Assembly: GCA_026936335.1 (NCBI GenBank)
Contig: JAPMXV010000018.1
Coordinates: 124,001 to 188,000 of the forward strand
Length of the DNA stretch: 64,000 bases
Source of the DNA: Mantamonas sphyraenae STR306
Taxonomy: Eukaryota; Protista; CRuMs
Direction: 5' to 3'
A program made the translations under genes and the position numbers. The notes beneath the pieces are model-generated. The model worked only from the letters and a program-made list of their open reading frames with translations. It did not search any database and had not been told where the DNA came from. Positions 1-64,000 of the stretch are shown in pieces (positions within the stretch are counted from its first letter, which is position 1; every line of letters begins with the position of its first letter).

Positions 1-125
1 AACTGACACCTTTTGACCCCGTTCCCCACCCACCTCGCGAACCTGTGTGTGTGAAATCCAATCACCCGCATGCCGTGTGTGTGTGTGTGCTTGTGTGCAA
101 TCACCCGACCACCACCCCACCACAG

Positions 126-511
126 CGGCAGCCAAGAAGAACGACGAAGACACAGACTACCGGCAAAAGTCGGACTATGGCAAGGTGCCAAAGTACCTGG
201 AGCGCGTGAAGCAGGAGGTGCAACAGGAGTACGACTATATTGCTGGATTGCAGCAACAGGTGCAGCAGGAGTACGAGCTGCAACGGGGCACAGCCACACG
301 GCTGCTGACGGAGGAGGAGAAGGAGGAGCTGCTGGCGGGTCTCAAGGCAAAGTGGGAGCAGGTGAACAAGCGCTACCAGACGCTGTCGTTCACGGTGGAC
401 ACGCCCGCCAAGATGGCACGCAAGGAAAAGTGTGAACTGCAGCTGGACCAGCTGGAAAAGGACATGGATAAGCTCAAGCGCAAGCATGTGTTTGTGCCGG
501 CAGATGTATGA
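126..511 (+). CDS. ENKUR: Enkurin (flagellar, calmodulin-binding); last exon, 5' part lies outside the window
   Basis: DYGKVPKYL...EYDY...LLAGLKAKWEQVNKRYQTLS..DTPAKMARKEKCELQLDQLEKDM resembles the enkurin C-terminal domain; CAG acceptor ends at 125; TGA at 509-511. Confidence 0.85.
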
Positions 512-627
512 TTTCACAGACACACCCATTACACACACAACACACACACACACACACACACACATCACACTCGAATGAAAGCGCGGCAGGCAGCCAAAAA
601 GAAAAACAACAATCGGCCCCGTAGTGA

Positions 628-2258
628 ATGGCAAAGAGGTTGGAAACAGTCAACGTGCCCCGAATGGGTCTGGGCAATCGATTGTACAGCAACATTAAGA
701 ATTCCAAGTACTTCCGCAAGGAATTGTACTCGTACGTGGACTTTAACCAGGTGGTGGACGAGATCTACAACACCGTGGAGTACATGGAGCCGTGGATCCC
801 CGGCACAGAGTACCCTTCGGGAGCGTTTACCCTTGTGGTGAAACTGGGCACGATGAATCTGACAGGTGCGTGTTGAGGAGAGAGTGAGGAGAGGGGAAAA
901 CGTGACGCTGTGACGCCTGACACCCCCCAACCCCCAAACCCGCCGTGCAGTCAAACAGACCCACTTGCTCATCAATCACCAGGACAGTCCGTACATTCGA
1001 GGTGTAGGCTTTGTCCTGCTGCGTCTTGTGCATCCGTAAGTGAAGCAGGGGCCTTGGAGTGACGCCTTTTTGTGCGGGGAGGTTGAGGCAAGGGCGCGCT
1101 TTCCGTCGCTGACACCCGACCACCCGTGTGCGCCACAGACCCAAGCAGCTGTGGGAGTGGTTCTCACCATTCTTTGAAGACAAGGAAGAGATCTACATTG
1201 GGGCCAAGGACAAGTCAGGCGTACCCATGGCTCACTTTGTGTATGGCCTTTTGTTTGAGCCAAAGTTCTGTGGTGAGGTGTTGCCGCGCATCCCAGTGCC
1301 TATCATGCGTCAGATGAAGAAGGACATGGATGCATACATGGAAGAGAATCCAGACTCTGTGCTTGCTGACAAACACCGCAGCAGCAGTGGTGGAGATGGC
1401 AGCAGGGACCGCGCACGAAGCGGAGGCAAGTATGGATCTCGCTCCTCGTCCTCCTCGTCCTCCTCGTCCTCCTCTTCACACACCTCGGACCGCCTGGATT
1501 ACGGTGGTCAACGTGGCAGACGTAGGGACGATGATGACTACCGCCGTGGTGGTGGCTACCACCACGACGAGCGAAGGGGGTATGAGCGTGGGTACTACGA
1601 CGACGATCACCACGATCACCATCGAAGCCGCCGCGATGGAGGCGCAGTTCGGTATGGCCGCGAGAGGGATTATTACGACGAGCGAGGCCAATACGAGCGA
1701 GGAGGGTACAACCGCCACGACGACGGATACAGGGGTCGCATGGATGGAGGATACCGTGAGGAGCGTGGTTACCCGCTGACATACGGTAAGCGTGGACGGT
1801 CGCCTTCGCCGCCGTCGCGCCAACAATCGGTTGGCAATGGGTCACAGTCACAGACGGCAACAGTGTTGTCCGAGTCGTCGACCGGCGCAAGTGATGCCCA
1901 GGGGAGTGGCAAGGCACCGGCCGAGGTGGCAAAGGAGAGGACACAGGAGGCAGCAGCACCAGTGGCTGAAACTGAGGCCCCACCTGCAAAGAAAGCCCGA
2001 AGTGCAGAGGAGGAGGCGGCGGCAAAGGCGTACCGTGCCTCGTTGATGGCCAAGTACAGCGGTGGAGCGAGCACAAGTACGGCTCCCACCTTGCAGACGG
2101 GACCTGTGGTGGAAGAGGAGGCAGTGACGGTGACGACTGTGGCACACCCGACCATGTCGCAATGGCAGAACCAAGTGCAGCAGCAGCAGCAGCAGCAGGA
2201 GGGGGAGGAGGGGGAGGTGGCACCATCCACGCAGGCGCCGTTGCAGCCAGGGAAATGA
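628..2258 (+). CDS. PRPF38B: Pre-mRNA splicing factor 38B-like; exons 628-865, 951-1035, 1139-2258
   Basis: NIKNSKYF..LY....QVVDEIY..VEYMEPW, H.DSPYIRGVGF, LWEWFSPFFED and LPRIPVPI motifs; two GT-AG introns with CTGAC branch sites restore the frame; R/D/G-rich tail. Confidence 0.9.
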
Positions 2259-3222
2259 GCAAGAGGAGCAGCAGCAGCAAGAAAGGTAAAATACATACAA
2301 AGCGTTGGATAGCATGGCGGGATGGAGACTTTGTACACACACATCCCGCTGGAAAGAGAGAGAGAGAGAGGGTGTGTGTGTGGTTGGGAGCCGAAGAAGT
2401 AATTAATCCGCTGACGCTGGGCGGACATGCACCGCAGGCGTGAGCCGCAAGCGCCGACAGCCCGAGCCCGAGCCCGAATCCGAGTCGGAGACGTCGGATT
2501 TGGAGCTGGAGGGCGAGCGAGAGGAGGAGGCATATGCGTCGTCGTCGGATGAGGACGACATGGTGGAGTTTGCCAGGGCAAAGAAGGGAGGCAAGTCGAG
2601 CAGCGGACGCAGCTCGAGCAGCAACAGCTCGGAGGGGAGCTCAAGCGGCAGCAAGGGCAGCAAGGGCAAAGCGGGCAAGAAGACACAGGGCAGCGATGCA
2701 GAAGAGGGCTCGGACAAGGTGCGCAAGGCCAAGAGCAAGGGCAAGAGTGTGCAGAGGCGCAAAAAGAGGAAAAAGGAAAGCCGAGAAGGGGTCATCTACC
2801 TGGGACACATCCCGCATGGATTCTACGAAAAGCAAATGCGATCGTTCTTTGAGCAGTTTGGAGAGGTGCGTCATGTGCGCATGTCACGCAATCCCAAGAC
2901 ACGGAAGGCACGTCACTATGCGTTCATCCAGTTTGAAGACCCTCGTGTGGCGCCCATTGTGGCGGAGGCCATGCACAACTACATGTTGTACTCGCAGGTG
3001 CTTCAGTGCCATGTGGTGCCTGCGGACAAGGTCAACCCGCGTCTGTTTGACAACGCAGACACGGTGATGGCCCACTACAAGTTCCGCAAGCAGCACGCCC
3101 TCAAGCACAACCGCCAGCGCACCGAGGAGGAGCAGAAAAAGACCGACCAACGACGACGCAAGCGTGACAAGAGGCGAAACAAGCGATTGGAGTCGTTGGG
3201 AATCGGATACAGCTTGGAATGA
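2255..3222 (+). CDS. NIFK: Nucleolar RRM protein NIFK/Nop15; exons 2255-2285, 2438-3222 (alternative in-frame ATG at 2162)
   Basis: GVIYLGHIPHGFYEKQMRSFFEQFG...RMSRNPKT..ARHYAFIQF....VAEAMHNYML RRM; intron GTAAAA(2286)...CTGAC...CAG(2437) joins MSKRSSSSKK in frame. Confidence 0.88.
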
Positions 3223-3225
3223 AGC

Positions 3226-4326
3226 CTATTTTCTCGCACCAGACGACGGAAAGCCAAAGCCACCCTCGCCGTTGCGCATGGCAGCCTGGAGCTCGACGGC
3301 AGTCATGGCCTTGGGCTGGGTAAAGTCGATGATGGAGCCAAAGAGCATGTGTTGCATGATGGGAAACTTGGCGGTGACTTCGCCCTCGTACATCTTGAAG
3401 AAGCCGCCGTTGATCTTCTTCCAGTGCACAACGCCGGCAATGCTGGTCAGCACGGGACTGGTTTCCTCAAACGGAGCCGTGTACTTGAGCTGTCGAATGA
3501 AACGCACACTGTCCATGTACATGTACTCGTCGGCAAACTGCTCCACCAGCGATTGTTTGAGGACGGCGGTGGGGGGCACCTCGTCGTCGTTGCCCCTCAG
3601 CTGTGCACTGCCAAACATAAACGGCAGGAATTGGTAATCGTCGAGGGACCACACGCCGTGGGAGCCACAGGGTTCGAGTTGGTAACGCAGTTGCACCTTG
3701 CGCACCAAGACCATGTAGCGTTGGAAAACACGCAGCACCAGGGCGGGCAGGTCGTGGTCTCCCACCACACCCAACTTGTACAAACAGAACAGAAAGTGCA
3801 CAAAGGTGCTTTCGTGGCCCGTGCCATAGTCCATGCGTTGGAAGTCGCCAAAGGAGGCCAGCAGGTACCCGCGCAACTCCTTCACCGCACCCACCGGCTG
3901 CACAAACTTGGCCAGCATCTCATCCACGTCACTGGCAATGGCCTCGTGCCAATCACGGTACGCTGGGTTGCCGTACCGTTGGGGCATCGACACCGGCTCC
4001 ACCTCCTCCGCGTGTTCATCCAGCCGCTCCAGCGTTGCCAGCACTCCGCTCACCGCCTCGCTCTCCTCCACCTCGCTGCTCAGTGGCATCCCAATCACTG
4101 CATCGTTCAACGCCGTCAGAAACTGCATAAACTCTGCGTACGTTGGCGACGCCAAATACGCCTCCAAGTCGCGCATGGACTTGATCTTCTTGCGGGGTTC
4201 CATGAAGCGTTCCTCCTGCTCCTGCTCCCCACCCTCCTGCTTTCCTTCTTCTTCTTCCTTTTCCCTCGTCTCCTCCACCTGCTCCTCGACCACCTGCTCT
4301 TCAACTTCCTGCTGCGATGATGACAT
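3226..4326 (-). CDS. PTPA: Phosphotyrosyl phosphatase activator (PP2A activator, Rrd1/2)
   Basis: QRYGNPAYRDW, SFGDFQRMDYGTGHE, YQLEPCGSHGVWSLDDYQFLPFMFGSAQL, KMYEGEVTAKFPIMQH. Confidence 0.95.
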   Translation of the reverse strand: MSSSQQEVEEQVVEEQVEETREKEEEEGKQEGGEQEQEERFMEPRKKIKSMRDLEAYLASPTYAEFMQFLTALNDAVIGMPLSSEVEESEAVSGVLATLERLDEHAEEVEPVSMPQRYGNPAYRDWHEAIASDVDEMLAKFVQPVGAVKELRGYLLASFGDFQRMDYGTGHESTFVHFLFCLYKLGVVGDHDLPALVLRVFQRYMVLVRKVQLRYQLEPCGSHGVWSLDDYQFLPFMFGSAQLRGNDDEVPPTAVLKQSLVEQFADEYMYMDSVRFIRQLKYTAPFEETSPVLTSIAGVVHWKKINGGFFKMYEGEVTAKFPIMQHMLFGSIIDFTQPKAMTAVELQAAMRNGEGGFGFPSSGARK

Positions 4327-4415
4327 GAGATGATGGGATGGCTCCGAATGCGCGCCTGCGCTGCCAAACACAAAAAGGGAAAAGGAGGTCATAAAACAAA
4401 GCGAACACACTCGTC

Positions 4416-7400
4416 ATGTCCTACGACAGCCCATCCACACGGCGCAAGTCGACGGACAAGGAGGCGTCGTCCGTGTTGGACATGTATCGAAACGAGGTGC
4501 GGCGGTCATCCACGGCGTCGGCGTCGGCGGCGGTCCTGATGCCCCAGGAAGTGTCGCACGGCTCCTCCGCGTTGCCATCGCCCAGTGTCAGCGAAAGCAA
4601 GGGCGCGGATTCAGAAGACACGGTGCTGGGCAAGCCGTTGCGCAGTGTGCGTGAGGATCCATACGAGGGGGTGGGCAAGAAAAGGCCTCGAAAGCAAGCG
4701 GCGACGAAACGGACGCGCTTCGGGTCCGGCACCGCTGTTCCCGAGACGGGCGACACACACTCGCCACGTCCACCCATGCACACAGCACACGATCTACCTC
4801 GTCAAACCTCCCCCGAGGACGAGGTTAGCAACTCATCAGGCACCAGTTCGCGTGCATTCACCATGGACGAGGCCGCTCGACAGGCAGCGATGCGGGCTGT
4901 CCAACGAGCCCCTTCGCTCACCCGCATCTATTCCCAGGCACAAAGCAAACATCCACGCCAGCAGCAGCCCAGGAACAGTCAACGGTCCATGTCCACCCTT
5001 TCCAACACAAACATGTGAGTGAAATGATACCCAAACACGCAGCCCCGGCGAGAAAACGGCCCGTTCCCCACGCACACAGCGTCCGCAGCGGAAATGACTG
5101 ACATGGCTTCTTTGGGGGGTTTTGGGGCATGGCAATGTTGCATGTGGCCATGGTGTGCACACAAATGTCCACACAGTCGCAGGAATACTATGCGAACCAA
5201 CAGCACATTGAGAGCCATCAACTCGCTGGCAGTGGCACGGCTGGAACGGTACTCCCAGAGCGAGTATGAACAGCGACTGTTCCACGCAAAGGTTCTCAAA
5301 GCCTTCCAGGAATTCGATGTCAACGGCGACGGCTTCATTTCCGCGGGAGAGCTGGGCGAGGCCCTGCAAGACTTGCAACGCATTTCCCAGCTCGGCCTGC
5401 GTTCGGAAACCGTCTCGCGGCTCTACAACGAACTGCAAGCGGACAGTGGCCACTCACGCGTGGACTACTCTGCGTTTGCGGCGGCGCTGGAGCGGGAACA
5501 TGTGCGTTCACAAAGGATACCCCACGCAGAGAGCGGAGTCACTCCGCTCCTGGAAGCCGCCCTCGGCGCCACAGAGACGGAAAGTGAAATGACAGACATG
5601 TCCCTCAGCACCATTGGTGACATTGGCGCCAACGACGCAGGTTCAACCGGTGCAGGCAGCCACGACGACAGAAGGCGCGTGCCCAGCGGCTGGAGTCTGG
5701 ATGTGGGCGCTTCTGGAAGCTTCAACAATAAGAAATCTCCGTCTCACGACGGACACAGCACAGGCGACGCACGGCATGGGCAGGACACATCGCCCAACGG
5801 GAAACAGGCAAGACGCAACCCATCGTCAGAGTCGGCGGCCAGTGCCATGCTGGCGGAGCAGCAATCGCTGAAGCGACTGCGGTCGACGGGGTCGCCGAGT
5901 TTGGCCTACAATCCAGAGGTGGCGCGTGCATTTTCTCTGTATGACCTGGACGGAGACGGCGAAATTGCAGTGTGGGAACTAGCCACCATTCTGCACACGC
6001 TGGGCAAAACCGCGTCCCCGGCCATGATCAACACAGTGATGATGGAGGTGGACCAAAACAACTCGGGCACGATTGACTTTTACGAATTTCTCCAAGTGTT
6101 CAACTTTATACACGAGGCACAGGAGCGCAAGCGGCAGGAACGTAGCAGCAGTCGCATGGATGCCGAGGTGGACACGAGCACGTTCAGCTTCCAGGTCATG
6201 GAGGTGTTTGGGTACAGCTCCATGGCCAAGATTCACGACATGGCCAAGGGTGCCTCGGCCTCCCTCCATTGGAATGTCTACGTGACCACCTTTCTCATGC
6301 TCATCTTCCTGCCCATCACCTTTCTGGTGTGGGTCACCGCCGAGACGCGGCAGTACCTGCACAACCGACGCGTGCGCAAGGAGAAACGCGCCTTTTGGAC
6401 GCATCTGCAGCAGGAAAGCGCACGTGCACGCCCCAACAGCGCAGACGCACCTGCCAACAAGATGACACACAACACCTCGTCTGTGTTTCCACTGGTGGGG
6501 AGCGATGTGACGGGCGATTCGAACGAGGACGAGGACGACGACGATGCCGACGGTGGCAATCCAGGCGCAGAGCGTGCTCCCAAGGGGAAAGGAGGAGCAG
6601 GCCATGGTTTGGACGACTTGGATGCAGACGGAGAGGGTGAGGCGGATGAGGAGCAGGTGCAGGAGGATAGGTGGCCCTTGTTGCAGTTTGCCATGTTTTG
6701 GGTGGTGGCTGGCACCGTGTATGCGGCTGTGTTGTTTTCACCCATTGCGTACTACGTGCGTTTGCCACCGGGCAATTACCGCACCGAGGTGTTTGGACCA
6801 CTGTTGCTGTACGTGATGAACTGCATCATGATTTCCGTGGCCATCGGCGTCGAGGACCAATCCTTCATGGTCAACTACGCCAAGATGCGACTGGCCTACC
6901 ACACTGTGGTGAGTTCGTTTGGCAACCGCATCCCGGCCATCGCTCTGGTGGAGATGTTGGAGCAGAAGAGCGATCTGGACGACCAGCAGCTTGCCCTGTC
7001 GCCCGAGGTGCGTCAGGCCATCCGACAGTTCAACACCGACGAGAACAACGCCACCCAATCCTGGCTGCGTCGCTCCCTCGTCATCAATTGGTTGCTTCCC
7101 CTGCTTGCGGCTGGAGGCCACATTGCCATCTTTCTGCTGCCTCGCTTCCAAGAAGGAGTGTCGTTCTGGCAGGGCCACTCGCTCAGCAACGACGCATACA
7201 ACATCTTCTACGCCAGCCTGCTGGGTATGTTTGTGCTTGTGATGGTGCTCATCCGCACACTGGTGATTGCCATCAGCGAGTATCACAAAGTGCTTGTGAT
7301 GGTGCGTTACTTCACCTCCTTCACCTCCGTGGACGGCCCCTGGCTCTACGGCCTGCCCTACGTCAACCTGGAGGTGCCACAGAACATCATGGCATGGAGC

Positions 7401-8705
7401 AAGATCCGTGCGTTTATTCAGAGCAAGAAGAAGATCAACATGCGCTCGCTGGAGGCGTTTTCGGGCTTTCTGCTGCTGGTGGACATCGTGCTGTGTATGT
7501 TTCTCATCCTGCCGCTCTTCTTTGACGACGTCAACCAGTCGGCACGCTTTTCCTTCACCCTGCTGATTGCCTTTGACGTGTTCACCCTCTCCATGCTCCT
7601 CATGGCCGTCATCATCATTTCCAAGAACGTCAACGTGGAGCTGCGCAAACACTCGGGCATCATCGCCCGCTTCAAGTACAAAATCAACGAAAAGATCGTC
7701 TTTCTGGTGGACAACACGAGCGCAGAGCGACAGGCACGCGGTCCAGCAGGAGGAGGACCCATGGGGGCAGGCCTGAACGACGCCGTGTTGATGCACAACG
7801 ACTCCATGGACGGCGACGTCATGGGAATGGGGCTCCATGAGTTGGACAGCACCGCCAGTGATGACGACATTCAAGAAATGATGATGGATGACGATGAGGA
7901 CGAGCACCGCAGAAACCTGCCCCGTGATGACAGCACAAGCGAGCGTGCGGCACGTGGCGTCACGGGCAAGGCGGCAAAGGCCACGTCGAGTCCCGTGCTG
8001 ACGGCAAGCGAGCCTGGATTGCGTCGTCGCGTGGTTGGGTATAGCAACAGCCGCGAGTCACGCGGGAGCGGAGGATCGCTGGGCAGCGTGGATGCAGCCA
8101 CGTTGGAACATTCGTCGTCGTCTCTGTTGGCAGGAGGTGCCGGAGCTGCCACAAGACCCACCCTGGCTGCAAGCGGCAGCGGGGCAACAAACATGAGCAA
8201 CAGGAGCGGTGGAACGTCGCCGGGTCTGGCAAAACATCTGGTGAACCCGGCCATGGATGTGATGTCGATTTCCATGCACGGACAGCGCACAGACAAGAGT
8301 GCTTCCATGGTGCGGTCGGTGTCGGCGACGTCGCATGGCAGTGGGTTGGGTGCAAGTGCGAGTGCGAGTGCGAGCGCCAGGGCAGGTGCAGGTGTGGGCA
8401 TGGCAGGCGACAGCCAGCAGATGGCAGGGTCTGCGGCGGATGAAATGGCTGCGGGACAGGCAAACAACGACTTTGCTTCGTCCGGCAGGGGCATCCGTTA
8501 TGCAGTGGACAACACTCCATCGGGCGATGCCAGGCAGCTGCGTATGTGTCATCAGCTGTTGGAAGATTTGGAAAAGGTGCTCAGCACAAGCGACACCTAT
8601 TTTACGCTGCTCGGCTTCACCCTGGACGACAAGTTTGTCAAGGCCCTCTTTGGCTTTACTGCATACGTGGTGGTCACTGTGTTGATTCGTGTGCTTGTGG
8701 AATAG
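4416..8705 (+). CDS. Multi-pass membrane protein with N-terminal EF-hands and a PHTF-like (7TM ion channel superfamily) C-terminal region; exons 4416-5014, ~5183-8705
   Basis: EF loops DVNGDGFISAGEL, DLDGDGEIAVWEL, DQNNSGTIDFYEF; several hydrophobic helices; LPYVNLEVPQNIMAWSKIRAFI and YFTLLGFTLD resemble PHTF1/2; intron GTGAGT(5015)...CAG (5176 or 5182, both in frame). Confidence 0.75.
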
Positions 8706-8714
8706 ATTGTGGGA

Positions 8715-11700
8715 TCACGTGCTTCCTTCCTTTCGTCGCATCGATTCTTCGATCTGCGCCAGTTTGGCTTGCATGGACTGCACGTGGTGTTCCAAACTCA
8801 CCACACTGCGGATCAGCTCTGCCTTGGGCGCAGATTCCAGCTCCTTCATGCGTGCGTTGAGCGCCGGTGTGCGCATCGTCTTTGTGGCCGTCTTCCCTCC
8901 CGTGGTGTTGCTTTGCCTCGTCGCTGTCGGTCGCGCTTGTCCCATACCACCCCCGGGTGTCTCTGGTGCCAGGCTGGGGGATGGTACAAGCGGCGTGCTG
9001 CTGCTTTGGCCGACGTGCTCCTCGTATTTGCGCATGGCATCCACAAACGCATCGATGCTGGCTACTGTCTCCAACGAGCCCAGCTCCGCACGTGTCTTGC
9101 TGGCCAAATGGCCCACTGTGTGAATGCCCACCGCCTTGAGGAGAGTCCAAGTGCTTGCGCGCACATTCATGTGTGGTCTCAACACCTTGATTGCCGCCTT
9201 GCTCTTCTTCAAAGACGGAAACACGCAGTTCAACGTGCTTGGCGTGTCATCAAAGTGTACCTTTTTGCCCTGTTTGCTTCCGCTGCTGCCCCTCGCCTGT
9301 GTGCCATCCTGTGTCGTTGCGTCCTCGTCCTCCTCTTCGTCCTCTGCCTGCGTGGGTGCGTCTGCGTCAACGCTGGCTCCTTCCACCTCCATGGCATGCC
9401 GTTGCTGCTCCTCACGCTCCCGCTCCTGCTGACTATCTGCATCCAGGGTTGTGTATGTCACCACGTCCGGGTGGTGGTTGCGCATCTCCAACTGATGTTC
9501 TGTCATTGCCCGTGGGTCGTTCAGTCGTGCGCGCTTCTTGTCGGAAATGATCACGTGCACGTACTCGTCTTCGTCGTCGTCGCTGCTATCGTTGCCAGCG
9601 TCGTCCACACTCACCACCTTGCGTTTGCGTCGTCCGCCACTCCCATCGATACTCGGAGGGGTGGTGGTGGTCACTTGCTGTCGCGACGCCACAGGCGATG
9701 ATGATGACCCATCTGCACCCGCACCCGCACCTGTGCCAGAACTTGCGAATCGTCGCCTGTCCCGTCGCACAATGGCAAAGTCTGCCCCATTCTGTGACTC
9801 GGAGTGGCTCAGCTCGTCCTGGATGGATTGGGTGCGATCCAACGCCACACCTTTGCCCTTTCCTTTGCCTTTGCCCTTGGTGTGGCTGCCACTGGCACGT
9901 GTGCGACTGCCATGGATGCGATCCACCCAGCCTGGGAGCGAGATATCAGTGCGCAAGGCAATCTCCCGCAACACAGACTGCAACTGTGCAGGGTACGCAA
10001 AGGAGCGCTCCTTCATGCGCCCAAACGTGTCCTGCCAGAAGCGCAACGTGACATTCTGGATCTTGCGGCTTCGATGCACCAACCCGTGGTGCACCAGCCG
10101 AGTGACCGACTCCAGCGTCGGTGTCTTTTGCTGTGTCTCCTTGTGCAGCTGTGTCAACGCAGCCACAAGTCGTTGCAGCCAGCGACACACACCTCGCACC
10201 AGCGGACGATGGGCAAGTGTTGCTTTCGACGACATCCATCGCTCAAGCGACCGCTGCATCGTCCTGTGGGTTGCCAACACCTTGGCAGTGCTTCCGCCGT
10301 GCTCAAAGAAGCCACCCATCACAACCAACAGCTTTTCGCTCATATCATACATGGCCGCGTGGTCTGGATCCGTGGCACCGGCATCCTCCTTCTCCACCAC
10401 CACCTCCTCATCATTGGCGCTTGTGCTGCTGCCGGGGATCTTGGGCTGACTGGGCTGTGCCATGGCATCCATGTAGTGTTGCGAGCCCAACGGCTGCGTA
10501 TCCATGGTGTCGATGTCATTGCCAGCACGCCCCCCCTCCCCCTCGTCGTCGTCGTCGTCCACCTCATCTTCGTCATCGTCATGATGCGCATCGAGACTGT
10601 GCAATTCCTTGCCCAGGAGCAAGGTGCCTCTTTCCTGGGCCAAGGCGTACGCTGTGTTGAGCTGGTCGACAAGAATGGTGTTGAGCATGCCCACGAGGTC
10701 CAGCAGGGGTTCGGCGTTGTTTGCACTGCTCGTGTTGTGGATGCGGTCCTGCATGGCCGACGAGATGACCAGGGTGCGTTGGATGGTTTCCACCATGTGC
10801 ATGAGCAGCGAAATGGCAGGTCGAGGCAGCTTGTTGCTGGGACTCGTTGACAGTTCTCGCGTCAGCGCACCGCCCAGATCGCGCAGATGGCTGTTTACAC
10901 CCTCGGCTGAGTTGCTGAGGGTGTCCAGCACGCCGTACAGCGACTCCCACCGTGCAAGCGCAGACTCGGACATCTCCATGTGTTGGTGAATGGCCAGGCT
11001 CACGGGAGTGCGCAGGATGTCCACAAAGACGCTGAATCGGCCGTTGCGAAACATGGCAATGGGCATGTTGTCCGAGGCCTCCATCAGAAACACACACATA
11101 TCCTCCCATGTATCCCACGCTGCCTCTTGTGCTCTCTCACTGCCAGAAAGCTGCAGATCTTGCATGTGTCGTGTGTGTGTGCTCAAATCCTCTTTGGACG
11201 GCGTGGGATCCAACCCGAGCAACGCCTGCAGTGTCTGCCGAACGCTGTTCTCCTGCTCATGCCTGGATTGGGCGATGCGCAACTTGAGCAAAAGGTGGAA
11301 CAAAGCCGAACGAAGGGTGCAGTGGGGTTCGTCGTCTGCCGCCGTGGATGCCATCGTGGTGGTGGTGGTGTGGGAAGATGCAGCGGCACCTCCTTGCGCC
11401 TTGGGTGCAACCATGTCTGGCACCAAGTCGCTCAGACGCATCTCGTAGTGTTCCAACGCATCGTGTGTGTCGTCCGTGGCGCCGGAGAGGCACTTGACAA
11501 ACACAGCGAGGACAGTGGAAGCCAGTGCAGGCGGCAGCGAATCGACACACCATGTCATGAAGGAGAGCAGCTTGGAGGTGTGTTCTCCCGTCGCATGGTG
11601 GCCCAGTACACTCAGGATGCGTGTGAAAACGTCTTCCAGAAGTGACACAATGCGAGGGTACCCGCGCACATCGTTGCTGACGTACTGAGAGGACAGCAGC

Positions 11701-13808
11701 ACCTCCATCACGTCGTACATCAGCTCAAAGTGCACCAACACGTCATCGTCAGTCATGCACACTCGCGTGGCATCGTCCATGGCCTCCATGGGCCCCGAGG
11801 ACACGTGCACATGGCCGGCGTGAGGCAACGGCGCCAAGGATCTGCGACGCGACCCTTCGCCACGGATGGGACTGCTGCTCTCTGTATCCATGTTGTCGTT
11901 GAATGATGATGATGATGATGATGTCGACCTGTCTGCATCTGCCTCGTTGGTACCACCGCAGAGCAGCTGCGTCATCAGCTTCACAGATGCTTCTTGTAGG
12001 GGTTGCATCTCGTCAGCGTCGTCGGTGGCATTGAGTATGGTGCTGAGGGGATCGAGAATAAGCGCCTGTTTGCACCCGTCGATGACATAGGCGTGTTCGG
12101 ATTGGGAAAGCGTCTCGTGATGCACAATGGACATGGTGGAGCAGACGATGTGGGACCAGAGGTATGCGACCTGATCACGCACACCGACGTATGCAGAGCG
12201 AGAGAGAGGCACGCTGACAGCCTTGATGATGGATCGTGTGAGGTCAGAGACGAGCAGTTCGAGGATTGTGGTGCGTTTTGTTTGCACGTTGGCCTCGGGC
12301 GCAGCGATGTGACTGCTACTGCTACTGCTACTGCTGCTACTGCTGCTGCTGCTGCCAGTGGTTGTAGCACCGGCTTGTTGAAGTTCATCCATGTCTGCCA
12401 GACGCCGTCGGATGGACCAGTCGGCAAAGAAACGCCAGGACCGAAGGGCGGCAACAAAGACCTTGCGTTTGCTGGACGAGGAGCCCGGTGGGTTGAGCAT
12501 GACCTGCATGATGTTCTGGAACTCGGGGGTACGCTTGAGCACCAAGGCACCACTTCCCAGCATGGCAAATGCATAGCCGACAATGCTTGCCACAAGGGGC
12601 GAGTGTCGCTTGGTCAACGAACGGAGTCCTCGCATGAAGGAGCGCAGACCATCCGACACCGCCTCCTCACTCGTGTCCACTTGGCTCGTGTGTGGCATCT
12701 CTTCCACATCGTTATCCTGTGCATCGTGCAACCTGCGGTGGACAATGGCAAACAGGCGGTCTGCAAGCTGCGTGTCACGCGAGTACAACACTGGCAGTGG
12801 GCTCTGGTGGATGCGCACGTAACTGTCCAGCATCTGCATGAGCACATCCGAACCCGTTTTCACAGACGTTTCGTCGCTGCTGACCAGGTCGACGAAGCAC
12901 GGGGCGGCCCAAATTGGATACGTGACAAGCATGGCCCGTGGGAAGCGCTGCAGCAGGTGCTCAATGGCAGACCGCGACGTAAGGGTGACCATGGGCACAT
13001 TGGAGGTGAGGTACACGTGCGCAGACGCATTGGCCAATCGTTGCAGCAGCGTGGCGCTGAAGAAGCGTCGAGGCAGCACCGAAAGGGCAAAGTGGTTCCA
13101 TGCGTACATCTGCATCGAGTATGGCACAAGCTGGTCTTGCGAACCTTCGGCAATGGTCACCAGTCGGCCGTACAGGGTGTTGATGAAGGCGTCTGTGAGT
13201 GTGTGTGTGGTGGGGAGGCCACGGGTGTCAGCATGATCACTCACCTCGGGGCAAGAACAGTGCAGGGAATGACCACTGGGCTGTGGGTGCACACATGGGA
13301 AACACTCACCCGGGAGCACAGTCCAAATGCGCAGTTTGGGAACGCCGCACAGCACGTTGAACATGCGAATGGCCATGATGGCGAGGTCTTGTTCCTCAGA
13401 ACCTGGGCGCAGCTTCAGATCGTCGCCAAGCACACGCTCAATGGCGTCGCCACTCTTGCCAATCACGGCAGCCACCTGTGTGTCGTCTTCCAGAGTCAAA
13501 ATGGCCACTGCAAGTGCACTGGAGTCAAGGAAACAGCCGGGGGTGTGCCGAAACCGAGTTTTGGCGGGAACGGTGCCTGGGTTTGGCGCGAAAAAACGCA
13601 ACAGGGCCACACGTCAACGGTGGAGGATGCACAGGGATCAAACACGAGGGAAGGCATAGAAAGTGTGCGCATAAAGCACATGGACAAAAAGGATATGATC
13701 AAAGTAGAGTTCCTTGCGTGCCCGTGGGTCTGTGTTTTCGTCAAAAAGCTCGGCCAGCCGCCGAGTCACCTGCTCGGGCGTCATTGGATCGTGATCGTGG
13801 GTGTCCAT
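8715..13808 (-). CDS. RIF1: Telomere/replication-timing protein RIF1; exons 13808-13697, 13513-13310, 13192-8715
   Basis: HEAT-like N-terminus; HRSRKIQNVTLRFWQDTF..YPAQL; MTEHQLEM; PP1-docking KVHF; C-terminal CVFPSL...LLKAVGIHTVGHLA as in RIF1. Intron 1 is U12 AT-AC, intron 2 is GTGAGT-CAG. Confidence 0.85.
13514..13696 (-). other. U12-type (minor spliceosome) AT-AC intron in RIF1
   Basis: 5' ATATCCTTT at 13696; branch TTTCCTTGAC at 13533-13524; 3' CAC ending 13514, 10 nt after the branch motif; removal gives the continuous frame KELYFD-L-AVAILTLEDD. Confidence 0.9.
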
Positions 13809-13990
13809 GACCAATGTGAATGTGCGTGAGTTTGCGCGGGAGCGACACGGCGGGAACAAGTGGGGGAGGCAGTGGTGGTGTCTTCCAGCACGATCACAGT
13901 TGGTGCCGGTGTCGCCTGCCCACACAGAGGCATCATATTGATTGGGGTACTCACCGACGCAAACCGTCCAAATCGTTCACAAAGAACACC

Positions 13991-15559
13991 ATGGACACGA
14001 GCAAAGACGTGTCTGTTGAAGAGCAGGAGCTAGGGACGCATGTGCAGGATGACACGGTTGCAATCACACCGGAAACCAGCAGCAGCAGCCATGGTCCAAG
14101 CGCAAGCGGAGATGGACATGAGGACAGCAGCAGCAGTAGCGGCAGTGGAATCAGTGAAAGTGATGCCAATGGCAGCTCGGGCGGCAATGGCAGCGGTGAG
14201 GGAGGGAAGGGCAAGGCGGAAGGTGCAAAGTGCCCGTTTGGGTACGAGCAACGATCGAGCCTGCCTGAGTTTTCATGTATGGTGTGCCGCTCGCTCCTGT
14301 TTGACGCTGTACGTGTGCAGCCCTGCCAGCATGTGTTTTGCAAGACGTGTATTGCGCCAGCAACGATCTGCGTGGCGTGTGGACGAGACATTGACGGCGT
14401 CGAGACGGCCGAGGATGTGGACAAGCACGTCCATATGTACATCACAGTGCATGCACACAACCATCGCATCGATAGCGAGGGCCAGTTCAGTCAGGTGGAT
14501 GAGAGTGAGCGAACAAGCGAGGATTCAGGCAAGGTAGCCGGCTCCGAAGGCGGAAAGACGGGCAAGTGTCCTGTGGATCACACCAAACTGGCCGGATCTG
14601 CAAGTAACGCGCACGAAACACATGGGAAGGAAGGCAGTGATGTCGTGTCGGAGGCGATACACGCAGAACGGAGCAAGAAAAGGGCGTTGTTTTGTTTGCA
14701 GGTCGGGTTGCGCTCTCTGCGGGGTGGCAATGCAGACGCAGCAGAGGCACGTGCACAGATGGGCGAGGAAGTGGCCTGTGAGTTGGTGTCGGATGAAGAT
14801 GGGGAGGGAGAGGTGGACGAGGAGCTTGTGAGTACGGTGGCAAGTTTGCGTTCGCTGTTGGGCGACGTCTGGAGACGCAGAGGAGACAATGAGAAGGCAG
14901 AGAGGTGGTACAGGGATAGTGTCGCAATGTTGCAGAAGCACAGTGGGATGTCGACCACGCTGCAGGCAGACACGGCGGTGGGATTGGACAAGTTGGGCGA
15001 CCTTGCCTATGGGCAGGCTCATTTGGACGAGGCACACGCGTTGTACACAGAGGCATTGGAGGTACGACGTCAGTTGCATGCGGAGGGCAACCTTCAATGG
15101 CGAGCGTTGGCGATTTCCATGATCAAGTATGCGGACTGCTGTTTTGCACAGCCACGCGACATCCAGCAGGACACCACCACCACCACCACCAATGACCCGC
15201 ACCATGTGCAACACGGTGCCGTGTACCTCATCCACGCCCTGCGACTGGCAATGGAGGATCCGCTGGCGCAGCAATGGCAAGAGTTTGCCCAGGGTCACCT
15301 GCGTGGCCTGTTTGCCCTCGACGAAGGGGCAGAGGTGGGTTGGGTGGACAAAGAAGACGCACAACAGGGTGTGTGTGTCTATGGGGTGGTCTTTGACGTT
15401 CCGCAAGGCACAGAAAGGGTGAACGACGGCGCGGAAGACGAGGATTCCACTTCCCTGGACTATATCCTGGACAATGACGCGTTGCACACTGTCACAGAGG
15501 CATTGGTGGCATGTGTGTTGAAGGGATGGACCTTGCGCGGAGTCATGCACGCCAACTAG
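13991..15559 (+). CDS. NCA1: RING-finger + TPR protein, homologue of plant NCA1 (catalase chaperone)
   Basis: KCPFGY...FSCMVCRSLLFDAVRVQPCQHVFCKTCI....CVACGRDI RING; LLGD..R..GD...A..WY..SV, GLDKLGDLAY....DEAHALYTEALEVRR TPRs, in the same order as Arabidopsis NCA1. Confidence 0.8.
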   Translation: MDTSKDVSVEEQELGTHVQDDTVAITPETSSSSHGPSASGDGHEDSSSSSGSGISESDANGSSGGNGSGEGGKGKAEGAKCPFGYEQRSSLPEFSCMVCRSLLFDAVRVQPCQHVFCKTCIAPATICVACGRDIDGVETAEDVDKHVHMYITVHAHNHRIDSEGQFSQVDESERTSEDSGKVAGSEGGKTGKCPVDHTKLAGSASNAHETHGKEGSDVVSEAIHAERSKKRALFCLQVGLRSLRGGNADAAEARAQMGEEVACELVSDEDGEGEVDEELVSTVASLRSLLGDVWRRRGDNEKAERWYRDSVAMLQKHSGMSTTLQADTAVGLDKLGDLAYGQAHLDEAHALYTEALEVRRQLHAEGNLQWRALAISMIKYADCCFAQPRDIQQDTTTTTTNDPHHVQHGAVYLIHALRLAMEDPLAQQWQEFAQGHLRGLFALDEGAEVGWVDKEDAQQGVCVYGVVFDVPQGTERVNDGAEDEDSTSLDYILDNDALHTVTEALVACVLKGWTLRGVMHAN

Positions 15560-15564
15560 CAGCC

Positions 15565-16341
15565 ATGGGAAACTCGTCGTCGCTCCCGGAAGGCCGCACA
15601 ATGTCGGAAACGCCGACGAATGAAGAGATTGCCAACGCTGTAGCTGCATATGCCAAAGAGAGTGGCCGGGACGTGCGTGTGTTGGAGGAAAGCGACGTGG
15701 ACGCGGTTGCGGATCTGTTCCTGGCCGCGTTTCACGACAACGGCCTCTTTCGTTGGGTTTCGCACGGTCGCCAAGGCGTCGACTGCGGCAAGTCGTTGGA
15801 CGAGGAGGGTTATCAAGCATTGACACGATTCATGCTGAAGTGGAGTGCCTGGACAGGATTTCTGGGCGGTGTGGTGCTCGGGGTGTTTGACGACGATGGC
15901 ACACTTCAGGGAGCAGCGTCGGTGATGAAACCCGGCAAGGATCCGGGAAGTAAGCTGTTGAACACGCGCGTGGTGATGAAGATGAAATCAGCGCCACCTG
16001 GAGCTGAGGATGAGGTGATGGAACGTTTGGACGCCACAGAACAGCTCATCGACCTGCATCACGCCACCATGGCCGATTCCCTGCATTGGTACTTGTACAC
16101 CCTTGCAGTGGCACCCGAAGCACATGGGAAGGGCTTTGGCAGTGTGCTGCTGGACACGCTGGGGCACTTGCAACAGGCCAACGGCCTTCCACTGTATCTG
16201 GAGACCGGGTCCGACAAGAACGTGGCCATCTACACGCACAAAGGCTTTGAAGTGGTGGGCGACGTGCGTGTGGTCAATGCGAACAATCGCATGGACTACC
16301 ATCCCAATGCGAGGCTGATGGTGCGTGAGTGCCCCGAATGA
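15565..16341 (+). CDS. GNAT N-acetyltransferase (puromycin acetyltransferase-like) with predicted N-myristoylation
   Basis: HWYLYTLAVAPEAHGKGFGSVLL acetyl-CoA motif, LYLET...NVAIYTHKGFEV; starts MGNSSS. Confidence 0.88.
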   Translation: MGNSSSLPEGRTMSETPTNEEIANAVAAYAKESGRDVRVLEESDVDAVADLFLAAFHDNGLFRWVSHGRQGVDCGKSLDEEGYQALTRFMLKWSAWTGFLGGVVLGVFDDDGTLQGAASVMKPGKDPGSKLLNTRVVMKMKSAPPGAEDEVMERLDATEQLIDLHHATMADSLHWYLYTLAVAPEAHGKGFGSVLLDTLGHLQQANGLPLYLETGSDKNVAIYTHKGFEVVGDVRVVNANNRMDYHPNARLMVRECPE

Positions 16342-16425
16342 ACCAATCCAAAGCGTCCATCTGTTCCTCGCACACTCTCGTTTCACACCTGCATACCACC
16401 CACTACCACGGTTGGCACAGTCAAG

Positions 16426-18358
16426 ATGTCGGCAGAGCAGTTTGTGACGATGCTGGGGGAGATGCAGTACCCAAAGCGTCTTGAGCCGCAGTCGCTGGAA
16501 TGGCTGTTTGAATCGACGCAGGACGAAGGCGTGCGTTCATTCCTGGCATTTCTGTGCCACAGCCTGTCGGAGCGAAACTATGTGGACGCACAGGAGCTGC
16601 AGGCGTACGAGACACTCGTCGCCCAAGGGCGCGTCCTACAGGGGAACGATTTGCAGCAGGCGTTGCAAAAGATGAGCGGGGCAACGCAGCAGAGGGAGCC
16701 AGTGAGCATGATTCAGTACGTGGGCGCTGCGTGGTCGCGTGCACGTGTCAGGATTCGCAGGCAGATTTCGAGCAAAGGAAATTGGCGCGCTTTCGCTCAC
16801 ACCGCCGTCCGTTGGCCATACACACATCCACAGAAAGCAGAACGCGGCGTTGGAGGCGCGTGTGAAGCTGATGAAGCGACGAAAGGCCATGTTGGAGCGG
16901 CAGAAGCGTAATCTGACAAAGCAGCGTGCCTTGTTGCAGCAACGAGACCAGCAACTGGCCAACACGGTGTTGCCCGAGGTGCAGCAGACATGCCGCGAGA
17001 CATATGAGGAGTTCAGTGCAGATGGAAACAACGAAAGCAAGCAGGTGTTGAACGAGATGAAGCAGAGTGGCGAGCGTGTGGAGCAGTGGCTGGGCTTGGC
17101 GGTGGGCGCCAGCGAGAGCAGTCAGGACCGCGTGGGACGTGCCTACTGGATGTACAGACAGAACCTGTTTGACTGGCTCAAGTGCGAACAGGAGTACAGC
17201 ACGACGCTGGACGAGCTGGTGCACAAGCAGTTTGTGGAGTCTCGCTCAGAACTGCACTCGGCAGCCGCGCAACACAGCGCTCGCGCGTCGTGGCTGCTCA
17301 TCACAGGCGAATCGCAAGACATCCATGCACAACACAGCAAAGAGTTTCGCAGGTTGCAGGACAGCTATCCGACCTCGTACAGGCGCATGATTGAGGCGGA
17401 GCTTGCGTTGGAACGCATCAGCAGACTGACCGAGGTGGTGGAGCAGGAGGCGCAGAAACGCGAGGAACAAGCGGCACAGAGAGGCGGAGCAGGTGCGAAA
17501 AAGGCAGATGCGGCAGTGTTGCGGCAACGATGGGAGTTTAAGCAGAGGGAACTGGCCAATGTGAAGCAGCGTGTGCAGGACACTCTGCGACGCATGCAGC
17601 CCATTCTGGAGGAATTGGCAGAGTTGCAGGGGATGCCCGTGCTGATGGGTGACTACCAGCTCAAGCTGGCGCGGCAGCAGTACCAATCGTCGAAGCAGCA
17701 GATGGTGCTGAGCCACCTGGAACGCCAGGCGGCTCGGCAGCGTGTGCTGGTGGCATACATGCAGCAGGAAACGGGACGTTTGCGCACGTTGCATCAGCTA
17801 CTGGTGGGCATGACCCGAGAGCTGCAACGCCAGACAGCAAGCAAACAATTGCGCACGAGCACGCTGCAGTACATGAGCACGTGCACAGTGGAACGGCCGG
17901 TGGTGCAGCCAACAGACTCTGACTATGGCTACTTTGCTGCCCTGCACGGCATCCTCAATGCACAAGTGGATGCCCCTGTGGCTGGGGCAGCTGCTGTGGC
18001 TGGATACCTCAGCGTGCAGATGCTCCGGGAGCTTCTGGCAGCACGCCTGGAGCAGGAGCAAGCACGCAGAAAGTCGGCCACACGCAGACAGCAACGTGCA
18101 CTTCAGCTGCTGGACGTGCGTCGTACAAATCTCCAAGCTGTTCACGCATGCCTCTTTGCCGACTCAGCCACGTCGCGGCCGCAGCTCACTCCGCCGCAGC
18201 TCGTGCGTCTGCAGCGTGACTTTGAACAGCAACTGGCCGTGTTTAACAAGAAGATGGACACGCTGTTGCGTGAGCGTTCGCACAACCTCGACCGTATGCC
18301 CAGCAAAAAGGTGCGCTACACCTTTGTCGATTTTTTCAAACATTTCCAGCCCCAATGA
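16426..18358 (+). CDS. HAUS3: HAUS augmin-like complex subunit 3; exons 16426-16715, 16834-18358
   Basis: FVTMLGEMQYP....SLEWLFE....SFLAFLC..LSERNYVDAQELQAYE N-terminus; PVLMGDYQLKLARQQY motif; GTACGT...CAG intron restores the frame. Confidence 0.88.
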
Positions 18359-18378
18359 ACTCTCTCTCTCTCTCTCAT

Positions 18379-19579
18379 TCAATCCAACATGGTGGCATAC
18401 AACCGGTTGCCCTCACGGCGCACCACATTCGCACGGATCATCAGCTCCACATACGGCGGCCACACGCTCTCGTCCAACTCCACCCACGGCTTCTCCGGGG
18501 TGACCTTGAGCACGTCGGTGAGGAGCTGTTTGAGGGGCGCAAGCTCTGTGGCGTCTGTGCTGCTGCTGCTCATCATCTCTACTCCATCGGCAGCCTGCAA
18601 CGCGCTCTGTACGTCGGCGTCGCTCACGTACCGGAAGTGTTTGTCCAAAAACGCCGTAAACAGGGTTTGAGTTTCCTGCAATCTGTCCAGTGCATCCATC
18701 ACCTTGCCTTCCATCAGCATGAGACGTGCCTCTGCGTCCCGCTCGTCTGTCTGCTGCATCTGCACCTGTCGCTGCAGCTGCAGTTCCATCTCCGCGTGCT
18801 GTGCCCCCACACGCTGTTCATACTCCAGCTGCTTCTCAGCTTCGCGTATTTGTGTGCGCACAAACACGCTGGTGTGGTCCAACTCCCCAATCTGTTCTCG
18901 TGTTTCGCTCTGAAGCTCTGCACGCGTCGACGCCGTTTGTGCGCTGGTGCTCAGCTGCTGGTTGATCCCCACCTTGCCCACGTCGGCATCCCCGTCACGT
19001 GCCTCTTCCAATCGGGTCACTTCTGCCTTCAACGCCCGTTTCTTTGCTTGCAACGCCCTCAGCACCTGCGTGCGTGTGTGTGAGCGAGTGTGAGCGTGTG
19101 TGTGGGTCAGTGGAGCTCCTCGCTTCCCCGCCCTGTCTCCACTCTCCACCTACCGCTTGCTGCCTGTCCAATCGTTGCTTCTCCTGCGTCTTTTCTTTGT
19201 GCACTTCCTTCACCTTGCTTTGCAGCTGTGTCCATGGTGTGCGGTGTGGTGTATGTGCGCTCACATGTCAGCGTTTCGATTTGGCGCCAAAACTCCTTTC
19301 GGCAATCACACCACGCACCTCCTGCAGCTGAGTCCACCGCTGTTGACACAATTCCTGCAATTCCTGGATGGCTTGTTGGTATCCTGCCTCTTCGTCAGCA
19401 CTGGGTTTCAGCACGTTGGCCAAGGCCGAGGATGAGCGCGAAGGCGCTGATTGCACGTGTGCCACCGCACGCAGACGATGCATGCCACTCAGCAACTTTG
19501 CATTCCGCTGTACCATCCCAGACACACTTGCCAGCCGTTTCGACCGTTTCAGATTCTGCAACGACTCTTTGCGGCTCAT
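18379..19579 (-). CDS. CENPK: Centromere protein K (CCAN; Sim4-like); exons 19579-19319, 19225-19154, 19065-18379
   Basis: Coiled coil followed by PEKPWVELDESVWPPYVELMIRANV, the CENP-K C-terminal signature; two phase-0 GT-AG introns. Confidence 0.8.
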
Positions 19580-19784
19580 GGTGACCTTGCGGGAGGATTC
19601 CACCACGATCAGTTGGTTGCAATTGAGCGTGAACGTGGACTGCGCGCGATTGATCCCAGCTCAAGGCGAGCTCATTGTGGACTTCAAGCTCGGAACCCAC
19701 AGATGTCGAGCTGCAGGATCTTCATCAACAACAGTCCGAAGTAAAGTAGACGAGAATCTGTGCCTTGTCACTCTTTCATGCCCG

Positions 19785-22700
19785 TCATACCCTCCCACCC
19801 CTGCTGCTCGTCTTGTTTGTACCTCTGGTTTCCTCCTCGCGTCCCAGCCGGTCCAATTCCAGTTGTTCCTTGCTGTTGCGCGTCTTGGACGCAGCACGCG
19901 CGGCCAGGAAGCGCTGTGCAAACAGGATGACCATCAAGACTGTGCCAAACAGATTCAGCACCATCATGATGACAGACACAACCTCACTGGTGTCACTTCC
20001 CTCAGGTGGTCCACCAAGAAACGCCAGCGTCATCGACAGCGTCATGAGGTTGATCACCGCGATGGCCACCGACATCCACGTGAGCGGCACGTGTTTGAAA
20101 GGGCGCCGCACAGCCAATAGTACAGCAAATGAGGCTTGCAGACACAGAAGCGTCAGCACTTGGCCGAGCGGAGCCGTGCTCAACAGGTTCACCACAAAGG
20201 CGGTGATCAGACTCTTGGCCAGCAGCACCGTGCGGAAGTGCCTGTCCTTCTCCTGGTATTCGGCATACATGGGCCCGTACAAATCGAGCATCTCGTTGCG
20301 CAGCAGCTGAACGTACTCGCGCCGGTACACAAATTGGTAGACAAATGCGGGTAGGCCGAAGCAGTACAGCAGCAACACGACGATGGCCAGTACGTACACA
20401 AACGCACTGAAACCCTCACCCTTTTGCAGCTCTTCAACAAGCGTGATGTGGAGCGTGGTGGACAAGCACAGACCCAGGTGCGCCATGATCAGCACACGGA
20501 GCATGGAGGTGCTCACCATGGCCTTGAGGCGAGCTCGCCGTTCTTCCAACGACACAAGCCAGCGTGGTAACAGCAGCAGCAGCGCACCTCCCAGTGCAAG
20601 GATTACCAGGCAGATCACACTCACAAGGAACAGATTGCCTGGAAAGTACTTGTTCTGCGGCAAACCCATGGCCCGCACAAACTGCGAGGTGCTCAGCAGT
20701 CGCCTCGACGACAATGATGCCGCCTGCAAGGTTTCACTCTGCGATAGCACATCCTGTGCATCCACCATCCACGGATACCCAAACTGCAGGTTGGCAAATG
20801 AAAAGAACGATGCAAATTCCAGATAGGAGGCAGGGAAGTCTACCGCCACCTGCGCCGTCACTGTGATGAACTGCACGTGCTCGATCATGGCCCACACGAC
20901 GGCATGGATGTCAAGCTTTTCCTCGCTGCTCAGAGATGATGAAGGGTTGAGGCTTGCAAAGGCTGCAACACACGCAGCCCCAATCGTTGCCACAGTTACA
21001 ACACTGCCCATGGTTGTCGGAGCAGCTGTGCGGCACCTCTCAAACGCATAGTCGGCACACTGACCTAGCTTGGGCCCTGTGGCGTCGCCGCGTGTGCATT
21101 TTCCTCCGTTTCCATCATAGCACCAGCCACATGCCAGATCCGCCAGGCAGGTCCCGCACGTCGAGTATTGACACAGAGACGGCGCTGCAGTCGATCTGCA
21201 TCCCGTTTGGTTCACAGACTTGCCTCCACAAACACCACACGCATCATAAACCACCCCACTGTTTGCCACCCCATCACATCCAGCACACGTCGAGTTTGTA
21301 CCTCCACAAACACCACACGCATCATAAACCACCCCACTGTTTGCCACCCCATCACATCCAGCACACGTCGAGTTTGTACCTCCACAAACACCACACGCAT
21401 CATAAACCACCCCACTGTTTGCCACCCCATCACATCCAGCACACGTCGAGTTTGTGCCTCCACAAACACCACACGCATCATAAACCACCCCACTGTTTGC
21501 CACCCCATCACATCCAGCACACGTCGAGTTTGTGCCTCCACAAACACCACACGCATCATAAACCACCCCACTGTTTGCCACCCCATCACATCCAGCACAC
21601 GTCGAGTTTGTACCTCCACAAACACCACACGCATCATAAACCACCCCACTGTTTGCCACCCCATCACATCCAGCACACGTCGAGTTTGTACCTCCACAAA
21701 CACCACACGCATCATAAACCACCCCACTGTTTGCCACCCCATCACATCCAGCACACGTCGAGTTTGTACCTCCACAAACACCACACGCATCATAAACCAC
21801 CCCACTGTTTGCCACCCCATCACATCCAGCACACGTCGAGTTTGTGCCTCCACAAACACCACACGCATCATAAACCACCCCACTGTTTGCCACCCCATCA
21901 CATCCAGCACACGTCGAGTTTGTACCTCCACAAACACCACACGCATCATAAACCACCCCACTGTTTGCCACCCCATCACATCCAGCACACGTCGAGTTTG
22001 TGCCTCCACAAACACCACACGCATCATAAACCACCCCACTGTTTGCCACCCCATCACATCCAGCACACGTCGAGTTTGTGCCTCCACAAACACCACACGC
22101 ATCATAAACCACCCCACTGTTTGCCACCCCATCACATCCAGCACACGTCGAGTTTGTGCCTCCACAAACACCACACAAGTCCAGTTGTGCTGTTCCATTG
22201 ACGGTGTTGTTGCAATCCAGTTGCAAGCACGAGCTGTCCGGCAGCGAAAACAACACAGCTCCGCTCGCGTTAACGCTCACCTTTACGCTCCCGTCGGCAT
22301 AGACCAAAGACGTGTATGCACCATCCACACAATTCAGGCGAGATCCCACGGCGTCGAACAACGCATTCGGCTCTGGACACCCGGTCACACCCGCTACTTC
22401 CAGCACTCCGCCGAGGGACACACACTCTCCGTTCACCACCTGCCCTTGTCCAGCCACGGCACCCACCATTGTGCGACCTGTGCTTCCTTGCGTAAAGTTC
22501 TTGCTCACTGTAAGTGCTGGTCCCTTCACAGTGCCCAGGTTCGTCAGACTGATGTTCTGCAGCGTGCCCACTCCTTCCAAGGTCGACCCAACAGGATTGG
22601 TAAAAGCGGTTACACTTTGCCCTTGCAGCTTTGCGCCATGTGCAAGCTCAATGACACTCCCGTTGTAGCCGTTGTACGCCGTTAACCTGAGCGTGAGCTC

Positions 22701-24557
22701 CGTGGACGCCCCGCCCACTGATAGACGGCCATAGTTGTGAGTCGTTGAATCCATCACGTGCACCTTGTTGTCCACAAACGACAACATGCCTCGGTTCCAG
22801 AAAGCAGCGCTCTTCACCGTCACCTTGCTGTTCAGCAACACGATTCCGCGGTTGTCCACGTCTGCTTGGTTCCACAGTGTAAACTCGTTCCCAGACGCCA
22901 ATACCTCCACCGTGCCCTCATTCACTACCGTTGCACCACTCGCATTCCACGTCTTTTGATCCGTCAACAGCTCCACCTTCATGTAGCCCCTGTTCACCAA
23001 CACGCCAGCGGCAACTCGTGGTTCGCCTCCAATCCCTCCCCGAAACTGCACCGTGGAGTTGCAATCCACCACAAACTCGGCCCCGGGAGATCCCTTAAGT
23101 GAGCCGATGTCCCAACGCAACGAAGAGTTGACTCGCAATGACACTCCAGTCTCCACCTCAAAGTCAAATGGAGGCTCAGCGTTCGTCGTCGTGAGCTCCA
23201 GACTGCCCACGGTCATGTTGCGCTTTGCCTGAAAGTTGGCACCCTCCACTACACTCAGATAATTCACGTACGGGTCGCCCTCGTCCAAGTTGAACTGGTT
23301 TTCCATCCCTTTTCCTTCCAGAATGATTCCGTCCAGTTTTCCGCCCAGGAACCTGTTCACCGGGTCGGTCGTTCCTGCTGCACCGCCTTTTGCCACACGC
23401 AGCTTTGCCGTGGCACTGCCCATGAGCACTTCGGACCCTGGGTACGTGGTAAACGTGCCTGGCTCCCCGCTTGCAACCGGCTTGATTGAAACTTTCAGTT
23501 CGCCCGTGGCGACCGCAAGAATTCCATGCAGCTTGAACGAGCGCACGTTAAAATCCAGCATTCCCTGCGAGATGGGCCTCAACAAAAGTGTCCCATTGAC
23601 CACAACCTCAGTTCCGTCTGCAGCCAGCGTCAGATTCTTTGGCGTCACGCCTTGGTTCGTCAACCTCGTCAACGCACCGCTCAGCACAAACAGTTTCATG
23701 CCACCTCCCACCATAATTGAGTTTCCCACGCTGCCCACCTCAATGTCCAGCCGTTTGTGAACATACACATCCACGGCGTCCACCGTCATCCCAAGTGGAG
23801 ACCGCGAACGAAACGCGGCCACCTCGTACAACTGCATCACCATATTCATCAGCTTGCATCCCGCTCCAACCGTTTCCGTTTTCACATCCATGACCCCGTA
23901 CACGCTCACAGTGGGCTTGGGCATCGATCCTTGGCCGCTCATCTCTGCAGCCGAGCTGATATCAAGTTGGTCCGTCACGTTCACGTCTGCATTGAATCGG
24001 AGCGCTGCTGTGCCCGACAACCGAAGCCAGGTGATTACGTGAGCAGCAGTTCCCTGCCCTGCGTTCAAAACCACCACACCTGAAGTCAACGCTTGCAGGA
24101 GCCCCGCCGGTCCGCTGGTGACCTGCCCCGCAACCGAAACGTTTCCCACCACCGTCAGCGTCCCATTCAAATTCAACGATCCCCACGTGGTCACACAACC
24201 CGGTTCGCTGTGAAATTCAAATGCAGACTCGACGTGCAGTGTCATGTTGACTGTCAGTGGAGCGGTGCAGATCAATTCGCTCAATATGGCAGTGCCCCCA
24301 ACACGGACCCGAAGTGATCGGATCTCGGTCGTGTTGCCCATCACAAGCACAACCTTGCTCTGCGTCGACTCAATGACCACTTGCACATCATCTCCAGGCC
24401 CAGGCACCTTGCTTGGTGTCCACTGCGCCGACGAGTTGAGGTACACATAATCCGCGTTCGGAGCGTTCAACACCACGGTTGCACCGGATGCATGGCACAC
24501 CATCCAAGCCGTCATTACACACACCAGTATTGAACAATTCTGCAGGCTCGCTTTCAT
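19785..24557 (-). CDS. Large surface membrane protein: signal peptide, beta-rich ectodomain, 12 Cys-rich repeats, PSI-like module and TRP-like/FLC-type multi-pass domain (alternative start 24602)
   Basis: Hydrophobic leader; many N-x-S/T sequons; (DACGVCGGTNSTCAGCDGVANSGVVY)n; CGTCLADLACGWC; EHVQFITVTAQVAVDFPASY.EF and YGPMYAEY...RRPFK as in FLC/Pkd2-like membrane domains. Confidence 0.8.
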   Translation of the reverse strand: MKASLQNCSILVCVMTAWMVCHASGATVVLNAPNADYVYLNSSAQWTPSKVPGPGDDVQVVIESTQSKVVLVMGNTTEIRSLRVRVGGTAILSELICTAPLTVNMTLHVESAFEFHSEPGCVTTWGSLNLNGTLTVVGNVSVAGQVTSGPAGLLQALTSGVVVLNAGQGTAAHVITWLRLSGTAALRFNADVNVTDQLDISSAAEMSGQGSMPKPTVSVYGVMDVKTETVGAGCKLMNMVMQLYEVAAFRSRSPLGMTVDAVDVYVHKRLDIEVGSVGNSIMVGGGMKLFVLSGALTRLTNQGVTPKNLTLAADGTEVVVNGTLLLRPISQGMLDFNVRSFKLHGILAVATGELKVSIKPVASGEPGTFTTYPGSEVLMGSATAKLRVAKGGAAGTTDPVNRFLGGKLDGIILEGKGMENQFNLDEGDPYVNYLSVVEGANFQAKRNMTVGSLELTTTNAEPPFDFEVETGVSLRVNSSLRWDIGSLKGSPGAEFVVDCNSTVQFRGGIGGEPRVAAGVLVNRGYMKVELLTDQKTWNASGATVVNEGTVEVLASGNEFTLWNQADVDNRGIVLLNSKVTVKSAAFWNRGMLSFVDNKVHVMDSTTHNYGRLSVGGASTELTLRLTAYNGYNGSVIELAHGAKLQGQSVTAFTNPVGSTLEGVGTLQNISLTNLGTVKGPALTVSKNFTQGSTGRTMVGAVAGQGQVVNGECVSLGGVLEVAGVTGCPEPNALFDAVGSRLNCVDGAYTSLVYADGSVKVSVNASGAVLFSLPDSSCLQLDCNNTVNGTAQLDLCGVCGGTNSTCAGCDGVANSGVVYDACGVCGGTNSTCAGCDGVANSGVVYDACGVCGGTNSTCAGCDGVANSGVVYDACGVCGGTNSTCAGCDGVANSGVVYDACGVCGGTNSTCAGCDGVANSGVVYDACGVCGGTNSTCAGCDGVANSGVVYDACGVCGGTNSTCAGCDGVANSGVVYDACGVCGGTNSTCAGCDGVANSGVVYDACGVCGGTNSTCAGCDGVANSGVVYDACGVCGGTNSTCAGCDGVANSGVVYDACGVCGGTNSTCAGCDGVANSGVVYDACGVCGGTNSTCAGCDGVANSGVVYDACGVCGGKSVNQTGCRSTAAPSLCQYSTCGTCLADLACGWCYDGNGGKCTRGDATGPKLGQCADYAFERCRTAAPTTMGSVVTVATIGAACVAAFASLNPSSSLSSEEKLDIHAVVWAMIEHVQFITVTAQVAVDFPASYLEFASFFSFANLQFGYPWMVDAQDVLSQSETLQAASLSSRRLLSTSQFVRAMGLPQNKYFPGNLFLVSVICLVILALGGALLLLLPRWLVSLEERRARLKAMVSTSMLRVLIMAHLGLCLSTTLHITLVEELQKGEGFSAFVYVLAIVVLLLYCFGLPAFVYQFVYRREYVQLLRNEMLDLYGPMYAEYQEKDRHFRTVLLAKSLITAFVVNLLSTAPLGQVLTLLCLQASFAVLLAVRRPFKHVPLTWMSVAIAVINLMTLSMTLAFLGGPPEGSDTSEVVSVIMMVLNLFGTVLMVILFAQRFLAARAASKTRNSKEQLELDRLGREEETRGTNKTSSRGGRV
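21223..22176. repeat. Coding tandem repeat, 78 bp x 12 plus an 18-bp partial unit
   Basis: Unit recurs exactly every 78 bp (21223 to 22159 = 936 bp); copies differ only at one synonymous GGT/GGC site. Confidence 0.97.
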
Positions 24558-24863
24558 GGTGCCTGCTACACGGTTTTTATGGGACTTTGAAAATTGGACC
24601 ATGTCGCGCTACAGCTGTAGCACAGAAAACAAGGACGAAACACCCCCGCCCAACAATCCTGTTGCACTGTGGCACACTCAACGGCTCTGCGCCAGCACCT
24701 GGTTTCAAGTGTCTCATCTCAATTTGCCCAAGGCAAGCAATCTCGATGTGTGTCCGGCACAGAGGGGCCCACGTTACCCATGGCGCAGGTGTCACTGCAC
24801 CGTGCCCGTGAGCGCAGGAACTGCCAACCCATCTCCTGCACACACCTGCACCCCATCTGGCCC

Positions 24864-25274
24864 ATGCGTCTTCTCTTTGCCTATGACGAGCAGGACGTGA
24901 GTGTGGAGGAGCTCACGTTGGTGGAGCTGCAGGGGCTGCTGGAACTGCGCGACGTGGACATGAACGGCACGGGCCTGACCCTGGAAGAGGGTCAGGAGGA
25001 GCTCTTTGACGGCCGCCACCTGGGCCACATCCAAGCTGGTCAAGACGGTGGCGCCATTCTTATTATTGGGAACCACAAGCTCGAGGGCCAGCGTGTGGAG
25101 CTGAAAAAGCCTTTGGCCCTCTTGGAGCACACACTTTCGCAGGAGGAGCGCGACCAGGTGGCCCAGGACGGACAGGCCACCACCTACCGTGTCACGGCCA
25201 TCATCACACACTCACTCCTGTTCAAGACACGGCCCAAACCCATCTCCCTCAACACCAAACCCAAGAAAAAGTGA
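24864..25274 (+). CDS. CHTF8: Chromosome transmission fidelity factor 8 (Ctf18-RFC subunit); start uncertain (alternative 24780)
   Basis: LVELQG.LE, LIIGNHKLEGQRVELKKPLALL, YRVTAII...LLFKTRPKPI. Confidence 0.9.
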   Translation: MRLLFAYDEQDVSVEELTLVELQGLLELRDVDMNGTGLTLEEGQEELFDGRHLGHIQAGQDGGAILIIGNHKLEGQRVELKKPLALLEHTLSQEERDQVAQDGQATTYRVTAIITHSLLFKTRPKPISLNTKPKKK

Positions 25275-25304
25275 CGACACCGAGCTCCATTTCGCCCTGT
25301 CTGA

Positions 25305-28300
25305 TCACTCAACTTTGTCCCCGTCCAGCTTGTTCAACTCGATCTTGAGAGCGTCGACCTGCTTCTGAAGGGAAGACTTGTGACCTCCACTGTTGTATCC
25401 GTTGGCTTCATCGAGCCAGGCATTGACCTGAGCCCACACCTCCTTCTTCTTGATGGTAAAGTGCGTGCGCACGACATCCTCAAACCCGTGGCTGGGTTTC
25501 TGCAGCTGGTCGACCATGGCCCACTGGATGGTGGCCACACGGATGACCTCGTTGTAGCTGCGGTTGGACGAGTCGCCCGACGGTGTGCCTCGGCTCGATT
25601 CGTAGCCCGGCTCGTTGAAGTAGGGCTCCGGCACAAGGATGAGACTCTGGATGGACACCAGCAGTTGCAACAGAGTCGATGTCTTTTCGTTCCACTGCTC
25701 GTTGGCGCCTCCACTCCACGTGCCCAGCAGCGACAGACACACTTTGCCGCTGTTGTACAGGTTCGGGTTGAAACGCACCGAGCCGTGGCCCGTCGTGGCC
25801 AGGTTGCACAGCGGTGGGCCGTTGGGGAAGCTGTTGGGTGCATACAGATCAAACTGGAAGCATCCGTTGGCATACGGCGTGTCTGCAGGTCCGGTGATCA
25901 TGAACTGCATCACGTCCAGACGGTCTTCGTCCACCCGGAAGAACACCGACGACGAGATGTGCAGCGGCAAGCTCGTGCTCAACGAGCCCGTCTCCTGCAC
26001 CAGTCGGTTCATCTTCTTGGCACTGTTGCTCGACGACTCCTGTGCAATCTGTGTCGCGTAGTAGTGACCCGTGTACGACCCAGACTCCTGCGTCACGTCA
26101 ATCTCGTCAAACTGGAACTCTTCCATCGCCTCGCAATACCTCTGTGCATACTCTTCGTTGTCCTGAGAGTACTCCCACTCGGGTCCATGTCCACTGCTGC
26201 TGCTGCTGCTGCTGCTGCCACTGCTGCTGCTGCTGCTGCTGCTGCTGCTCGCCTTGCCCTTGCCCTTGTCTCCCTCGCCACTCGCCTGCTCCGCCGCTTC
26301 CCGCTCGCGTGCCTGGGCCGCCAGCATGGCCTTGGTCTTGCGTGCGATGCGCTCGCTGCTGCGAATGATGTTGCGAGCAAGACGGATCTCTTCCGTGTCG
26401 TCCACCGTCTCTGTGATCATCTCCTGCACCGTGAGCTTCTTGCTGCCACCACCTCCCTTCTTCTTGCCTCCTCCTCCTCCTCCTCCTCCTCCGCTGCCCT
26501 TGCTCTTGTTCTGGTTCTGTTGCACCTTCAGCGTGTTCTTCAACATAATCTCTGCCGTCTTCTTCTGCTTGTCCACCAGGTCGGCAATGGGCGTCGAGCC
26601 GCCCAGCGAGCCCAGCAGAGGCATCGTCACGTCGTGCGAGGCAAACGCACTCGCCAGATCCAGGATGGCTTGGTACAGGTCGATAAACTTGGCCATGTCC
26701 ATCACGCTGTCGTTGCGCAGGTACGACTCCATCACAGGCAGCAGACACGACTTTTCCATGATGTCAAACAGCACCGGCGGCAACTTGCTCAGCAACACAT
26801 CCTCCGACGCCTGACGCGTCAGCGACTCCTCCTCCCCTTCGCCCAGCAGCGAATCGTCCTCCTCCACCGCAATGATGTTGAGCAGACCGCGGATGATGTC
26901 CGCCACTGTCTGCGCCTCCTTCTTCTGCTTGTTGGCATACTCGTCCTGAGACCAGGACATGTCGTACGACGAGTCCTGCGACGTGCCATACCCTGTGCCC
27001 TTGGCCCAGTACTCCTTCTTCCCACGTGCCTTTTCCATCGCCGCCTTGCGCTCTGCATCCAACTTCTCCTGCTTCAGTTTGATCTCATCGTCCAGACCCA
27101 ACACGTCGCTCTCCTTGTGCTGCGTGTTGGTTGCCACGCTCAGCTTGTTCAACATCTCCGCAAGCACCCCTTGCTCCACCGCCTTTTGACGCACCTCAAA
27201 GAACCACTCCGGGTCGTCCTTTCGGTGTGCCGCACTGTCCTTGAACAGATCGTACAGGGTCTGTTGCAACAACTCCGACGGCTCGTCCTCTTCCTTCTTG
27301 CTCTTCTTCTTGTCCTTCTTCTTGCCTTTACGGCCTCCACCACCACGTCCACCACCACCTCCACTGCTGCTGCTGCTGCCATCCTCCCCTCCCTTGCTTC
27401 CCTTGCCAAACATCGACGCTCCGTCGCCCTGGAACTCACGCATCACCTTGAACAAGATCTCGCGGCATGCGTCGTTGTTGATGAACGACTGCGCATACCT
27501 GGGCAAGTGCAGCTGTGCCTTGAGCTGACGCAACCACGGCCCATACGGATGCGTGTTGACATTGCTCAGCGAGCTCAGCATCACGGTGATCAAGTCCTTG
27601 AGACCACCCAGCGTGGCAAAGTGGCCAAACACAGGCATGATCACGTCCACCTTGGCGCCCACCTCCTCGTATCCTTTCTTCTTGTCTGCCGCTGCCTCAC
27701 GTGCACCCAGCACCGTGTACGCCAGGTCCACAATGCCTCGCGTGGTTGCCTTGTCGCTGTCCAGCAGATGCTCCGACACACGCTGCACACTGCCCGCCTT
27801 GACCTTGCTGTGATCAAACGCACACGCATCCGCCTCTTCGGGCGTCTGTGTGCTGTCGCGCAGCTGGAAACGCACCACACGACGCGTCTCCACGGGTTCA
27901 TTCTCGTCTTCCAGGGAGGCGTCGATCTTGGGCACCAGGTTGTACAGCGGCGCCGTCACAGGCAGGTTGTACACGTCGTGGGCACGCTGGAAGAACGCTG
28001 TGCTCTGGGTGTCCTTCTCCACAGACACGTACGTGCGCCTCGTGTCTGCGGTGCCCCTGTTCTTCCTCTTGCCACCCGCACGTCGTCCACTGGACGCACC
28101 ACGTGTGCTGGACCAAATGTGTTCCAGGGTCACGCTGTCTTCGTTTTCATACAGCGACGCACTGATGTGGAAGGCGTTGCCTACGGTCACGTCCGTGTAC
28201 GCCACTGCCCAGTCGCCCTCGTCGACGGCAAAGGAGATGTTGCCCTCGTCCAGGTCCACCTGCACACGCAAGGTTTGGCCCTTGTTGATGCGGCCGCCCG

Positions 28301-29930
28301 TGTACACATACTTGCTGTTGCCGTGGTGGTACACGTAGCCGTTGCTCACGTACATGGAGTACGCGTTGACCTGAGAGTTGGACCCTGGATAGGTGCCGTT
28401 GGCCACTTGGCCGTCGGCAATGCCCAGCATCATGTACCCGTTGCGTGTGGAGTTGATGTCAAAGGAAAACTCGTGCACTCCCTCGTCAAAGGCAAAGTCC
28501 GAGAGGATGGTGCGCCAGGTGCTGCCTCCTGCCTTGACACGCACCGTGGTCATGTCGTCCTCCACCTCCAAATCACCCGAAGACATTGTTTCCTCGTCCC
28601 ACAACACCGTAAACGATGTGGGCGACGCCGCAGCCAAACTCTCCTCGGCGTCCACTTGCATGATGCCCAGCGACTCGCGGATCTGCTCCTTGTCGCTTGC
28701 GTTCACCGCACGGTTGTGCAGGCACACACTCACATGCTCCTCCAGGGACAAAAGGTCCAGGGCAAAGCGAGACCAGGCACCCAGGTTCGCCTTGGCTGTC
28801 TTGCTCTTGGCGTCGGCCTGCACCTCTGCCATGTCGCTCAGCTTCTGGTACAGCAAGTTGGCAACAATCGACTGGTTGGCTTCGCATCCGTTCACACACT
28901 GCTTGAACACATCCAACACCAACGCCATCACCGTGTTGGAGAAGGACGATGCCTTCTCACACAGCTCAAACAGCGTGTCAAACAAGTTGGCACCCACCCA
29001 TGCCTTCACCGCCCCGTTGAACCCTGCGTAGCGCAGGAAGCGCAGGATGCCTTCCATGGACATCTGTGCACCCGGCGCAAGCGACTCTGCCTTGACCGAT
29101 GCATGGAGGCCCTGCTGCAGCGACTGCATGAGTCCACTGCCCATCAGCTGTTCCACACATGCGTCGCTGGAGCATGCAAACACACCCAGGGCACTCAACA
29201 ACCGCGTGGCCTCGGCCTGTTCGGCGTCAATCACCAGACCTCCTTCGCGTCCAGAGTCCAACTGGCCACTCACATAGTCCAGCGCACGTGCAAACATCGA
29301 TGCATCGCGTTGCATGTACGCACAGCCCAGCTTCAGCATGGACGTGTTCAGGGCAAGGCCCTCGGGGGCGTTTGCCGCCGCATGTAGCATCAGGTGCAAC
29401 TCCTCGTCGCTGAGTGCCAATGCACTGTGGCCCGATGGCAGTTGCTGCACCGCAGAGGTGAGGGCAATGAGAAACAGGCTGCCAAACGAGGCACCCCTGC
29501 CCTGACGCAGTTCATCGGCATGCGCATGCATCTGATCCAGAATGTACTTTTGCAACAGTTCCACGCGTTTCGTAGTGCCCTCGTCGCTGACACTGCACAG
29601 CCGCGAGACAAACGCTGCGCCGTAGCTGCTGGCACGCCCGGACACAGGCGCCATGGCCAGCACCTTCTCCAGCACCGTGTTGGCAATCTTGGAGGACGAC
29701 GAAGCAAGTGGCATGACAATGCCTTGGATGAGGACGTTTGTGTCCACGTCCAGCAGCGACACCAAAGGCAACAGGTGGCTCAGTGTGTCCTGCAGCCGTT
29801 CATCCGACGTCAGCCACTGATACACCTTGCCAAACGACATGCAGTGGGACAGCATGGTCAATGCATCCCTCACAGACACGCCACCTGTGCTCGAGTCGTC
29901 GTCCACCTCTGTTCCGACCCCGACCCCACC

Positions 29931-29976
<46 letters not shown>

Positions 29977-31483
29977 CCACCAGCACTGCTGCTGCTGCCA
30001 CCGTTCAACTGCACCGCCTTGCGCTCTTCCGCCGCCTGCTGCAGGATGTTGGTGGCCAGCAGCATGTTGCCGTGAACCTGCACGTTGTCCAGGACGACAG
30101 GCAGGTTGTTTGGCATTTCCACCTCGATCAGGGCCATGTTGACCACACTGTCGCCACAGGGCATGACCACATCCGTGTTGGTCTGCCCACCATAGTTGAC
30201 TGAGGTGGAGACCGGACGGTAGCGTCCCACGGGGAACAGTCGCGACGCAGAAGTGCCTGTGTACACAGACACAGACGCAGGCGCCTTGGAGTACGAGCTG
30301 CCCACATACTGGTTCTCCTGGAAGGTCAACTTGATCTCCGTCAGCACCGTGTTGGCCGGCAGCTCCAGGGAAAACGCATGCTTTGCTGCTACGCCATCCT
30401 TCAGGGGCACCGCATTCCACGTCACCTTGGCGCTGGAGTTGTTGCCGGTACCCGTCACCATTGTGTTCACTACGGTGTGGTCCGACGTGCACCACCTGCC
30501 AATGTCCAACGAGCCGTCCTTGCGCACCTTGATTCCCTTCTTGTTCTTGCCTCCCTTCTTTCCCTTCTTGCCACCACCGCCGCCAGACTGGTCAAACTCA
30601 CCGTTCTTGCTCGGCAGCAGTTGGCTTTCCAGACTCTGCACCATGCCATCTGAACCCTTTACACCCAAATGCGTGCGGATGGATCCCAGAATGGTCTGCA
30701 CATCCTTGCGCGACGGACCACTCGACATCGAATGCACGTTGCGCTCGCCGCCGCTGCTGTTGCCCTCGCCCGTGTTGCTGCTGCTGCCACTGCTGCTGCT
30801 TCCACCTCGCAGGGTGCCCTGCGGGTTTGTGTTCAATGCGGCCTGGCACAGGAAGGCCATGCCGTTGAGCTCGTCGATGAAGTAGCGTGCCTTTTCATCA
30901 CTGCTGATGAGGGTGTTGAGCAGCCTGGCGGCAAACTTTGCGTTGCCTCCGTTGTCCAGAGCCGTGATGCACTGTGAAATCACGTAGTTGCCCGTGGCGT
31001 CGTCCGTGCACAGTGCATTCAGCATGTCAAACATGGCCGGAAACAGCACCGCCAGCTGTGTTTTGCTCTTGCTCGTGGCCTTGGCCGCTGCCTTGCTGCT
31101 GCTGCTGCTGCTGCTTCCTCCAGTACCACTCTGGTCGATCAGCGTGCGGGACCCCTCCACGCCAAAGGCAAACAACCAGCGCACAAACACAAGCATGGCA
31201 CTCTCGCCCTGGTTCTGCATCTGATCTTTGTCCTTGGCCACCACCTGCTGCATCACGTCTGCACCTGCACGTCGCATCAGCGCAGACACAAGCTCCACTC
31301 CGTGACGCAATCCGTCGCAATGCGTGTCCGTGCTGTTGTTCTTGCTCAGCACGGTCGCGCCAAACGGTAGGTTCGCTGCCACTGCGCTCAGCAGAGCATT
31401 CACCGGACCTGCTTCGATGCCACTCGTGCTCTTCTTCGCAGCGGCTTCAGCAGACGATGCAGCCGAAGACGACGATGAGCCAC

Positions 31484-31556
<73 letters not shown>

Positions 31557-34500
31557 ACCATCGTCAACATCCTCCATTTGCGCCGCTGCTTCGGCCAGCG
31601 CCTTGGTCAGGGTGATGTAATTCAGGTTGAGATCGCCCTCTGCAAGCTGCATCGTGGTGGCTGCCACGCGGTGCAAGGCAGGCAGCATGCTCTCGTGTCC
31701 CGGTGCACTCAGCAGAGTGTCCAGGAACTGCTCCAGATCCGGTTGCAGCATAAACTGCATGTCCTTGGAAGCACCCACGGCCAGCTGGACCATGGACAGC
31801 AGCTGCGACTGTGACTCTGCCAGAGCCACGGGCGACAGAGTGCTCAGGTAGCGGAAGCCCAGACAGAAGCACTGCATGGCATTGAACGATTGGATGCGCA
31901 TGTGCACCAACATGGACATGATGGCCTCGGCCAGACGCGCCTCGGACTGGCTCGCCTTCATGCTGGCTTCGTTTTCGCTTTCCGTGCGAGACAGACCCGA
32001 CGACGATGCCAATGCCGATGACGATGACGATGACGACGATGCTGTCTCTTTCTCGCCCTGCTGCGACTGCTGCGACTCGTTGCCACTGACACTGACGAGC
32101 ACCTCCAAGAGCAGACGAAAGTTAAACAGCTCCGGCGAGACGGAGGACGCCTTGAGATGCAGCAGTTCGGTGACAGAGTCCTGCAGCGCGGCACGCATGG
32201 CACGCAGGGTGCGTGCATGGTTGGGTGTGCGCACGTCGTATGTGGCGGGGGAACTCAGACATTGCAACATGCGTGAGACGGCATCCGACACAAAGGGGTC
32301 GTCACATCGGCCCAACGTCTGCAGGAAGGGCACGAAGCGAGGGTGGTTGAACACATCCTTCTGCACGGTGGGCGGATCAAAGTGCCTCGCCACCTCGGTC
32401 ACAATGTTGATGGTCAGCAGGAGGATCTCGCGTGGCAGACTGGTGAGAGCCCCGTCCGCACCCAGGATGGCAAACAGCGGCCGCAGAGGACGCACAGCCT
32501 CCACGTCGGACACGGTGCGTTGCAAGCCACCTGCAGATGCACTGCTTGTGCTACTGCCCTGGCCAATCAACGCCAATGCATCGCCACTCAATGTCTTTTT
32601 CAGAGCATTGCGTGACTCCAACCCGGACATGCTGCTGCTGCTGCTTCGTGGAGGATACATCGCCTGATGGAACACCAGCGTGTTGCCATTCTCGCTCGAC
32701 ACAAGCGCCTTGGGCAGCTTGGTGTTGGCCCCCGGCGAAGGCAGCGGGTAGGGCAGGTGCATGTACGCGTGCGAGTCGTAGTGCGGTTTGGTCAGGCACT
32801 GGGTGCACACGTTGTAGTCGTCGCACTGCAGACACTTGTACATGTCTGCGCCCACAGACTTGCCACACTGGTCGCATGTCATGTTGTGCTCCGTGGAACC
32901 ATGCTGTTGTTGCTGTTGCTGCTGTTGCTGCTGTTGCTGCGACTGTGCCGAGCCACTCTTGGCCGGCGTCAGGGCAGCCTCCACCGCCGCCACGTTGCGC
33001 GATGCGCTGTCTTCGTACATGTCGTTTGTGTACAGCAGATGGTCGAGGATGGGCCTGTCTGTGTCTTGTTCACGTGTGTGCACCGTGGGTTCGAATGCAC
33101 GCTGCATGGGGTGTGCAAACACGGCAAACACGTGGTGTTGGTTCAGCGTGTCCAGATCCATCTCTGCCTCGCTGTCCAAAGGAATGCCCGCCACGCGTTG
33201 GCGCTGCCACAGCTGCTGCTGCGGCCCATAGCACGCCTCACACACGTCGGTGGGTGTCATTGCGTTCAAGCTGCGGTACCGCTTGCCGACAATGGGACAG
33301 CAGCCGCACATGGCACAGCGTGTGTCCACATGTGCCTTGTCCGTCATGGCTGCGTCCACATGAGGCAGGATGTATGCAATCAGCATCAGATTCCACGCCA
33401 CCAGCGGCTGGTCCACACGCAGCAGCTTGGCTTCTGCCGCGGCGCTGCTGCTTGTGTGCGGATGCAACAGACCAAACAGATTGGCCAGCACCGGACCGCA
33501 ACGTGTCCAGTCGTGTGCCACAATGGATTGCAGCAGGCCAAACACCTGCTCTTGTGAAAAGAGCTGGCGCATGTCCTGTGTGCTTGGCGGCTCGCTGAAG
33601 TAGCGACGCAGCGCATCCACGGCAAACATGGGATCACGCGTCAGCTCCAACTTGAGGAAGCACCAGGCCTGGGAACGCAGGTTGGGGCCTGCGTACACAC
33701 AGAAGGAAGAGAACAGGCTCATGAGCAGGGTGTCGTCCAGCACACTGTCCTCACGTCGCTTGCTACTGATTTCCAACTCGTCCTCCATGTGCTCCCAAAT
33801 GGTGGTGCACAGCATGGCTGCCACGTTGGCCCACCTGTCCTGTTTGCACGCCTCGCCGCTTTCGTCCACGTTGGGCAGAAGCATCAGCAGCTTGCCCACC
33901 AGCTCCGTGTCTTCAAACTCCGCCAGCATGGACTTGTACGATTTCACCATCTCTCGCATGGCCACACACGACGACCGGTGCTCGTCCTGCTTGTCCAGAC
34001 ACTCCCTGTGCAGCGTGCGCACGCGGTCAAACAGCTCCCGATCCACCTCCCTGCCGTCCTGCAGCGCAAACTGGGCCTCCTCCAAGGCCGACGCCAGCTT
34101 GGCCTGTGCGCCCAGCAACAACGACAGTGTGCTCTCAAATCCGTGCTTGCGCATGGCCACCTGTGTGGTGATGCGCGTCACGGCCTCGCTGGGCGACAGC
34201 GTGTCCAGTCCTGCGTCCTGCCCGCGTGTGCTCACCTTGACCGTGAAGCCGTTGGTGTTGCTGCGTGGGCACAGAGACACGTGCAGGTAGCGCATGGTGT
34301 ACTCCAGGTTGCTGAATTGCACCTGACGCACAGACTTTTTGCCCCCCTTGCGCTTGCTCACTGTAAAGTTACGTGTGCCCAGCGTCACCCAGGGTCCACC
34401 CGCACTGGTCGACCCAGAGACTGTCACCTTGCCCGATGCTTCCACAGCCCCACTGAAGCCCATCACCACCTCCTCCACCACATAGTCTGCTCCGTAGTCC

Positions 34501-37500
34501 ACCTTGCTTCCATACGACTCGTTCTTGCGCATGTATCCAGCTGACAGCTGCACGTTCTTGCGGTTGGCAAACACCGTGGCCGTAATCGTCGACGTGTCCA
34601 CCATCGCCTCGACGGGCACCAGTGCGCTGACGCCTTCCGCGAGTTTGGCACCGCCGCCACCGCCACTGCTGCTGCCACTGCTGCTTCCTGCTTTGCCACT
34701 GTCGTTGTTCGGTGTCTGTTTGAGCACGCGGCTGACAGTGGAGGCACCTTGCGCATACAAGCGCTGAGGGTCAAACACATCCTTCTCAAAGGGGAAGCCC
34801 TCGAGGCCAAACGAAGCATGCAGCAGCGCCTGGTTGGCATCTCGCGTGCGATCCAACTGCTGGCCCAGTTTGGCCAGCTCGTCCACACACGCACGATACA
34901 TGCGTTCAGGGTCCAGGGGCCACACCGAGTTGATGACGGAAAACACAAGGGAAACACCCGCCGGGGAAGTCACTTCCGACAATCCACGCAGAGAGGCCAA
35001 CGAACTGTGCAGCATCGACGCCTTGAAGGCCTCGTCGCCCTCTGCCAGCGTCTGCAACAGCTTCACCGTCTGCGTGGCAAGTGTGCTGGTGCCACGGGAC
35101 ACGCAGTTGTTCAGCACAGATTCCACGTCCAGTTTGCTCATCAGTTCCGTACGCACGCTGTCCTGCATGGTGTTGTTGAGCAACGACATGGCCAGTTCCG
35201 CCACGCGTGGCTTGGTGCCCTCGCGGGTGGCCTCCTCAAACAAGGCGAGTTGGAAGTCCACGTTGTCGATCACCTGTGCACGCATGGACACGGGCAATCC
35301 CGTGGCGCCCAACAGACGCACATACAGCTTGACACCCACAGACTGGGACGCGGTGAAGTTGGCGTCCGCCCCTGGGGTCAGTTCCAGCAGCATGTGGCGC
35401 GTGCGCACCGACGTGTTCCACACCGCCCACGTGCTGCTGCCACTGCCACTGTTGTTGCTGTGACCTTGCTTGCTCTGCTTCTTGGCCTTCTTCATGACCA
35501 CACGCGAGCGCGAGGGCACATTCAGCGTATGCATCAGCTGCCAGTCAAGCGTGGTGTTCGCCTGCGTCTCGTCATCCACGGATGGCACCAGATCCACCAG
35601 CCGCATGCCTTGGCTGTCTGCGTCTGCCTCCTTCTCGTGGCTGGGCACACACAACACCTGCACGTCCATGCTGTTCTTGTTGTTGACATTGGGTCGTTCC
35701 TGCACAAGGGTAAACTCCATGCGTGCCACGTGATGGTCGTGTGGCAGCTGCAGCTCCACACGCATGGGCATCATACCACGTTCCAATGCCCGGTCCAGGG
35801 ACAGCTCCATGCACGGTTGCCCTGCATCGTCGCTGCTGCTGCTGCTGCTGCTGCTCACGCCGCTTGCGTCCTCCTCGTCCTCGTCCACGCTGCTTCCTCC
35901 CACCTGCAGCGATTGGTACACACCTGTGCTGCACACAGCGCCGCATGTGATTGCACGCAGGTCGTTGGTGCGGTTCAGCATGGCCAGGTTCTTCAGTTGC
36001 ATGTCCATGGCAACCTCGGGCATATTGTCCACCGAGGCTCCGGCTGCCTGCGCAGTAAACGTGCAGATTTGGCCGTGGGTGGTGAGCGCAGTGAACATGT
36101 GTGTGTTGGGCACGTTGTACACGTCGTAGTAGAAGCCCTTGCCTTGTGTGCTGGGCAGATCCACGCGCAACACTTGCGCGCAGTTGGCCGTCTGCAGCAC
36201 ATACATTCGTCCACCAGGCAGCAGCAGAGACAGGAAGCTCTGCACCTCGCCTGTCTCCGTCGCTTGCTCAAAGTAGTGCATGGCAGGCGGCGGCGGCGTC
36301 TCGCCGTTCTCGCTGGCTTGATCCAACGCATTGCCCGGGATGTTCACACGCGTGGCCAGTGTGAACTGTTGGGTCAGATAGTTGAAGGCAAAGTTGCGCA
36401 GGGGTGGCTGGTAGTCGTCCTGAGCCGGCACAAAGGCCACTGCCAGGCGACGTGCACGCACGTGGTACTCCGAGGCAAACACGCGTCCGTCCACTTTGAA
36501 CACTCGGCGGCCCTCCTCGTCCAAACGCACCTGGCCGTTCTTGCACACGTACGGCATCAGGACGCTCTTGTTCAGTGCCGCACTGTAACCCAGCACGACC
36601 ACCACGCTGTGTGTGTTGCTCGTGCCTCCCAGAACACCCATGGCCACTGCCACACGCGATGCCTCGTCCCCCTCGGCTGCACGTGTGGTTTGCGAGCCCT
36701 CGTGTGCACCACTGGTTTCACTTCCACTGTCGTTGGCACTGACACTGCCGCTGCTGCTACTGCCGCTGCCGCTGCTGCTTCCGCCACTGCTCAAGGCTGC
36801 CTGCTGCTCGTCGTAGTCCACAGCCGCGATGGAACCCAGATCAAACAGCTTGATCGAGTTTGTCTTTTCCATGCGCACCACAGCCACCGAGTCCTTCACC
36901 AGCGACACCAATGTGCCCTTGGAGCCACGGAACGAGTTTGTCGCCTCCGTGTCCACAATGATCACGCGTGTGCCCAGCGCAGCCGGCAGCTGCTCGATGG
37001 TGTGCAGTTTAACCTTGATGGTGTCACCCACAGCAGGCAGCGTGTCGTCCGGCACTGCCCCAGACACGTCCAGCACCTTGACGTTTGTCCTGTGGGCCCC
37101 GTCCACGTTGATCACCTCCACTCGTCCAACCACACCGCTCCACGAGCCCTTGGTCACCTTGACCAGCATGCCCTTGCGACACCATCCGTCCCATTTGGCA
37201 TCCTCGGCCTGGTCCGTCACTTTTTTCAGGAATCCCAATGCCTTGCCTGCCAGTTTCACCCTGCGTCGTGCCGACTTGGACAACTTCTTCCCACTGCCAC
37301 TGGCCTTCGTGGATGCACTGCTGGAAGACGATGTGACACTGCCGCTGCTGCTGCTGCTGCTGCTGCTGCTGCCGACACCATCCGAGTTGCTTCCTTCCTC
37401 CTTGCCGCTGCTTGCGCCGCCCTCACTGGACAGCTGGAGAGGCACGAGATGCACAGCAAGCAGCTCCGGGCTGTCGCTGCACTGAAGCGCCTCCTTGATG

Positions 37501-39075
37501 TCAGCCTGTGTGTCAAAGGTGACGAGACGCTGCAGACCTGCGCCTGCGTCCCACAAATCCACGACGCCGTCGGCACTGGCAGACACCACCATGTCCATTT
37601 CGTTCACAGCATCACAGCTGACAATATCCTGGCCAGCAGACGAGTGGCATGCGCGTGGCATGACACTGCGTGTGACACCCAGCGGCACATTGTCTGTGGG
37701 CAGGCCTCGCACGAAGCGGCAGCTGCTGTTTCTGAACGCATGCACCGACATGGCATCACTCTTGTCTGCCCAGTTGTGCACCTTGAGGCCACAGAAGTAG
37801 CACACCACACGGTCGATGCCTGTCACTGTCTGCACGTCTGACCCCGCCGCAAAGGGCAGCAGCTCTGGGCTCAGGTAGAATCCGGCCTCTGCCATTTCGC
37901 GCCCCTGTGGCGCCCCCGTGTCCCTGTGAGGCCACGTGGCAAACGTTGACAGACGCTTGCTCGTATCGTACATCTGGTCTGCCTCCGGATGCAGGTCCAG
38001 CATGCCCGAGCTGCCGCTTTCGGCCTCTCCAAACATGCCGCCTTCAAACGCCGAGGCCAGATCCACCTCCGAGTCGCTCGATCCATCGCTTGACACGCTC
38101 TCGCTACGTGTGCGCGATGCCGACGATGTGTTGTGATGTTGCATGCTTGTGGTGGCTGCTGCGGCAAGTGTGGCCGCGGGCGATTGGTCCACCGCGCCCA
38201 CCAGTGGTTCCGCGTCGCCGCTGGTTTCCTCAAACACTGCCTGGCGACGGTACAGGCCACGGAATGCCGCGCTGGCCTCTCCCCATCGCTCTGGATGCAC
38301 CTCCAGCAACGTTGCCATCGATTGCTTAAACTCTGTGTACGTCATGTCCACCTCCAGCGTCGCGTACTGGGGGCCACACACAAAAGTGTCAGACCCTCCC
38401 GAAACCCAAGATGATGATTATTGGGGGCTGGGCCTGGTGTGCACACGCTTCTGCTCACTCACCTTGGCACTCTTCATGGAACGCGACTGCTGCGCCTGCT
38501 CCACTGCCTGCGTGTGCTCCTCTGCGTGCTGGCGCATCAGAGCCACAAGCGGGCAGTCGGCTTGATCAACAAGGCCTTCCAACGCAGCCACGATGGCCAC
38601 TGCCTGGTTGGAGGGCATGGTAAAATGCACCGTGTCTTGCACAGACGTTGGTGCGTGTGATGCCAGATCAGACACCACCAGTGTGTGCTGCGTGTGCGGG
38701 TGTGCGTGCGTTGTGTGTGTGTGTGTGTGCGGGGGGTCGTCATGTGTTTGCGTCAGAATTCCTGCGAAACCACACTCGGATCTGCTTTCCGGCTCCTCCC
38801 ACCCCCCACCCCCCTCCCCGCATTCTCTCCACGTCCAAACCTACCTCTGCATGTGGACTCAGCAGCTGCATCGTGTTGCCGCTGACCACCACAAAGGTGT
38901 CGTTGTCGTTGACCTTGAGCAGTTTGCTGGCTTGCTCAACTGTGGTCGACGCCACCGTGCTGCCTGTGTGTTCGTCCAACACGTGCATTGTGTGTGTCCC
39001 CTGATCATCCGTGCCAGACACAAGCACCAGTTCGGTGCTTCGCTGCACAGATTTGGGATGGAATGTGCTTGCCAT
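25305..39075 (-). CDS. BIRC6: Giant BIR-UBC protein BIRC6/BRUCE; exons 39075-38845, 38687-38463, 38366-25305; possible extra 5' exon from ATG 39391
   Basis: BIR domain RLSTFATWPH..MAEAGFY..DRVVCYFC...W......H......C; YWAKGTGYG; SCLLPVMESYLRNDSVMDM; UBC ITGPADTPYANGCFQFD...[20 protein letters not shown]; both introns GT-AG phase 0. Confidence 0.93.
31485..31556. repeat. (GCT)24 microsatellite encoding poly-Ser in BIRC6
   Basis: Uninterrupted GCT run; shorter runs occur near 26195, 29935, 35835 and 37345. Confidence 0.9.
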
Positions 39076-39498
39076 ACGTGTGTTTTTTGCAGTGGTTCCT
39101 GCCCCGCCTGCGCACTGTATTGTTGTTGTTTCCCCCCACATCCCTTCCCTATCCCTCTCAGCCCTTTCCTTTGCCCTTCACTGCTCTCGCTCGTGGCAAC
39201 ACAGGCAACACGGCGTTTCCAAACGCCAATCCTTCCTCCCCTCCCGACACAAACGTGCCCGTGGTTTCACGCAACTCTTCCTCTGCGCTCGCACGGAGCA
39301 TTTGCATCCGTTGCAACTGTTTTCTATTGTCTTGAAGATCCTCCTGGCCCATCTCTGCCGCCTCCAGCAGGTCGCCCAGCGACTTTGTCATTGGCTGCTC
39401 CCCCAACCACACACACAAGACGTCAGTGCCCTCCCACCTCCATGTGAACGCCATCTCACATCACCACCCACACACACACGTACAGCAACAAACTCGCT

Positions 39499-41061
39499 TT
39501 ATGGGTCTGCGTCTGAGCTTGGCTGCGCCCGCGACATGACGACCGGATCCATCTCACCATCGTCATCGTCATCACCATCACCATCACCATCACCACTTTG
39601 CTTGACCTCATCCGCAGGCAGTACAGGCACAAACGCCTGTGTGGACATGGTGGACACTGTGGTGGAGGCCGTGGATGTGGTGACTCCACCCTCCACCGTG
39701 GTGGTCTCCACCTCCACCACCTGTGTCTCCACCACCACTGTCGTCCCTTCCTCCTTCTCTGCCTCGTCCAGAGTGCCCTCTTGTTCCAGGCTCCCCGACG
39801 GTCCCTCTCCACTCGAGGCCAGCGAAGCCTCCCATTCCGCATCCTTCTCCGCCATCAACGCAGCAAACTCCTTCTCCAGTCCCAAAAGCTGGGCCAGCTT
39901 GGTGACCCCTTCGTCCGCCGTGCCCGTGTGCAACACGTCCCGGAACGCACCCTCCTCGTCGCTAAACACAAACTGGTCTCGTCCCACAGCCTCCATGTTG
40001 ATCAGCAGACGCGGGACGTCCGCACCCACCCGTGTCACCAATCCGGCAAAGGGTTGCACCTGAAGCGATGTACCAATCACAATCAGTGCGTGTGCACGCT
40101 GAAAGTCCTGTGCAGACATCGTGTGGAAGCGTCTCGGCAGCGATTCGCCGAAAAACACAATGTCCGGCTTCACCATGCCCCCACACCGTGCACACTTGGG
40201 CACATTTCCACTCATGATTTCCTGGCGCACATCCTCTGTCGAATGCGCCTGCTTGCAGTCTGGATTCACGCAGTGCGACGACGAGAACGATCCGTGCGCC
40301 TCCACAAGCTTGTCACCAGGCATCCCAGCCACTCGTTCCAGCGTATCGATGTTCTGTGTGTAATTACGCAGAAGCATGTTGTTTTGGTGCAGCAGAAGCA
40401 GAAAGTAGTGCACAGGCGTTGGCTTGAAATTCCCTGGGAAAAGGTGAAGGGGGGGGCGACAAACGGAAGGATCGCAAAGGTCAAGGAGCAAACAACCGGG
40501 TGTGTACACGCACACAAGACGTATCCCTTTCTACGACTCCACTCACTGCATATCGCATGCACTGTCCACACACACACATTGCCTCCATGCACACAACATG
40601 CCCATTCACCCGCTGCGAGAGGCTTGTGCAGGTTCCGCGCGCAATTCCCGCAAACACACGTTATCCAAGGATATCTCACGCGCCAGCGTGTAAAACGGCA
40701 ACGGGTTCTCCACAAAGTATTCGATGTCAAAGATGGCTTCCGGGTAGGGCAGGTCATACTTCTCCAGGTTGTCATACAGGCCCGAACCGGGTGTGCGGAA
40801 GTCCGGGATCCCAGCGGACACCGACACCCCCGCACCGGTCATCACAATCACATTCACCGTGCCCTTTTCCTTTTTCACATCCAACAGGTACTGCGCAAAC
40901 CCTTCCAAATCCAACGAAGGCAGAATCTGCTCACGGCCTTTGATGCGCCTGTCCACAAACAAGTTGCCCTGCATGCCCATCAGCGCTGCCTCCAGCTCCT
41001 CCTGCGTCATGTTGCCACTCTCCAACAGTTCGCGTGCCTCTGCAGACAGTTCGTTGCCCAT
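39499..41061 (-). CDS. SIRT2: NAD-dependent deacylase, SIRT2/Hst2 class; exons 41061-40675, 40443-39499
   Basis: MTGAGVSVSAGIPDFRTPGSGLY, YTQNIDTLE, VEAHGSF, KPDIVFFGE, GTSLQVQPFA; the intron splits ARE|LFPG. Confidence 0.93.
40444..40674 (-). other. U12-type AT-AC intron in the sirtuin
   Basis: 5' ATATCCTT at 40674; branch CTCCTTGAC at 40488-40480; 3' CAC ending 40444; removal yields the conserved FYTLARE-LFPGNFKPT. Confidence 0.9.
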
Positions 41062-41156
41062 ACTTGCACCTGTGGATGGGAATGTTGGCCCATCCGTCGC
41101 CCCCCTCCCCCCACCCTCACAACACAATCAATCAACACCCACAACCCTGCCTTGGC

Positions 41157-42260
41157 ATGTCTTCCCTCCTGGGCATCTATTCGGGCAGTGGGTCGTCGTC
41201 GTCGTCGTCGTCGGGAGGCACCCATGCGTCGACGACGGCGTCGCTGGTGAAGAAGAAGCAACGCGAGGAACGACGCGCTCGCCGTGCACGTCGCAAGAAG
41301 CTGAAGGAGCAACAGAAGCAGAGTGAAGAGACACGCAAGCGATTGGAGATGGAGGAGAAGGAGGCAGCCATGACGGAGGAGGAAAAGATTGCCATGCAGG
41401 AACAACTGCAGGCGGAAATCATGGAGCAGCTGTACGTTGAGCTGGTGCAGACGGGCCGCCTGGATCTCAGTTACAGGGGCATTGAAGAGATCCCCGATCT
41501 GCTGTATGACTTGGACATCCTGAAGGAACCGCTTCTGGAGGATGTCAAGGGCCAACGCTTCGGCAGGGGTGGCGAAGACTCGGCCCGGCCGTTTCGCGAG
41601 TTGCATCTTAGCGGGAACCGGTTTAGCACGCTGCCACGCAAGCTGGGCCACACCTTTGACTTTATCTCTGAATTCTATGTATTTGACAACCAGTTGGACA
41701 GTGTGCCGCGTGCTGTGGGCTACATGCAGCACCTGGAGGTGCTTGTCATGTGTCGCAACCAAATCACCTCCATCCACCCAGACCTGGCCAAGCTCGAACG
41801 CCTGCGTGTGTTGGATCTCTCCCACAACCGTCTCGATGCCATTCCAGACTTTCTCAACGACTTTATCTTTCTGGAAGAGCTTCTGCTGGCCAGCAACGAG
41901 TTGACGACACTCCCGGCCACTCCCCGCCTTCGCATGCTGCGTGTGTTGGACCTGGACGACAACCACATGGAGCGTCTGCCCCCACGCATGGATGCCCTGC
42001 ACAGTCTGCACACACTTCTGTTGCATCGCAACCGTCTGGTGGCCCTTCCTTCGGAGCTGGCCCAGTGTGACAATCTGACCCAGCTCAATGTGCTGGGCAA
42101 CCCACTGGTGTGTCCACCCATCGGTTGGGCACAACACCAGCAACCTTCCACCATCCGCACCTATCTCCAAGCCTACGCCGACCAGGACACCTACGATCTG
42201 GTCGACGAACTCGAACCCGAAAAGTTCCAATGGGAGCCCAATTCGTGTGTCATTCTTTGA
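41157..42260 (+). CDS. Leucine-rich repeat protein with N-terminal coiled coil and C-terminal CaaX (CVIL)
   Basis: Repeated LxxLxLxxNxL motifs, NPL..PP cap, ends CVIL-stop. Confidence 0.85.
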   Translation: MSSLLGIYSGSGSSSSSSSGGTHASTTASLVKKKQREERRARRARRKKLKEQQKQSEETRKRLEMEEKEAAMTEEEKIAMQEQLQAEIMEQLYVELVQTGRLDLSYRGIEEIPDLLYDLDILKEPLLEDVKGQRFGRGGEDSARPFRELHLSGNRFSTLPRKLGHTFDFISEFYVFDNQLDSVPRAVGYMQHLEVLVMCRNQITSIHPDLAKLERLRVLDLSHNRLDAIPDFLNDFIFLEELLLASNELTTLPATPRLRMLRVLDLDDNHMERLPPRMDALHSLHTLLLHRNRLVALPSELAQCDNLTQLNVLGNPLVCPPIGWAQHQQPSTIRTYLQAYADQDTYDLVDELEPEKFQWEPNSCVIL

Positions 42261-42263
42261 TGG

Positions 42264-42297
<34 letters not shown>

Positions 42298-42369
42298 GCC
42301 ATGACAGCAACGGAAACAACACCCAATGCTTTTACATGTTCTGCTCTGCGCACTCCTGCCCAGAACTTC

Positions 42370-45300
42370 ATGAGCACCGACAAAGAGTCCAAAACGCTGT
42401 GGAAGTCCCTGTTCAGCGTATTTGGCAGCACAGGACGTGACAAAGACTCTCCCACTTTGTCGTCCACCTCGTCGTCTGCCCTCTCCCAGGACGCTCCGTT
42501 TGATCTCGAGGCCTCCACCGACGACGACAGCGATGACGATAGTGACCGCTACGACGACGCCCAGGACTTTTTCCTCGACGACGAAGGTACGCAGCAATGC
42601 CTGTCTTGCTTCCCTCCTCCCATCCATCTCCCTCTGTGTCCTTTGTCTCCCATGCATGCCGCTCACCGCCTGAACGCACAATCCACGCCCTCCGATCCCA
42701 CCCCCCGTCCTCCACACACCCCCACACAGAGATCCTGGCCGACTATGGCGACGCAGATGAGGTGCAAACAAACACCATCACACGTCTCCAACTCCTGTCT
42801 GCCCACAAGGACATCGTGCGGTGCGCACAGGCCCTTGACTCCAAAAGGTACCCATTTGAGCCAAAAAGCCCCAAAGCTTGTGGGGCCTTTTTACTCGCCC
42901 GCAAGACGGTGGGCACGCGTGTAGCGTCGCCCAAACAACACGACGGGGGTGTGTCCCTATCATGCGCATACGCTGACACGGTTTGGTTGTGAACGCAGGC
43001 TTGCAACGGCGTCAGACGATGGAAAAGTGATTGTGTGGGAGTACGCAAGCGGGAAGCGACTGATGACGCTTCACGGGCACACACGGCCTGTGCGGTGCAT
43101 GCTTGTCCTCAAGGTGCCCATGCACACCTACGAGGGTACCTTTGCCAACGGCAATGGGGCCAACAGTGGAGGTGGGAGCAGTAGCAACACCAACAGCACC
43201 CTGGGCACCCAGGGCTCAGAGGGCGCAAGCGGGGTGAGCGATGAGACGACGACGACGGCGGAGCGCACCTTTTCACCCGTGTCCACCCTCTCCAACACGT
43301 CCACGTCGACAGGAGCGGCAACGGACAAGAACTGGCAGTTGCTGTTGGTGACAGGGTCGGCGGACAAGACGATGAAGCTGTGGAATCTGGAAAGCGGGGA
43401 GTTGATCAACACGCTGGAGAAGCTGCACGACGGGGCCGTCACAAGCCTGTGTCTGCTCCAGGACGGACTCTCCTTCCTCAGCGCAGCCAATGACCAGAGT
43501 TTGGGAGTGTGGGATTGGAAGGGAGCGCTGTTGCGACGCATCCAACGCGTGGACCAGGATTCGCTGTCCTGCCTGCTGGCCCTGGGTGACGGACGCGTGC
43601 TCACCGCCTCATCCGACGCCTCCATCACCTGCTACGACGCCGACAAGGGGTCGTACATCAAGACCATGCACGAACACAGGGAATCGGTGACATGTATGGT
43701 GCACATCAACGAACACATGTTTGCCTCGGCCAGTCTGGACGGCTGCATCAAGGTGTGGGACACCGTGTCCTTGCAGCTGGTCAAGACCCTCAACGACCAC
43801 GACGTGTTTGTGGACCAACACACAAAGGCATTCACATACACAGTCCAATGCCTCCTGCCCCTGGGTGAGTTGTACCTGGCTGCAGGCGTCGGCAACGGCT
43901 TTGCCGTGTTTGACATCACCACAGGCGAGTGTGTCCTCCAATCCACAGACGCCCATCGCAGCACCGTCACAGACATCATTAGTCTGTACGATGGCACACG
44001 TCTCGTCACAGCGTCCGCAGACACCTCCATCCGTTTGTGGGGCTGGAATCATCAAACGCTGCTCACGCGCATCCGAGCACGCTATTCACGCAAGCGAAAG
44101 CACCACAAGGCGTCAAGCAGTGGCAATGGCACCACTGGATCCACAACCGGCACCAATAGCAGCAACAGTACGGCCACAGGCACGGCCTCGGCCTCATCAT
44201 CTTCATCCACCGCTGGTGGTGGTGGTAGGGTACGCATGGCAAGCACAAGTGGAGGGCCAGCACCGTACGAAATCGAATCCTTTCTGGTGAAACCGAGGCA
44301 ATTGGGTGAGTTGCAGGCACACACGGCGGCAATCAACTCGCTGCTGGCATGCAACGAACACAGCTTTGTGTCGTGTGGCTCCGAGGGGTTGGTGGTGTTG
44401 TGGAAGGATGGCATGCTGCAAGACGAGCTGCACAACGCCATGGCCACGGCCTTTCTGCAGGAACAGCAGCTCATCGAAGAGTTTATTGTCAGCAAGCGCA
44501 TGGGCCACAATCGCAAGAGCCACCCATTGCTCTCACGCCAGAGCTCCATCATTGCCGAACGCATCCGTCGCAACAGCAAGTCCCTCAGTGCTGCCGACTT
44601 GGCGCTCAACAACGTGGTGCGTCATGGTTTGGATGACGTCGACAGCGACGACGATCCGCGTGTGTCTGTGTTTGTGCCGCCGCAGGATGTCCTTCTGGAC
44701 GAATCGTACTCGGGCGAGCAACAGCAGCAACAACGGCAACAGCAGCCATCATCCACCCAGTCAGGCACCGATCGACACACCATGGAAGCTCTGTATGACA
44801 CTGTGGTCGATTCGAGCCATGCTGGAGAAGACACCCTCATGTACCATACCGACAATCGCACCATGTATGGCAACGACAACCAAGACAGTCATAGCCACCA
44901 CCACACCAACGACGACCACAACGACCACGACGACGACGACGACGTGCCTTCCGACACGGAAACAGAAGCCTCATTGGACTCCACCGATCCGGGTGCCATC
45001 GACATGTACAGCGACGCCCTCACCAGCCCAAGACGCACTCCGGACAACATGTCCTCTACTCCTGGCTATGGTCCCAATGCCTCTCCTGGCATGCCCTCCC
45101 CATCCAAGGACGGACTGGCTGGCACTGCCCTCTCCGACGAAATGGCTGCTCGCCACAGAGCCGTCCTCCTCATGAGCTTCCTCGACATGCACAGTTCACC
45201 CGCCCTTGTGCGACAGCAGCAGCAGGCTGGCTTCCTGGCCCTCCAGGACAACCACTTTCACTTGGAAACCGAAGACAAACCGGGCTACTCGTACGGCAGG

Positions 45301-45894
45301 TCCCAAGGAGGCGCCACCACTCCGTCTGCCATGACCCCAAGTGGCGCCCCACTCTGGCGAAGGGGTGCTTCACGCACAACCATCCAACAGCAGCGCTACT
45401 GGACCCCCGTCGCAAACGCCTCCCTCTCCTGGCTCACCTCTCGCGACAACAGCCTCCTCGGCAGCAGCTTTGGCTCGCCCAGCAAGCATCAAAGCAGCAC
45501 CGACAGCACCTCCTCCATGGATTCCCCAGGCGCCCTTCTCTCCAGCATCCCGGCGCGCTCCAACAGCTTCCTCACTCCCAGCCTCAAGAGCATCGACAGC
45601 GACCTTACCAACGGCGTGCCCGACGTCCCAGCCAGTGTCTGGGAGGTAGCACACACCCTACGCACAGACCGTGGCTTTGCAGTCACTCAGGTCATCTCCT
45701 ACCTTCGCATCCTCGGCGTCCACGAAGAGGTCCTGTTTGCTGCCGCAAAGAAGATGCGCCTCGACAGCAAACCCGTCTATAGCAGCAGCTCTGCAGCCTC
45801 CAACCTCGCCAACCTCCAGTCCGGTGTAGTCACGGGCCGCGACGTCTTTCAAAAGGCACAGCGCATCGAGAACCTGCGCACACGCCTGTTCTGA
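42370..45894 (+). CDS. WDR41: WD40 protein, WDR41-like; exons 42370-42586, 42730-42847, 42999-45894
   Basis: LLSAHKDIVR....LDSKRLATASDDGKVIVW...SGKRLMTLHGHT resembles the WDR41 N-terminus; late FVSCGSEGLVVLWKDG; two GT-AG introns in compatible phases. Confidence 0.78.
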
Positions 45895-45993
45895 GAATGA
45901 AATGAAGTCATAAATTTTGATTCATGCTCAAATTGTGCGCCATAGTTGTTTGGTTCGATTTGACTCTGAATCAAAATTTCTGCATCTATTTGT

Positions 45994-48900
45994 TCATCCC
46001 TCAAACTCCTCCTCCTCTTCGTCGTCGTCATCCTCCGCCATGCGCTTGGCGGTCTCGTCTACCTGTCGCTTGACCATCTTCAGCAGCGTCTCCTTGCCCT
46101 GCAGGTCTCGGTTCACGCTGCTGATCTTGCCGTTGATCTTGCTCACTTCGGACAGCAGGTTCTTGAACAGCGAGTTGTAGTCCACTTTCTTCTCCACCAC
46201 CTTGCCCTCGGCACGCTTGGCCTCCAGCGAGCGTGAACGTGCCACAGGGTACACCGTCGTGTCTGCCGGCAGCTGGTTGAAGCAGTTCCACACAAAGGTC
46301 TCGTTGCCGTCAAAGTCGTCCCTGTTGGTCAGGAACTTCTGGCGCAGCGAGCAGTAGAACGCAAAGTAGTCCCACATGTTGTGCTCGTGTTGGATGTGAT
46401 TCTCAAAGCCCACGCCGTCGCGGTCAAACACGGACGAGTCGATGCCGCAGATGAAGCAGTTGCTCTTCATGTCCGCCAGCACGTCGTCGCGCTCCTGACG
46501 CAGTTCAGAGAACGTGTCCACAATGATACCAAAGAGGATGTTCAGCAGAATGACCATGATGATAAAGAAGAACGACAGCTGGAACACAAATTCCGCCGCC
46601 GGTCCCGGTGTGTCCTGGCCACTGAAAGTCATGCGCTCACGCAGGAACTCGCCCTGCGACGGGAACTGACCCAGGATGGCAATCCAGCAGGTGAACACAG
46701 ACGTACACAGGATCTCGTCCGGGTTGGGGTTCTCCACGTCCTTGAAGAAGGTGCCCTTGAAGTACACAAAGGCAAAGATGGCGTAGAAGTAGATGAGCAC
46801 AAACATGAGCAGGAGCGTAAGCATGATGCTGCGCCAGTTCTTGGTCACCGATCGCAGCACATTCAGCAGGATGGACGACTGGATCACAAGATCCACCAGC
46901 GGAAATGCCAACCAGTACGGCGACACAAGGGCACCCAACAGACTGGCCACAATCAGACACAGCTTGTACAGCCACATCCACGAAAAGAAGGCTTGGAAGC
47001 GCCACAGCGCACGCTGTGCAGGCGACAACCCATCACGCGACACCGTGCGTCCGCTTCCTCCCGCCTGTTCCTTTTGCTGCTGCTCCTTCTGTTGCTGCTC
47101 CTTGCCCGACTGACGTCCATCCTTGCCTCCCTTGCGCTGCAGTACACCCTTCCTTCTTCGTCTTCGTCGCTCTGCTTGCGCCCCAACGAAAACAGCAGAT
47201 CAGCCTCCGCCGCCTCCGCCTCCGCCTCTGAACGTTCGCCCTCTGCTGCATCACGCACATACTGCCTAAACTTGGTTTCCATCAGGATGTTCGAGTCCAG
47301 CACGTTGAAGGCACCAAACAAGAATGCAAAGATGCCCACCATGACCCAGGCCAGGATCTGGCTGATTTCAGTGAGGATGGGTGCCTCATCCGGCAGCGAC
47401 GATGCCAACACAATCAGGATGTTGACCACCAGGGTGACCACGTTGGAGGTGGTGCGGAACACGCGCTGCACACGTGCGTCCGTGCACCACTTCTTCACCT
47501 TGTTCTCAAACACATTCTGGCGCACCAGCAGGGTCTCGTACAGATCTTCGGTCTCCTCGTGAAAGTCATCCAGACGATTCGTGGCTGTGCTGCGATCCAC
47601 ACTCCACTTGATGTGCTCCTTGTCCGCCTCTGTGAGCAGCTTGTGCATCGGGTGCTTCACAAACACCACCCGCTCCAGCCGCTCGTCACGCACAAACTCC
47701 ACGTGGCCCACGTGCGACTCAAACACATGGTTGTACTCCAGAAACAGGTCCAGGTTGCGCATGCGTTCCGGCAGCGTCTTGTCCCCACTCAGGTACGTCA
47801 CAAACACATAGTAACGCAATCCCTCCTCACGCATCTCCTTGGCCAGATCGTGGTCCTTCTTGTGGAACCGCTCGTACAGTGCCCCGTAGCAATCCAACCG
47901 CTCCCTGAACGGCGACATCATGTCCTTGCTGTTCATCAGTCGGATGTGCTCCCCGCCGTCGCCACCTTCCAACAGCGACAGAAGCAACACCGTGCATGCT
48001 GCAAACGCCTCCCTCTCCGGACGAGTGCCCTCAATCACACGCTTCAACTCTGCGTCGTCCGCCCCGCTCTCCACACGCTGCTCCAGCGTGCCCCGCAGCG
48101 ACATCAGCAGACGCAACACCTCCAATCCCAGCCCCTCCAGAATCACCTTCTGATTGCCCACACACGGTCCCTGCATGGTCTCTGCCAGGGTGTCCAGTGC
48201 CTGTGTCAACGGCGCATACATGCGTCCCAGCACAGCCGCCACCTTGCTTGCCGGCGAATCCGAACGCAACACCTGCAGTTGGTTGGGCTCGGGGATACGC
48301 GGTGGCACAAGGGCATCCAAGTACTGCACCAAATCATAGATCAGGTTGATGCTGCTGCTCTTTTGTGCACGCAACAGGTTCTGTGCCTCCAGATTGTGAC
48401 CCTCACACAGTTGCTTGATCACATCCACCGTCACGTTCAGCAGCGACGTGTGTGCCTCTTCGTTTTCACTGCTCATCAGGCTGCCATGCCACCACGGCGA
48501 CGCCTTGGCATCTTCCGTCGCATCCTTGATCGTGGTCTGCATCTCGGCCAGAAACTGAAAGTCCTTCTGGTTGGGCATCAACGAGCCCATGCCCAGGTTG
48601 ATGGCATCCAACACCGTGCGCTGCACATCGCTGTTGCCTGCATCCAGCAGATAGTACAGCGTACGCAGTGCCTCGTACACAATCACAGGGTTACGCGACG
48701 ACAACAGCGTCATTGTGCTTGCTGTGCCTCCCAGCCTGTCCAACAGCGATTGCTGCTTGTATACAGGCTCCGGTCCCTCGTCATCGTCGTCGTTGCCGCT
48801 GCCCTGGTCTCCTGCGCCACCACCGCCCTTTTTGCCATCGTCCTTCTTCTTGCCATCGCCTCCAGCACCACCCACGCCGACGCCGTCTCCCAGCTCGTCG

Positions 48901-51900
48901 TCGTCGCCTGTGCGAGTGGCTGTTTCGCGCAATTTGCCCAGACCCTGATCCAACGCCTGGAAGCCCTGGTCCAGGGCTGTGTTGTACACCACGGGGTCCT
49001 CCTTGTTGTAGAACACCAGCCGCTGCATGTTCTGCAACACAAACAGCAGAAACTCTGTGTCGGTGCTCTTCAGTGGCGTGCGCACCACCTTGGACAACAG
49101 TGGATCGGGCAACTTGGCAAGAATGTCTGTCATCTCTTCCTTCTCACGTGCCACCTGTGTGGCAAACCGCTTGCGAAGCTCAGCACGATACTCGTCCCAT
49201 CCCTGCTGCACCTCCTGTGCCTCACGCTGCAAGTCGCCTCCGGCGTCTCCTGTGCCCTCGCCCGCGTTGTTCTTCTTGTTCTTCTTCTTGTCCTTCTTGG
49301 CCTTGCGTGCCTCCTCCTCCGCTGCGGCTTCGGCATCCTGGAAGCGTGTCAGTGCTGCCATGAGTGCATCCCATGTGCCCTGAGGGAATCGAATCGCATC
49401 CTGGCAGCTCTTGAGCAAATCCAGCGTCTTGGAGAACATGGGCCGCAGCTCGTCGTAGTTCAGCTCCTCACTCAGCACCACCAGCGTCTCCACAATCGCC
49501 AACAAGTCTGGCTTCAGGTAGCGCACCAACAGAGCCACCCACCCAGGACGCTCCAGGTTGGGCACCTCTCTGGGCTGCCTTGCCACAGCCGCACCACCGC
49601 TTTCGTTGCCACTTGCCCCACCCACGCCTGCTCCCGCACCATTGTCACCACCACCGCCGCCTGTGGTGTCGTTGCTGTCGTCGTCGACGCCCTTGTCCAG
49701 CTCCTTCAGGCCCTGGTTGCTTTCGCCTTCGTCGAGGATGCTGATGGCTGCATCGTCGTCGTCGCCATCGCCTACCTTGGCAGCCTCGATGTTGACAAAC
49801 GACGAGACAAACGCTTCCAGAGCGGGCAGGACGAGGGTGCGCAGGGGACGGACGTGGGAGATGCGCGCACGGCTGCTCTGCACCAAGGACAGGTAGCCCA
49901 GGATGTACTTGGCCACACTGACGAGATGCACACGCTCGCGCGGATTGAGGGTGCCATAGTCGCAGTCCAGGTACACATGCAGCAGATACTCCCAGTACGC
50001 ACTCTTGATGTCCACGTGCAGGTTGCGATCCATCAGATTTTGCATCACCTGCGACAGCGTCAGGATGCTGCCACACACAAATTGGTTCTGTGCGTGACGA
50101 CGGTAGCACGTGGCCGCCAGCAAGCGCAGCAAATCCACGTGGTACTGCAGGATTTCGTTCTCCCGCAGGCCGCCGTTCTTCATCATCTCGTCGCGCTCCA
50201 ACCGTTCCGACTGTGTCTTGAACAGCTTCATCACCTGCATTTGGTTCGAGTGCAGAAACTGCAGCACCTGCGCCTGGTTGGACTTGACCGGTCGTCCGTT
50301 GACCACACACAGCGATTGCAACAGACGCACGTACCGTCCCTGCAGGCCGGCAGACAGCAACAACCCGCAAAAGAACTGCACCTGGGGCTCCTCCAGCGAG
50401 GAGACCAGGATGAAGTTGTCCTTGAGCAGCTCAAAGAAGACATCGCCACCTGCAACTTCAGACCCATCATGCTCTGCATGGTGCTGATGTACGGACGCAG
50501 CAAGTTCTTGTTCTCCACATTGTCGGTGATGTACAGCTTGAGGAACTTGTAGCAGCGACGGAATGCAGGCGTCAGCGGCGATCCACGCTCCGTCACCTTG
50601 TACGGCACGGCCAGGATCTTAAAGATGAGCTTCTCGATGTCAAAGCCACGCAGCAGATCCTGCGACTGCCGGTTGGGTTTGCCCTCCAGACGCAGGATGT
50701 CTGTGTTGACGGCATGCGGCAGGAGCGACTGGATGAGGCTGTTGAGGCCCGACAACACCTGGTCGCGGTTGGCCAGGATGCTACGTTCCGTGTCGGTGAT
50801 CAGTTCCAACTCGGCCACCATGTCCTGGTAGCGACGGTGCAACTCACGCACCCCCTTGCCATACAGGATCTGCACGTTGTCCAGCCGTGCCAGCGTGGTG
50901 GCAAAGATCTCTTGCCGCGACCCCAACAGCTTCAGTGCCAGCTGGATCAGCGAAAAGTTCTCGCCCTCCAGCAGGAAGCCAATCGTGTCGGCTGTGTTCT
51001 TCTTGGGCATCAACAGGTGGTGCACACTGTTCTTGCGCACAAAGTCCACGTTGATGTCTCGCAGACGCGGTGCCTGGATCTGTGGCTGGCTGGACAGATC
51101 CACCTTGGATCCCAGGTGTGCCAGGAACATGTTGTGCAATCGCCTGTCCAGGTAGATCTTGTCCACCGCCATGATGATGGCAATGATTTCTGCCTTGGCC
51201 GTTTCCATCTCCACACGCAGTCGTGTCTGTGTCTCCTTCACCGCCTCGGTCAGTGTCATTGCCTTGGGTGCACCCGGTTGTTGGGTACGTCGCGCTGCAG
51301 CAGCAGACGACGACGACGATGATGAGGACGACGACGACGAGGATACAATGGTCAACCCAGGCATGGAAGCGACGTCCTTCTCGTCGATTTCAGGCACCGA
51401 CCACATCATGATGCGTTCCAGATGCTGAAGGAGCTGAGGCAGACGGCTGTCGTCCAGGGGCATGCACTCGTTGCTGTCAAACAGGAGCAGAAGAGACTTG
51501 AGCAGACCGTTGACGATGCCATAGCGAGTGGGATTGGTGGGAGGCTGGTGCGATGCAATGGTGTCGATCATCTCCATGGCCCAACTGATGAACGACTGCA
51601 CGTTCTCGTCCACCATGTCACTGGAGCCCCCTTCGTCTTCTGCATCCGCACCCACGTCACCCACATCCCAGTACTTGGCCTCCTGCACCTTGAACGACTT
51701 GCGTCCCTCGTAGTCAATGTACACGTCGCGGATAAGGCGCAGCACACGGTTCTTGAGGGCATCTGGCGACTCGTTGCGATCGTGAGAAAGCACGTCCATG
51801 AGCACGGTCATCTGGTACCGCTCACGCACGAGCTTCTCACAATACCGCTGAGGTCCCATGGCCAGATCGGCAAGCATGGCCAGCAAGGCGAGGTGGTTGT

Positions 51901-54900
51901 CATACATGCGACTGAGCTCCAAATCGGCCGGTTCGGCGTCCCCGGTGTCGCGTCGCACACAGGCACGCACCACATCGCTCATCTTGTGCGCTGTGTTTTC
52001 AAAGACCAGCTCACACACGCGTGTGCTCTGTCCCTGTTCACCCGTCTTGACGTTGCCCGTGACGTGGAGGGAGAGCAGGTGGCGGTACGCCTTGCAGACG
52101 AGTTCGCACACGCGATGCTGCATCATGTTTGTCTCGGAACGCACACGTCGCTCCACGGCCAGCGAAGTGCCCGTGGGAAGGCGATAAAAGGCGGTGCACA
52201 TGACACCCAACATCTTGTAGATGTCCGCACGGAGGTAGGGACGCTTGGTGGCCTCCACCAGCCAGTGTTCAATTTCCACCTTGGGGGTGGTGCACAGGTG
52301 CACGTTGCTGCGGTACATGTTTGTCAACACGTCCATGATGCCCACGTCCGGTGCACATCGGCACACGTACTGGAACAACACGTGGTAGTACGCCATCGTC
52401 TCGTCTGCGTTGCGTTCGTTGTCGCGCACAAACACGTTCAGCGTGCTCACTGCCTCTCGCACCAACGCCACCAAACTGGTCTGTTCGCCACTCAGCTCAC
52501 TCTCGTTGGGTCGACTGATGCGCACCAGTTTGAAATCCACCGAATCGGCGTTGGCGGCCGCCTTGGCTGCCTTTTTGCTCTTGCGCGTGGCTGCCGCACG
52601 TCCCTTCTTGCCCTTCTTGCCCTTGCCACCCTTGGCATCGGCCTCCTTGGTATCCAGCACCACCTCGACCCCGGCGGGCAGGAAGGGAAGGGCACACTCC
52701 AGCAGACGCATGAGCGAGTTGAGCAGACCGCGGATCTGCATGATCGACTGCACCCTGTTGAGACGGTTGAGGACAGAGGCGTTGACATCGCCATCGGCAG
52801 ACACCAAAGGACCCGTTTTGTGGCTGTCATACATGGACAGATGGATGGCACGCAGCATGCCAATGAGAAGCTTGGCACGCTTGGCCAAGATGGCCATCTG
52901 TGCATCCTGCATGGTCTTGATGCGCCTGCTCAGATCCATGTACTCTTCGTTGTTTTCCATCTTGGCATGCTTGTCTGCCTTGGCTTTGATCAGTGCCTGC
53001 GCCTGCGTAGCCTCCTGGATCTTTTCCGTAAACACCGTCGAGTCCAACACCTGGTTCAACTCACGCACCTGCTCCACACCCCGGTAAAAGTCAATGACCA
53101 CCGATCGCGGCACCTTGAGAAACGTCCAGATTTCCTCCAGGCACTGGCCAGGCAGTGCATCCGTCACACGATGCGTCATGGGCTGCGGTGCACTCATCAT
53201 CAACGCCTGCGCCGCCGCATCGGCGCTGTCCTCCGCTCCACCTGAGGACGATGACGATGACGAACCTTCGTCCATCTCAATCACCTCCATCTTGGCCTTT
53301 CCCTTGGCCTTGGTGGCTGCGGCTGCGGCTGCGGCGGCGTTGTCCTCGTCCACCACACTGGATGCCACACCCATCATGTACGCAGCCTTTGAGTCTTTGG
53401 TGCGATCAAACGGGTTGAGGGTGCTTGCGTGGAGATGGTGGCGGGTGAGCTTGTGCTGCACGCGCACAATCTGCTTCATGCGCACGGCAAACCCGTTTCA
53501 ATCGTCGAATCCACAGGCACAAACGTCCACAGGGTCACATTGCTGCGTTCGGGTGCAAGGTACAGTCGCACTGCGCCACTGTTCTCGTCGTCTTCGGTGG
53601 CTGTGGCCGCTGCAGCACCTGATGACGATGCTTTCTTTCCCTTTGCGTCGCCACCCTTGCTGCTGCTGCTGCTTGATCCCTTGCCACCTTTGCCATTTCC
53701 GGCGGCTGCCTTGCCCTTGGCTGCACCTGCCTTTGCTTTGCCCTTGCCGGCGCCGCCTGCTTCCTTGGCTGCGTCCTTGCCCTTGGCTGCCTGAGCGGCG
53801 CCGTCGTCCTCCTCGCCCTCCTTCTTGACACCAAAGAGGGAACCAAAGAACTTGTCTGCGTCGGCCACACCGCTCTTGAGACCCGATCCAATGCCCTGGA
53901 GACCTTTGCCGAATTGGTTGTTGCTGAGGTCCAGGTTGAGGCTGCCCAGGTTGCCCAGGTTGCCCAGATTGCCCAAACCTCCCAGATTGCCCAACCCACC
54001 CAGGGCACCAAACAGGTTCTTGTCCCCGTCGCCACCCATGAGTTCGTCGTCGTTCATCACATCCGACACAGAGCGACCAGAGGCAATCAACGCAGCCTGG
54101 AGATCGTCGGGGTGGATGGCCAGGTACTTGCCCGACAGCACGTGACGCAGATGGAATGCATCCGACCACTTGATGACACCACCCGTCAAATCCTTACGTG
54201 CCTCAATCTCCCACAGATCCGCCACATTCTCTGTGCTCACGTGTCTCGCCGTGGAGGCCGAGGTGGAAAACATGCCTGCCCCTGCCCCTGCGCCACCCAC
54301 TCCGCCGCCGTCGTCCTCGTTCCCAGCTGCCTCGTGACGCAGGAAAGGCACGGCTGTGGTCACATTCTCGCTACGCTTGGCCTCTTGGTTGTAGGTGGAA
54401 AACACCAGGTCGTGCTCCCTGTGCGTGAGGCCAAACACGCCGCCCACCCGCAGAACGGTGGACAAGCACGCCGGGGTGAACCGATGGATGGAAAACAGCG
54501 ACGACTGATCCAGATGTCCACACACACACGATCGTCCAAACTTGTCCACAATGTATGTGCGTGTGTCCTTGCTCAACAACGGGTTGTCTTCTGCCGCTGC
54601 CACGTCCAGGATCAGCGCATTGTCAGCGCCGCCGCTGCCGCTGCTGCTGCTGCTGCTACTGCTGCCCTCGCCTCCCGAGGTTCCACTGCTGCTTTTGGTG
54701 TGTGCGTGTGTGTCATCGTCATCATCGTCGCCACCCATGCTGGGTGCCATCGTGTTGTACGGGTCGTCTTCCGGGAACTGAGCAAAGGGAGAGCGGTGTG
54801 TGTGAGTGAGGCTGCGTGTACAGAATGGCCCTTGCGCCTGAACCACACATGCCAATGCCTCCACGTCCCACCCATCTCCTGCCCATGCTTCGTTTCCACC

Positions 54901-56067
54901 CGTCCCTGTCCACGTACCTTGGCCAGCAATGCCGTGCGCAGGCCTGCGTGGCTCACAATCACGCTGTCGTCGACCTGGATTTGCTGTCCCTTTTCTGCAC
55001 GTTTGCCGTGGTTGGCGTCCACCACGCGTATGTAGGGGCATGTGTGAGCATCACCACAGTCCACCATCCAACCGCACATCTCCTGGTGCCATTGCCGTGG
55101 ACACCCTATGTCCCTGTGGCTCGCATTTCGCCTTGGCAAAACTCACCGCGTGCTTTCGAGCCCGGCAGCAGCTGCAAATTGGTGTCTTCGCTGGGCGAGT
55201 CAACCAGGAACACGCGCTGAGACTGCGTCCATCGCTCCTGCTCGCCTCGTTGCATGCACATGTACTTGCCCGTCAATGAATGCTGTGTGTGAATGTGTGT
55301 GTCCTCCTTGCGTCAGTCTGTGTTGTGCCTCAGGCGCCCTCGCATGTGCCGCCCTCGCTCCCCGCCGCCGTCCCGCGTCAAGGATACACCACCCGGGCCG
55401 CCGTACGGCATGATGGCGCCACACCCTGGCCATTTCACACGTACCCTCAGTTGCACCACCTGTCCAAAGGTCACCTTCGATCCAAAGAAGCGACCTCCCT
55501 CTTCGCCCGAGCTGTGCAGAGGCCCATAAAACAAACGTGCGCCAATCCGGTGTCAGTGCCTCCCTCGTCGTCGTCGTCGTCCCCCAACCCCCCCCCCGTT
55601 TGGGACGCTAAAAAGGTTGATGTCCATCCAACATACCCTGCATTCTCTGCGGCCCCTTCGCCCGTGCCATCCTCTGTGCTGTTCAGGGTGCCGTCTCCGC
55701 TGCTGCTGCTGTGTTCGCTCTTGGAGTGGCCCTGGTACTTTTCCGTGATCACCCACAAGTTGGCCTTGAACCCAGACACGGGCTCCACAAACATCCCGTC
55801 GTCCTGGTTTTCAATGCACACAATCTCTCCTGCACGTGTGGACATCCGTGTCACACCCACAACGCGTGTGTGTCAGCGTTGCGGCGTCCCTCCTCGTGTC
55901 GCAAGGCTGCACCGCTACACCCACCGCCCCCGCCACTCACCATCGGCACAATTCAGGAACCGTGAATTTTCCGTTACGCCGTTGCGCACAATCGACAGAT
56001 ACACCTCGTCGCCGATGCTCACAAACGGAGTCTCGGCCACTACGCCGCTGTCTTCAAGCGACTGCAT
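45994..56067 (-). CDS. ITPR: Inositol 1,4,5-trisphosphate receptor-type Ca2+ release channel; introns 55940-55830, 55636-55512, 55444-55283, 55146-54995, 54917-54778; three -1 frame breaks (~53498, ~50445, ~47150)
   Basis: SIGDEVYL, FGQVVQLRH and FHLRHVLSGKYL MIR motifs; RIH regions; KQLCEGHN...QN.LR, ETMQGPCVGNQ; LNILFGIIVDTFSELR, CFICGI...HIQHEHNMWDY. Confidence 0.88.
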
Positions 56068-56129
56068 CGTGTCTGCGGAAAAAGTGCTGGACGGCCCGGC
56101 GCAAGGTCTTTTCCCAGGCAAGGCATTGG

Positions 56130-58362
56130 TTACAGTTTAATCACCTTGAGGGGACTCCCATCTTCACTCTCATCTTCCTTGCAGTACATGCGACGGTGTT
56201 GGATGTTGCCATGCAGATCGACGATGCTAAAGGCAACGCGCAGCCATCCCTCACGGCCTTGCACGCCCTCCAAGGGCACAGGGTCGTCCACCAGATGCAC
56301 ACCGCCAGCCACCATGTGTGCAAATGCCCCTTGGATGGTGTCACTGTCCAGTTCGCTGTTGAGGGCTGCCTTGAGAAACGGGGCGGTGCAATCCGGATGC
56401 ACCACATCCGACAGAGCCTCCACGTCGCCCTGCTGCATGGCGTCCAACAACACCAGCGCAGGGTTGCTTGCACCCAAGGTTTCCTCCAACTCACTGTCCC
56501 CAGCTGCGTCCAGGCCATCGCCACTTGTGACGGATTGGGAACCAGCGTCGCCGTTGTCACCACCATCCATGTCATCATCGTCGTCCAACGAGTACCGTGT
56601 CTTTCCATCCCCATCGCCCTCCTTGGTCACCTTGACCAGTTGCACAGAGCGTCTGTACACCGACCGAGGACGTGCCTTGCCCAGAGCGTGGGCTTGTGCC
56701 AAGCGCAGCTGCTCCTCCAGTCCACTCAGGTCCTGGTAGTTGTCCTCAAACTCGTCATCGACAGATTGCTGTGTGTTTCAATGATGGCTGCTCCTCCTTG
56801 TCCATCGTCGCCACTGCCACTGCTGCTGGATGACACCAACAGGTCGCTGGTGCTCTCACCCCTCTCGTACTTTTCTTTGGTCAGCGACTGTGCTCGCCGG
56901 ATCATACTCATGCTCTGCTCCTCCATGTCATCGTCCACATCGCCCCCTTCTCCACCACCTCCTCCACTTCCGTTGTTGTTGCCGACGCCGCCACTGCTGC
57001 TGCTGCTGCTGCTGCCTCCTGCTCCTTGTCCGTCATCGCCTGTGTAGCGCTTGCCCGCCTCGAGCTCGCGCAGGAAGTAGTCGTGCTCATCGATAAAGTC
57101 GGCAGGGTCCTGGTTGGGCTTGATCTGTACAAACTGCAGCTCAATGGCAAAGTCCTGTGGATACTTCTTGCCATCTTTGTCCTTGTGGGGTCCATCGATG
57201 TCTGTGCGCGTCAACACCAGCCGCAACTCGTCCTGTACAAAGGCGGTGTGAAACGCAGCTCTCAGCATAAACGTGTCCTTGGCATTCTTGGTGAACTTGC
57301 CCGCCGACCGATGGTACATCTTCAGGTAGATGTCACCCAGCATGGTGATGTTGGGTTTGAACACCATCTCCTGGTGCTGATTGCGCGTGTACTCGCTGCG
57401 AATGGGAATGAAATGACGGGCGGGGGGGGGGGGGTGAGACTTGGGTCAGGAGTGACACAAGCACTGAGAGAAGGGGGGGAAGGTTACACAGGATCAGACA
57501 CACACACACACACACACACAGGGGCACACGTACACTACTTTGTTGGAGCCTCCACTGCTGTCGTAGAGGAGGGAGGTGAAGTGTTTGATGAGCTGAACGA
57601 CGGGGCGGCAACCACCACTGTCGATGCTGGGCACACCACGCACTCGGATTTCCTTAAGTACCAATGGGGCGTGGTTGGCCAAATCCACCTGCTGCTTCAT
57701 GGCCATCTCAAAGTATCGCACATAGCTGGAGGACGGGAGGCAGGAGGGGAGCAGCGTGAGATTTTCCAGGGGCGGGGGGGAACTCTGTTGTGTCAGCCAC
57801 TTGCCACACACGCACACACACACACACATGGATTTTTTTACCGTTGTTGAGAGGGGATGGTAACCCCCTTTCCGTCGTAGGTGCGTTTGCTGCCAAAGGA
57901 GTCGAGGGCGTCCTGGGTGTCGCTGGCAAGGTGTGCGTAGAGGAGGTAGGAGGCAACGGCAGTGCCTGTACGACCCTTGCCTGCCTTGCAATGGACCACA
58001 ATGACGTTCTTTGGGTCGGAAGTGACCCATGCGTGCATGCACTCGCAGATTTTAAAGAGCAGACCCAGCGTGGGTGCATGGTGGTCGGGCCAGGAGTACT
58101 CCAGAATCTGAAAGTCAAACTTTTCGTACGCATACTGGCGTTCACTGGTGTTGATGATGAGGTACTGGCCTCCATGTCGTTCGGCCAGGAATTCGGCAAC
58201 CTGGTCGATGGGATTGCGGTAGGTTCCTTCAATGCCCTCGGAGGGAAGGCCCATGGCAATGACGTTGTCGGTGATGTACGTCAGGTCCAGGTCGTACTTG
58301 CCGTCCTGGTACCGCACCTTTTTCAGAGACACCATGCCACGCACGACGTTGAACAGGGACAT
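56130..58362 (-). CDS. PTEN: PTEN-family phosphatase + C2 domain with long C-terminal extension; exons 58362-57842, 57725-57534, 57395-56130, with one -1 frame break at ~56778
   Basis: VS.KKVRYQDGKYDLDLTYIT..VIAMG.P, WPDHHAP, HCKAGKGRTG, GVTIPSQ.RYV.YF; C2 with GDIYLKMYH and FHTAFV. Confidence 0.9.
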
Positions 58363-58454
58363 GGCTGGAGCCACACGTGCACACACAGAGAGAGACGGGG
58401 GGGGGTGGGTGGGTGGGTTTGGTGGCGCCGGTGCAGGCAGCGAGAAAGAGAGGG

Positions 58455-59336
58455 ATGCCGGGCAAGAAAGGAAAGGGCAAGGCAAAGAAGAAGGGCACGA
58501 GCTCGTCATCGAGCAGCGGAGGCAATGCACCCATCGAAAAGATGGCAGAAGAGGAGATCACGGCAGAGTGGGTGGCAGGCCAGCTGAAGGAAATGAGCGG
58601 ATGCGACGACGTGGGTGATTTCACCTGGGGCACCCAGTCGGAGATGTGGAAGCACGAAATCCAGGACAAGAGCGAAGAGGCTGTGGACAACGAATGGTAC
58701 AGCAAGGCAGCAGAGTATTGGGACAAGTCAGGACGAGACTTGCACGCTGTGATGGGTGGTCTGGAAGACACCATCGGGGAGGACGACATTGCAGGGAGCA
58801 AACTGTTCCTGGAGCAGTTCCTGGGCAGCAAGGCCTTTGGCACGGGCAACACCTGTGCCCTGGACTGTGGTGCAGGCATTGGCAGGGTTACCGCCGAGTT
58901 GCTGGATGGGTACTTTGAGCAGGTGGACCTGGTGGAGCAGAATGCTCCCATGCTGGAAACGGCGGAAAAGGAGACGCTGGCGGACAGCAGTGTCAAGCAT
59001 CGATACTTTGCATACGGTTTGCAGGAGTTTGAACCCGAGGATGAGACGTACGATGTCATCTGGATCCAGTGGGTCATCTCCCACCTGAACGACGTGCACC
59101 TGGTTAAGTTTCTGCGCCGGTGCAGGCGTGCACTGAAGCCCAACGGCATCATTGTGTTGAAGGAGAACAACTGCCAGAATGGGTTCATTGTGGACCATGC
59201 GGACAGCAGTGTGACACGGTCCAACAGCTACTTCAAGCAGCTGTTCCAGGTTGCTGGCATGAACCTGGTCAAGTCCGAGATGCAGAAGGGCTTCCCCAAC
59301 ATCCTCTTTACGGTGCGCATGTATGCTCTGCAGTGA
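58455..59336 (+). CDS. NTMT1: Alpha-N-terminal protein methyltransferase (NTMT1/Tae1)
   Basis: WYSKAAEYW, ALDCGAGIGRVT, YDVIWIQWVISHLND, IVLKEN, DSSVTRS, VRMYAL. Confidence 0.95.
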   Translation: MPGKKGKGKAKKKGTSSSSSSGGNAPIEKMAEEEITAEWVAGQLKEMSGCDDVGDFTWGTQSEMWKHEIQDKSEEAVDNEWYSKAAEYWDKSGRDLHAVMGGLEDTIGEDDIAGSKLFLEQFLGSKAFGTGNTCALDCGAGIGRVTAELLDGYFEQVDLVEQNAPMLETAEKETLADSSVKHRYFAYGLQEFEPEDETYDVIWIQWVISHLNDVHLVKFLRRCRRALKPNGIIVLKENNCQNGFIVDHADSSVTRSNSYFKQLFQVAGMNLVKSEMQKGFPNILFTVRMYALQ

Positions 59337-59419
59337 CACAAGAGCGAGACAGAGACAGAGGGATTGGGAGGGGAGAGAGAGAGAGAGAGGATCCCCGCAA
59401 GCTGCACCAGAACAAAAAG

Positions 59420-60590
59420 ATGGCGTTCAATCAGCCGTATGAGAGCATGAACGACGAAGAGGCCGGGTGGGGAGCAAGGGGAGGAGGGGGCCGCAGTGGA
59501 CGCATGGGTGGGTCGTCGTCGTCGGCGGGGGGCACAAACGCAGCCAGCGAACAGATCATTCGCAACATCCAGCAGATCAACAGCAATGTGGCGACGCTGA
59601 ACAAGATGGCCAACCAACTGGGCACGAGCAAGGACACAGAGACGTTTCGCAAGCGGATGCGAAACACGCTGGCAAAGACACAGAAGCTGGTGACGTCGAC
59701 GACGGAGTTCCTGGAGCGAAGCAGGAGGAACGAGGACATTGACAAATCGCAGCTGTTCAAGCTGCACAAGACCCTGTCGGACAGTGTGGGTGCATGCAAG
59801 GAAGTGTCGCGTCTGTGTGCACGCAAGGAGAAGGAAATCTCGCTGGGGGCTTCGTCACAGGGTAAGAGTGGGTGGGAGGCAACACCTCACGGGATGGGAG
59901 GGCTTTTGGGTGGACACCAAGTCATGCGCCCATGGCAAGGAAGACCCGAGTGGAAGTGGACGTGTTTTGGGGGAATCGGGGGGGGGGCCTACATGCAATG
60001 AGGGACTGACACGAGTGACACACAGGTCGATCACAGGCGTATGCGTACGACGAAGGGGACGCAGGCGATTTGGGGGTGGGTGGCCAGCAGATGATGGAAA
60101 CGAGGCAGACACACAAGGCAAGCGGACACATCCAACACGAAATCAACATGATGCAAGATAAGCAAGAGGACGTGGTTGCCCTGGCCAGCGAAATCAGCGA
60201 GGTGCACCAGCTGTTCCAGGACGTGTCTGTGCTGTGTAGGTTTCACGTTTTTGGGAATTGCGACGCCGCGTGAACGAGGGACGGGGGGGAGGGGTTGACC
60301 CATCACCCAGCACAGCATGTGAGGGGAGTGAGACACTGACACTAACTGCATACACACACACACACACGCACACAGTGGCTGAACAGGGAGAGCAACTGGA
60401 CGTGGCGGAAGACTACTCACTGCAAGCTGAGTCAAGCGTATCGAAAGGCGTGATGGATCTGGGCAAGGCCAACAAGCTGCAAAAGAGCAAAAGGAAGAAG
60501 ATGTGTATTTTGTTGCTCATCCTCATTCTGATCCTGGGTTCGTTTGGAGGGCTGATGGGAGCACTCATCCCTGCGGCCAAGGGAGCGTGA
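59420..60590 (+). CDS. Endosomal Qa-SNARE (syntaxin-7/12/Pep12-like); exons 59420-59861, 60026-60235, 60376-60590
   Basis: Habc region (LGTSKDTETFR), SNARE motif ISEVHQLFQD....AEQGEQLD, C-terminal TM anchor. Confidence 0.88.
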
Positions 60591-60635
60591 TGAAACTTGC
60601 AACTTGGGGGGGGGGGGGGATGGGTGGGTTGGGCC

Positions 60636-61559
60636 TCACCTCACCTCAGCGACGCCAGGCAAGATGCCATGGGCCACCACATACTGTAGCATGCCCTGGT
60701 GATGGAACCAGAGCAGGGTGGACGCTGTGATTTGGAGTTTGAGGCCAGCCAACCAGCCTACAGCAGGGCGAAGAGCCTGCAGATGGTGCTGCACAAAGGA
60801 ATGAAACCCCGGAATGACACGATGGGTGATGTCATCCACAGACACGTCGACAAAGCCAGCCTTGTGCATGGTGGTGGCATACTGTTCACGTGTGCAGAGG
60901 TTGCTCGTTGGGATGCCTGCAGCCAGGCAGAACAGACGCAGGAGAAGGGATGGGAGCCATTGCGGGGTGGAATGGACACAGACATCCGCCAGGGCAATGT
61001 GGCCGCCTGGGCGAAGGTGGTGTGTGGCTTGGTGGAGGAAGGAGGCTCGCGTGCGGAAATGGTAGGCGCTGTCGACGCAAAGGAGGTGTGTGAAGCGTGG
61101 TGGATGGTGCACACTGCTGTCCAATGCACACGCATCGATGGCGTGTGTCACCACGTTGGGATGGGTGGAGTTGAGAACGGCGACGCGTCTGGGATCAAGC
61201 TCCACCGCTTCCAGGTGCCTCACGTCGTATGCAGGGTCATCCAACCACAGGGATATCTGTTGGCCATAGCCCACAGCCACATCGAGCACATGGGCATCCT
61301 CTTGCGTGTGCAACTGTGCTCGTCGTGCCACCAGCGTGCACAGCGCCTCGCAAGCCTTTGCAAACGACGCCTGGTGCTCGTCCCACACTCCCAAATTGAA
61401 CCAATGTGTGGATGGCACGTGTATATTGGCTACCATGGCAGCCGTGTCACCCGGGTGGCGCAGGTAAGCCAGCATGCACAGGGCACCGCAGCAAAAGGCC
61501 AGCACCACAGATGACAGCCCAACAACGAGGTCCATTTGGGTGCGAGCGATGGCGTCCAT
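60636..61559 (-). CDS. Class I SAM-dependent methyltransferase with N-terminal membrane anchor
   Basis: WFNLGVW, VLDVAVGYGQQ, CVDSAYHF.TR..FL, LRPGGHIALAD. Confidence 0.85.
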   Translation of the reverse strand: MDAIARTQMDLVVGLSSVVLAFCCGALCMLAYLRHPGDTAAMVANIHVPSTHWFNLGVWDEHQASFAKACEALCTLVARRAQLHTQEDAHVLDVAVGYGQQISLWLDDPAYDVRHLEAVELDPRRVAVLNSTHPNVVTHAIDACALDSSVHHPPRFTHLLCVDSAYHFRTRASFLHQATHHLRPGGHIALADVCVHSTPQWLPSLLLRLFCLAAGIPTSNLCTREQYATTMHKAGFVDVSVDDITHRVIPGFHSFVQHHLQALRPAVGWLAGLKLQITASTLLWFHHQGMLQYVVAHGILPGVAEVR

Positions 61560-61621
61560 TCGTCATGTGCTGACCCCTTCCCACCCCCATCCCCCCCCCG
61601 GCTCTTCCCCAGTCTCATTCG

Positions 61622-64000
61622 TTACACGGTTTTGTGCGGGGCTGACTTGTGTGGGTGTTCTTGAGACTGTCGTGGGTATGGGTGCCGTTCGCCACCTGCG
61701 GATGGACCCGCTGTCTGGTCTTCGGATGGCCTGCGTGCCATGCCACGTCGCACCTTGGCCATCCGCCTTCGCACAGTGTTGCCACGGTACACAGCTTGAA
61801 TCTTGGCAGCTGCATGGTGTTGTTCCTCCTGTGTGGATTCCTTCTGTTCCTCTTGCTGTTCCTCTTGCTGTTCCTGTTCCTGTGTCTGTTCCTCGTCTTC
61901 TGCATCTGTGTCTGACACGTGTGCAGCTTCGTCGGGCACAGTGGTGTGGGCATGTGACACACCCAGGGCGACAAAGGTGAGGAAGAACGTGGAAAGCATG
62001 CCGAGGCCCTGCGATTGCAGCATGGTTGCATCCGGCTGCTCGGCTAGGATGTGGCCAATGGCACCGAGGATCATACCCATGCGCATAAACAGTGCCAAAG
62101 CAAGGATGTTGAGGGGCACAATGACCAGCAATGACCACAGAAAGCTGGGAAGGATCTTGCGGGAGAGCACCACGGCTGCAATCGCCCACGGACTCATGGC
62201 CACTTCCAACACCCAATCAGCTTGCTGTGTGGCTTCTACAACCTTGTCCATGGCCCGTTGCATGACGGCAGCCATCCATTCCACCAGAAGCAGGTTGAAC
62301 CGGCTGTTTGAGTCATCCCATCCCCTTGTCTGCGCATCTGCATCTGCATGACGTGAGGGTGTCTTGTCCTCATCGTCATCATCACCCCTCTCATTCTCTT
62401 CATCATCTCCATCGAGGCGATCTGCGTCGCCATTGTTTCTGTCATTGTTGTTGTTGTTGTTGTCGTCGTCGTCTTCGTCCACATTCCACCCCGGGAAGTG
62501 TGTTCCGGGCGAGGCCGAGATGCCATGGTCCTGGATAACCAGGGTGGGCAACCTATCCCCATTGTGCGCATCCCCACCCTCATGTGTGCCTGATGTCCCA
62601 GACACGAGCATGAGCCTGCCAAACGGAGTGAGGGTGCCTGCAACCTTGCGATCGACCAGCTCGTCCTCCAGGAAGCGAAGCAGTCCGTGGCGCAGGGATC
62701 GCACCCCCTGTTCGGGACGGTAGTAACGACGCACTATGGTGTCGAGGACCTCGTCCTGCCAGACAAGCTTGATGTGCCAGCGGTCGTAGAGGCGACGTGC
62801 AACAGAGTCGAGTTCGATCTGTACGAGTTGGGCCTGTTGGGCGCGTGTGAAGGGCAGGAATGGGACGATGTGTTGGATGCGACCCACGAATTCGGTGCGA
62901 TGGAAGGCAGGCACGCGTTTGATCAAACGACGCACACGCGCCTGCACAGCATGGAACCATGCCACAGTGCCAGCCTTGACACTGTCCATGTCCAAAGCAC
63001 GCAACTCCTCCTCGCCCGCATTGGTGGTCATAATAAACACGGCCGGGGAGCAATCCACGGCGCCGCGCTTCTGATCGACAATGCGACCCTCGTCAAACAC
63101 AGGCAGCAGCAACTCGGGCACAGCCTCTGGATGGCCCTTTTCCATCTCATCCAGAAGGACCACTGTGTGTGGGTTGTCCCTTAGGGGCATGGTCAGCTGA
63201 CCATCCTTGCCAGCCTCACCAAAGCCCATGGGGGCACCAATCAAGTTGGCAATGTCTTCCCTCTGCTGGAAATTGGCCATGTCAAATCGTAGCAATGCCC
63301 ATGGCTTCTCCCTTTCCTTCTTTGTTTGCTGTTCCTTCTGCTGTTGCTCTTCCAGCAGTGCTCGCAGTCGCTTGGCAACCTCGGTTTTCCCTGTGCCCGA
63401 CGGTCCCACAAACAGGAACACCTGGGGCCGTGTCGAGTCGTGCAACCCTCGTTCACGCTGCTTTACACTGCGTGCAATGAGCTTCAGTGCATGCTGTTGC
63501 CCCACAAAGCCCCGTTGCAGTTTGGCAAGCACCGAGGTTCCTGCTGCGGTTCCCGCTACTCCTCCGCCCGCACGTGCCTCTCGCCTGCGCGTGTGCATGT
63601 CCCACAGGTGTTCCACAAGCACCTCTTTGGTGGGTGTGCACTTGCGTCCGTCTCCATGGTATCCTGGCAGACAGGTGCATCTGTACGAGGCCGGCACCTT
63701 GGCACACGTGGCGTAGGCGTGGCAGCGATGCGTTCCCGTGGCACACTCGTCCACGTCTTCCTCACACACCTCCACTCCGTCCCCTTTGTATCCATCGTTG
63801 CACACACACACATCTCCGTGTTCAACGTGTGCGTGGGTGTGGCACTGGACACGGTGCACTGCGGAAGTGTGGGGGGAAATGGCACTCACGTCAGCACACA
63901 CGCACACACGGCATCTCTACGTCTCACTGGCCATGTGAATGTGTGTCCATGTGTGCGTGGATGGCCACCTACCTTTGTGGTCCACATACAAGTGACCACA
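61622..64000 (-). CDS. EGF-domain + ClpB-D2/torsin-like AAA+ ATPase + TM + IQ-motif protein; exons >64000-63973, 63858-61622 (5' end outside the window)
   Basis: CVCNDGYKGDG, DVDECATGTHRC...CTCLPGYHGDG (cbEGF); VGQ..A, FLFVGPSGTGKTE, RFDM, VVLLDEMEK, FIMTTN, GRI..IVPF; IQAVYRGNTVRR. Confidence 0.85.

Follow-up and report, generated by a model that had tools for sequence, protein, structure and literature searches.

The window (the whole 64-kb stretch of Mantamonas sphyraenae DNA that was analysed) carries on its minus strand a long open reading frame, probably that of a RIF1 orthologue, which runs to a stop codon at 8715-8717. Upstream of this frame, and separated from it by 183 nt that on their sequence are a textbook U12-type AT-AC intron, is a short first exon. 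The features of the locus are as follows.

13697-13808, minus: coding part of exon 1 (37 codons plus one base, phase-1) in open frame from a putative start codon, ATG, at 13808
13514-13696, minus: U12-type AT-AC intron of 183 nt; donor, branch site, spacing and frame read directly
13688-13696, minus: 5' splice site ATATCCTTT (motif read), the presumed pairing target of U11 and then of U6atac
13533-13538, minus: GGCTGT, differing by one base from the GGTTGT box, whose complement ACAACC lies in the linker of the U12 candidate
13524-13533, minus: branch-site motif TTTCCTTGAC, in which 13525 is the predicted branch A (motif and predicted U12 duplex)
13514-13515, minus: terminal AC, the first AC after the branch, 11 nt past branch A 13525 (read directly)
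13508-13509, minus: alternative in-frame AG acceptor, 17 nt past the branch A, the use of which would remove two codons (frame check)
13310-13513, minus: exon 2, which opens the long RIF1-like frame and ends at a GTGAGT donor at 13309 (from sequence)
8715-13309, minus: rest of the RIF1-like gene, probably interrupted near 13309-13200 by one or two GT-AG introns that are short and in frame, then a single long ORF ending with the stop at 8715-8717

The RIF1-like gene and its AT-AC intron

Read in minus-strand order the two junctions are ...TACTTTGATC|ATATCCTTTTTG ... CGGCTGTTTCCTTGACTCCAGTGCAC|TTGCAGTGGCC..., and the features of the AT-AC subtype occur together: the donor /ATATCCTT, a TTCCTTRAC branch site, a spacing of 11 nt and a terminal AC, with the frame restored. 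In a script-based frame test, joining 13697 to 13513 keeps the 1,600-codon RIF1-like ORF in frame as far as the stop at 8715. If the intron is left in, the frame of exon 1 meets a stop 19 codons into it, and the long ORF itself offers its first in-frame ATG only at 13376. Motifs, AC and restored frame thus confirm the AT-AC intron with U12-type donor and branch that the preliminary description had placed at 13514-13696; that splicing actually joins 13697 to 13513, and that this AC is the exact acceptor, we infer from the sequence. Within the 64-kb window the motif RTATCCTT is seen five times, compared to 0.5 expected from shuffles, and only the two of these sites that are copies of ATATCCTT are followed downstream, on the same strand, by TCCTTGAC.

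The identity of the gene was examined with its exons searched separately, exon joins being used only in the tests of reading frame. At default thresholds Pfam gave no match for the long ORF; a sub-fragment matched Rif1_N (PF12231) weakly (E 0.07, 12.5 bits, under the 23-bit cut-off). Word searches with the protein returned no relatives (one was swamped by a poly-serine tract) and HMMER, run over 1.84 billion representatives, gave 0 matches. In a protein atlas, on the other hand, the four best named clusters are Rif1_N families (0.87, with 174-187 shared features). The label RIF1 given in the preliminary description is therefore plausible, the best named clusters all being Rif1_N, although the Pfam match is weak and the sequence searches were empty; we treat the long ORF as a probable RIF1 orthologue.

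Two further observations concern the surroundings of the intron. Just past exon 2, two GTGAGT donors (13309 and 13244, minus strand) lie inside a stretch that is open in frame, and the interval 13200-13309 (minus) probably harbours one or two in-frame GT-AG introns of very small size, separated by an exon of 36 nt. On the other side, the ATG of the RIF1-like gene (minus, 13808) and that of a RING-TPR gene (plus, 13820) stand head to head, 11 nt apart; because of this spacing each 5' UTR must overlap the coding sequence of the other gene, if both ATGs are used. Such an arrangement fits a very compact genome.

Frequency of U12-type introns in the genome

The published assembly of M. sphyraenae comprises 25.06 Mb in 78 contigs, with 59% GC (PMC10492846). 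Combinations of U12-type motifs were counted over this genome and compared to reversed-pattern controls.

ATATCCTT alone: 168 genome-wide; control 12
ATATCCTT, then TCCTTRAC within 20-400 nt: 10 genome-wide (2 in the window); control 0
ATATCCTT, then CCTTRAC within 20-500 nt: 26 genome-wide (25 distinct donors); control 2
GTATCCTT, then TCCTTRAC within 20-400 nt: 5 genome-wide; control 3
GGTTGT, 0-6 nt, CCTTRAC: 24 genome-wide; control 27

Thirteen of the 25 distinct composite sites are intron-like, with an intron-like body, flanking open frames and strong predicted pairing to U12. These AT-AC candidates are 13514-13696 and 40444-40674 in the window, together with loci L026/L079, L030, L037, L043, L044, L045, L046, L055/L076, L058/L077, L059/L078 and L073. 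The five sites with the GT-type donor GTATCCTT are coding-like and pair poorly with U12, and their count is at background; the genome-wide scan for GTATCCTT plus branch motif revealed no convincing GT-AG minor intron. When the search is begun from the box and branch motif, ATATCCTT lies 100-260 nt upstream in 9 of the 24 matches to GGTTGT plus CCTTRAC, and GTATCCTT upstream in 0/24. The number of ATATCCTT sites alone was rejected as a measure of frequency: most of the 168 appear to be antisense coding sequence, and the reversed control differs in dinucleotide content. On inspection of 42 such sites, a branch motif was lacking in 37, which resemble antisense coding sequence. Extrapolation from the inspected sample gives about 20 AT-AC introns, and ~25 at most. 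An energy-only scan for variant branch sites was also tried, and abandoned as too noisy.

The second AT-AC intron of the window interrupts a sirtuin gene.

40444-40674, minus: AT-AC intron in a SIRT2-type sirtuin, with ATATCCTTGG, a GGTTGT box, CTCCTTGAC and an AC 37 nt past the branch A

The exons that flank it match positions 1-53 and 57-150 of the Pfam SIR2 profile, which therefore continues across the junction; by sequence this intron, too, is real, as had been proposed. A word search for a transcript-derived copy of the Mantamonas sirtuin gave none, the best match being 49% identical. Two other candidates lie in genes verified by Pfam, one of the STX6 family (STX6_10_61_N and SNARE domains) and the other encoding enolase, and in both the profiles stay continuous.

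The 64-kb window holds 33 GTGAGT sites and, by the count in the preliminary description, about 25 introns. If the ~25 introns and 33 GTGAGT sites in 64 kb are extrapolated, as a rough figure, to some 10,000 introns genome-wide, 13-25 minor introns amount to ~0.1-0.25% of introns. Minor introns make up 0.276% of introns in human (PMC10639083) and 0.05% in fly; the share in M. sphyraenae is typical, falling within the ordinary range, and the genome is not minor-intron-rich. The suggestion that minor introns are unusually frequent here does not survive these counts: the share lies below the 0.5% that the preliminary description itself had taken as the bound of a typical genome, and short of a Physarum-like expansion, for which it would have to be well above ~0.5-1%. 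With about 14-20 introns distributed over ~390 windows, the chance that some window holds two is about 1/5 to 2/5; given that number of windows, the two AT-AC introns seen here are an ordinary sampling coincidence.

Two sites outside the set of 13 deserve mention. At C27:97887-98752 (L060) a GGTTGT...CCTTGAC combination lies 202 nt downstream of ATATCCAC, which may mark a minor intron whose donor is degenerate. At 55377-55387 of the window (minus) GTATCCTTGAC is accompanied by an upstream GGTGGT run, with a U12 pairing of -14.5 kcal/mol; the site lies inside a GTACGT-type, major-looking intron of an IP3R-like gene, has no upstream U12 donor and is probably due to chance.

Candidate snRNAs and branch-site pairing

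Minor snRNAs were sought with Rfam models over the genome (25,061,354 bases, 78 contigs), only 40-50 pre-filtered candidates being scored. A U6atac candidate (C58:259739-259839) reaches 29.7 bits with the Rfam model, compared to a gathering score of 33; among its features are the diagnostic AAAGGAGAGA, UUAGC, GACAAGGAUG and a terminal U run. A U12 candidate (C33:69288-69448; L042:1501-1661, minus) scores 26.5 bits at a relaxed threshold, below the Rfam gathering score, and shows GAGUAAGGAAAA, AAUUUUUGG as an Sm site and a 3' hairpin whose loop reads UACUUU. No U11 and no U4atac was found among the 40-50 pre-filtered candidates scored, even at E<=10; because so few were scored, their absence from the results says little about absence from the genome. 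The upstream regions of the U12 and U6atac candidates yielded no common promoter motif.

Because the genome contains convincing candidates for both U6atac and U12, a minor spliceosome is probably present, and on this point the preliminary description, which had supposed an active one and named all four minor snRNAs as the means of checking it, is supported by U12 and U6atac, while U11 and U4atac did not appear. In a pan-eukaryotic survey a minor spliceosome was taken as present where two minor snRNAs and at least 3 minor introns were found (PMC10639083); by that rule Mantamonas, with its two candidates and its set of AT-AC introns, would count among the genomes that have one.

The U12 candidate also bears on a feature shared by the introns themselves. 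A GGTTGT-type box lies 0-7 nt upstream of CCTTRAC in 13/13 AT-AC candidates, compared to only 1/32 background CCTTRAC sites (those without an upstream ATATCCTT), a comparison with some circularity, since the box had been one aid in classifying the 25 composite sites. RIF1 has the variant GGCTGT, STX6 has GGTTG and one other intron GGTTT. GGTTGT is the complement of ACAACC, which in the U12 candidate is located after AAGGAAAA and which the Rfam alignment places in an unpaired linker before the next stem. The 13 introns give predicted U12 duplexes of -13 to -20 kcal/mol, and doubtful, coding-looking and GT-type sites give -4.6 to -9.7; the branch region of the RIF1-like intron gives -15.7 kcal/mol with the U12 candidate, compared to a window median of -8.4, the predicted pairing of GGCUGUUUCCUUGAC in the intron with GAGUAAGGAAAACAACC in U12 being nearly continuous. 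At the R position of the branch motif, 10/13 introns have G (CCTTGAC).

The distance from branch to acceptor is variable. In U12-type introns it is usually about 10-15 nt, and at most ~45. The RIF1 intron has a distance of 11 nt, the enolase and STX6 introns 19 nt, that of a TPR gene 30 nt and the sirtuin intron 37 nt; the unbroken SIR2 profile fixes the sirtuin acceptor, and the last 36 nt of that intron contain only one other A. For a CIA2-like gene the value may be as large as about 66 nt, and an AC at 9 nt is likewise in frame. In several introns (40444-40487 in the window; L037; L043; L044; L046) the sole U12-type branch motif lies 30-66 nt from the AC, and the enolase intron (L076) skips two nearer ACs. 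Both a role for the GGTTGT box and the use of long branch distances we infer from these arrangements. Evenly balanced, in our judgement, is the broader proposal that minor splicing in Mantamonas has been reshaped, such that it would act on essentially only AT-AC introns, recognize the branch region by two blocks (CCUURAC, and GGUUGU with ACAACC, up to ~15 bp in all) and tolerate spacings from 11 to ~66 nt.

Readings of the junction and origin of the set

Three other readings of the RIF1-like junction were weighed. The nearest to the AT-AC intron retains its U12-type donor and branch but places the acceptor at the AG at 13509-13508, giving AT-AG termini, an intron of 189 nt and the removal of two further codons. 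This AG is in frame, stands 17 nt from the branch A and has a TTGCAG context. Against it, the canonical terminal pair of ATATCC donors is AT-AC, the AC at 13515-13514 is the first after the branch and lies at the ideal 11 nt, and those sister introns that are backed by Pfam or by frame terminate in AC; we consider the AG acceptor improbable. A major-type intron can also be drawn, from a GT donor at 13769 (CAG|GTGACT) to an AG at 13477-13476, in which case the U12-like motifs would lie inside it by chance. Donor and acceptor are in frame with each other, and GTGACT is similar to the GTGAGT donors common in the window, so that the earlier statement that there is no convincing GT-AG solution has to be qualified: an in-frame pair does exist, but it lacks a branch motif or other support. 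The AG is set in purine-rich, coding-looking sequence (GGAAGACGACACACAG), and neither a branch nor a pyrimidine signal accompanies it; an intron of 294 nt would be large compared with the short GT-AG introns visible beside the RIF1-like gene; and the full three-part U12 signature, which occurs only ~13 times in 25 Mb, would be left unexplained. On these grounds a major-type intron is barely credible.

The remaining reading dispenses with a coding intron altogether: translation would begin at ATG 13376, and the motifs upstream would belong to a 5'-UTR intron or be fortuitous. In its favour, no homologue of exon 1 is detectable, and the ATG at 13808 lies just 11 nt from that of the divergent neighbour at 13820. 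A start at 13376, however, discards ~45 open in-frame codons of exon 2, the weak Rif1_N match would by its offset put the start of the domain near 13513, and the AT-AC pair restores the frame exactly; moreover, an intron in the 5' UTR would be U12-type all the same. We regard this reading as highly improbable.

The preferred reading, to which we would give a probability of about 0.85, is that 13696-13514 (minus) is a U12-dependent AT-AC intron between coding exons 1 and 2 of a probable RIF1 orthologue, and that it belongs to a small and probably ancient set (~13-25 introns, nearly all AT-AC) and not to an expansion. If so, the U11/U12 di-snRNP would bind the donor ATATCCTTT through U11, while U12 would bind the branch region, GAGUAAGGAAAACAACC pairing almost continuously with GGCUGUUUCCUUGAC so as to leave the A at 13525 bulged. 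U6atac, by way of AAAGGAGAGA, would then displace U11 from the donor, which would be attacked by the branch A at 13525, and exon 1 would be joined to 13513, past the first AC, 11 nt on.

A further question is whether the set was gained or retained. That minor introns are unusually frequent through lineage-specific gain is a possibility to which the two AT-AC introns in a single 64-kb window, and the 168 copies of ATATCCTT compared to 12 in the reversed control, could be thought to point. Most of the ATATCCTT sites, however, lack any branch motif and resemble antisense coding sequence, GT-type sites are at background, only 13/25 composite sites are intron-like, the intron bodies show no extended similarity, and STX6 is an old AT-AC intron gene; we hold gain on this scale to be very unlikely. 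An introner-like origin was rejected: comparison of the bodies of the 13 introns revealed only short, low-complexity matches, and recent copying of a single element is therefore not their source. As to retention, STX6 has an AT-AC U12 intron that is conserved between fly and human (PMC2831892), and because the STX6-family gene of Mantamonas also carries one, retention is favoured over gain; this match at the level of the gene points to retention as the better reading, and the lineage-specific gain put forward earlier is not supported. Human SPCS3, too, is a U12-intron gene (PMC3958305). GT-AG minor introns turn into major-type introns far more readily than AT-AC ones (PMC2831892), and because they do so, an AT-AC-only residue in an intron-poor genome would be explained; the small set described here fits that published idea.

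Comparison with other minor-intron systems reveals both likeness and difference. U12-type AT-AC introns of animals and plants have the 5' splice site ATATCCTT and the branch site TTCCTTRAC (bioRxiv 10.1101/2020.10.12.336362, PMC2831892). Those of Mantamonas share with them identical donor and branch motifs, 11 nt to the AC, no need for a pyrimidine tract and low abundance, but differ in the extra GGTTGT-type box and in the preference for G over A at the R position. Published ratios of GT-AG to AT-AC minor introns range from 3:1 to 1:1 (PMC2831892), whereas Mantamonas has no convincing GT-AG members. Drosophila melanogaster, with 19 introns of which 8 are AT-AC (PMC2831892), likewise has a small residual set that includes an STX6-family AT-AC intron, but has kept a GT-AG-type majority where Mantamonas seems to be AT-AC only. 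Physarum polycephalum and Mantamonas both display a lineage-specific change on the intron side that matches a feature of the U12 snRNA (bioRxiv 10.1101/2020.10.12.336362). In Physarum minor introns number in the thousands, the core of the branch motif has changed to TTTGA, for which mutations in U12 compensate, and the spacing is a tight 10-12 nt (bioRxiv 10.1101/2020.10.12.336362); Mantamonas, in contrast, has about 13-25 introns, has kept the canonical core with a second pairing block added, and often has a spacing of 30-66 nt.

With these data a minor spliceosome that looks functional would be placed in CRuMs, a group that branches deeply near Amorphea. The literature searched makes no mention of minor splicing in CRuMs, and neither Mantamonas nor CRuMs is named in the main text of the pan-eukaryotic survey of >3,000 genomes (PMC10639083). 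Should the reshaped system prove true, it would be a second and different case, after Physarum, of co-adaptation between introns and U12, as well as the first minor splicing described in CRuMs, and the conserved GGTTGT box provides a simple and testable hypothesis for how U12 finds the branch site. There is a practical consequence as well: gene models that bar AT-AC introns would cut short or disrupt RIF1, SIRT2, enolase, STX6 and some ten further genes of this genome.

The intron bodies have one further peculiarity. TGCATG occurs in 18 copies in the 2.0 kb of AT-AC intron bodies and is present in 11/13 introns, the RIF1 intron being without it. The background is 0.63 per kb in the window, with none in the 80 nt that follow each GTGAGT site of the window. 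The excess may reflect a minor-intron-specific element or an effect of composition.
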